From positions 682,001 through 746,000 of the forward strand of contig OY253672.1 in NCBI GenBank assembly GCA_958009085.1: DNA of 64,000 nt, written 5' to 3'. Under the pieces are notes generated by a model, which did no database searches, had not been told where the DNA came from, and worked only from the letters and a program-made list of their open reading frames with translations. The stretch's first letter is position 1, and each line of letters starts with the position of its first letter. A program made the translations under genes and the position numbers. Below, in pieces: positions 1-64,000 of the stretch. Source of the stretch: Protoeuglena noctilucae. Lineage: Eukaryota.

Positions 1-2950
1 TCCCCATGTCCTGTCAGTGCCTCCTGCTGGCCCGTCCACGGCTCCCGCGGTCGCTTGCGCCTCGTGCCCCAGGCAGGCGGCGGTGGGAGCCACGCCACGA
101 CAGCGCCGGCGTCGGCGGAGTCACTGGGGCCACCCTCTGCCCCGTCCGCAGCGCCCCTTGCACCTCCCACCACACGTACGCTCCCTGCCTGCCTCCCACC
201 TTCTATTACAGGCACACTCCCCGCCTCCCTTGCACTCTCTAACACAGGCGCGTTCACCACAGGCACGACCCCAGCCTCCCTCACGCCTCCCATCCCAGGC
301 GTAACCCCAGCCTCCCTCACACCTTCTACCATAGGCATGACCCCAGCCTCCCTCCCACCTCCCATCACAGGCACGACCCCAGCCCCCGGTCCCCCCACTC
401 CAGCACTCCCCGCCAAGGGCAGCTCTGCGCCAGGCGTCAGACTGCCTTGCCCCACCGCGGCAGCCACCACATCAAGCGGCGGCAGCAAGGGCGCCCCAGG
501 GACTGAGACGCCCCGTGGGCTGCCGGCGTCGCCCATGCCAGTCCCCAGGCCCACCGCTCCATCTGCCGCCCCGCCATCCTGGCCACCCGCAGCACCGGGC
601 GCTTCCTCGCCCTTCTTGCCCTTTCCCTGCTTTGGCCGCGGTGCCCTCGCTGACTTGGCCTGCCCACCCTTGCCCTGACCCCCCTGTCTGCGACTGCGAC
701 TAGCCTGGCCCTGACCACCGCTGCCCAGACCGGCACCCGCGGGGAGCTGGGGCAAGGGCGCGGCAACCACGGGAGCCACCGTCTCGATACTTGCCGGTTC
801 TCCGATCGCAACACCTGCTTCTGCCCCGCCCACCAGCGCCTCATTCGCAACGCCCACGCCCTCCTCTGGCTTGCTTGCTGCCACACCAACCTCACCTCCC
901 TCCCCTTTTGCTCCCCTCTTCACTTTCCCGCGCGTTGGCTCTGGCTTTGGCTTTGTCGACCCCTGCACCTGCACTGGACGCGCCTTGCGGCCCCGGAGCT
1001 CCGTCACTTGGCTGGGCCCGCCATCGACAGGCGCCCCTTCCACTGCTCCAGCAGCCGCCCTCTCCAACACCCCAACGCCCTCCCCGCCCCCTGCGTCGGC
1101 CGCCCCTCCCACTGCCCCATCGCCCTCTGCATCAACCGCCTCCGCCCCTCCGCCCTCACGCACCCTCCCCCGCCCTTCACCAACCTCGCCTTTGACCCAT
1201 ATCGCGTCGCACGCGCCCTCCATCACCTCCTCCGCCGCTTCTTGCATCGCAGCAGGCGCCGACGGGTCCGCCTTGCCGCGACCCGCACTGCGCGCCTGTC
1301 CCCGTGTCTGCTTCCCCCGTGCCGGCACACTCACACCCTCCTCGCCCCTCGCACCCTCCGTCGCAGCCCCAACCTCTGCCCCAGCTCCTCGCTTAGTCCT
1401 GGCCCTCTTCGGACCCCCACCAGCCCCACCGCCACCGCTAGGCGCCGTGGACTCTCCCTGCCCTGGGCCCGCCGCCACCACGTCCGCCGCCGCATCACCC
1501 GCCCCCCTCTTTCGCTTGCGCCCCTTCGCTTCCCCAGCGCCCTCGACTCCCGGCCCCCTCACTGCCACGCTCACATCTCCCACGACAACTTCACTCGGAC
1601 CGGGCGCTCCCGCCGCCCTCGCCCGCGTCCCTGCTCCCTTCCCTCGCTTCCCGCCCCTCCCCGCCCCCTCGGCGCCCGCCTCGTCCTGCACTGTAGCTGC
1701 TGCTCCTTGCTTCGGCCTTGCTTGCTTCGGCCTCCTGGCGCTTGCGACCTTCGTGCCACCGTCCCCACCCGCATCCTCTGGAGCCTCCTTCCGCACCGCA
1801 GCACCACGCCCCGCCTTGCCACCCTTGTTCTCTCGAACGCGCCGTTTGACCGCCGGTGCCCCTGCGCCAGTCTCAGCGACGGGGGCCGGGAGAAGCTGTG
1901 GTGGTGCGTCCGGCCGCCCCTCCCCACCCGCTGCGTGCGTCTCAGGGGCGAGCTTCGAGACGGACCCCAACTTGGCCGCTTCGCACGTCTCGCACACATA
2001 TTCCGTCCCATCGCCAGTCGAGGATCGCCGGCTTGCCCCCCGGAGCGACGACTTTTCCATTGCCTTGCGAGCCGGGTGCTCTGTTGGGAGGCAGCTGCAG
2101 TGCCTCAGCGTCGGGCAGGAGCCAGAGCCCCTTCCCACGCACTTCTGCGACGGCAGAATGAAGGGGCTGCGTCGGCATCGGGCTGTCCGGTGCGGACAAC
2201 GGTGCACGCGCACACTGCAAGCACTCACCGCCACGGCGCTCCGCTCCATTCCCGGAACCGCTGTCGCGCAATGGCACTCCGCACAAACCTCCAGCTCGCG
2301 GATGTGATTGGGCACGAGGCCCTTGCTGCATTGCGCAAAGCAGGCAAGGTTCCAGGTGCATACATGCAGCTGCGATCGACACCGCGCGCAGGTCCGCACG
2401 TCGCTCACCCCTTGATGGCGGTGCTGATGTGCTCGAAGCATGTCTCGCATAGGAGCGCCTGGTCGTGCGAGGGATCCCGCGTCCCATCGACCACAGCCTG
2501 CGCTGCTAATCCTTCGAGGACTTCGAGCGCCTTCAGCCCCCACGGTAGCGCCTGCGATGGGTATGGCAGACAGACCATGAAAGCTCGGCAACTGTGCCCC
2601 GAACAGGCTCTCGCGCCCCGTGTGTGGGGACACGTTGCGTGCCCTGGGTATCGGTGGTGGCGCGGTACCTCGCCCGCTCTCGCACACCTGGAGCTCCTCG
2701 CGGCTATACACCATGTCCTTGCAGGCACAGCATCGATAACGGCCGGTGGCCGATTCCTCGGCCCGGCCCTCAGAACTGCTGTGCTTCGCTACCGCTGGCC
2801 CAGGCGTGCGTGCTGGACCGTCCGCAAGGGCTCCAGGGTCTGCTGGCTTCTTGGAGCCTCCTTTCTGCGTCCTGCGGGGCGCCTTCGCAACCATTTCCAT
2901 TCCTCGAACGCCGCTGCCCTGTCAAGGGCCAGCGCAAGCCACCTCGACAT
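1..2950 (-). CDS. PHD-finger protein with a long low-complexity Gly/Ala/Arg/Lys-rich tail; multi-exon, continues beyond the left edge
   Basis: Spliced minus-strand reading gives MSRTQKGGSKK...RCCACKD...LLCETC and a C4HC3 pattern CAECHC...KCVGRGSGSCPTLRHCSCL...EYVCETC, followed by about 2 kb of open frame to position 1. The frame is absent from the ORF track because it has no stop in the window. Confidence 0.6.
160..385. repeat. Degenerate 36-bp coding tandem repeat (12-aa unit, REAGVxPxxxGV on the minus strand)
   Basis: Units aggcacgaccccagcctccctcacgcctcccatccc (261-296), aggcgtaaccccagcctccctcacaccttctaccat (297-332), aggcatgaccccagcctccctcccacctcccatcac (333-368), with weaker copies on either side. 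Confidence 0.85.
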
Positions 2951-3461
2951 CACCACACTTCTAGGATAGCGTAAGTAGTGCATCGCGAGGCAATTAGATC
3001 GGAGTCGACGATTGCAGTGTCCCCAGTGTCACTGGCACGCTGGCAAGGCCGAAATCGGCTGAGAGCGCGATTCCCAACCCTCTCTGTCGCATATCCCGCA
3101 TAACATGCATTTCGATTGGCTAGGCAGAGGTAGATCGCTTGATTTATGCCCCCCTGTGATTTGAGACGGCCTCAGACATCCCTTCGTCTTCTCCCGCCCC
3201 TCCGCGCAAATCCACGCAGCCTGACGCCTCGGATTGGATGTGCTTGCATTCACTGATTGTCTGATAAACCGGTGAGTCTAAAACCCGGGAACGAGATGCG
3301 CTGCGCGGTTTGAAGTGCTGGCCTGGTCCGCTCGTCTCCTTCGAAGTATGCGCGAGTAAGGCATCTTGCTAGAAGCTATCCCAGGTCCGTCATCGGCTTC
3401 TCGTCTTATCGTCAGTCTCAGGGACTCCACGACGAGGCCGCAGGCACGTCCCGTCGCCAGC

Positions 3462-5735
3462 ATGGGCGCCCACCGCAGCACGCGCCGCGCTTTGGCGGCG
3501 GCGTTGCTCCTCTCCGTGGCCGCGCTCGGTCTCGCCGGATCGCTGAAACAGGGCAAGTTAAAGCCGTGCTCTCTAAACTCACCTGCATGTTCGCAGCCGC
3601 GCGGTACACACGCAGCACCTCCTCCCCACGCAGCCGTGGCTCCTCACGAGGGCCCCGACCGGCCTTTCCTGCCCGCGCGTCTGCTGAAGCAATTCACACC
3701 CATCCCGACGGCGGCCCCCCCCGTCAACTACTCGACCAGCTACCTGGGCGGCATTGCTTTAGTGTCCTGCGACGTGTCCGAATGCCTCCCAGGCTTCCAA
3801 GTCGACCCGCTCACGATCATCCCCGACACCGTCCACGTCCCGATGGAGCCGGGCCTGGCGTTTGCGCCCTCGAGGGTGAGCCGGGGCAGCTGTCGTGGCG
3901 CGGGCATGACATCGACTCGTATGCGGTGCTATCGTCCCTCACACCCCATGGGGTGCCTGCAGAGGGTCTCGTACACGTACGACATTCCCAACGACGGCGT
4001 CCCTCACTCGGTCGACTTCGAGTATGAGACGGGTTACGAGCGTGACTGGGAGCCTGGGAACCTCGGCATCATCTCAGGCGTGCGTGCGGGGTTCATGTCC
4101 TACATCACAGTCTACTTGCACTACAAGAACGACGTCACGGGCGAGCAGACCATGACGTGCATCGGGACGTCCCGGCCATTCACGGGGTTCATGAGGCAGA
4201 GCCGGTACAGGGCCCTCATCACTGCCCAGCCCACCGAGACCATCCGCTTGTACGTCTTTGGGTTTGGTTTCGCCCGCCAAGACCTCTCGTCCCCCTCGGG
4301 GTTCTGGAGCGTCAACGGCAGCTGGGGGGTGAGATGGGCAGCTCAGAGTCGCAGGCCGGAGCTCCATGCAGGGAGCGACAGAGGCGGCTGGCGCCACGCT
4401 GCAGGCACACCCCTGCTGGGGTGTGAGACGCTCGGCCATCGATCCGTCCGCAGCCTCTGGACCAACTCGACTCGGACGGCGACGGCGTGACTGATCTCTA
4501 TGACCTTTGCCAAATGACGTCGATCCGCGAAATCTTCAGCATGAACGGCCTCGCCAATCGCGTGGTGAGCATGGCAGCAGGGTCCTGGGGCCTCACACCA
4601 GTTGTACCCACGGCTGTGCACGTGTGACCGCCGCCCTCTCTGTCACCCCGCAGAGCCGCCAGCCGCGCTGGATGGGCTGCGCAGTCTCCGACATCTGCTT
4701 CTGCGACCTGTACGCTGTGACAAATGACAAGTGAGGAGCTACGCTTCATGCCCGCTTTGGCACCTGTGTCTTGGCGGGCTGCGCGCCCAATGCACCGTCC
4801 CCACTTCCCACGACCACCTCCCCCATCTGCGCAGGGAGGGTTTCTACCAGTGCGTGGTGGACGCGACGCAGAGCTTCCTCGAGGAGGGCGTGTGGTCAGC
4901 CCATGAGGTGTGCCAAATTCGCGAGGCTGCCAAGATGGGCCCATGGTGTGCGGATAACCCAACTAGCCTCAACGCCGTCGTCAACGGGAGCTTTGAGAAG
5001 GCGGACCCTACGAGTTTGAGCCCCATCCCTTGGGATGAGAGCCTCAGGTGCGTGCAGAGTGTCAAGCGGCGTCGACGCCGTGCAGTGCCGCTGCCCCACG
5101 TCGACAGGCAGTGCCCGCCCTTCTGCCCGCAGCGACCCGGCCGTCACCCAGTTAGCCGCTCCGGCGATCTCCTCTGCCAGTTCGGGCATCACTGCGGCCA
5201 GTGGCACGTACTACTACCAGTTCCGCAGCGACAACCAGGGCGTCCCCGTCTCGCTGCAGCAGGACCTCATCTTCAACTTCCGAGGACCCTACACCCTCAG
5301 CTTCGCGTACCGGGCGCTGGCGGACCCGACTGGCGAGCAGCTGGTGAGGACAGAGGGTCAGGTGGGTGTGGGTGCCTGGGAGTGGCTTGCGTGCCGTTTT
5401 GGATTAAAATCCTCCCCTGCTGCCTCAGGATATCTACCTGGACGACACCCTGCTGACGTCGGTGGGCGGACCGGGCAGTACAAACACCTCGGCGGGCGCA
5501 TGGACCCCCATCTCCATCCCTCTCGGTGGGTCCCGCACCTGCGCCCCTTGATGCCTAGCACAGCCGCGCCCCGCGGCTCCGCCCCGCGATGTGCACGGCC
5601 CTGCTTCCGCCCGCAGACTCTGCACCGCAGATCAGCACGGTGAGGTTCGTCCCCGTCCTCCCGGCCGGTCCCAATGCGGTGGGCAACCTCATTGACAACG
5701 TGGTGCTGATGTTCGCCAATTACCCAGTTCCCTAA
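3462..5735 (+). CDS. Secreted protein: signal peptide, thrombospondin type-3-like Ca-binding motif and C-terminal DUF642/galactose-binding-like beta-sandwich; multi-exon
   Basis: N-terminus MGAHRSTRRALAAALLLSVAALGLA; DSDGDGVTDLYDLC at 4469-4510; C-terminal VVNGSFE...SLQQDL...YTLSFAY...GNLIDNVVL; GT-AG introns join the frames. Confidence 0.6.
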
Positions 5736-6029
5736 GCTTCAATAGTGCACTCACACACCGCAGCTCTGTTTTTCCCATGGCTGTCGGCATGGAGTTGGCA
5801 GGCCAGTTTTTGTGCTCTCAGTAAGACTTGCAGCGCCAGTAGGCTGAGTAGCCACGTTTCAAGTACTGGTTTGAGAGCACAGACGCAAAATAATTTATCC
5901 CGCATCGTTAGCTCAAGTGTTTGACTGCTCGGGGGGGCGCAGGACGCCTGCACTTGCGAGGAAGTAGGGTTCCCAAGGTCCCAGGCGCTTTTTAAGGGGA
6001 CTTCCCCCGCGCCAGCGTCGGAAAGTGGT

Positions 6030-8474
6030 ATGCATAGTTACACAGAGCTAGGGGCGGACGTCAAGTCGCTGCCATGCCGCTGGAGCATGGACGGGGAGGC
6101 GGGGGCGGATGTGCACTCGAATGTCCGCGAGTTCCTTCGCATCGAGGGAAAGGGCACGCAGCTGAAGTACGTGGGTGAGTCTGTCAACCCTACTTCACCA
6201 GCGAAGGGTGGATGCACGGCCGGCGTGGCGCGCTTGGGCCCGTTCGGGACGCTGGTCCCGCGCTGACCTCTCTCAGGGCCCGGGAAGGACGACGCACACG
6301 CCGCGTCGTGTCGAGCGGACAAGCCTGTGCCAAGTGGCATCGGCATCTACTTCTACGAAGTGGAAATCAAGTCAAAGGTGGGTTCGCGAGCCACAAGCGC
6401 CCAGGCTGCGTCAAGGGCCTTCAGCGCCGCTCACGAACGCCACGCTAGCTGGGAGAGCGCGCACGTCGATCTATCTGACTGCCAGGGACGTGACGGTTAC
6501 ATCGGCGTCGGCTTTGCTGCGTCCTCTGTGCCGCTCAACCGCCTTCCGGGATGGGAGTCGAAGTCCTACGGCTATCATGGGGATGACGGCCACGCATTTG
6601 AGTCTTCCGGCAAAGGAAAAGCGTTCGGGCCTACCTTCACGACCGGAGACGTCATCGGCGTGCTCCTCAACCAGGCGAGGCCCGGCTGTGCTGCGCCGGT
6701 CAGTTTCCGCCCTCCCCGCGCGCGGTGCTTTGCTCCTGCTAATCGCGCCCGCTTTCTCTGCTGTAACAGATCGATCGCACCATCTCATACTTCAAGAACG
6801 GCGTGTATCTGGGCGTGGCCTTCGGAAACGTCACCGAGGAGCGCCTCTACCCCTGCGTGGGCATGCGCACGGAGCTGGAGCACGTGGAGGCCAACTTCCT
6901 GGGTCCCTTTGTGGCCGACTTCGTGTCCCTGCGCCGGGCCGCCCAGCGCCGCCTCCTGCGCGAGGTCGCTGGCTGCGCCCTGCCGCTCACGCCCGCTGAG
7001 ATGGCCACTGCCTCCGCTCTGCGGAGCCTCCAGGACTCCGCGGACGCTGGGGACTCGGGGCCGTCGGGCCGCTTCGAGGCGAGGCTGTGGCCGCCCGCGA
7101 GCGTGGGGCTGCCGGTGCCAGAGAGGGACACCTACGGGGCCGATCTGCTGACCTCTGGGGTGGGCGAGGGGCGGGGCCTCGTGCTGGGCATGTGCCTGGA
7201 CTACCTCGCGCACCACGGGTACTTGGAGGCCGCGCAGGCACTGGCGCGGGAGTCGGGCATGCAGGAGATGGAGGTTCAACTGCATGGCGACCTGCAGGTG
7301 ACCATGTGGCTGGAGCAGGGGCTGTGCAACTAGCTGCCGTCTCTTGGTCAATTTGGAGTTGCTCTGGGCATGTAGAGCTTGGCTGTTGATCTGACTTCAC
7401 GCACCGGCGGGCGAGTGCATGCCGAACGCCCTTGCCCCCCACGCCCCGCAGACGACGACCCAGCGGCAGGAGCTCTGCCGCGCGGTGGTTGCGGGTCACA
7501 TCGACGACGCGATCGCCATGTGCGACGCCATATCGCCCGCTATCCTCTCCGGGCGACCGGGCCTCCGGTTCCGACTGCAAGTCCAGTGTTTCGTCGAGAT
7601 GATGCGGGGCGGGCGCCACGAGGACGCCCAGAGCTACGCTTTGCGGGGTGAGCCATTCATATGTGGGCCGGGTCGAATGCCGCTTTAATTCCCCTCTTCA
7701 CCTGCCTTGACTCGAATCGCCAGGCAACGCTGGACCTTCACCCTCGCACCTCCACCCCGGCCTCCGCAGAGTTGGGCAGCCAGTCCCGCAACAGCTTGGC
7801 GAACGCTTTGCGGAAAGAGAACCGAGATCTGCTCGAGAGCGCCATGACGCTGCTCGCTTACTACGACAACCCCCAGGCGAGCCCGGTTGGGCACCTCCTG
7901 CGTGCCGACAAAAGGGCCGCGCTGGCGGAGGAGGTCAGCCGGGCCGTGCTGGAACACGGCGGCCATGCACCCCGCCCGGCGATCGAGGTGGCGGCGCGCC
8001 AGGCGGTGCTGTGTGTGGAGGAGGGGCGGCGGCTCAAGATGGCCAAGATGGGCCTGGTGAGCGGGTGGGAGTGGACGGCTGCGCACGCTACGCAGAGCGC
8101 TTGTGGATCGCGGATGGTTCTTGAGGTGTCCGTTTGAAAGACCCCCGCGCATTTGGCCCTTCCAGATCGACCTGCGAGACGTGCTGGGCCCGGGCTGGCC
8201 AGGGGAGGCGGAGCGAGAGCGGTGGGCTGGGCCGGAGCGGGGCGCGGCGGACGCGGTCTCCAGCTCTCAGAGGGCCGGAGACGGGCCCAGCGAAGCTGCG
8301 GAGGGCGCAGGGCGTGGAGGGCCTGGGGCGACGCAGCGGGCGGCTTCCGTGAGCACCGAGAGCACGAGCGAAGACGGGGACTTAGGGCAGGATGGTGCGG
8401 GCGCTATCGTGATGGACGACGAGGGGGACGCCATGATGGATGACCACTCGGGGGCAGAGCGGTGGCTGGCGTGA
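6030..8474 (+). CDS. RANBPM: RanBPM/RanBP9-10 homolog (SPRY-LisH-CTLH-CRA; GID/CTLH E3 ligase subunit); multi-exon
   Basis: SPRY motifs GIYFYEVEI, LNRLPGWESKSYGYHGDDG, FGPTFTTGDVIG; LisH DYLAHHGYLEAAQAL; CTLH AVVAGHIDDAI...LRFRLQVQCFVEM; CRA LLAYYDNPQASPVGHLL. Confidence 0.92.
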
Positions 8475-8614
8475 CGCCGGCCGTCTGCGGTTCGCCCGCC
8501 CCCTGTGCTACCTAGACGGTGCAAGCTGTGCTGCGCCGTTGACACGACCTCTCAAGCGCGTGCATGGGGCGCTCTCAAACGGTAACAGTTGCGACGAAGC
8601 TCTCTTCAACAGTG

Positions 8615-9820
8615 TCAGTGGAGCTGTTTGCCTCGACGCCCGCTCCCGCCCCTACCAGACGGGCCCTTTGCAGCCGCCATCCCACCAGCTGCCAGGGATG
8701 CCTGGCGGCCCTCGCCATCCCTGTCGCCGGGACGAGGCGGCACGTACACCGCAATGACACAGTCGCCGCGGATCAAGACCTGCTGCAGCTTGCGCGAACG
8801 CCGCTCTTGCTTCCACAACCAGCGGATGCGGTGCCGACGACCATGCCGACTGTCCACCGCATCTCCAGATGCGGCGCCCGACTCATCCATGCCCTCTCCT
8901 CCTCTCTCGGCTTGCACGGCTCCATCGAGGTCATCATCCGCACCCACCACACGGACGGCCTCGGGGTCGCTCGCCTCATGCCCCGCATGCCCACTCGGAA
9001 CCCCATTCCCCGCCGCACCCTCACGCGCCCAACCGAACGCCGCGTCCCATGGACTGGAAGTGGCCCTTGCCAGTTCGTCCGTCGCGGTCCTGTCAGACCC
9101 CACCTCCCGCGCGGGCGTCACGTAGTGCTTTGCCCGGCGCACGCGCACCACGTACGTCTCCTCGACGTCCCGCAGAACCATATTCATCCACTTGTCGTAC
9201 GCCACCAGCGCCCCCTCGGCCTCCCCTCGCTCGCCCGCAATGTGGCGCGTCTTGACCCGAACGCGGCCCCCGCTTTGCACGGCCTGCGCTGGAAGCGTCG
9301 AGGTGAAAAGTTGCCACGCACGTGCCAATGCGGCCCTACGGACGCGTCGCCGGCGCCACAAGCGCCTCGCCTTGTGCAGGAGGGAAAGGGGACCCTCAGT
9401 CAAGCCGTCCATGATCTGCTGAAGGCGCGGCTTCTGACCCGCTGCCTCGCGCCCGTCGATCCTGTCACGCCGCGCACGCTGCTGCTCCCGCTGCGCTTGC
9501 CGGCGCGCGCTCGCCGCCTCTGCCTCCCGCGGGTCGACCTGCCGCGCCCCGCGCTCGACGGCGACAACTTCGCCAACCTCGTTCACGACCGGAAGGAGGC
9601 TCTCCGCGAGCTCCAACCGGGCCTGTGTGATCGCTTGGAAACAGGTAATAGCTGACACTCGCCGGAAGCTGCGGCCGGGCGCGACGAGCGGAGTGGCGGT
9701 CACCAGGGGGCCAGCGTCCGGGTGTATCGGGCCGACGAGGCCGACCTCGGCCGCTAGCGCCCGGGCGGCATCAAAGGCCGGCGAGAGGAAGTTTAGGGCG
9801 GCATTTCTGGGACCGCTCAT
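8615..9820 (-). CDS. LSM11: U7 snRNP-specific Sm-like protein LSm11
   Basis: N-terminal LNFLSPAFDAARAL; GPLSLLHK/AVQSGGRVRVKTRH...GALVAYDKWMNMVLRDVEETY (Sm1), a long insert, then RKLQQVLIRGDCVIAV (Sm2). A split Sm domain with an extended N-terminus is typical of LSm11. Confidence 0.82.
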   Translation of the reverse strand: MSGPRNAALNFLSPAFDAARALAAEVGLVGPIHPDAGPLVTATPLVAPGRSFRRVSAITCFQAITQARLELAESLLPVVNEVGEVVAVERGARQVDPREAEAASARRQAQREQQRARRDRIDGREAAGQKPRLQQIMDGLTEGPLSLLHKARRLWRRRRVRRAALARAWQLFTSTLPAQAVQSGGRVRVKTRHIAGERGEAEGALVAYDKWMNMVLRDVEETYVVRVRRAKHYVTPAREVGSDRTATDELARATSSPWDAAFGWAREGAAGNGVPSGHAGHEASDPEAVRVVGADDDLDGAVQAERGGEGMDESGAASGDAVDSRHGRRHRIRWLWKQERRSRKLQQVLIRGDCVIAVYVPPRPGDRDGEGRQASLAAGGMAAAKGPSGRGGSGRRGKQLH

Positions 9821-10314
9821 GACGATGGCGCTCGGCGACACGGCGGCGAGGGGAGTCCGTGTCCTCGCAGGGTCGGCCGGAGGCCCCTCCGGACTCCCCG
9901 GGCCCGCCTGATATGCGTGGTGATCTGCGTTGGCCTGAACTCGATTCTCCCTGCTGCGTGCCCCGATCGCCGCTCGGCACACGGCCTGGAGGGCACAAAC
10001 ACCGGAAACGAAGTGAGGATCTAGAGGAGAGGCACTGGAACAAGCGAAGGCCTGATGACGGCGATTAATCACGAGTAGCTTTGTCCAATGTGCGAAACAT
10101 TGCCCGGAAATCGGCATCAGGACTGCTCAGCACGAAACTGCCAGTCATCTGACAGCACACGGGGACAAACAAGCGTTAGAATGCCCGGTTGCTCTTGCAT
10201 TCCGATAGCAGTCATCCACAGTGTCTTGCCTCCGAAGCACCTCGTTCTTTGCGCATTGCAGAGCCGCTTTGCAGAGCCCGCTTGGGTGAGGCGGTAGTGG
10301 GCGGCACCACTCGC

Positions 10315-11441
10315 ATGGCAGTGTGCCCGCTGGCCCAGGTCCGCGCCACGTGCGAGTGGGTCTGCCAGCGAGCTCGCCATGTGACCATCGATGGGGAAGC
10401 TCTGGACGTCTTCTGCAGCGGGTTGACGAGTGAAGAGGTCACAAGAGCGTGGGGCGCCCCGCAAGCGTCCTTCGATAAAGAGCTGCATTTCTTCGACGGC
10501 GGAGACCTTACTGGTGACTTTGTGAAACGTCCAGGCCGCTTTTCGGGCTGCGTTTCGCATCTGCGCGGCGACCCGGCATCATCAGCGAGCGCCCCATCGT
10601 CCGCAGCCCAGTATCTCCTGTGCGTCGATGCGCTCAACTTCTGCTTCTGGCCGGCGAAGGGGTTGGAGTACGAGCATCTCGCCCGGGGCCTGAAGCGCGC
10701 TCTCGAGCGCGACCCGGGGTGCCTGGACGCGGCGAGACTCGCGTGCATCGACGAGGGCGGCGTAAGGGCGCTCTTTGACTGGGATGGGGACGTTCCATTG
10801 ATTGAGGAGCGTGCGAGGCTGCTGAGGGAGGTGGGGGCTGTGCTGCAGGCCAAGTACCGCGGGCGGGCGGCGCAGCTGGTGCGCAGCGCGGGGCGTTCGG
10901 CCTCGCGACTGGTCGACCTGGTCGCCCGCGACTTTCCCGGCTTCCGCGACAGCGCCGTGTACGAGGGGAGGCAGGTATTCTTCTACAAGCGCGCGCAAAT
11001 CTTCGTTGGCGACCTCTGGGGCGCATTCGGGGGTGCGGGGCTGGGCGAGTTCACGGACATCGCCGACCTGACGATGTTCCCCGACTACCGCGTCCCGGCC
11101 CTGCTCTCGCGGATGGATCTGCTGCGCTACTCGGACCGCCTGCGCCAGGCGATCGAGGCCCACGAGCGCATCGAGGCGGGGAGCCCGTGGGAGTCGGAGA
11201 TCCGGGCCGCCACGGTCACTGCCGTCGAGAGGATGCGTGCGAGGATCAGGTGCGGGCCAGGGATGCGCGTGGCAGCGCAAGGCAGGGAGCCAGAGGACCA
11301 AAGGACCCCGCTCATCATTGCAGGGAGGCGGACCCCGACCTGCCCGTGCATAGCATCCAAATCGACTGGTACCTGTGGGCCGAGGGGGAGAAGGCACGTG
11401 ATCAGGACGTCCACCACGAAACGCTCACCATGTTCTACTGA
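10315..11441 (+). CDS. QNG1: Queuosine salvage protein (DUF2419 / Q-nucleotide N-glycosylase); 3 exons
   Basis: Motifs YLLCVDALNFCFWP, FPGFRD, FYKRAQIFVGDLWGAF, LTMFPDYRVP, ESEIRAA, IDWYLW...HHETLTMFY*. Confidence 0.95.
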
Positions 11442-11742
11442 CGCACACTCCAGCGCGTCGTGCTGCACGCCTGTGTCGACTTGCCCTGACTCTAACCGGC
11501 CTATCTCGACCTCCTCGACACGGCAGCGCGTACTCTTGGCCCTCCCAGTCGTCGTTATTGGCCTTCACAGCTGTGCCGTTGAAACTGCATCGTCTAGATT
11601 GCGCAGGCTTGCTGACCGGTTGCCCCCTCCACCGCGAGCCGCGCGTCCCCCACCCTTCAAGGGCCTCGCGCCGACTGACTGCGCACTGTTCTGCCCCGTC
11701 CGCTCGCCTGTGGGCCTGGGCGACGGCGGGGGCTGCTCTTCA

Positions 11743-13123
11743 ATGCGCCTCGACACGTTCCCGGTCCAGCCCGCCCCGGGCATCGATGTGGACTTCGCGT
11801 CATGCGAGAGAGCAGTCGTGGCCGTGATGGAGAAGGCGAAGAAGCAGATCCTGGAGTGCAGCGCCGCTCTGGGGTGAGGTCGCGGCTAGCGCAGGCCCGG
11901 CCCTTGGCCTCTGCGACAAGCTTGCATCGCGCGCCACGCTCCCCGCGCGACGACCGCGGTATTTTTCGCGCAGGGGTTTGGAGGCGTACCACGACGCTCC
12001 GGCGTGCACCAAGCTCAGATACCGGATTCGGGACGCGTTGGCTGACAGTGAGCGCGCCCGGCGCCTCCTTCCCCCGCTTGCGCGTCGCTGTCGTGGTGTT
12101 TTTCATACATGTGTACTCAACGCCTCGCTATCCGGTTCAACGGAGCCCTGGATGCGCTACGTCCCCTCGTGTGCGCAGTGCGGCAGGCCCTGGGCGAGCT
12201 GGAGCTCCTGCACGACCAGTGCTCGACCTCCGGCACCGTCGAGCGGGTCGGGGGGCTGCTGCGGCAGGCGCGTCAGGAGTACAAGGACCTCTTCGCGCAT
12301 GGCCGGGCCGCCATCAAGGGGAGCAAGGACCGAGGGGACGCAGTGGCCCGGCGACTGCTGCTGGAGGGCACGCGGGGCGAGGACGACGAGCTGGGGCTCG
12401 GCATGGCTCGGGAGGGCGCGCGGGGCAGAGACGCGCTGCGAGAGGCCGAGAATCAGACCCAGGTATGCGGCATGCGGGCGCTGCGTCCCCTGCATCGGCG
12501 TTTTCTTCGGGCTTTGTCTTTGGGTCGGTCCGTCCAACATACGTTACTCGTGTCTCTGCAGGTGCTGCGCCGGATCCGGCTGCAGATCGCAGGGGAGATT
12601 GAGCGGCAGGAAGCGGCGGGGGTCGCGTTGGGGGACTCCAACCAGGTGCTGCAGAAGGCGGGGGCGGAATTCAAGCGGCAGCACCCGTTGCTGCGGACGT
12701 CCCACGCGCTGCTCAGGGCGCTGCGGCGACAGGAGGTGCAGCGCCTGCACAGTGATGCATGCGCCGTCAGCGGGCCCGCCATGCCCGCCATGCCGATGCA
12801 GGGATCCCCCGCCCGCGCAGGTCATCGACTTCGTCATCCTCTGGACCGCGATCTCCATATTTGCGCTGGCAGTCCTGTTCGTGCTCCACAAACGAGTCGC
12901 CTTCTTTACGCCTGACGCGCTCAAGGGCCTCCTCCCCGCCAGCCTCGCCATGGCCCTCGTCCGGGCTGCACGATACCTGGGCAGCCTCGTCAAGAGGATG
13001 GGGCTGGAACCCCTCTTCCGCGCTCTCGCGGATGTTTTCCGACGACTGGCGCAGGGCACGGGGATTGCCGGGCCAGCGCCACCCGCCAGCGCCCACTCGG
13101 TCGCCCTCCACGGTGCGCATTGA
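11743..13123 (+). CDS. SEC20: Sec20/BNIP1-like ER Qb-SNARE; multi-exon
   Basis: Coiled coil TQVLRRIRLQIAGEIERQEAAGVALGDSNQVLQKAGAEFK...LLRTSHALLRALRRQEVID followed by the TM segment FVILWTAISIFALAVLFVLHKR. Confidence 0.8.
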
Positions 13124-13216
13124 TGCCCGGGCGAGATATAGGGATCGTTTCTTGCAATCGCGTGGCCTGCGCGGCAAGGGACTGGCTAGATTTGCGTGTC
13201 TACTCTTCGGTGAACT

Positions 13217-15657
13217 ATGCTGCCCTCCGTGACGCCCAAGAAGAGAAACCATGGGCCGCGCATCAACTTTCGTTCGTGGGCTCTCGCGGGGGTCATCGCA
13301 ATCGCGACCGCCGTCGGTGGTGAGAGCTTGTGTTGCATGCGCCGGTTCCTAGGTCGACGAGCGTGGGCGCCGCTGAGGTGCTCGACCCTCCAAATGAACA
13401 TGACTTCGATGACATGTACGGCGCAAGCATGGATTCCCTCAAAACGGCGCCGCGCGACCGGCAGCACCCGCGCGATTCGTCTCGCTGAACAAGAGCTCTC
13501 TCATCGCAGTTACGCTTTGGCACGCTCATCCTCCGGCGCGCGCTCCACTTTCAAGCCCGCACAGCCTCAGCATCCAACGACAGGAGCCTCCCACGCCCGG
13601 CCCTCCCGCGCCCGACCCTCCCGCGCCCGAAACTCCGGCGGTCACGGAGGGCTGGGTTCAGCAATGGATCCGGCCTCGTGGCGACCCGGCGGCCGCTCTG
13701 TGGGACGAGGTAGAGACGGCAATGGGCCGCGTCTTGCCGTCGGATGCCGATGCCGTGGTCCTTCCCGGGGGCCCCATGTCACGGTGGGGCCCCAACGAGC
13801 TCAACGCTGCTGCGAACAAGACCAACTACATGGCGGACCCAAACGGGCCACGGCTGACGGGGGACGAGGAGGACTTGCTTGCCAGTCAGATTGCCGGCTT
13901 CATGGCACGTGCGCCGCGCTACCCGGGGCAGGGCGACGTGGTGCGCCACCGGAGAGGCGTGGTCCTGCAGGGCGGGGGCCGGCTGGCGGTGCCCAACGCG
14001 GCGCTGGCGTGGATGCTGAGGAGGACCGGGTGCAATCTGCCCATCGAGCTGTGGACCTTCGCTTCAGAGACCCCTGCCGGCCCTGTCCTTGCCACCCTCC
14101 GGCGAACCGCTGCAAGGGCGCATGTGCGTGGTGGCCATCACGTGTGGCTATGACGCACGCGGCCAGCGGCCCTCGCAAGTCCGCACCTGGCCCCACCCGC
14201 GCAGGCTCCTCGGGGTGTCGGTGCGCGTCATCGACGATCTGTTGGACTTCAAGGGTCCCCTGGGCAGGCAGCTGCTTCACCCAGGATACGACGATCACAG
14301 CGCCGACATGCGATTCTATCTGGCCAAGATGGTCTCCGTCGTCATGTCGAGCTTCGGGCAGGTCCTCTTCATGGACGCCGACAACATGGCGCTCCGTGAC
14401 CCCACGCCGCTCTTCGGCAGCGCCCCCATGCAAGCCACCGGGGCGCTGTTCTGGCCCGACCATTGGGGCGTCTCCAGCGACCCGGCCGTCGTGAGGGTCC
14501 TGTCCCGGGCCAGGGAGAGGATGGGAATCGCGGACCGTGCGCCGGACGCCGTGCGAGAGGTTGACGTGGGCGTCCCCGACTTCTCCTGTCGGAACAGCAC
14601 GGGCGCAGGCACGCCGGGCGTCGCGTGCCGCACGGTCCGGGTCCGCAACGCGAGGCACAAGGAGCGAGTCAAGCCGCAGAGCGAGATGTACTCGTACATC
14701 GACTTTGACCGGGCGTGGGCCGAAGCCAACTTCATGCCACCCCAGCACACCCACGAGACGGGGCAGCTGCTGATCGACAAGGCCCGGCACTGGGACGCCC
14801 TGATGCTGGCCCTCTTCATCCAGGCTTACCCCTCCTACACCATCGCGTTCCTCATCCACGATCGGATAGGCCAGGGGGACAAAGAGAACTTCGCGTGGGC
14901 GGTGACGGTGATGGGCGGGGACTACTTTGTGACCGACAGCGAGCCGGGGATGATCTTCGCCGCGAACGGGGACCCCTGGCACACCTTCGCCCACGTCGGG
15001 GTGGACGGCCTGCTGTCGTTCGCGCACACGGCACGCCCCGAGTGGGATTGCAAGCACGTGCCGCGGCGTTTGGATGCCTACGAGACCCGCTGGGTCACCT
15101 ACGGGCCCCCGGGGAAGGACCCCGTGCCTCTGGCGCGTTACCTGAAGACGGAGCGTTTCCGACAGAGCCCGGGGTACTGGCCCGGCGTGACAGAAACGGA
15201 GTTTCTGCAGGCAAGCTACCCTGTCTGTCCTACCTGCTGTTTCTGACTACCCGAGCTGCAACGTGGTACTCGAAGCACCGCAGCTGAGGGAAGGTGTCGC
15301 AGCGTGGCGGTCAAGAGAGAGCCATTCACCTTTGCCCGCCACTGCAGTGGGTCGTGGAGGTCGTGCTGTGTTCCCAGTCAGGGGACAGGAGCGTGGAGGA
15401 CTTTGCGCTGGCGCCCACGACCATCTACCGGTGCGAGGGGTGGGCGGCACGAGCTTGTGGCTATGCTGAGCGCACGCAATGCAGCAGTGACGGGGTCATG
15501 GGCCACGCCCGCATGCAGGGTGCCAGGGGGCGTCGGCCCTGCCAGTGATGCGGCCATCGAGGGTGCACGTGATGACGGGAGCTTCCCTGGGAGCTCCCCA
15601 ACCTGGGACGACGACGTCTTTGCGGCGGCTTTCCCCAAACGCGGCCAGGTGCCTTAA
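13217..15657 (+). CDS. GT71 (MNN2-like) alpha-mannosyltransferase, type II membrane protein; multi-exon
   Basis: N-terminal anchor WALAGVIAIATAVG; Pro-rich stem; LRRTGCNLPIELW; AKMVSVVMSSFGQVLFMDADN (DxD); GALFWPDHW; ETGQLLIDKARHW; GQGDKENF. The 3' exons are less certain. Confidence 0.88.
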
Positions 15658-15736
15658 TGGCTCATCATGCAGCACGGTAATGCGCCCCATCCCTGGCCGT
15701 CATAGATGCATGTGTGCTGTGGGCGTTGTGGGTTCT

Positions 15737-17397
15737 TCACTCTTCACTCCTCTTCGCATCAGCTGGCTGTCCAGGGCTGGCAGCTACGGCCCCGCGCGCG
15801 GCATCCGCAGCCAGCCTCTCCTGCACCGCCCGCCGCTCCCCCGTTGTCAACCACACATCCTCCCAGGACAACCCCAGCTGCCGCAGCTGCCCCGTCGTGC
15901 TCACATAGTACCTGCAGCGCGAAACATGTGGTGGCAAACGCGTGAATCCATGCAAACGTCGAGCCCTGATATAAGTGCCGCGTCCCGGTCCGCGGCCAAG
16001 ACAAACCCTGTCACGCTCCCGCCCCTCTCACCGCTCGTCCCATTTGGTGTGGATCTTGGACGGCATTGTGTCGGTCCCCGGCCCCAGCGACGGCATACGG
16101 TACACCCTCGCGCCAGCTGAGAGGACGCAGACGGGGATGCCTGCGGCCCGCGCCACCCGCGGAGTGAGCTTGTCGACGGGCTGCACCTCGATGACTGTCC
16201 GGCGGCCCCAACGGCGCTTCCGGAACAGCGGGTTGCCTGGGGACCGCCCCTGCGTGTGAGACGGGCGCAGCGCACGTCAACTCCACATGCCCTATGAGCT
16301 CGCGCTGTCTGTTCATCCCGTCCACCTTTCGCGCACAACAGCCCTCGCCTTGGTCGCCGCCCAGTCCTCCAGTGCGCTCGCCACCTCCTGCCTCATCGCC
16401 TCCCATAGCGCCCGGGGGTACCGCACAGCGTATGCGCCGAAGAAGAGCTCCCTGCAGCGCATTGCGAGGCGACCTCTCAGAGCATGCAAGCACTCGTGCC
16501 TCTTACCACCAGGTACACACCACACAAGCCGGCCACACACACACACACACACACACACAAGCATGGCAGCCACTCGCGGGCTTACCGCGTGAACTTGGAA
16601 TGACCGCCAGTCTGCGCCTTGTCCCTCTCCCCGCTCCCCTGCTCCGCGCCCTCCCCATCCTCGCCCTCCCCGTCCACCCCGCCCTCCTCACCGTCCGCAC
16701 CGGCCCCACCCTCGGCCCCTTCGGCCCGCCTGCTGCGCCCGTCCTTGCCGCTCGACTCCGAGCCCTGCCACAGCGGCACCTCAGCCCACGCCTGGCCCAC
16801 GGCAGCGGCTTTCTCAGCCAACGTCGCAATCTGTGCCAGGTTGTCGTCGTGGCCCAGCCAGCCCCAGTACAGGAGGCTCGAAGCACCCGCTTCCGCGGCA
16901 GCCGTTTCGTAGCCCGGAAAGCTCGATAGCAGCCGCGCGTTGTCCTCCACCACCATGTCGTAGGCCCCATCCGCCTCGCTGCTCCGATGCATGGCGCGGA
17001 GATGGGCCAGGGTGCATCCCAGCACCCGCCTCTGTTCGGTGTGCAGGTCCTGCAGGTGCTCCGAGTGGGTGTGACTTGCCGCTGCGCCAGGCTGAGTCGC
17101 GGCGGCAGAGTATTGCTTGCCGGCTCGCCCACCGACCTTGCACAGGCGGCCCAAAGCGTGCCTCGCTTCCACTGAAACCCCCAATGCGTCTAAAATGTCT
17201 CCTGCATGCTCCTCAAGCGCCTCCAACTTCGAGAGCGCGGGCCCGTCGACGCTGCCGGACAGGGGCAGGGAGCGGCTTTGGGATGCAGCTGGTGCAAGCC
17301 GATGGCGGCCGGATTGCGCGCATGGATCCCGTGCGAGGCTTTCTCACCCATCCACTTTTGTCAGGGAGAATCCCAAAGCCTCCGCCTGCTCCTCCAT
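15737..17397 (-). CDS. Hypothetical protein with an acidic Gly/Glu-rich linker; multi-exon
   Basis: Consistent spliced frame from MEEQAEALGFSLTKVDG through LEALEEHAGDILDAL...LLYWGWLGHDDNLAQI...FFGAYAVRYPRALW...KIHTKWDERYYVSTTGQLRQLG...KRSEE*; no family recognised. Confidence 0.6.
16534..16559. repeat. (CA)13 microsatellite, intronic
   Basis: Perfect CA run inside an intron of the 15737-17397 gene. Confidence 0.95.
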
Positions 17398-17544
17398 GGC
17401 GGCCAGCCGCGGGCCGCCAAGCGTCACGCAAAGGAGCCTCATTTTCTCCGCTCTTGAGGCCCACCAAGTGTTTTGCAAAGCAGCATCAGTGTCACCGACT
17501 TCAAGACAACGCGCAGCATGTTAGCGAATTTGACAGGTCACGTG

Positions 17545-20383
17545 TCAAGCGACAGCAACGTCGTCGATGGGGACGTACTGCTGCGTGAGCAGGTGCTTCA
17601 CTAGGTGGACGTGGCCGGCCAGGGCGACGTTGCGCAGGCAGACGCGGTGAGACGGAGCTGCACCCGCCGCGGGAAGAGCCACGAAGCGGACAGCACGGTA
17701 CCGACTCGGCGCGCCCGGTGGTGCGTCAGGGAGCTTGACGTCAAGCTCTTGTGCCTCTTCCGCCGACCCGTACCCGTCGCGGACGAAACGGTGGGTCTGC
17801 AGGCTTCGCGCCTTGAAGATGGGTCGCCAAAACGGGGCCCCGACGGAGACGTCCTCCGCAACTTCCAAAGACAGGCCCGCCATCTGCCAGTAGCCGGGCC
17901 GGTGATGGCCGTGGGAGAAGCTGACGCGGGTCAAGGTGACCGGCATCTGCGGCAATCGCGGGGAAGGTCAATGTTATGACCACGCGCGGGCTCACGACCA
18001 ACTGGGGAGCCATGCCTAGCATCAGGAGCAGAGGCACACCGGGAAGACCAGCGTGACGTAGGAGCCCCTGGCATCGTGCGTGGAGAACCATCCTTGGCTG
18101 CAGAGCACGTGCTCTGGCCGGCCCTCTTCGCACGAGCTGGCCTCCACTCGCGTCAGCCGCTTAAGCGCCTCCCACTTAAACGGGAACTTGACAGGCAGTC
18201 GGGACACGACACCGGAACCGGGGATGCCCGACTCGAGACGGGAGACGTAGCTGGGGCGGGCCACGCGCACCGACGTGCCCTCCGATGGGTCTGCGAAGGG
18301 TGCAGTGGTCGATAGCCGGGGCACGCCGTCGTGCTTGCCAGCGCACGCCGTCCTTGTCGATGCGCGCAGTCTCACCTGCGCCCGTGCCGACTGCGCTCCG
18401 CAGGACGGCCTGCCGGCTCAGGGGCAGCGCACGCCCACGGCCCCCGCTTGCCGGCCGCTCGGCAACAGACGGACTCGCGTCCCCAGACCCCACGCCGCCC
18501 GGCTCCCTTATGTGCTGCAACGCAAAGGCGTGCAACGGGGGCGTGGCCGCCACGCTGCCAGCCACGTCCTCGCCTCCCTCATGGTCCGCAACCTCCGCGT
18601 CGGGGCAGCACCCGGGGTCCCCATACCCAGCGATCGTGGGGCGGTGCGGGATAGCGACGGGGCCCGTCCGCGCCTGGGCGCTCCCAGCCGGGTGCGTGTC
18701 CCGCATGTCCGCATCAGCCACCTCCACATCTGTCGCCACCTCCACAGAGCATTCGGAGTCAGCCTCGGACCCCACGTCCGTCGCCCAGTCGACCTGCATG
18801 GGAGGAGTAGAATTGATGCTTGGGGCTGCAGGTGCAGTCTCACTGATCCAGACGATGGAGACGACAGGCTTCGGTCTCGCCTGAGATGCCCGCTCCTGAT
18901 CGATCAGCTGCGCGACCGCTGGCCCCGATACCACTTCCTCAGGCCCCCTGTGCACGTGGGCCCGCAATTCCCTTCACAGAGCCGGCGCGAGGGCCATCGT
19001 TGTCTGCCAAGCGTCGCCACACCCGCGGCATGTGCGCCACTCACACAGCGAGGACCCACGAGGTCTTAGCACAGCACGTCATGGGGCGCAGCACATACGA
19101 GCGCATGCACGCACCCGAGGGTGTCGAGCCGCACCGGCCACTGCGCCTGCGTGCTCATGAGGACGGCGCCCGGGCACTGCATCAGCGTCCGCTTCTCTCG
19201 CATCCCCTGCGGAACGAGGCTCCCAGACACGTCACGTTCCCGGCACACGCACCCGAACCGCGCAGCTCTGCGGGACCGTCCTGCCCAGACCGCCTTCGTG
19301 CGCCCCTCGCCTGCTCGGCATGCCTCCTCGCATAACTCGGCCCGGTTGCCGCCAGGCTCTGCAGCAGCTTGGCGGGCAGGAATGGGAAGCGGACCTGCCG
19401 CAGGATCACCGCAGCTGCGTCGTCATCCACTACGTGCTCTGAGGTGCGCAGATACTCGAGAGCAAAGTGCAGGACCTGCGCCTCGCATTCCGCGTCCAGG
19501 TATGGGGAAGACAGGATGGCGACGACGGCAGCTGGGGAGAGATGCGCGGTGGCGGAGCGGAAGATCGCAGGGAAGCTCCGGGCCGCCACAGTCACGCAAG
19601 CGTTGGCGAGGGAGCTGTCGTGGGCGAGCGCGGGTTCGAGGAAGGTCAGGCACGTGGACGTATCTGGGGCGTCTGCAATGTAGGCGAGGCAGATGTCCTC
19701 AAGGCCCTCGACGAGGAGGGCGCGGGCCAGGGAGAGGACATCGAAGGCGTTGTGCGGCGTGAGGGAGCACTGCCCGCAGTACATCCAGCGGACGACCTCG
19801 GGCCAGCCGTTCGCCGGGAATGACGAGATGTCAACGCTGCGCATGGGTGGTGGCCTCCGCGTCATGGAGCGTGGGTATGGTTGGCACCATTCCCAGGCAT
19901 GGAAAGGGAGGCGGCATCCTTGACGGCATCCTTGGCAAGGCGGCATCCTTGGCATGGCAAGGCACTAGCCTCACCGCGCTTGCTCCCGCTCCTGGCACGG
20001 CGCCGTTGTTAATGCTCCCTTGAAGAACTCGGACTTCAGGCACAGGATGGCCCGATGGAGGTTCCACTCTCGGCCTGCGCACGCAAAAGAGGAGCGAGAC
20101 CCTTCACGGCCGCGGCAAGCGACGACACAGGGGCCATCCTGCCAAGAGTTGGCGGTCGCGCTCCCCTCCAATCACCAGTTGCATCCTTGACTACCACATC
20201 TGAGAAGGTCCCGTTGTCGAGGAGCTCTTGGAGCTTCGGGTCGCCGGCACCAAATGTGCGTGCGGCAGACGCAGCGCCAGCCGTGGGCCCCGTGGGCCAC
20301 GGGGAGGAAGAAGATGGCACGGTATCGCGGTCAACAATCACAGTCCACGGTGCTTCGGCCTCGGGAGGCGATGGCGTAGACAT
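17545..20383 (-). CDS. BTB/POZ-BACK domain protein with a C-terminal F5/8-type (galactose-binding-like) domain; multi-exon
   Basis: LLDNGTFSDVVV...WNLHRAILCLKSEFFKGAL; EVVRWMYCGQCSLTPHNAFDVLSLARALLVEGL; BACK region EAQVLHFALEY...ILRQVRFPFL; C-terminal VTLTRVSFSHGH...YRAVRFV...VCLRNVALAG. Confidence 0.85.
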
Positions 20384-20669
20384 CGCGCCCAGCCCTAACA
20401 GTTGGCCCAACGAAGGCGCGTCTGTTTGACGGGCTGGCTCAGCTGCTCCGTCAGCAATGCATTGAAGCAGCAACCAATCGACTAATGACGATGGTTTGCG
20501 CGCAATTGAGTCGGCGATGGACGAGTGTGCCAGCGAAACGGCCCACGTTGACAGCAAACTGGTCGCGCTTCCCGCAAGTCGCCATCCACTTCTCTTTCCT
20601 GGGCACGGCAGGGAAGAAGGGCCTCAGCCCTACCCGCCCCATCCAAGGGCTCGAATCAGCTTGGCGAGC

Positions 20670-23600
20670 ATGGCAGACCCCGCAGGCGCGGGCCTGGCCG
20701 CCCGCGACATGGAGATGGATTCCGACAGCGATGAGAGCTCTGACGGGGGCGGCCCAGAGGTACCGAGGCGCAGGGACTATGCACAAACGCTGCACAAAAT
20801 TGTTTCACGACGCGCACGCGCGATCGTTGGCCCAGCGTTGCATCGCAGATGAGCGAGGAGCAGATGACGACTTTGATGAAGCTCAGCGAGGCCCTGAAGA
20901 GGAATCCCGCTGCGCGAGAGCTCCATCTGCAGGCACGTGCTTCGCTGCGTGCTGCGTGGGCCCCTGCGGACCGCCGGCCTCGCCGATCCTCACCGCGCAG
21001 ATCTCCACGGCCGCAGGCCATATCGCTTCTTGAGCAGCTGGGCCTCAAGCAGCGCCTCCGCGACGCCATCGAGGAGATGGCAGACTTGATGCCGTTGTCG
21101 CCAGGTTGGGGGGATTTCGCGGCCACCCTTACCTCCAGTGCCCCGCCAACTGCGCAGGACTTTCGGAGGAACTCAAATTCATCCCCCATCCGGTCGCCGC
21201 AGACTTGTGGGTCAAGTTCATTCGCCTGGAGCAGGGGCAGGGTGGCCTGGAGCCCGTCTTGGGCGCAGTGGACGACGCGTTGGGCGAGTTCCCGGCGTCT
21301 TTGGACCTCCTGGTAGCATGCGTCGAGGTGCTCGCGGACCTGCGCGGCGCAGGAGCGTCTGCGGAAGACGTGGCTGCGATGCGGGAGCGTGTCGAGATGG
21401 CCAGGGCCCACGCGACGTGCCTGCCCCGTGGAGGGTCCCGAGTCCTGCTGGCCGCGGTGGCGTTCGAGCGCGCCGCGGGCGACGAGGACTCCGACGCCCT
21501 CGCCGCGGCTCTCGACGCCCTGCTCACGGCGCCCGTGGAGGTCTCGGACGACGACCTCGCCCGCGCCCGCATGGAGCGTGACGCGACGCAGCCCCCGCCG
21601 GGCCCCGAGGCGGCGCGGGCGAGGGAGCGCGCGCGCAAGGAGGCGCAGCGGCGGGTGGTCCACGAGGACCGCGTCGACCAGGCTCGCGCCGCTGGCGACC
21701 CGACTCAGCTGGCCGAGGCGTTCCAGGCGTATGCACGGTTCGAGGAGGCGCACGGGGACCCAGCGCGGGCGCTGTGGGTGCGCGAGCGCATGGTGACGGA
21801 GCTGCAGCCGCCGCGGGAGGACCTCTGGCTGCAGCACGGGCGTGCAGCCGAGTCGCGGCCGGCAGCGTCGGGACCCCGGTTGGGGTCGACGGCCCTCACG
21901 GCCGCCGGGGTCTACGCGCGCGCCACGCGGGCGGTGCCCGCGTCCGGTGCGCTCTGGTCGCGGCGGCTCCGGGAGCTGGAGCGCCGCGCGGCGGACCCGG
22001 AAGTGGACGCGGAGACCCGTGCCGCTCTGGGGCAGGATCACGCGGACACGTACGCCGCAGCCCTGAACGCTGGCCTCGACGGGCAGGGGAGCTACCTCGC
22101 CGTCGTCATGGCGCGGGTCGACTACCTGCGCCATGCTGCCGGTGGGGGGCGCATGCGTGCCGCTGCCATCCGCAATGCATGGGCTGGGCGTGGACCCAAG
22201 CGCTGTGGCTGTGCCCGCAGATCTGGCCCGGGGCTCCGAGAACCCTCACGACGTGGAGGCTGCTGAGATGCTGAGTCAGACGTTCGAGCACGCGTGGGGG
22301 TTCCTGAGGGAGCTGTTTCCTGACACGTTCCCGGGCACTGACATCGCCCTGACTCAGTACTGGGCCGAGTGCGAGGGGCGGCGGGGGCAGCTGAACAAGG
22401 TCAAGCATGCGTGGGAGCTTCTGCTCAAGGCCGGAGGGTCCAAGGTGGGACGGGGCTGCTTGCCAGCGGGTGTGGGGTGCGTGCTGTGACATCGTGGACC
22501 CACCCTCCGAGGGTGGTCGGCCAGGATTAACGTAATGTGCTGCCATGCTTGTGCTGTTCGTAGACATGGCTTCCTGCCTGGCGTCGTGTCACCTAACCTG
22601 CGGTCTTCTGTCTGCAGCACAAGCGCGCCTGGCTGGGCTACGCGGACGCGATGCGGCACCACGGCGCCTCCGCGGACGTCCGGGCTGTGTTCAAGAGAGC
22701 GTACACGCGGCAGCTGGAGGGAGGGGGCCAGCGCGCCCTTTGCGAGGCCTGGGTCAGGTGTGGGACAAAAAGAGTGTGTGCCAGCATCCACGCCGTTCCC
22801 GCAAGCCCAATCATGCGTTTACTGGCATCGTTGCCAGTCCCACCATGGAATGCCGTGAGTCTCAAGGTCTCGACTTTCAAAGGCACCCCACGTCGTACGA
22901 GCTGCAGGTTTGAGAGGGAAGACGGTACGGCGCAGGACCAGCATGATTGCGAGGTCAAGGTGTGGCCGGTGCTGGAGATGGCGGCGGCCGAGGGAGAGAC
23001 GGTGGCGGGGAAGAAGGGGGAGAGGAAGGGTGGGAAGAGGGAGCGAGGGGAGGCGAAGGGGGCGGGGGCGGGTGATGGGGCCCCACTGCCAGCGACCAAG
23101 CGGCGCAGGGAGGGGGGCGCGGAAGCGGCTGGCATGGAGGTTGACGCAGCGGGGGCAGGGCCGGGGGCGGGGACGGCGGCACCCCCGGCTGCTGCGGGTG
23201 GCGGCGGCGCAGCGGCCGAGGCAGCGGGCGGGGGCGGAGAGAGCGATGGCGCTGGGTCCAAGGAGGGCCGCGAGAGGTTCAAGACGGAGGAAGAAAGGCG
23301 TGCGATCAACGAAGCGCGGGACCAAGCGACGGTGTTTGTGAAGCACATCGCGCCAAGTGCGACGGAGGCGGACGTTACGGCCCTCTTCTCTGGGTGCGTA
23401 TATTGCATCGAGGGCCGCGCTGGGGAGTGTCTGATAGAGACGCTCCTGGTTACACCATGCCACCGCCGGGTTTGGCAGTTTGATACTGAGCGATCAACCT
23501 GCCGCCACCTCGCAGGCTGCCGGGCTTCAAGGCGGTCCGAATGACCTACCGCGACGCCAGCCGCACCCAGCACCGCGGGTTCGCGTACGTGGAGTTCGAA

Positions 23601-24388
23601 TCGCCAGAGTCCGAGGGCCTCGCGAGGTGAGACATGGGTGGCAGTGGGTCGCTCGGCATCTCGACTGTACTTGGCATGCGCCATGAGCACTGCGACATGG
23701 TATGTGTGGGGGTGCATGGTAGCACGACGCCAGCGTTCGTACTTTACGGAGATGCGTCGGGTCATGAGACGCCTGCCTTGACGGCGCCCTGAGATACGTC
23801 GGTCATGAGACGCGTGCCTGGCCCGTCGTGCTTTCCCAGGGCGCTGGAGATGTCGGGGATGGACTTCCACGACCACGCCATCCTGTGCGTGCGGAGCAGG
23901 ACCAAGCCGCAGGGCGAAGGAGGTGACAAGGGAACCCAGTGCTGCGAGGGCTGAGCGGCAAGGGTGGAGGTGGGAGGGCGTGGTACCCACCGTCAGCCTT
24001 GGTCGCGCTCGCAGGTTGGAGAGGCCGGGGCAGGGGCCGGGGCTTCGCGGCGGCGAGAGGAGACGAGGGCGGGCGGGGGTGGGGCCGGGGCCGTGGGAGG
24101 GGCAGGGCTTACGGCGAGGACGGGGGCGATGGCGAGGCAGGGGGTCGAGGGGGTGGCAGGGGCTACGGCGGGGACCGCGGGCGGGGCGGGCGTCGCGGTA
24201 TCGGCTACGGACGCGGCGACCACGGCCATGGGCGCGTCGCTCATGTGGATTTGCGAGAGCGCCAAAGCCCTGGGTACGCGCCACGGCCAGAGGAGGGCGC
24301 GGGTGGGGACGGGGGCGGCGGGGGAGAGGCGTTGCCGGGGGAGCTGGGCAACGACGACTTCCGGAAGATGCTTCTGGGCGGCAACTGA
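20670..24388 (+). CDS. SART3: SART3/Prp24 U4/U6 recycling factor (HAT repeats, RRM, C-terminal LSm-interaction motif); multi-exon
   Basis: HAT-like helices (DLWVKFIRLE, YARATRAVPASGALW, VRAVFKRAYTR, CEAWVRFEREDGT); RRM TVFVKHIAPSATEADVTALF...RGFAYVEF; terminal GNDDFRKMLL. Confidence 0.9.
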
Positions 24389-24613
24389 GTCACGAGTTGT
24401 TCGTCTGTCTGGCGTGGCGATGGTCGACTGTTGCGGCGCCGCAGCTCGCTGGCGATGTATTCGTGTGCTTGAGCACTGGTAAGCGGGTGCAGAGGGCCCA
24501 GAGGAACGCCGCTCCGTTGGATTCTTGCATCGGTGCAGAGCTTTTAGTGCTGTGCATTGAAGTGGGGGAAGTTGGAGCAGCGGGGCGCGGCGCAGGGGTG
24601 GTTGCCGGTCGCG

Positions 24614-26237
24614 ATGGGCATTTTGGTCATCGAAGATAAGGATGAGATGCGCAGATGGACGCGCCAGAGGCGGAGGGAGGGGCAGACGGTCGGCTTCGTG
24701 CCCACCATGGTGAATTCGCGCCTGGCAGAGCTTTTCTCTGCCGTGTTCGATGCTTCCACACGTTCTCGATGTAACGTGTATTGTCTGATCCCATCGCCGA
24801 AGCTTGTTACGCCTCACTCGCGTCGCTGGGCTTGGGAGTGGGGCCCGACTGCGTTGCATTCCCGCCCCTCGAGTGGTGCGTGATGCGTGCCCGCAGGGTT
24901 ATCTGCACGACGGTCACTTATCTCTCGTTTCTCACGCCCGCGAGAGATGCGACGTCGTCGTCGCCTCCATCTACGTCAACCCAACGCAGGTGACTACGCG
25001 GCTTCCTGCGGAGCGCCTGGCCCGGCGCGGAACCTCCTGCACTGCAACTGCGAAGCGTCATGATCCTCGCAGTTCTCTGTCAGCGAGGATTTCGGCGTAT
25101 ATCCGAGCGACAAGCAGGGCGACCTCCAGAAGCTCGAGCAGGCCGGGTGCGCGGTGGCCTTCTGCCCCAGGAGCCTCTACCACCAGGCGAGAGTGCGAAA
25201 TCAACTGAACCTGTTGGCCGAGTCAGCGAGAAGCTGCGTGTGAGGGTGTCTGGCCGGCCGGCGTGGGCATCAGCGGGCCCCACCAGTGCTTGCAGGCAGC
25301 AGCACCGGGGGGGCTGCCCTCTGACCGAGCCACAGACGGCGCCAACGTGGCGGGCAGGCCCGACGACGAGCATGCCAGGGGCTCGCACGAGACGTGGGTC
25401 ACCGTGACCCGGCTGCAGCGTGGGCTCTGCGGGCAGTCGCGCCCTCACTTTTTCCGGTGACGCCCGGCAGGGTCCCCCACACAGTCCGTCCCGCGTCTTC
25501 CGCCGTTGCCACATCCACTGCCGCTGCCACTCGCAGGGGAGTGGCCACGGTGGTGACCAAGCTCTTCCACATTGTAGAGCCTGACGTGGCGGTCTTCGGC
25601 CGCAAGGACTACCAGCAGTGGAGGGTCATCCAGCGGATGGTTCGCGACTTGGACTTCGCCATCGAGATTGTCGGAATGCCCATCTGCGTGAGTGGCGTTC
25701 GCCAGGCCTGGGCACCTGGGCCGTCATATGGCGGACCGGTGTGCCGCCCCTGCTTGAGCCGCTTGTGGTCGCGGCAAGACATCGGGTAGGGAATTCGTGT
25801 GTGCAGCGGGAGCCGGATGGTCTGGCCATGAGCAGCAGGAACGCGCGGTTGACTCCCGACAACCGTGTCAAGGCCGTGGCCATCTCGGCTGCGCTCACGT
25901 GCGCAAAGGATGGCATTGCCTCGGGCACCCTGACCACCGCAGACGCGGTGCGCAGAGAGGTAAGCACTGCAGCCGTACATGCCTTGGTGCCGGCCTGTCT
26001 GGCAGATATTAAGCAGTGCCCGATTGGGGTTGCTGTACAGTGGCCGTGTGTCACCTGGTGCAGGTGCGGGACCGGATTGAGCAGTACGGCGGCAGAGTGG
26101 ATTACGTCGAGGTCGTGGACGCGGAGGAGCTCGATCCTTTAGATGCCATCGCGGGGGGCTCGCTCGTGATGGTCGCGGTGGCTGCCTTTTACGGGGACGT
26201 CAGGCTCATCGACAACATGGAGTGCCGTGCGCCGTGA
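24614..26237 (+). CDS. panC: Pantoate--beta-alanine ligase (pantothenate synthetase); multi-exon
   Basis: [68 protein letters not shown]. Confidence 0.97.
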
Positions 26238-26503
26238 ATTTGCACTCGCGGACACGCAAATGGGTCCACGTTGCCGTGACAGGTGCCTTGGGACTCGCTG
26301 ACCTGTCGATGCAAAGTAGGCGGCTGTGTGCTAGTGCACATATGTGCCGCAGAGCAGATGGAAGGTGTTGAAAGGTACATAGAGCATTGCCGACCTAGGA
26401 GCGAGGCAGAAGTTATTGGACAGCCCCAAGTCGGACTCTTCCATACACCACAAGACGCCTCTCCACCGCCCCCTGCCATGAGCAGATCCTGTTCATTCAT
26501 GAA

Positions 26504-27318
26504 TCATTTCTTCTCCTCCTGGCCCCCCTCCTTCTCCTTCTTCTCACTCTCCATCCCCTTCTTCAGCTCGTCGTTGAACTCCTGCACAAGAAAGCAGAGG
26601 GAAGCTGAGTACGTCCGCGAGCTCCCCTGTGGGCCACCCATGGCGGCCAAGCGGGAAATTCACACCGTCAATGGTAGGAATCGAACCGCAACTCGGTAAA
26701 CGTGCTGCGCTCTGCGACACTGCCACCACGTGAGCGCACCTCCGCAGCCGTCTGGAACGACTTGACCGTCTTCCCCAGCGCCTGCCCCAGCTCAGGAAGC
26801 TTCGAGGGCCCGAATGCAACGGCGGCGACGACCCCGATGACCAGGAGCTCCGGCGCGCCCAGGCCAAAGATCCGGGCCTTCACCTGCAGGTCGCAGACGT
26901 AACGGGGTGCTGTGGGGCTTCTAGGCAAACATACACGGAATCGACCGGCGCATGAGCAAGCTTATTGAGTCAAAAGTCGCTTACGACCCCGACCCATCGC
27001 GGCCGCCCTGCGTCCCGCGTGCAGCAGCGCAGCACCAGCGCCTGCTCCGCGTCGGCCGCGCCGGCAGCTCTCGCGGAAATCCGAGGGCCAGATGAGTCGA
27101 AAGTAGTCCAAGCGTTGTGAATCTGGCGAGAACCGCTGTCCACACTCGCAGGGCTCGAAGGTGGGGGAGGCACTCACCGCCCTGCGCTCCCGCCCCGCCC
27201 CCACCAGCCCAGCGGGCGTCCGAGGCGCCATCGTGGAATGCACCATCCCTCCCCGCGTCGAACAAGCTGGCTGAGCTACGAGGCACCGCCCCGCCGGCCT
27301 AGAGACGACGGCATTCAT
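26504..27318 (-). CDS. tatA: Thylakoid twin-arginine translocase subunit TatA/Tha4 with transit peptide; multi-exon
   Basis: IFGLGAPELLVIGVVAAVAFGPSKLPELGQALGKTVKSFQTAAEEFNDELKK; basic Ala/Arg-rich N-terminal extension. Confidence 0.93.
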
Positions 27319-27695
27319 GGCCAAACTTTGGAGAATCCCCCACGACCCCAGCGAGCGGCAGACACGCGGACACCGATCGAGAGGAAGATGCGCAAATGCA
27401 CGATGCGCGGGGCCCGCCAGGCGTCGAGAGCAAAACGGATAGATCTCGCCAGAACTGTCGGTCGGGCGGATGGGCGTCCCCGCGCGTTCTCAAACGATCG
27501 CCGATTGCGTCGCTGCAAACTCCTGCAGCTGCCGAGCTGGCTTAGCTACGTCCTCGTCGAGCGCGCCATCCTTACTCATTCAATTTCGATCCAACAGATA
27601 GCGATTCGAGTGTCACGGTGCAACACCCCGTCCTTCGCTGTCGTCGTGTCGCGCTGGGTCGGTGGCCTGCCCGGCCAAGCAGGCGGTGAGCTGGG

Positions 27696-30600
27696 ATGGC
27701 GGACGTGGCGAGCCGGCTCCAGCCCGCGACGACGAGCGGGAGGGGCCAGGCGTGGGGGGTCGCACCGAGGCCGAGGATTCGCACGAGGAAGTGGGAGGCT
27801 CGCCGGCGCGTGCCCATAACATGCCTAGGGTCGACCGGGCCAAGCTCCCATGACGGACATGGCCAGGGCATGGATCGCCCGCTCCAGCGGACTGCGCAGG
27901 CCGCGGTCACCGCTGTTGCCTCCATTGTTCCGGCAGTCTTCATCGCGGCTAACGTCGCCCTCGATGCTGACGGGGGCGGGTCAGGCGGCCCGGGCTCCCC
28001 ACCCGAGCCCAGCGGTGGTCGTGGGGACGGCCATGGCGGTGGCGCTCCCAACGCCCGCGGTCCCGAAGCAGCTCCGCGGGATCGTAACGAGGATTTTGCC
28101 GCCTCGCCGGAGCTCCTCCTCGACGTCCTGGGCATGCACTGCGGGGGCTGCGTGGGTCGTGTGCAGGCCGCGCTGGAGGCGCTCCCGGGGGTCGCAGCTG
28201 CCGAGGTCAACCTGGCAACGGAGACAGCAAGGTTGCGGTTAGAACAGGTGACCTTCGCGAGGGCTTTGACTTGGGTGGCACCTGGTACCTGCCTGCACCT
28301 CTCCAGCCCTGATCCGTCCAACGCTCGTGCACCCTCGTGGTTTCCCCAGAGCGAGCAGGCCCGCACCGATGCGGTCGCTGCGGCCGTCTCCGCGGTGGAG
28401 CGCCTGGGTTTCGAGTGCCGCCCGCGTGCCCTGAGCACCACGTCCCCATCAGCCCTCTCCGCGATGCGGCAAGCATTCCAGGACAAGCAGGAGGCGCGGC
28501 AGCGGCGACTGAGGCAAGTCGAGAACGACTTGCGCGTCTCGTGGGCGCTCGCCTCGACATGCCTCGTCGGCCACCTCTCGTGCCTGTGGAGAGGCGCGCC
28601 TGCGCCTGGTGAGCCTAGTCAGAGAGCTGAGCGCCCCAAGGGCCCACAAAACGCACTCCCTTGGAGGCCGCTTCATCGCTTACCCCAACCCGTGGCTGTT
28701 CGCGCCTGCCGCGACCTCGCAGCCAACCCATCGTCGCCACCCGCCCTGCCCGCAGTGCGCATGCTGGGCCACCCCGCTGTGGCCGCTGCCATGTCCGTGG
28801 CGGCCATGCTCGGCCCGGGGCGGTCCATTCTCGCTTCGGGCCTGTCGAACCTCGCGCGCGGGCAGCCGGACATGGACTCTCTGGTGTCCCTGGGCGCGTC
28901 TGCCACCATGGCCGTCAGCACCGTCGCCGCCCTCCGGCCCCGCCTGGGCTGGCACATGTACTTTGAGGAGCCCGCGATGCTTCTTGCGTTCGTCCAGGTC
29001 GGGAGGACCCTGGAGGAGCGCGCCAAGCTCCGGGTCGCCAGCGACATGACGGCCCTGCGCAACCTCCTCCCGACCACCGCCCGCCGCGTCCTCCCATCCG
29101 GCTCCGTCGCGCAAGTCGCCGCGGAGGACGTCCAAGTCGGCGAAGTGGGTGCGTGCCGCTCCATTTCTGTAGAGACCTCGTCGGCCATGCCAGGGTCGTC
29201 CCCACACATGATGCGTCCCCGACGCCCCAGCCGTGCCAGGGCCCGGCTCGCGCGCAAGGACGAGTCGCACAACGCACGCGCATCGTCAAAGCGGAGCGTT
29301 CGTGACACCTGTCCCTCTCCTGGCACCTCTGGCTGCAGTTCGCGTGCTTCCCGGGGACCGTGTTCCCGTGGATGGCGTGGTCGTGTCAGGGGTCACGTCC
29401 GTCGACGAGAGCGCCATGACCGGGGAGGCCATGCCGGTCGCGAAGCGCCCGGGCTCCGCCGTCCGGGCGGGGACGGCCAACTGCGAGGGCGCGGTGGACG
29501 TGCGGGTCGAGAGGGCCGGCGCCGACACGGCCATTGCCGACGTGGTCCGGCAGGTCGACCTCGCCCAGGCCCGCGCCGCGCCCATCCAGCGCATCGCGGA
29601 CGCTGGTGAGGCAGCGCCTGCACTGTGCTGCCTGGCCGTCTCCGGCGTGGGTGCCACCACTCACACAGGGTGTCTCATGTCATCACCCGCGCCGCCCCTC
29701 CTCATCGCAGCGGCGGGGAGCTTCACCTACGGCGTGCTTGCCGCCTCGGCCGCCACCTTCTCCTTCTGGCGTTTGGTCGGCGCCAGAACCTTCCCCCGCG
29801 CTCTCGAGCTCGGGCCCCGGGGCGGCCTCATCCAGTGCATCCAATGGTGAGCGCGACTTTGGCAGAAATCCCGTCCGTATGCCCACCCCGGGCGCCTGTG
29901 CCAGCATGCGCCAACGTCCCCGTGCCCGCACACTGCAGCATCCGCCTGGCCATCACCCGCGGCCCGACGCCCATGCCCGGCGCAGCGCCGCTCTCTCCGC
30001 TCGCCCTCGCCCTCCAGCTCGCCTGCAACGTCCTCGTGGTGGCCTGCCCCTGTGCCCTGGGCCTGGCCACGCCCACGGCTGTTCTCGTGGGTATGTCGGC
30101 CGGTGCGCGCGAGGGCCTCCTCGTGAGGGGCGGGGACGTCCTGGAGCGCGCCGCCCACATCGACGCCGTGATCTTCGACAAGACGGGTGAGCGACGTGCC
30201 GGGATGCTTGCAGGTTGGGCGTCCGTGCCAGCAGGCGCGCCCCTCACGGCGCCGCTCGCGTCCCCTTCCGCAGGGACGCTCACCGTCGGCCGCCCGACCG
30301 TGTCGCGTGTCAGCGTGATTGATGAGTCTGCCGGCTTGTCCGATCGCGACGTCCTGGCCCTGGCGGCCACCGTGGAGTCGCTGTCCGTGCACCCCGTGGC
30401 CAAGGCCATTGCGGCGGAGGCGACGAGGCAGGGCGTGGCGGGTGACGCGGAGCTGGAAGGAGTCGAACCGGGGACGTACACCCAGGTCCCGGGGGCGGGC
30501 GTGGTGGGGACTGTCGGGGGGAGGCGGGTGGCCGTGGGTCGCTACGAGTGAGTGCGGCAGCATGTGGGCCATCATCATGGGCGGCGACTAGGACGGCCGA

Positions 30601-31687
30601 AGTTAGAATCGCTTCAGCTCGCGAACGCTGGCCTCCTCTGCGCGTGCAGGTTCGTGGTTGCCCAGACTGCGAGCGTGAGCGGGGCGGGGGAGCACGAGTC
30701 AGCTCGCTCCCTGGGCACGGGGTCGCTGATGCCGAGGGGTGGCGCGGCGACGCCGAGCACGTCTCGGACGGTCGTCTTCGTCGGGGTGGACGGCCAGGTC
30801 GTGGGCCGCGTGGAGGTGGAGGACAAGATGAGGTCCAACGCGGCTGCGACCGTCGCGGCCCTCCGCGCGCGCGGCTACCGGCCCGTGCTGCTCTCCGGGG
30901 ACCAGGCCGGCCCGGCGCTGGCCGTCGGGCGCGCCGTGGGCATCCCGGACGAGGACGTGCACGCGGGGGTCAGTCCATGGGACAAGGCAGCATTCGTGGA
31001 AACGGAGCAGCGCGCGGGGAGGCGGGTGGCCATGGTCGGGGACGGGATCAACGACACGGGTGAGAAGCGCTCTGTAACAGCGCTCCGATGCTCGCGCGGC
31101 CATGCAGGCCAGGATGCTTCGCCTCGGCCGGTGCCCGCAGTTGCGCTGGCCAAGGCGGACGTCGGGATGGCGATGGTGGGCGGCGTCGACGCCGCCAGCG
31201 ATGTAAGCGACGTGGTGCTCACACGGGGCAACATCCGCCAGGTGATGGCGCGGCTCGCCGAGAGTGCTGTGAGTGGATGTGCCACCGTGACATGCGGCCA
31301 AGCTCGCTGGCGACGGCCCCCGCAGGTCGTGGATGCCCTGGACCTCAGCCGCGCCACGCTGAATCGCATCAAACAGAACCTGGCGTGGGCGTTCGGGTAC
31401 AACGCTGTCGGGATCCCGGTGGCCGCGGGGGCTCTCCTACCACGCTTTGGCGTGGCGCTGACGCCCGCGCTGTGCGCCGCGCTCATGGGCCTTTCCTCCA
31501 TTGGCGTCGTCCTCAACTCGGTGGGGCTCAGGTCAGCCGCCCGCCGCCGCCGGGGGACCCAGCGTGCACGCCGCGCACCCTGCGCTCGTTATCCTCGCCC
31601 CATCGTCCTCGCCGCAGGGTTGAGGCGGCGCGCCTGGCGACGACGTCGCGACGGGAGGAGGAGCACTTCTTGAGGGGGGCCGACTGA
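27696..31687 (+). CDS. PAA1: Chloroplast Cu-transporting P1B-1 ATPase (PAA1/HMA6-like); multi-exon
   Basis: Transit-like N-terminus and Gly-rich stretch; HMA domain GMHCGGC; PDMDSLV; YFEEPAMLLAFV; DESAMTGE; ACPCALGLATP; DKTGTLT; GDGINDT; YN and MGLSS Cu(I) ligands. Confidence 0.92.
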
Positions 31688-32315
31688 GGCGCGGAGCGCG
31701 CTTCCTGGCAGCCCAGTCTGACGAGGGCCACGCGCTCGCTACGGGGGCTATGGACCTCGCACTGCCGCATCCGCCAGACATTACCATTACGCTAGCAGTT
31801 GCGGCGCCCGTCGGCGCTGCGACCCCCGATTTAAGCTCGCTGGCCCCCGAGACGCATCGCGCGCCAGCCCCGAGGCCCCCGTGATCCACCCCGGCGCTCG
31901 AGAGTCGGTGCTGTTGACGTGAGCGCGAGGGCCCGCCGCCCTCAGCCCGTGTCGCGCCACGCACGGGCATGGCACGATTCGAGGCGCAGCGCGGCGAATC
32001 CGTAGTGTCCGCGGCGATGCAGCGGCTGCTCGCGGCGCTAACCTCACCTCTTCTGTCCAGCGAGCGAGCAAGAGCGCCGCGCTGCGGCTGAGGACAAGCT
32101 CACCACGGTTCTCGCCCCCCACGCAGTGCTCCACGTGCCGAGCGTCGCGAAGTCCTGCCAGCAAGGTGCGTAAGGGATGTGTTGGCCCCGGCGGGGACGA
32201 GGGCGGCTTCCGCGGGCCGGGGAGGTCATCGCAGGCTGCCGAAGCACATTGCAATCGCCCCCGTGGCATGCACGCAGCGCCCATGCCGCGCGGATTGCGC
32301 GCCCTCCCGCTTGCC

Positions 32316-32871
32316 ATGGTGAAGGAGAACATGAACGCGGAGCTCCGCCGGGCGGTGAAGATGGCGGACGCGGCTGGCGTGCGGGAGCTGGTCTTCGACC
32401 CCTGCATCGACGTGGACGCCCCCGACGCCCGGGGCCGCACCCCGCTGTGGTGGGCGGCCGCCCTTGGCCACCCTGAGGTCGTCGCAGAGCTGCTGGCCGT
32501 GTTAGCGACGTCGTCCGGCCTCAACGAGGCCGCCCTCGCGCGGGGGGACCTCTCGGCGCTCGAGGTGCGCATGGCGCGGGATCGCCCAGTGACTCTTGCC
32601 GGATAGGATGTATACATCACGAAGAAGGGGCCGCGCGGCGCTCGGGAGCTGCCGCTGGCGCAGCTGACCTGCACGGTCGCCCACGCAGGTCGCCGTGCTG
32701 CTTGGGCACTACGACGTGGTGAAGGAGCTTCTCGGCGTGGACGCCGACTTCCGGCGCTCCGTGTTCCTCGCCCTCCTTCGCCGTGACAACCGCATGCTGC
32801 GCTTGCTCATCGCCGCGCAGGCCGATCGTGATTCATCCGCACGCGAAGCCGACCAAGCGCCCCACGCGTGA
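32316..32871 (+). CDS. Small ankyrin-repeat protein; 2 exons (start uncertain, may extend upstream)
   Basis: DVDAPDARGRTPLWWAAALGHPEVVAELL and SALEVAVLLGHYDVVKELL ankyrin consensus repeats. Confidence 0.8.
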
Positions 32872-32971
32872 CGATGGGCGCGCCGCGAGATTCCGAGCAT
32901 TCTATTGCATCTGATTGCTTGCGGCGTGCGATTCGCGCGCACATGCAACGGCGGCGCCCGTAAGGCGCGCC

Positions 32972-34053
32972 CTATGTCTGCGGCAACCTGCGCTTGATGC
33001 TAACGAGCGCATCGAATTGCCCCCCGCGCGCGACTCGGCTCGACACCCCCGCCTCCGTCGGCTGCACGCTCCACGCCGGCTCGCCCGTGCTCGCCGAGAC
33101 GCTCGCCCCCGCCACGTTGCAGCCAGGCAGGCCGCACACAGCTCTGGGGCCAAGGCACACCGGCACACCCGTGTGGATGTAAGCAGGCCACGCCGGCCTG
33201 CTGCGGCCCCTCCACTCACACCCACGACCAACCGCGCGAGCCCCGCCCAAAGCCTCACACCTGGGCACTTCCAGCGCAAGCGAGTCGGCGATCTGTGCCG
33301 TGAACTCCGCGTACCGCTGCGTCGGCGTCATGGGCACCTCGTTGGGGTCCAGGGCCACGTACCCCTCCGGCGCAGCCAGGTTCAGCCAGAACTGGCAGCT
33401 GGCCCGGACGGGGCGGTCGAAAACGCCCCCGCAGCGCCCGCACACCAGTGCTAGCGTGGTGTTGGCAGTTGCCCTGCAAGCAAGGGAAGCTGCCGTGGCC
33501 GCCGGTGCCCTGAGCTCCGGCGCAGGAGGCGCCGCGACGCATACGCCGCTCACCGCACGAAGAAGGACTGCCTGCCCGCAGCATCGGCCTCCAGCAGAAC
33601 GTCCACGGGGCGGTCCCCGCAGCGTTCGAACTCCACAGGGACGCCCACCAGGTGCAGATCCCGCACCGTGGCGGACCTGCTGATGAGCCAGGGAGGCCGG
33701 CCCATGGAGAAGTCCGACCTGGACAGCGTCAGAGGGGGTTCCTCGCGCTTGAGTTGCCGCCTCCGCCGGGGCGCAGCCTCCCTCGCCCGCCCGTCGCCCT
33801 CGCCCTGCTGAGGCAGGGGCCCGTCGGCCTTGTCCCTCTCTCTCTGGTGCGACCGCCGATTCGGCGCGCCCCACGGCTGCCTGTCCCACGACTTGCTCCC
33901 CTGCCCACGCACGACCCAGGCTGGCTTCGCAGAGTGTGCCGAAGGGCGCAGGCTCGGCCCGCCCCACGCAAGCTTTAGATTCGTCGGGCGTCGTCTGCCA
34001 TGGTGAGTATCAACTCCCTGGAAAACGGCGCCAGGCGCCCGCCACGCCGCCAT
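32972..34053 (-). CDS. YceD/DUF177 large rRNA subunit accumulation protein, probably plastid-targeted; multi-exon
   Basis: Arg/Pro-rich N-terminal extension; ATANTTLALVCGRCGGVF (CxxC), QIADSLALEVP...VCGLPGC, C-terminal FDALVSIK, matching the DUF177 layout. Confidence 0.75.
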
Positions 34054-34337
34054 CACTCGCCGCCCGGGCGCAGCGAGCCGTGAGGGTGCGCAGGCAGGGC
34101 GGGGAAGAACTTGATGGCCTGAACCACGATGAAGAATAAAATGAGACCCAGCAAGGCTACGATGAGCTCAAACTCTGCAGAGGATCGGCGGGGCGGCGGG
34201 TTCGCAGGTCTCGTGTGCGCATCGCGCTGCCGTGCACCCAGAACCTGCGCCAGAGCGGGGCGGGACAGGCCGCCGTCACCAACCGCCAAAACGAGCTCGT
34301 TTGCCCGGTTCGCCAGGCTGCCTCTCCTCTCGCGCAT
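34053..34337 (-). CDS. Putative 59-aa single-pass membrane micro-protein; 2 exons (intron 34175-34279)
   Basis: Spliced product MRERRGSLANRANELVLAVEFELIVALLGLILFFIVVQAIKFFPALPAHPHGSLRPGGE*; intron G|GTGACG...CCTCTGCAG| of 105 nt; clear hydrophobic helix; stop overlaps the YceD ATG. Confidence 0.5.
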   Translation of the reverse strand: MRERRGSLANRANELVLAVGDGGLSRPALAQVLGARQRDAHTRPANPPPRRSSAEFELIVALLGLILFFIVVQAIKFFPALPAHPHGSLRPGGE

Positions 34338-34759
34338 TCAGAGGCACTCGGGACCGTCGCGGCTGCAGTAGCGGGCTCCGTCTGCACAGCAGCGCGTCGC
34401 CATTGGGAAGGTAACGACAGTATGATTGGATTGCCGCCATTGGCACAAACCGGCAGCCTGGGACAACAGCGCGGGCCTGGCCGTGCCGGTGACACGCTTG
34501 ACAGGGCCCCAACTGCGCGCCGGCTGCCATGGCGCCGCGCACTCGCACTCGGCTTCGCCAACGAAACCTGCTCTGCTCTCAGCAGCAGCTCCCACAGGGC
34601 ATCCGTGAGGGCACACAGCGCTGCGTTGCATTCAAGGGAGACATTCAACAAGCGTAACACCGCTGGGAACGTGGTGGAGGGAAGGGGGGCTGCTTGAACA
34701 TGCAGGGGACTTCGGAGGCGCGCGAAAGCGCCTCCGCTTTCCTCGGGGTGCAGTTCGGC

Positions 34760-35729
34760 ATGCCTCGTCCTCCACTGGACCCCAAGCAGGTGCCTGACGC
34801 TGCGCGCGTTCCTCCTGACGAGCAGCAACGGCAACAACAAAGCTTGCGCGAAGGGGCAGCAGTCGATTTGTCAAGAGACAGAGCGACGAGCACAGGCAGA
34901 ATGTGCCTCGTTCGTCGCGCCCGCAGGACCGGGAGGCGCGGCTCCGGTACTGGGTTGGGAGGTGTCGGGAGGTGTTCGAAGTGTTTGAGCCAAAAGAGGG
35001 GATGGGCATTGATCGCGCCGCGATCCCCAACATCCTGCAGGTCGGTCGCAAGCTCTCGCATGCCTGTGCCCAAGCAGCACGCTGCTTTAGCCGAACCGCG
35101 TCGTGCACAGCTCCTGGTTCTCCCTGCTTCCAGGCGCTCGGTTTCAATCCCACGCTAGAGCACGTGACGGAGGTGGAGGAGCGCATCGTTCCCAGGGGCC
35201 CGGATGGGACCATCCCGGAGGATGCCAACATTCAGCTCGAGCCTTTCTTGAGAGAGCTCCCGAGACTCCTCGCGGACACGAAGGCGAGACGCTCGCTGCA
35301 GCCGCCCTTGCAGGACATGCGCCGCGGGGCAGCCTCGATATGCATGTTTATGCTGGTGCCTGTACGCAGGAGGGCCACAAATGGATCCGGGATTCGTACC
35401 ACAAGCTCGTGCGGGCCTTCGCGGCCTTCGGTGAGGCCGCTGCGCCGCGCAGACCTGGGTAGACCGTCGCTTATGCTCTTAATTGTCGAGACGGCGACGG
35501 CATCGAACGGGCCACCCCCACCGTCCCCACAGACCCCGAGGGCAATGGGTGGGTGGACGCGCAGGACATGCTGAACGTGCTCCGTGACCAGGACCACGCG
35601 CTCAACACGGGCCCCGTCTTCACCGACGAGGAGGTCCAGTCCTTCCTGCACGCGTGCGCCGATGACCAGTCCCGGATCTACTACGAAGAGTACTGCTTCA
35701 AGCTGGCCGAAGACGGCCGCAATTTGTGA
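34760..35729 (+). CDS. DRC8: Dynein regulatory complex subunit 8 / EFCAB2-like EF-hand protein; multi-exon
   Basis: EVFEVFE...ILQALGFNPTL; RDSYHKLVRAFAAFDPEGNGWVD; FTDEEVQSFLHACADDQSRIYYEEYCFKLAEDGRNL*. Confidence 0.8.
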
Positions 35730-35818
35730 CAGGGGGCTGCATGGTGCTTGCCAGGTTCTAGACACGCCCCGCCGGGTCAGGCCACGATTTGCCCATTGTA
35801 GCGGCCTGGCGCGCCGAG

Positions 35819-38537
35819 TTAGATGGCAGCGACGCGCATCAGGTGCGCGTTGAGGTCGGAGGCCAGGTTTAGCAAGGAGCGCACGGCCTCTGAGAGGTTC
35901 GAGTGCGCCTCCCGGTCCCGGATTTGCTCCCTGAGCGCCTGGGCCTGGCCCTCGGTCTGGACCAGCCGCGCCTCCAGCTGCGCCACCTGCTGAAGGACGT
36001 CGTTCTGCAACAGCTGCGCCCTGCGCGTCTCGACCTTGCCCAGCCGGTCGCGCGCAACCTGCCGGAGGAACGGTGTCCTGCGCGACAGCAGCGCCGGGAG
36101 ATGAATGACGTCCCAGCCCATGCAGCCCATCTGGCTTGCCAACGACAGATGCCAGCCAATGCGACCAATCCCCGGCCCACAAGTGTGCCGAGCCCCGTCG
36201 CTTGCCGCTGTGCACCCCGCCGCGCCCCGCGACCCTCACCTTAGCTGCAGCATCCTCCGCTGCTTCTCCAGCAGAGCGCGCTTCTCGACGGCTCCCGCCC
36301 GGACCTGGTCGGCGCTCGGCAGGTTGGCCAGCTCCTGCTGCACCTTCTCTGTGGCCTCCTGGATCTGCGCCACCTCCTCATCCACCTTCGACCCCAGCTG
36401 GTCCAGCTTCTCCAACTCCGCACGCCTCGCCGCCAGGTCGTCCTGCGCCGCCACCAGACCGGGCATGGGACCCCGTGAGGCTAGCCGCGACGGTGATGCG
36501 CGCTGTTACCGATGAGCCTCCACCAATGTGCTGTCATCCACCGCCCCTTCATCTCAGCTCCGCTTCGCTCAACCCGCTCGCATCCACCGCTCGCATCCAC
36601 CATCCGTCACCTTGAGCCTGTCCTTGGTCTGCCGTGCGTTCTCCCCTTGCATCTTCTTGTACTCCAGCTCGTCCCTCATGGTCGTGAAGTCCTTGGCGTT
36701 TGGCAGCGCGCTCGTGTTCTTCAGGGCCTCCCCCAGACGACGCAGGCCGTTCAGCAGCTCCATCACCTCGGCCTGAGACTCCGCCAGCCGCCCCTCCGCG
36801 TGGTGCTTGGCGTCCGCGGCGCCGTCGATGAAGTTGCGCATCTCGGACTCCTGCACCTCCAGGCGCCGGAACTTGTCCGCCCGCTCCTCTGGCGTGTCGC
36901 CGGCCTCAGCCACCTGAGCGCAACGGGCGCAGGGGCGCGTGAGCCCGAGCCATGCCAGCGGACATCCACATGCACCTGATAGGCTGGCATGTGGTCCGCT
37001 TGCAATATGGCCACCCTGGCGAGACCAGCTTAGCCTGGAACACTTCCTCGTCGGCCCAAGCCAGACAGCTGCGACGGGGACCGGGCCCCTGCGCGCCGCA
37101 CCTGCACCGGCTGCGTGGCCTTGCTGAGCCTGTCGTCCATGCGCTTGACGTCCGCGACGGCCTCCCTCAAGCGAGCGTCCAGGGACTGCAGCTCGGCCAG
37201 GTCCCGTGCCTGCTGCTCCGCCAACGCCGCCTTCTGCTTCTCTAACGGCTCGTGCATGCGGTCAAGCTCCGCCTGCAGGTCGTACCGTTTGTCCGTCAGC
37301 TGCTGCACCTCCTCCTGGAGCCTGCGAGGGTGGGGTAGGAGCAGGCGCGATGGGTCGACACAGCGAACGTCGCACGGCCCCGCCAGCGGCGCAGTCCTGC
37401 GCTCCTCCGCCGCGTGCGGTCACCTCAGCGCTTGGCCCTTGAGCGGCGTCTCCATGAGCTCCGCCTCGGCCTCCTGGATGGCCTTGTCGACCTCCTTGAG
37501 CCGCGCCTGCACGGTCCGCTGTTCCGACATGAGCATCCGCTCCTCCTGCTGCAGCTGCATCCACTCCTCCTGCTGGTGCACCTGCGGCGCGAAGCAGGTG
37601 GGGTGGGTAGGTTGGCACTGTAGCGACATGCACCTTCATGCTACGTGATGGAGGGTACACGTGACGCGCTGGCATGCGGTCTCACGTCCAGCTCCTGGAT
37701 CCGCGCGTCGATGGCCCCGCGCTGCTCCTCCACCCGCGCCTCCGCCTCCTTCGCCGCCGCCTCCGCCTTGTTTCGGGCCCGCACGATCTCCTCCAGACGC
37801 CGCCTCTCCGACTCCGCCTCCTGCTTGATGCGCGGCAGCTCCGCCGCCATCGCCTCCGCGTTCGTCCCCAGCTGCGCGTTGTCGATCACCGCGTTCAGGT
37901 CCGCCAGCTCCCCCTTCAGCGCCGCCACCTCCTCCAGCAGCTGCGCATGGCGCCGCTCGCTGGCCGCCTGACGGTCCGACTGCTCCTCCCACCGGTGGAT
38001 CTGCTCGTCCAGGCGGGCGTTCTCCTCGACGATCTCGCGCAGACGCTTCTGGAGCTGCGTGATCCAGTAGTTGCGGTCCAGCACGTTCCGCGGGCCCGCG
38101 GACGACCCCGCACGCAGGCCCGCCAGGCCCTGCTGCGTGACGGGGCGCTCCGACACGGACACGTTCATCGCCTGCGCGATGCCCTGGCTGACGGAGACCT
38201 TGCCCGTGCCGGGACGCATGCCCGCCGTACCCGGCGCCGCGCCGCGCATCGCGGTGCCCGGGGGCATGATGGGGGGCGCGCCTCCAGCACCCATTGGCGC
38301 GGCCATCGGCGCCGCCAGGCCCGGCATGCCCCCGGCCGGACCCGCCCCTGCGTTTGGAAAGAGGTAAACTAGTCACGCAAGCCCCGACTCGCACTCGCAA
38401 GGGACATGCGAGGCGTCTCGGCCAATTGCAACAGCGCTGGCCCTTTCACCTCCGAAGCCGCCCCGGGAGGACCTCCCCGATGATTGGGGCGGAGCCATCG
38501 GGTTTCCAGTTCCTCCTCGAGATGCAGGTCGGTCCAT
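35819..38537 (-). CDS. IFT74: Intraflagellar transport protein IFT74/72; multi-exon
   Basis: MDRPASRG start; RPGT repeats; VSVSERPVTQQGLAGL...RNVLDRNYWITQL; long coiled coil; MRDELEYKKMQGENARQTKDRL. Confidence 0.92.
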
Positions 38538-39245
38538 TTTGCCCTGAAATCCCCTTCGCTCCCCGCGGGGGGCCTGCATGTGTTGGATCCAAGTGGGGCT
38601 GAAGAGCGCTCAATACGCCATCCAGACGAGAATCTCGGGTACAGTTCGACGCTTAGACAATACAAAGGTGCATGGACGGCGTTCGCTTGTGAGCAGGGCG
38701 CGGACAGGCGGTCAATCCGTCCCGAGCGTCGTTTGAAGCAACAGACCCAGGGCGTCGTTGCCGGGGGGTCCCCCGCTAGGATACGAAACTCGACGCTCAA
38801 AGCACGTGATCCTGCACCTGCAGCGAACGCTCCGCCGCAGAGGCGAGCCTGGCAAGTGTGCACGCCGCGGGGCTTCTGTGCCCCCGACCGTCATCGCCTC
38901 CCAAATTCTCGTGCGAGTATTGTATTCACCTGACAGTTACCGAGACGAGACGCTGGAGTCGCTCCCGTACTCCTTGGACTCGTTCTGTGCCGCAAGAGCC
39001 ACGGCAGTCGCGAATGACTGCTTGAGCACAGCAGAAGTGTAGTCAGGTCGCCGTTTCCAGCCGGGCTGTGATCACGCTGCAACGAGCTGTCAGACGCCAT
39101 GACATACGTGCTGCGCCTGGAAAGCGCCAGGCACATCATTTTCACTCAAGCTTTCGCGGCGACGATATCAAGTTCGCGATGAATGGTTGCTGAAAACTCT
39201 TTATGGGAGCCTTCGTGGCCGCGCCAGCGCGGGAGGTCCGCCGCG

Positions 39246-43641
<4,396 letters not shown>

Positions 43642-44011
43642 TGAACCACAGAGCCATTTAAAAGGGTGGATTCAAATGCAGCGCTCTGCCGACAAGCGGT
43701 GGATGGAGGGAATGCATCGGCTCGGCCGGATGAGGTGCTGAGCGGTAATAGGATGAGTTGCCGCGCAGTCGGTGCACGATAGGGGTAGCCGCCGTAGATG
43801 GTGATGCGATGCCGGTTCTGGAGCACGTGGGTCCCAGATACTCGTCCGCTAGGAACGTGGGTCAAGCAGTGACGATTCACTTAGCCCCCTGGTACTGCGA
43901 CGAAGGGAGAGGGAGGCATGTCAGTCGAACTGTGCTTACCGTTCCACTGCAGTCCGACACCCGCTCATCGCCAGACCATCCTAACCGCCCTTCACCACCC
44001 CGTCGGTCCTG

Positions 44012-45382
44012 CTAATCCCATCCTGGTCTCACCAGGATGTCGTAGTGGCCTGGCCGGTAGAGCAGCGTGAACAGGGGCTCCTTGCTGCACCCCTCCGGCA
44101 CGAAATCGTGGTGAGGGACGGTCCCAGCCTCGGCGTCCACGGCGCCGTCGAACCCCGCCGGGCTGCCATCCAGGTACATGACCCTGAGGGGAACACCCAA
44201 GGCATCCGAAAGGGCGACGATGTGGATGTGGTCGCTCTCCTCTCCCATAACCACCACTGCGGACACACAGGGCTCGTGGGCCACTCGCAAACTGCCGAGG
44301 GCAGTCGTGCGCTAGCCAGCCAGCCAGCCACCGCGCTGATCTAGTCACCGGACTTGTTGCAGAACTCCCCCACCGTCATGTCCGTCATGCCCAGCACGAA
44401 GGGGGCAAAGAAGTCGGTCCGCCTCTGGATTTCGGCGGACGTCACGAATCGCAGCAGCATGACGAGCATCTGGCTCGTCCCCTCGTCCCGCATCGACAGC
44501 AGGATCTGCGGGCGCCAGTGCCAGCGATGCAGTTGAGCCTCGGCGCTCGCCCCGACCGGTCGCCCCAGCGGCCTCACAGGCGCCGCGGACGAAAACACTC
44601 ACCTCCTCCACCGACGGCGACTGCTCACGGGTCCCCGCCAGGTCCGTCAGGACGTCGAGCGCGTCCTCGAAAACGATCCGATCGAAACCGCCCTGCTCGA
44701 GCATGTCCGCGGAACGCGACATGACGCCACGGAAGCGCTCGCGCTCCTCCTCGTCCCCCGACACCGACAGGTATTCCAGATACGCGAAGCAAAAGCCCCG
44801 GAAAAAGCAGTTGCCGTCCCTGCAGGGCGGGCCAGATGTCGCGCTTTGGAGCTCCAGCGCTCGGTGCCCTGCCGGCGCTCATGCGGGCCGACCGGCCTCC
44901 TCACCCGCGCGTGCGACGCATGTGGGAGTACGTCGCAGACAACGACTCGATCTTTCTCCGGAAAACAGCGCTGCCCCTTTCGTACTCGCTGCGACCGCGA
45001 AGAGCGAGAGTTTTGCCCTCGTGCGCTCGCCCGCGCAGTGATCGCGCGTCGCTGACACGGCAGGGTCTCACCTGTAAAGCGCCGTCATGCCCTCCAAATC
45101 GCCAATGTAGTTGACGCGGCTCGCCTCGGCCATCCTGTGCGCACAAAGGGGCTTCAGGCTTGGTACAGCGCCGCTGGGCGCCCGGCGAGAGCGTTGGCCA
45201 GATGCTCGCCCTCACCGGATCATGTTCTCTTGGGCAAGAATGTCCTCGTCGGTCGGGCGGCTCGCGGCGTCCGGTGTCGGTTCGTGCAAGCTCCCAAGCC
45301 CCACCGCTGCGCCCGCGTCGACCCCGCTGGTCGTGGCGGGCATGGCCCCAAGCTCCTGGCTCCCATCGTAGTTGCCCGCCAT
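44012..45382 (-). CDS. OTUB1: Otubain-like deubiquitinase (peptidase C65); multi-exon
   Basis: RRTRGDGNCFFRGFCFAYLE (catalytic Cys), MGEESDHIHIVALSDALGV, LLYRPGHYDIL (catalytic His). Confidence 0.95.
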
Positions 45383-45671
45383 CCTGCACGGCCCAGGGCC
45401 TCTTCTTTTCGTTTCCCAGAAGCGGGCAGGGCACAGACCGGGAGCACGCTCCTCTTTGACAACAGCACGCTCCTGTCGGCACGGTCGCCTCAATCTCTAC
45501 GTCAAGAACGCGGAGGCCACAGGCGGGGATGAAGAGGCCGAGGTGGGGATACCTGACGTCAGGTGCACGAAACACCACGGCCGCCGGGGCGAGACGGGAC
45601 CGCGATCCCCCGCTCCACCGCCCTTTCCGGAAGGTGGCTGCGCCGCAGAGGTCTGAAGAAAAGCGGAGAGG

Positions 45672-46610
45672 ATGGCGCAGCGGGTGACGTACCGGAGGCG
45701 GTGCTCGTACGCCACCAAGTCCAACAAGACCCGCATGGTCAAGACCCCCGGTGCGTTGCAATCGTGACATGCCGAAGACCCTCTGCTTCCGCGCGGAGCG
45801 GCAGCGGCGCCCCCTCCGAACCCCCGTCGTCGACCCGCCCACCCGGAGCTCTTTGGCTGCCGTGCGCGCGCGCCGTTGCTTTCGTTAGTTTGCCGGGGAC
45901 CTGAATGCCGTCGCGGGTCGCTCCTGGGCCCCGTGGCGGGCTTCGGGCACGCCTGGGGATGGCAGGGCGAATGGCGCGCGTGCCGGTCCCCATGCAGGGC
46001 GTCCTGGTTCTTTTGTCGCTGCTGCCGGCTCCTCGCGCAGCGCGGCTCTCCCTTCGCGCTGCTTCCAGCTCGCGATCCTTTCCAGGACCCCCCGCCCCGC
46101 TTCCCGTCACCGCAGGCGGCCGTCTGGTGGTTCAGTACATGAAGAAGAGGGGTGCCATCCCGACCTGCCCCATCTCCGGCCAGCGCCTGAACGGGGTGAG
46201 CCGGGGGCGCGGCAGCGTGGCGTGGCGGTCCCCGGCCGCCGCCGGGGCGCGCACGCGCGAGATAGCAGCTGCGTGTGTACAGCCACGGAGGCTCCGCCAC
46301 CTCCGAGGCTGATATGGCCAGTTGCGAGAGCGCCAGGTCACCTCGTACTGACGGGGCGTGGCCCGCCGCGGCTGCCCCGCAATGTGGCGTGTCCGACACC
46401 CACCGCCCCCCTCGCCCTCTCCCTCGCGCACAGATCCCCATGGTGCGGCCCAACGACCTGAAGAAGTTCTCCAGGCGGGTCAAGACGGTGAACCGGGCGT
46501 ACGGCGGCCACCTGGCCGCCTCGGTGGTCAGGGAGCGGATCGTCCGGGCCTTCCTGGTCGAGGAGCAGAAGATCGTCAAGAAGGTGCTGAAGCTCGGCGG
46601 CGGCAACTGA
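45672..46610 (+). CDS. RPL34: 60S ribosomal protein L34 (eL34); 3 exons
   Basis: [34 protein letters not shown]...[35 protein letters not shown]; introns 45751-46115 and 46196-46433. Confidence 0.97.
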
Positions 46611-47227
46611 GCCGCGGGTCCTGCCGGCGTTTTCGAGGGGCCCCACGGTGCCCAGCTGCGCGCTCGTGGTCTGCATGTGCGTGGGGCGACGCGGCGGGCC
46701 GCGCGGGGCCTCTTTGAACGTCGGAATCGTTAAGTCGGACGCGTTCAACGACGCCACGGACGCTGTTCAAGGCGTATGGCCAACAGCGGGGCATGCAAGG
46801 CCCGAGCTACTCGGATGCTAACGATGGCGGTGCTGGATGTCCTGCAAACTAAAAGAAAGTGGCGGATCCTTGTCGTGCAGCAGGGTGCATACGAAGGCGC
46901 CGGGCGTGGTTCAGGGCCAGGCTGTCCTGGGCAGGCCACTGACCCCGGCGCAAGCACCCGCGCAAAGGACACAGGAAAGGCGCATGCCGCGTCGGCTGGC
47001 GCGGCGCATTGGCACTGACAAATCTGTCCTCGACGTCAGGAGGTGGGCGCGAGGCCTGCCGGCCCGCCCCAGGTGCGGCACGGGTAGCGGTCTTGCGCCC
47101 GCTGCGGCACCCGCGCCCCTCCTCAAAACTCGAATGTCTCCCTCGGCCCGCACCGCGCCTCGCCGCCCATCCCCGGCGGCTGCGACCGAGCTCCCGCGGG
47201 GCCTCCCAACGGCCGCCGCCGCTCCCA

Positions 47228-50168
47228 TCAGCCCAAGTGCATGGGCGCGGAGGAGTCGCGCGACATGGATACGGAGCTTGGCTGTGGCCCCGACACCCCC
47301 GGCCCCCCCTTGGCCGTCTGCGTGCGCCGGAAGCGCGCGAACAGGCCCCCCGTCCCTTTCTTGGCCTCCGTCGCCTGCTGCAACAGCTGGTCCTGCGTGG
47401 GGTGGGCAACGCACGCACGGCTCTCGCTCTGTCTCACATCAAGTAAGCTGTCAGAGATGACAAGTAAAGCGAGGCGGTCCGGCAAGCAAGGGTTCGATGC
47501 CCTGCGTCCCGTCCCCCGCACGACACCTCGCCGGCCCACACCGCGCCCTCAACACACCTTGAGCTGTCCGAGGAGCCCCGCAATCTCGGCAAACTCGGGC
47601 CGCTGCTCGGGCTGCGTCCGCCAGCAAGCGCGCATGACGTCCGCCAACGGAGGCACCACCGTCTCCGGGATGGGCGGCCGGAGCCCCTTCTGCACCACCC
47701 CCACCGCCGCTTGGAGCGGCGTCAGGTGCGCGTGGGGCACCTTGCCCGTGATAAGCTCCCACAGAAGAATGCCGAACGAGAACACGTCCGCCTGCACGCG
47801 AGCAGAGCCAAGGGTCTCTTATCCCCTTGTCCCTCGGCCCCGAAAGCCTCGTGGCGCGCGCCGCCGTCGCGCTGCCCGCCCACCTTGTGCGAGTAGGGCC
47901 TGTGCTCGATGACTTCGGGAGCCATCCAGCGGTACGTGCCCGTCTCGGCCGTCATGACCCCGTTGGTCACCACCCGCGCCACACCGAAGTCGGCGATCTT
48001 CACCGTGCCGTGCTCGTCCATGAGGAGGTTGGCGGCCTTCAGGTCACGGTGCACGATGCGCATCTGGTGCAAATAGTCCATCCCGCGGGCCACCTCGACC
48101 CCGACCCGGATCACCTGTGGTCGGGAACAAAGCGGGCGCGTTGGTGCTGGCAGCGTGCCGGTTGGCGGCGACCCGGCGCCTCCTAGGAGCGTGGGCAGCG
48201 GCCCGCACCTGCTCAATGGACAGAGGCCCGTGTCGGCGCATGTAGTCGAAGACCGACCCGCCTTGCATGAACTCGAACACGATGCACAGGTTGGGCTTGC
48301 GGGTGCACGCCCCGATGAACTGGACCACGTTCTTGTGCCGCACTTTGCGCATGATCGAGACCTCCTGCAGGAACTCCTGGTATTGCTGCTCGTTCTCGTG
48401 CACGTCTTTCAGGATCTTGACCGCCACGTCCTGCCCCGCGTAGTACCCCTTGTACAAGTCCCCAAACGACCCCGAGCCGATGATGCTGCGGGCAAAGGGG
48501 CCAGGGAAAGAAGTGAGGAACCGACGAAGCGGCGCGGCGGGACCATCTCGGCGCAGGCAGAGCAGGAGCAGGAGCAGCGTTGTTACCTGACCAGTTTGAG
48601 CTGCTCTGGGTTGAGCTCCCAGTCGTCGACGATGGGCTGCAGCGGCGGGGCCTGCAATGCGCCGGCGAGATCGGACAGGGCCGCCTGCGCGCGCTCCTGC
48701 TGGAATGGCGCCACCTGCTGCTGCAGCCAGGCAGGAGCCGGCTGCACCTGCACGCTCTGCGGCTGCTCTCCGGAGAAGAGCGCCCCGAACTTCTCCGCCA
48801 GCGCGTCCTCGAGGCCCTCCAGCGCCTCCAGAGACCACCCGTCCACGACGAACACGTCCAGCGAGAAGCCGTCCTTGGTGTTGAACGCGTGCGCCTCGCG
48901 GATGTTCAGCCCCAGGTCGCCCAGCGCGTTGCTGAGGCGGGACAGCAGCTTGGCCTGCGGGCAGACGGAGCGAAGGGCGGTGGCCGCCGCGGCTGGGGCC
49001 CGGCGCGGGGAAGCCGTGCTCTCCCTGTGCGTGGATTCCCACCTGGTCCTTGGAGGCGATGGTGACCTCGTAGCAAGGTATCGTGACGTTGCTCTCGGAT
49101 GCCATGTCCTCCTCCCCGCCCAGCCCGCTCAGGGACGGCGACGACCCGAAGGCGGGCCGCGGCAACGCCTTGTAGCTGCTCCCGAGGCGCGCGAACGACC
49201 CCCGGTGCTCCCCGCCGAGCGAGTTCCGCCCCGGGCTTATGGGCGCCGGACTCAGCGGGGAATTCTCCTGCCCGAGCTCCTTGTTGAGGTTGGAGGCGGC
49301 CTCGGCAGCGTTCGCGACGGCGTCGACGATGCGCACCTGGGGGCGGGGGCACCGAGGGATCCGCGGGCTGCAGGGGGCGCGGCGCCTCGGTTGGCGGAAA
49401 GAGCGATGCGAGAGCAGGTCCCCAAACGAGGCCACGCGCTCCCTGCCTCGCGGAGCGCGGGGTCGGCAAGCGTATGGCGCGTGCCCCGCGTCCCCCGGCG
49501 AGCCCGCCACCCCGGGAACGGAGATCGCAGGGTGTCCGGAGCAGCGGGCCGAGAAAAGGCCCAGGAAAACGGAGGGCGAGGGGAAGGCGCGCGGAGACGC
49601 GTGGGGGCGGAGAAAACGGCGTCCAGGCCGGCCAACCCTAGGCGAGCGGCCCCCCTGGCGCGCAGGGCCCAGAGCGGGCTCCGTGTCGACCCCTGCCGGC
49701 CCGATACGATGCAAAGGTAAAACGAGATCGGCGGCATCGCCCCCGGCGGGCCCACGCGCCGGGTCCACGCCCCGCCTACGTCACGCTCGCCTGGAAGCAG
49801 ACGCTCATGGGGTTCTGCCGCGCGCTGTCGAGCAGTTGCTTGTGATTCTGCACGCAGAAGGCGGGGGCGCGGCGCCCGTCGCTCGGGGTCGTCGGCGCGG
49901 GACGCGAGATGGGGTGCAGGCCCGGGAGGCCTGGCTCGAGCCCCCGGCGGCGAGGCGGGCCGGCTGGACGCGCCCGGCATCCGGTTCCCCCGCGCCGCGC
50001 GCTCACCAACACATCGAGACCCTCTGTGTTGACCTCGATCGCGTACAGCGTCGGCAGGCTCTCAAAGTGCTTCCGGACCTCGTGAATGAGCTCTGGGCCC
50101 ACCGTGAGTTCCGCCCGCTGCCGCAAGTTCTCGATGTACACGTCGCAAATCTGCGATTTCTTGGACAT
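47228..50168 (-). CDS. ACT-domain Raf-like protein kinase (STY8/17/46 family); multi-exon
   Basis: [17 protein letters not shown] domain [49 protein letters not shown]; kinase [29 protein letters not shown]. Confidence 0.95.
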
Positions 50169-50613
50169 GCGGCTCGCCCGCGCGCCGGCCGGAGGTCCCC
50201 CCTGGGCGCGAGGGCCGGTGGAGTTCGCCATGCGCCCCCGACGGCCCTCAGCCGGCCCCCTAGGGCAGGCCTGCCCTGCTCCCGCGATGCCGCACTGCCC
50301 CCCCGCCCCGCGCGCGCGGCGACCGGCCGAAAGATGAGGAAGGCGCGCGATCTCCTAGTTCCATTCAAAGCGAGAGATCGTCTTGCATCGGGGACTCGGG
50401 TTTTCCGGCCACGGCAGCGGCCAGGGGCGGCAAGGGCCGACGGGGGAGTGCCCGTGACCTACCCGCCAGTACACCGCGCGTCGCAGGGCAGCCAAATGGG
50501 CAAAGCAGCTTGCTGCCCTCCTCTCGTGCCCCGGGCAGCCCCCCGATCTGCCATTGCCGAACCCCACGCGCCTGGGACGCCCGGTTGGGTCGAGGAAGGG
50601 TGACTGGGCGTGG

Positions 50614-51716
50614 ATGCGCGCGTGCGCGCCCTCCTGCTCGGCCATCCGTTCGCAGGGGAGGCGGGGAGGACCCCCACGACCTGTCGCCGCGAGGGCGTAC
50701 GCGCAGGCTTATGGCTCAGGGTGAGCACGGCCGCTCCGCGCAGGCGCATTTCCCTCACATATTCTCGCTCAGCTGTGACGAAGGAAGCCCGTCATCGCGA
50801 CACTCGTTGCCGTCGCAGCGATAATGCCGCGCTGAAAACCCGAATCACTCATCTCGTGGCGCCGACGAACCGTGGGAAGTACGCAGACCGGGAAGCTCAT
50901 GCCGCTATCGCCGAAGCATGTCGCCAGCTCTCCGTGAGTGGCTGCAGCGCGAGCTTGTAGCTGAAGCGGTCCTCCTGGCCCCCACACACGCCTGCGACGT
51001 GTGCCCGGATGCAGGTGAACGCCATTGAGGCGGTGCCGGTCCTTGGCTCGCCCCCAGCAGTCGAGGGACGCTGGCGACTCCTCTACTCCTCCGTCGAGCC
51101 TCTCCGGTCTTCCCCGGTCTTCTGGGTTTTGGCTGCGCAGGTGCGCGCCCTTTGCTGCTGACAGCCCCTGTAATCAAGCCCTGGCCATCTCGAACCACTG
51201 CTCCTGGCGCTGTCGCTGCAGAACCGCAGCCTCGCGGCCCAGCTCTTCGGCGTGACGGACCAGATACCGATCGCGGACGTCGGCGACGTGGTCCAGGTCA
51301 TCGACCTGTCCAGCGGAACGCTCGAGTCGCGCATGGATTTGAATGTGTTCCCCGGCGTCCGAGGGACGGTCGTCACGCAATGCGCGGCCCGCGCAGCGCC
51401 GCCCGACGCCGTGGAGCTGACGGTGCAGCGCGCGACGGTGCAAGGGGCCACGACGTTCCTCGCGCCACTCGTCAACCGCCTCTCCCTGCCGGTCAAGGCT
51501 GCCGTGGAGCTCGCGAGGTGCGCCGCAGGACGCTGCTACTCCGCGCGGCTCCAGGTCGTGGAACCCACGACTGACCCCTCGCCACATGTGACCCGCCCCC
51601 CGACCCCATGCAGGGGCACAGGCGCAGCGCAGGTCGCGATGCGCACGACCTACGTCGACCAAGACTTCCGCGTGTCCGTGTTCGCCGATGACCTGTTCGT
51701 GTTCCAGAGGATCTAG
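50614..51716 (+). CDS. Plastid lipid-associated protein / fibrillin family; multi-exon
   Basis: Transit-like MRACAPSCSAIRSQ...; LKTRITHLVAPTNRG; VEGRWRLLYSS; C-terminal TTYVDQDFRVS...LFVFQR. Confidence 0.85.
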
Positions 51717-51784
51717 TGGGTGCCACTGAGAGAGAGAGTGTCGGTGACGCAGCACAGTTCAAATCGCATCCGTGTGGCGTCGGC

Positions 51785-54700
51785 TCAGGAGGCAGAGGAC
51801 GAGGCAATCCGGCTGAGCCAGCGCCGCAGTCGGCCCACGCGGCGCCCACCCCCCGGGGGGTCCTCTTGGCTTTGAGACGACCTGACCAGCCCCACGCCTG
51901 CCCCGTCGTGCCCATCGTCGTCTCCCGTCCCAGACGCGCTGGCCGGCAAGCTCGCCTCCAACCGCAGCCCCGACCCGGCCTCGCTGTCCTTCTCCGGCGT
52001 GGCTGCGTTGCCAGAACTTGGCCGTGGCTCGCGGCCGTTGCCGTCGTCGGGACTCCCCGTGACCTCTCGGTCGTTCTCCGCCGTCCGAGAGGAGGAAGGG
52101 TGTCTGGGATTTGGGGCCAGGGATGCCCCGCCCTGACCCCGACCCTCCTCGCCGTTCTCAGCGCGACCCGGGGCGTGGCCGGGGTCCAGGTCTGGGCTGG
52201 GCCCGCGTGACCGGTCGGTCGTGGGAGGCGAGGAGGCCGGGCCGGACGGGGACGAGCAAGAGGGAGACACGGGCGCAGGGGCCAGCGGGGCGGCTGCGCG
52301 ATGCGGGGAGGCTGCATGCCGCAGTCCCTCCGAGTCGCTGTCGGGATGGGTGCGCGCGCTAGCGAGCCTCTGACGGAGGTCCCCTAGGCGGTCCTGCGGG
52401 GCACAGCGCGTCCTCTGTTTTGTCTCAGCAGCACATGGATCGTTTTCTAAAGGACGCAGTGTGTGGGTATGGCCGAGCAAGACATGGGCCAACAATGCGG
52501 GTACATGCGACAGCTGTGAAAACAAGAACAACCAACGGCTGTTCTGCGTGCCACACTCACCTTCTTGTCCTGTGGCTGTGGCTGAGCACGCGATGGCGGT
52601 GCGGGGGCTGCCCCACCACGCCCGGCAGACCAGGGCACCGCTGTCCCCACCACACCTGCGCCGCCCATGCCGTCGGAAGCCCCTCGCACCGAGGGCTGCG
52701 GGAGAAAAATGAAAGCATTCGAGGCTTCCAGGAGCGTCGGCGTCGCAGGCATGGCAAGTTTCGTGAAGCCATGCGGCCTTCACCTGGCGCAGGGCCTGCA
52801 GCCGCGCCTGCCGCGCGCGCCCGTTGCTGTGCAGCACGAGCCCCGCGCCGCCGTGCCCGGGCAGCGCGTGCCCGCCGGGATGCGCGGGGGCCCTCTCCGC
52901 AGTGCTCGCGCTGGGCAGCACGAGCCGTGATGGGAAGGCTCCCCCGGTCGGACTCCTGACGTACGACGCATCACCCGCACGTGGGATGCCCGAGCCCGGG
53001 GGCGGCTGCGAGGGAGCAACAGTTGGTACATCTCAAATCCGAGCTTGCTGGATGGAGATCAGACAGCGCTGAGCCACCAGCCACAAGATCAACGTCAATG
53101 CAGACCCCATACCCCGGCCCGCCACCCTCACCATCACCCCGGCGGCGGTCCCAATCTCCATGCCCGCCGGCACCGACGAGCTGTGCGGCGGTCCCGCCCC
53201 ACTCGCCCCACCCGACGGTCGCGCCATGGCCGGACTGCCCCCACCCCGCCGGCCCCGCGGCAGGCCCCGGCGAGGCCCGCCAGAAACCGCACGAGGGTCC
53301 CGCGGCGGCCGCGCGGGGGTCGTCTGCCGGCTGCCCTCGTCCCCGCTCCCCATGCTGAGCACCTCGAGGGGCGGGTGGGACCCCGGTCCCGCGTCCGTTT
53401 CGTTCGCATCCCCCACCAGGCGCACCGCCAGGTCCCGCACACGCGACCGCAGCTGCATGTACCGCTCCTCCGCGTGCGCGCCGGAGAGGTAGCGGTCCAC
53501 GCGGCCTCCGATGGCGGCGAGGATCTCGGGTGGCACGGCGTCGTCGAGCACGGGGGGCGCCCACGCGTGCCGGGACGTCTCGGGGTCGCCGAGAGCCGCG
53601 GGGCCGAAGGGCACGAGGCCGGTTGAACACAGGTCCAGGAGGGCCGAGTGCCGCGAGGCGCCCGAGAGCTCGATGGCGCGCCAGAGGTNNNNNNNNNNNN
53701 NNNNNNNNNNNNNNNNNNNNNNNNNNNNNNNNNNNNNNNNNNNNNNNNNNNNNNNNNNNNNNNNNNNNNNNNNNNNNNNNNNNNNNNNNNNNNNNNNNNN
53801 NNNNNNNNNNNNNNNNNNNNNNNNNNNNNNNNNNNNNNNNNNNNNNNNNNNNNNNNNNNNNNNNNNNNNNNNNNNNNNNNNNNNNNNNACCGAGGACTCG
53901 TTCCTCCGCACGTGCGTCTTGATCTCCTTGGCGCGGTTGGCGTACTTGAGCGTGTTGACCTGCGCCAGGGGCACGTGCCGGGCGCTGGGCGTGGGAGATG
54001 CGCGGGGTGCGACTGGGATCACAGTTTACCAACTGCTTGACCATGGCAGAGAGCCTCTGGCACTGCCCCTCACCGAGTGCTGGTACTGCCCGTCGGCGCT
54101 CGACACCGTGGCGACCATGACGGTGCGCGAGTTGCCGCAGAGGCCGTCCTTGAGGAGCCGGGTGAGCTTCGAGTCGCGCCAGGGCACGAACACAAGCCCC
54201 TTGCGCTGCCGCTTGCCGAGGGAGTTGATGCAGTTGGCCAGCGCGAGCAGCGATCGGTTGATGTTGGCGCCATCCTTCAGCTGCTGGCCCCGGTTCTTCG
54301 TCTCGGCCGCGCGCTCGCTCCCCGCCAGGTCCACCAGCGACAGCCGGGCCGTGGTCACCGTCCGCTGGTACCTGTGCACCTGCGGTGTGGCACGGGCACA
54401 GGGGGTCATGCGACAACGACAGCAACTACAACACCATGCACCCGGGGTCCACTGCTCAAATCCACAAGGCTCGCGCAAGAGGGCAGCTTGCTGTCGTCAT
54501 GCCCCTCACCTCGGACCGCTGCACTTCGATCTCGAGGACGGCGTGCGAGCGGGACGAGACGGCGTTGACCTCGGTCGGCTCCGTCTTGCGGCGCCGGTTG
54601 CCCTCTTGCAGGAGCCCGTAGATCTCCTCCGCAGACGCCACCCGCACCCGACTCAGGCCCGTCACCTTTGGGCCTTCCTCCGGGTCCTCCCTGCGGCAAC

Positions 54701-56000
54701 CACGACGCAAGGCGAGGTTCAACACGCAACCGTACGTCACACAGTGGTGCCAGCACCACGCAGCTAGTCCAGCCATCATCACAGGTGTTGGACAGGGCAA
54801 AGAGTGCTCTCACCGCAGCTCCAGGCCGTCTGAGTCGGGGACGAGGAGGTCGTAGATGACTTCGTTATAGACCTGCGCGGGCGGAGGCGGCGTGCTGTGG
54901 TGAATGGTGGCCGGGCGCGCCAATTCGTGGAAACAGCATCGCGTTCGTGCTTCGTCCCGGCGCACCTCGAGGTACGAGCACGTCACGTTCCACTTGTGGT
55001 CCGGGTCGTCGCCGATGTAGCGGAAGATGTCCCGCAACGCGAGGACTGCGGGGGCAGCGACAAAGGCAGCGTTTCAGAGATGCGAGCGTGGTGCCACGGC
55101 GCGCCACGAGCCCCACCCTCACGCTCGCATCTCTCACCCATGAGCCCCGGGTCCTCCTCCGTCCCCACCATCGTGTACGTCTTCCCGGACCCCGTCGCTC
55201 CATACGCAAACACCGTGGCGTTGAACCCCCGGAGAACACCGGGCACGATGCCGTGCACCATGTGCCTGTACACCTCCCTGTTGTCTGCGTCGCCGTCGAA
55301 CGCCCTGTCAAACACGTATTGGCGCTCCCGGCACTCAGGCACTCCCTGCACCAGCCGCATGCGCTTGTCCCTCCGCATTGCCGTGCTGCGGAAGAGTCAG
55401 GGAAGGGCACAAGTGCCTGCATGGAAGCCTGGTGCTCCTTAGCCTCAGCAGTAGAGAGGCGCGAGTCAGCGCGGGCTCACTTGTACATGTCCTCGTTCGG
55501 GTCCATGACGACGACGACGCGGTCCTCGATAATGCGCGAAATGGATCGCATGCCCTTGCTGCGTTCTGGTCGCGTTAGTGGTCTGCATCGGACCCCGACG
55601 CAGAGCGTGGCGCCACTCACACCCTTCTGCTCCAGCACGCGGCTGAAGGTGAGGCTGTTCTCCGCTGGGGCCCCCAGCTCGCCCTGTGAGGGCGACACCG
55701 CGGCAAAAAAGTCATAAATCCCCGCCCGCCTGTGCCAGCGTGCCCTGCCCTGTTCCCAAACTCGCCCCCGGCCACGGAAACGGACCCCCCGCCTGTGCCA
55801 TTGCCTGTCGGGCCACGGCAGCGCAACGAAATGATGTGTGCCCCGCGAATGCGATATGAGAGGCAGCGGCGCAGGCAGACCGCACCGCGTGCCCACCGCG
55901 CGCATGCGCTGCGCCCTCGTGCCTCCCATGTGGCCTATCGTGCGCGGAAGGCGGGCAACCGCGGCCGTCCACTCACCGCCAATCCCTCTTTCAACGTCAT
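51785..56000 (-). CDS. Kinesin-8 (KIF18/KIF19-like) motor protein; multi-exon, spans an assembly gap
   Basis: [60 protein letters not shown]-type [46 protein letters not shown]. The start and 3' exons are approximate. Confidence 0.9.
53689..53888. other. Assembly gap (200 N) within the kinesin gene
   Basis: Run of exactly 200 N. Confidence 0.99.
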
Positions 56001-56276
56001 GGTGGGTGCAGCCTCAATCCCTAACCCCCGGCGAGGCTAAACGGCCAAGATTGAGCTGCAAGTCAACGTCGCGATGCCATTTCTGCGCCAAACATGCCAC
56101 CTGTGAAAGAGCGGCAATCTGCGCGTCGTGCGCTGCCCCGCGGCCGCTTGGGCCCGCGGCCTGAATTCTGACGTAGGGCATTGCCCACATGGCATGAAGA
56201 CCTCCGCGAGGCCCGCTGTGTTGCACATTCCGTGCAGGCTAACAATTCCAGTGCTGGGGGTGCGAGGTGGCGGGAA

Positions 56277-59200
56277 ATGAGGGGGGAGAAGAAGCTTTTT
56301 GGTGAGTTTGACGAGCGAGCGTGGTTCGGTCAATGCCGTGCACGCTTGTCGCATGCGATGCATTCATGTTCCTCTCGATAATTTGATGAAACCATGGGCG
56401 CTCCTGCGGACGATTGCAGTGTCCCAATTTGCGGGGAAAAAGCTGCGGGGGAAGCGGAAGAGAAGGCGCGACGCGGAGGACGGCGAGGGAGTGGCTGCGC
56501 CGCCACAAGCCAGCGCATACGATGCACTCTTGGGCTCGCTTTCCAGGGCCAACGGCGGCGCAGAGGCGAGCCGGCAGCGCGGCACAGCAGGCCCGGCGGC
56601 CGCGCCCCTCCCTTCGCACTGCATTGCGAAAGCCCCGCGGCCTGGCCCCATGCAGCCTATTCGCAGGCACTTACGGGAGCGAGAGGGTGACAGCGAAGGG
56701 AGCGGCGGTCGGGGCGAGGACGACGCAGGGAGCAGCGGGGACGACGCGCAGTCGGCAGGGTCGGCCCGGGCGCCCGTCGTCGCGCGGGCTGTCGCGGGGA
56801 GCGCCGGGGATCTGGCCGGGACGTCCGAAGCCGTCGTGGGCCTTTGTGGCGAACCCCCCTGGCAGCCGGAGGGCGCAGGAGAGCCCACCAAGGATGCAAT
56901 CAAGGACGCACAGGACGCACTTGAGAGGCACGTGAGCCACGTGCTCGCGGACGACGAGGTGGCGGCGCTCGCGGGTCCCTCGGGCCGCGCGCATGCGGTG
57001 GAGTGGGGCCCTGGGCGGGGCGCGGAGGTGGCGGCAACGTGGGCTCCGGACGCCGCCCTGCGTGCGACACGCAGCCGGGGCTCCGCGGAGGGCCCGCGCA
57101 TGGCCGCGCGGCTGCGTGACATGGGCGTGAAGGAGCGCTGCGTGGCGCGGTGGCGCGAGGAGGTGCTGGGAGGGTCCGCGCCGGCGCCGGGTGACACGGA
57201 TTTCCTGACTCGGGAGCAGCAGGCCCTGTTCGCGTTGCTGCGGTCGTTCCGGGACGTCGTCTACCCCCTGTATCGCTACCCGGACGCCTCGCGGGCCCTG
57301 GGCCTCCCCGGGCGAGGGTGCGGGGGTGGCCCGGGGGACGCGGTGATGGATGCTGTGCTTCTGCACATCGTGGACCACGTGGCACGGAGCGCAGACACCG
57401 TGCGCAAGAACAACGCGGTCGCGGAGGAGGCCAAGGCTGCGGGACGCCCGCTGGACGAGGTGCGTGGCCGGGCCGGGTGGGGGTGCGTGAGACGAGGTTG
57501 GCGGGTGCACAGCGGGTGGTCTTGCCCGGAAGCAGGTGTAGGCTGGCGACTTGCAGGTCGCAAGTGCGATTCCCAGAACGCCCAGTGCCCTTGTGACCGC
57601 GCAGGTGCCACGAGACCAGGGCTTTGTGCGCACGCGAGCGCTGTTGCTGGTGCCGATGCGCAACGTGGCGTACTGGTGCGTGATGCGTCTGATGGCTCTC
57701 GCTCAGAAGGAGACACGTGCCGACACGTACCAGGGCAAGGCCCGTTTCCTGCGTGACTTTGGGCCGGACGAGGACGACGCAGAGGGCGGCGCGGGAGCAG
57801 CCGGCGGGCGCGACAAGCCGGGGGACTTCAAGGCCCTCTTTCACGGGAATTGGTAAGCGTTGTGGCCGGTCTTCGTTCATTTCCGCTCTTGCGGCCGCGT
57901 TGTGCCTGTAACCGTGGCTTTGATGCAGCTGATTGCCAACACCGACCCCCTCAGTAAGTGAGCCGTGCCACGGCCCGTCGGTTCCCTCGCAGTGACGACC
58001 ACTTCGCGGTGGGCCTAAAGATCACGCGCGGCGCGGTGAAGATCCTCTGGAAGGGTCTGGAGGAGGCGGATGTCGTGGTTGCGTCGCCCCTGGGCGTGGC
58101 CACAGCGCTGCAGGAGTCAATCCAAGAGAAAGGAGAGGGAAAGATTGACTGGCTCACGTCCGTCGAGGTGGGGAAGTGGGAGGGCGGATTCGCACGGCAG
58201 CCTGCTTGGCGTCGCACCGCGCACCGGGTGCTATCGGCGTTCGTACTTCGCTAGCGGTCCAGGAGACGCGGATTGCGCACCACGCTATGCTTCCTATTCG
58301 CAGATTCTCGTCGTGGCGCGCGCGGACGTGATGGTGATGCAGAACTGGCAGCACGTGGAGACGACGATGGCGGCCCTGAACCAGCTGCCAGAGACGCAGC
58401 ACGGGGACATCATGCGCGTGAGGGAGTGGGCGCTGGCGGGGCACGCCCGGCACTACCGCCAGACCGTCGTGCTGACGTCACTCGAGTCGCCGGAGGTGGC
58501 AGCCCTGGCAGCCAAGTGCGCCAACCACGCCGGATGCGTGCGGTGGGCAGTCCAGCACCCGGGGGTGCTGGGCCACGTGGCGCCCGGCGTGCGGCAGATG
58601 TTCGAGCGTCTGGATGCCGGTGAGCGGGATGGGTGCCGGGCAGACCGATTCTAAGAACGCCTGCGTGCGTCACGGGCAACTGCATCACGTTTGCTGCCTG
58701 CACTGTAGCGCCTGCCTGGTGCCGGTGGAGTGGACCTGCCCGGTCACTCACATCTGCGCTGCTCAACTGCCGCAGATTCCTTCGATGCTGCGCCCGACGC
58801 TCGATTCCGGCACTTCGTTGCCAAGGTCTGGCCCCGCATCCGGGACGCGGGCGTCACGGGGCAGCTCCTCTTCGTGCCTTCCTACTTTGACTTCCTTCGC
58901 CTCCGTCGCTTCTTCAAGGAGGAGGGCGTCGATGTGGCGCTGGCTTCCGAGTACCAAGACAAGAGGTGAGGCGGGGGTGGAGGCAGATGAGCAAGGCAAG
59001 AGGTGAGGCTTGCTGGAGGCAGGCGATACAACACCTGTCGCCCATCTCTCCGCTAACCTAGGACGGCCACAGCGACACTCCCGGTGTTTCCTGCAGGGGC
59101 TTCACCCGCGCACGTACGACGTTCTTCCAGGGCACACGCCGCGTGATGCTCTACACCGAGCGCGCGCACTTCTACCACCGCTTCCGCATCCGCGGCGTCC

Positions 59201-59532
59201 GCGACGTGGTATTCTACGCAATCCCGGAGCACGAGGCCTTCTACCCAGAGATCCTCTCGATGGTCGAGACGGGGCCGACGGGACACGGAACCGTGCAGGC
59301 CCTCTTCTCAGCATGGGACGCCCTGGCACTCCGCAGACTCGTCGGGGTGAGGCTGGCTGCGGCGTGCTATGGCGCGCTATGCATGGGGGGCGTCACGTGG
59401 GGTTGGCGCACGTTGGGGTCGCAGGGGCTGTGTCCCGAGGGGCTGTGACAGCAGTCTCTCGCTTGTTCTCTTCAGAGCAAGCGCGCGGACAAGATGATCA
59501 AGGGCGAGGCCCGCACCTTCATGTTCTGCTGA
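56277..59532 (+). CDS. UTP25: U3 snoRNA-associated protein 25 (UTP25/DIEXF); multi-exon
   Basis: RDQGFVRTRALLLVPMRN; DDHFAVGLKI; ADVVVASPLG; IDWLTSVE; MQNWQHV; LLFVPSYFDFLRLRRF; MLYTERAHFYHRFRIRGVR; terminal TFMFC*. Confidence 0.93.
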
Positions 59533-59630
59533 AGCACAAAGCACGCCAGGACTTCAGATCAACACCACAGCAGCAAGCGACAGCTCTTTAGCCCTAGCAG
59601 CGTCTAGCACGTGCTGTGGCGTGACCCGCC

Positions 59631-61246
59631 TCACGCCCACGCGTGCCGCGCCGTGAACCATTCGGGCGCTCCCTCGCTCGGCGCCTGCGTGACGCGCGCG
59701 TGGCGCATCAGCACCGCCTCACGATTCTCCCCGGGGCCCACTAAGTCATCCAGGTAGGGCTCGAGCTCCGCGCGGGACCACCGGCTCTTGAACGCAAACA
59801 GAGCGCCGAAGCGCGAGGGGCCGTCGAAGGGGAGGTCGCTTGCACAGAGCCGAAGCACGCGGGCTCCCGCTCCTGTGGGAGGCGACAGGGACGGAAGCGG
59901 GATGCGGTACGAAGGGTGGACAAGGATTGGGCAAGGCAAAGCACAGCAGGGAGAGGCTTCCGGCCATCTGAACATGCTCTTGGTCACATCGCCATTGCGG
60001 CTCTTTGGCATGCGTTTAGGCTCGCGTGACGCCTCACCTGTCGTCACCACGACTGCCTCCCCCGCCAGCATGTCCAGGGTGGGAGCCAGGCCCCCCGGCA
60101 GGCTCTCGTCCCATGCCCCCAGAAACTCCTTCTCAGGCCACTCGGGCCTTTCGTGCAGCAGGGCTGCCGCTGCTGCCCGGCAGCAGCGCCCTGCGTGGAG
60201 CACGGGTGTGTCTATGCAGCAGGCCTTGGCTTGCGTAGGCAGACAGCGGCTGTCAGGGCGCGGCTGCTTAGCGCAACGCGCATCAAACGCTGCATGGAGC
60301 CCGCCGCACGCACTTGCGTCCACAGCCCACAGCTCGTCGGGCGCAGGCGGGCCTTGTTGCAACGATCGTGGCTCTTGGCAGACGCCCCTGAGAATCTGCG
60401 CCACCACGTCCTCGTCGTACCCATCCTTGGCCAGTGCAGCGCTGCGAGGGCGGGAGCGCGTGCCGGCATCGCCGCCTCAACGGCAGCTGCACCGCCCATC
60501 CCGCACCGGAACGCGTCACCCACCAGAGCCGCTGGAGGGGCGCGCCTCCCATGCTCCATCCTTCCGCAATGCACGTCAGGAGCGCCATGCGGACGACCTC
60601 CGCGCGAAAGCCCGCGTCCACGGCTTGCCATCGGCCCCCGACGCTCACGGCCCCGAGGCGCGAGAGGGCCCCGTGCAGCTCCGCGCGGCTCATGGGCACC
60701 CAGGTCAGGAGTTCCTCTAGCGTCTGCCCTGGCGATGAAGACGTCGAGGGATCGCTGGCCTCGGGGTCCACATCGCCACGGTAGACGGACCGCAGCAGGG
60801 CGTTGCGGAGGGGCTCGACCTTGGGCGCGCACTGGACCAGCTCGAGGTGCGCGGAAGCCGTGGACTGCACGAAGATGTCTCGCGCCGACATGCCTTCGTC
60901 CGAGGCGGGCCGCAGCGGCGCGTCGGAGACCATCAGCAAGTTGGACGTCTCGACCTTCTTGACCTGCTCGCTCGGGCGTGGTTCCTCGATCAGGCGGGTC
61001 GGCTCCAAGGCAAGCAAGCAAGGACGCGGGCGTGTTGTGAGGGGATCCTGCCGTCACCTCGAAGGTCTGGCTGTCCGTGCAGAGCACAGCGCCCGCATCA
61101 TCATCGGCGCCCCTGATGACGACACCGGACGCCTCAAGTTCAGCGAGCAACTCTTCGCTCACTTCCAGGAGGGTGAATTTTTCGTTGCCAAGGCTACCGG
61201 GGGCAAGCGACAAGCTCCACCGCGTCTCCTCGGGCGCGAGCGCCAT
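59631..61246 (-). CDS. DCC1: Sister chromatid cohesion protein Dcc1 (Ctf18-RFC subunit); multi-exon
   Basis: FTLLEVSEELL...VVIRGADDD.GAVLCTDSQTFEVKKVETSNLLMV; PMSRAEL; DLPFDGPSRFGALFAFKSRWSRAELEPYL. Confidence 0.9.
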
Positions 61247-61723
61247 GCTGGGCGCCGATGGCTGGCCCAGTTGGATCTGCAGCCAAGCTCGGCCCCGATG
61301 CAGTTCCTTAGCACTGCCGTGAAGGCTGCGCTGCAATCCTCGGGCGCGTTCGACGGCTGGAGGAGCCAGTCCAAAATGCCAGACTGTCAGACCGGGCCGA
61401 TTCTCGATACTAAAGCCGTGTTCCTCTGTACCCTTCGCAAATAGGCACGCGAGGACGTGATCTGGCCCGCACTGACCGGCGCAGGTGTCTCGTTTAGCCC
61501 CCCCTAAGTCCGCGTGACCGGTGTGATGTCCTTGTGGGCAATCCGCGCCGCCAAGCCCCGCGTGTCCTTGCTACCACAGAGCCCGAGCGCTGCTGGTCTT
61601 GGCTCGTCCCCTCATCGCGAATCGAGGCGCGGGGACCACCCGCACCGTGCGCGCCACGACCGACCCGCAGCGCGCCCTGCGCCATCGGCACACAAGCGTG
61701 ACCGCTGGGAGCGACTCTTCGCA

Positions 61724-62568
61724 ATGTCGGGAACAGGTTCGACCGAGCAGGGGAGCCCGGCGATCTTCGTGTACGGCACGCTGATGGACGAAGACATCCT
61801 TCAGTTGTTGCTGGGCAGGATCCCGGCCATGAAGGACGCCACGGTGAAGGGCTTCAGGTAAGCTGTCCTCCTTTGAGAACGGGCCTTGCTGGACGCCTGG
61901 CCGCTGGCCCGAGAGCGCAAGGGACTCGGCACGTCATGTTGCAGGCGCTACGGTCTCCGCAACCGCGCCTTCCCCGGCACCGTGCGCGATGCGTCGTCCA
62001 GCGTCACCGGGAAGCTGCTCATGGGCCTGAACAGCCGGGAGATGTACATCTTGGACGAATACGAGGACGACGACTACGACCGCGTCGAGACGGTGGCGGT
62101 CGAGGCGAGGGGCGAGCAGCCGAGGGTGCTCCTCGGCTCTGGCTCTGCAGGCCTTACCACGCTCCGCGTCGACGTGCAGCTGGTTACGCATCGTCGCTCC
62201 CCTGGGTCCCTCCTGCCTGCAGGAGGGCACGGGACAGGAGCACCCCGCTGCCATTTACCTCTGGGTGGACCGCCTCAAGTCTGACCTCGAGGGCGAATGG
62301 GACTACGACACGTTCAAGCGGGTGAACAAGGCCAGGTGCGACTCTCGCGGGACCGTACCGTGCTGTGCCCCAGTCGCACTACTGCCTCACATCCACCCCA
62401 CTGCTCGTCAGTACATTGCCTCAGAGATCCAGCTCAGCATTGCAAATGGTCATAAACCTTGCCCGCAGTTACGTCGACATGGTGTCTCGGTTCGTGGCGA
62501 AGGACCTCCCGGGCCTTCTGGAGCGGCGCAGGGCCGGTGCAGCAGCGGGCGCAGCAAACAAGAACTAG
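61724..62568 (+). CDS. AIG2-like gamma-glutamylcyclotransferase-fold protein; 4 exons
   Basis: IFVYGTLM; RYGLRNRAFPG; VTGKLLMGL...ILDEYEDDDYDR; GEWDYDTF. Confidence 0.88.
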
Positions 62569-62673
62569 GGGGCTTTAGACCTGTTCTGCGACTACCCCTG
62601 CAACTAGACACGCTATTGCTACCGATTAACTAACACGGCCAAGCATGCTGCACGTGAGCTAACACAGTTGCAA

Positions 62674-64000
62674 TCACTGTCGTGTACGGTGCAATGCGCG
62701 GATGCCAGGCATGCCCCGGCCCTCAATCAGCTCCAGGCTCGCCCCGCCGCCCGTGCTGATGTGGCTGAACTGCCTGCCGCACCCGCACTGCTCGACGGCA
62801 GCCGCGCTGTCGCCGCCGCCGACGATCGTCACCGCTCCCCGCGCCTTGCCCTCCGCCACGGCCCGCAGCACCGCCTGCGTCCCGCCCTCATACACCCCCA
62901 CCTCAAACTTGCCCATCGGCCCATTCCAAAAAATCGTCCGGCTGCATGAGACGAGGACCTCCTCAGTCACGACCCCACCTGACGATCGCATCCAATGAAC
63001 CCTAGTAACCCTTGCAGCTCCCCTCACCAGGTCTGCAAGCTGCGTGCGTACAGCTCTGCCGTCTCGGGCCCCACGTCCCCGCCGTAGAGCCCCGGGCGCA
63101 CGCATGGGCTGTCCGGGCCGCAGCAGCCGGGATACACGCGGACGACCTCCGTCTTCGCGCCCTCTTCAAGGGTATCCCCGGCCATGACATCCACGGGGAG
63201 GAGGAAGCGCACGCCGCGCTTAACGGCCTTGTCGAGGATCTCCCGGGCCAGGCCCACCTTATCGACCTCCACCAGGGTCTGCAGAAAGAGTGGGTGGGGA
63301 TGACTAGGATGCACGGATGACAGTGGCATGGGCTCCGCTGCAAGATGGCAATCGCAGTGTGTCTGCCAGCTCACTGCCTCATGCCCGCGTGTCTGCAAGT
63401 CCCACCTGGCCGACATGGATGCCCTCGGCTGCAAGGAACGTGAAGGCCATGCGGCCGCCCAGCAGGATGCAGTCAGCGATGTCAATCAGCGCCTGCAAGG
63501 TCGAGGTGGATGGAATCATCTCACACCCCGGCGTGTCTGCGTGACTGCCCGCAGTGGCTCAGGAAAGCGCTGCCTCAGTCACACAGCGAGCAATTCGTCA
63601 CTCACTTTGAGCACGCCGATCTTGTCGGCCACCTTGGCGCCCCCCACGACGCAGCAAAAGGGGCGTTGCGCCTTCCACATGGCCGCCGTGAGGAAGCGGA
63701 CCTCCTGCCGCAGCAACAGGCCCGGGTAGGCCTCCGCGGCCAGGGATGCGATGCCGCTGACGGACGCATGGGCGCGGTGGGCGGCCCCGAAGGCATCCAG
63801 CACCACCACGTCGGCGCGGCTGGCGTCGAGCAGGGCACGCGCGAAGGCCTCGTCGTTCGCCTCGTCGCCTGCGTGGAAGCGGGTGTTTTCCAGGACGACG
63901 AACTCGCCGGCCTGCAGTTGCGTCACGGCCGCGTGCACCGCCGGGCCCACGCAGTCGTCCACGAATCCCCGGAAGGCCGCCGGCCGCTCGCGCGCGAAGA
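62674..64000 (-). CDS. pgk: Phosphoglycerate kinase (3' part; 5' end lies beyond the right edge); multi-exon
   Basis: VLENTRFH, DAFGAAHRAHAS, GGAKVADKI, GGGMAFTF, WNGPMGKFE, GGGDS, HISTGGGASLELIEG. Confidence 0.96.

Follow-up and report, generated by a model that had tools for sequence, protein, structure and literature searches.

Two reading frames that share a single base lie on the minus strand of a 64,000-nucleotide stretch of Protoeuglena noctilucae DNA (contig OY253672.1, positions 682,001 to 746,000), which we call the window and number from its first letter. The upstream frame, ORF1, would encode a small membrane protein, and the downstream frame, ORF2, encodes a protein assigned by its sequence to the DUF177/YceD family. 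The host genome comprises 26.3 Mb in 27 contigs, with about 67% GC and short introns. Two intron-split nuclear rbcS genes together with psaH place the host, by established knowledge, in the green lineage.

Sequence statistics were drawn from 859 kb of the 26.3-Mb genome, and coding potential was scored with a self-trained periodic Markov model from whose training the locus was left out. Start contexts were graded by the general Kozak rule, from which the host's own consensus may differ, and a set of starts taken from the 859 kb is contaminated by internal ATGs. Eight of the 12 listed runs contain the stretch; four of these are RNA (X1 to X4), and all four were aligned to the locus. The RNA evidence consists of contigs assembled from the short reads of a single study with three samples at most, and such contigs may fuse separate transcripts, lose rare forms and cannot fix a transcript start.

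Structure and splicing of the two frames

ORF1 begins at ATG 34337 with exon 1 (34280..34337; 19 codons plus one nucleotide) and, after a 105-nt GT..AG intron (34175..34279), is completed by exon 2 (34053..34174), which carries the membrane helix, a short Pro/Gly tail and the TGA at 34055-34053. Joined on the minus strand, 34337-34280 and 34174-34053 give 59 codons plus TGA (180 nt). The intron is in frame, stop-free and non-coding by its score, and its retention would yield a product of 94 aa. An earlier note on this DNA had drawn the two-exon, 59-codon frame with one membrane helix from the sequence and had proposed the removal of the intron from RNA as a check. The sequence agrees with this model, and the 34280/34174 joint, with the intron skipped, is found in RNA contigs of all four runs, while intron sequence is carried by none of the listed RNA contigs. 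The same note had claimed that the spliced frame holds no internal ATG and that a weak start is followed by a strong one. Both points are borne out: no ATG other than the intronic one at 34222 lies between the two starts, and the context of ORF1 (T at -3, C at +4) is by the general rule weaker than that of ORF2 (G at -3, G at +4). An ATG-free run of 174 nt has a probability of about 0.10 and is not beyond chance by itself.

ORF2 comprises exon 1 (33554..34053), which has RNA cover and encodes a basic, acid-poor N-terminus, a linker and the start of the domain; exon 2 (33261..33473), with the DUF177 core and its CxxC; and exon 3 (32972..33143), which runs to the stop. The spliced frame of 294 aa is stop-free, and its introns are skipped in RNA contigs of three and of four of the four runs, respectively. 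In Pfam, PF02620 was the sole match to exon 2 (E 0.0041; 17.6 bits, under the 33.2 cut-off). A profile HMM trained on 30 bacterial PF02620 proteins (of 36 found in 41 genomes) gave the spliced ORF2 33.0 bits over residues 134-246, and the best of 500 shuffles reached 3.0. Cysteines are arranged as C-x2-C at 178-181, with a second pair, C-x4-C, at 241-246. By this profile match, ORF2 is a divergent member of DUF177/YceD, as the earlier note had proposed. A six-frame genome search with PF02620 gave no candidates.

Maize DUF177A, a protein of 293 aa whose domain occupies residues 152-289, is required for 23S rRNA to accumulate in plastids, according to the accessible text of Yang et al. 2016 (PMC5049393). 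ORF2 resembles it in length (294 vs 293 aa), in its C-terminal domain and long N-terminal extension, and in the CxxC; it differs in the spacing of the second cysteine pair, given there as C-x3-C, and it is divergent from PF02620, the one exon tested scoring under the Pfam cut-off. Its first 55 residues include 1 acidic and 9 basic residues, a bias typical of transit peptides, so that the transit-like N-terminus described before is present; ORF2 would probably be imported into the plastid and support 23S rRNA accumulation.

The choice of 34053 as the only plausible start of ORF2 also holds. The next in-frame Met is residue 117 (33705), and residues 41-116, which precede it, bear a coding signature (reached by 13, 1 and 11 of 3000 draws); 34053 is therefore the only AUG able to supply them. 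Residues 1-40 have no significant codon signature (null 2728/3000). A further ATG at 34001 (minus strand, 34001-33975), 52 nt past the DUF177 start, lies in the ORF1 frame and opens an 8-codon ORF. It has a strong context (A-3, G+4), sits in a small hairpin and would trap ribosomes that had passed both starts. Protein searches for relatives with which to compare collinearity gave same-species records only and no algal DUF177 locus. Candidate L002, from the metagenome and genome scans, was rejected as a chance match antisense to a bacterial kinase, and L085 and L086 as chance matches that overlap an unrelated bacterial gene at its end. Solved structures gave no match for the locus.

Coding signal of ORF1 and the upstream region

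Does ORF1 encode a protein? Among the six frames it scores positive only in its own (+7.3 bits vs -12 to -80), and a separate scoring with the same model type gave +10.4 bits. None of 3000 stop-free dinucleotide shuffles matched its score or its hydropathy. When the peptide was kept fixed and codons were drawn from the composition of 1179 nt of local non-coding DNA, the score was reached in 41 of 5000 and 21 of 3000 draws in two runs. Exon 2 carries this codon signal (38/3000), and exon 1 alone is not significant (427/3000). The helix spans residues 19-37 of the spliced peptide and has a Kyte-Doolittle 19-mer value of 2.74, which is equalled by only 3 of the 2451 ATG-ORFs of 50-100 aa in the 859 kb; the per-codon score of ORF1 is equalled by 255 of them, a set that includes real genes. 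Coding signature and helix both exceed their null models, and on these statistics ORF1 is likely to be coding.

Homology searches gave no homologue of ORF1 outside this species. A word-indexed search of 5.8 billion sequences yielded 16 candidates, two of which were ORF1 matches, both from the same species, and a full phmmer search of 1.84 billion representatives found the same two records only. Pfam and NCBIfam contain no family for ORF1, and ORF1 is single copy in its own genome. Matches in the ESM Atlas (best 0.91) were generic bacterial membrane peptides with no common family, and we do not count them as evidence. One same-species variant differs in the intron only, and another has a different C-terminal tail. 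The ENA record P0001, an unspliced ORF1 frame, matches the window exactly as far as the hairpin described below; from there on it has a different tail of 9 residues that does not map to the locus, and it may be a chimera or a strain variant.

These data bear on the possibility that ORF1 is a regulatory uORF or a gene relic, which would lie on one mRNA with DUF177 and divert ribosomes from it while its peptide has no function. The single copy and the missing homologue suit such an origin, as does a per-codon score that one finds in 255 other ATG-ORFs, real genes included, and uORFs are described as very common in green algae and as forming a continuum with bicistrons in the available part of PMC7896298. 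On the other hand, coding-biased synonymous codons (21/3000) and a helix in the top 3 of 2451 are unexpected of a neutral uORF; the searched databases are also poor in eukaryotic micro-proteins, and membrane peptides of 59 aa are hard to detect. We consider this reading fairly unlikely.

Upstream of ORF1, the probable 5' leader (34338..34400, minus strand) measures about 63 nt. The furthest RNA 5' ends are at 34399 (X1) and 34400 (X2, deduced from contig size), and contig ends give a weak hint only. The short ORF that the earlier note had placed at 34403-34338, ending directly before the ORF1 ATG, is found in the sequence: it has 21 codons (34338..34403, minus strand) and abuts ORF1 in the same frame with one TGA between them. 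It is doubtful as a third cistron, because ATG 34403 sits 3-4 nt outside the furthest RNA contig ends and its codon score is borderline (synonymous null 391/2000 and 105/3000). Selenocysteine read-through that would fuse this ORF to ORF1 found no support, as an Rfam search over 31500-35000 recovered no SECIS element and only two sub-threshold chance matches. ATGs 34440 and 34530, whose frame ends in the intron, were rejected for their non-coding score and their position outside the RNA contigs. Still further upstream, 34401..34541 is a probable bidirectional promoter shared with a divergent EF-hand gene. It scores as non-coding, contains three CCAAT words on the minus strand and corresponds to the roughly 140 nt between the furthest contig ends of the locus and of the EF-hand gene. 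No RNA contig is listed there in the four runs, and this gap by itself proves nothing.

The stop/start overlap and the predicted junction hairpin

The TGATG overlap (34051..34055, minus strand) is present in the sequence as the earlier note had described it: the A of the ORF1 TGA (34055-34053) also opens the ORF2 ATG at 34053, which sets ORF2 in the -1 frame relative to ORF1. That note had taken the overlap as a signature of termination and reinitiation, a claim that is now weakened. Stops overlapping an ATG in this way (preceding TG/TA) occur at 1930 of 22003 ATGs in the 859 kb (8.8%), so that TGATG is weak evidence on its own. In addition, the TURBS motif, UGGGA, does not occur in the final 100 nt of ORF1, GGGA is absent from the whole of ORF1, and abutting ORFs are found in Auxenochlorella as well.

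A feature that was not among the observations of the earlier note is a predicted RNA hairpin at the junction (34036..34096, minus strand; -39.1 kcal/mol), with its loop at about 34069-34064. Its z score is -2.45, and 2 of 200 shuffles were as stable; an extended form (34101-34029; -45.1 kcal/mol) is less unusual (15/200). In the predicted fold, the ORF1 stop and the ORF2 AUG lie on the 3' arm; the bases on either side of them are paired, the AU of the start codon falls mostly within an internal loop, and the ORF1 AUG is for the most part unpaired. Of 396 61-nt windows of the spliced mRNA, none is more stable than this hairpin. With the best window taken per site, its stability was reached by 1 of 700 stop-ATG controls and by none of 185 GC-matched ones, the GC match being lenient because the surround includes U-rich helix codons. 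With both peptides fixed, 11 of 400 sequences reached it, and their mean was -33 of the -39 kcal/mol. The GC-rich peptides thus account for most of the stability and leave a modest excess.

Such a structure raises the possibility of a TURBS-independent cellular stop/restart switch, in which the hairpin would lock the DUF177 AUG until ribosomes finishing ORF1 unwind it, stop at the TGA and restart at the ORF2 AUG. If true, the supply of a plastid ribosome-assembly factor would be tied to ORF1 translation, and algal bicistrons with overlapping stop and start codons would have a second mechanism beside leaky scanning. The one-base overlap and the rank of the hairpin, first of 396 windows and reached by 1/700, 0/185 and 11/400 controls, would fit a coupling of this kind, and viral stop/restart requires RNA structure near the overlap, as stated in the accessible part of a review (PMC10275272). 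However, the hairpin straddles the overlap rather than sitting upstream of it, much of its stability is due to the GC-rich peptides and was judged against a lenient GC match, UGGGA is missing from the last 100 nt of ORF1, and a weak ORF1 context with no internal AUG is what leaky scanning requires. Coupling was also unsupported at the algal loci tested in PMC11291117, as far as its accessible text goes. It is unlikely in our judgement. The comparison with viral TURBS is similarly divided. As in caliciviruses and influenza B, stop and start share a nucleotide, are out of frame and have RNA structure adjacent to them, whereas the locus is cellular, lacks UGGGA and has a structure that encloses the overlap, and its ORF1 is short, cap-proximal and weakly started, so scanning can reach ORF2. 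Viral TURBS reinitiation needs a sequence complementary to 18S rRNA, according to the available sections of the same review.

How continuous is the RNA across this junction? The ORF1 RNA extends past the ORF2 start in contigs of X1, X2 and X4. Contig X1-1 (2733 nt) starts at 34399 and covers ORF1 and the three exons of ORF2; it also enters the convergent ankyrin gene, so that a single transcript is not proved by this contig. Both ORFs are bridged in this one of the four runs, and two more runs pass the overlap. The contigs of X2 and X4 that hold the ORF1 junction stop at 34038, which is 15 nt beyond the A of the ORF2 ATG, and X2 and X3 each have an ORF2 contig with an end at 34038 or 34039. 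These ends, found in three of the four runs, coincide with the 3' foot of the hairpin, and we infer that they mark a library or assembly stop. The earlier claim of one mRNA for the micro-protein and DUF177 therefore stands in part: splicing, RNA past the ORF2 start, the coding signature and the helix speak for it, but bridging is seen in one run of four.

The repeated contig ends, together with a sole bridging contig that also joins the convergent gene, could instead point to two transcripts, namely a DUF177 mRNA whose start lies within ORF1 exon 2 and a separate ORF1 mRNA that overlaps DUF177 at its 3' end. We find this quite improbable, since the break lies 15 nt past the ORF2 ATG and an RNA starting there would be without its start codon, the break matches the hairpin foot, where a library or assembly stop would be likely, and intron sequence is missing from the listed contigs. 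Neither AATAAA nor TGTAA occurs in 34800-33900, which is uninformative as none follows ORF2 either. Highly improbable is a fused protein made by splicing to AG 34119 or by a -1 frameshift before the hairpin: the DUF177 frame is open from 34167, AG 34119 is in phase after a pyrimidine-rich run, and ORF2 is in the -1 frame with a strong stem about 5 nt past ORF1 codon 43, but no 34280/34118 joint was found in the four runs (rare forms may be lost from contigs), the stem is not preceded by a slippery heptamer with the AAA or UUU that a -1 frameshift calls for, and the DUF177 frame upstream of the ATG scores -47.8 bits.

Probable leaky scanning and the algal bicistrons

Taken together, we regard this as a probable bicistronic locus of the green-algal class, for which leaky scanning is the likeliest mechanism. 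The full proposal, that one mRNA gives both proteins by leaky scanning, is put forward tentatively, at a little under an even chance. Leaky scanning is favoured by the short leader, the poor ORF1 context, the lack of an intervening AUG and the good ORF2 context. One capped and spliced mRNA from near 34400 would carry both proteins. Some scanning ribosomes would initiate at the weak ORF1 AUG and produce a 59-aa single-pass membrane micro-protein, while others would skip it, travel 177 nt without encountering an AUG, unfold the hairpin at the junction and initiate at the strong AUG 34053 to produce the 294-aa DUF177/YceD protein, which would probably enter the plastid and support 23S rRNA accumulation. 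The stop/start overlap would reflect tight gene packing and hold no coupling signal. Less ORF2 protein would be made because of the hairpin; a strong hairpin ahead of an AUG should hinder scanning, and this counts against leaky scanning to ORF2.

Nuclear bicistronic loci are known in green algae (Gallaher et al. 2021, PMC7896298). In Auxenochlorella, leaky scanning is supported by Kozak mutants of other loci and overlapping stop and start codons have been noted (Duenas et al. 2024/2025, PMC11291117), and the inter-ORF size is 0 in 5 of 43 Auxenochlorella rows of dataset S01 (PMC11892635), all as given in the accessible portions of these sources. Against the figures available from PMC11291117 and PMC11892635, the present ORF1 is 180 nt long (medians 291-357) and its leader about 63 nt (medians 54-83). 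Like those loci, it has no AUG before ORF2, an ORF1 context that is poorer by the general Kozak rule, and near-zero spacing, here a 1-nt overlap, as in the five rows mentioned; those sets also include small membrane ORF1s and plastid-targeted members. It is unlike them in that its ORF1 is an orphan and its junction forms a strong predicted hairpin, whereas PMC11291117, in its accessible text, reports no conserved inter-ORF structure.

According to the accessible part of PMC5049393, Chlamydomonas and Chlorella lack DUF177, so some reference species could not show this pair. DUF177, YceD and PF02620 were not found in the supplementary files of PMC11892635; in the supplements of PMC7896298, two of three word matches were DUF1777, and the pair was not found. 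A full-text literature search for DUF177 with bicistronic listed three papers on bacterial toxin-antitoxin systems, with a coverage that mostly leaves out subscription papers and bioRxiv supplements. The bicistronic habit is known in other green algae, and the pair of ORF1 with DUF177 was not found reported in these sources. If the proposal is true, one more marine green alga has a bicistronic locus and, with it, a micro-protein so far unannotated; the locus includes DUF177, a gene absent from some of the model species in which bicistrons have been catalogued. Furthermore, a one-base overlap within a strong hairpin would offer a test case for leaky scanning versus reinitiation at zero spacing, and so compact a junction could be used to link two genes for expression in algae.

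At 32300-32972, one RNA contig links the 3' end of DUF177 to the ankyrin gene that converges on it from the plus strand, a hint that the 3' UTRs of the two genes overlap. The divergent EF-hand gene contains a GC-AG intron (35284-35369, plus strand) whose joint is found in RNA of all four runs, and the GC..AG placement leaves the spliced product unchanged. Convergent with the EF-hand gene is a long coiled-coil gene (35823-38372, minus strand) with weak coiled-coil matches only in Pfam, which we take to resemble IFT74.
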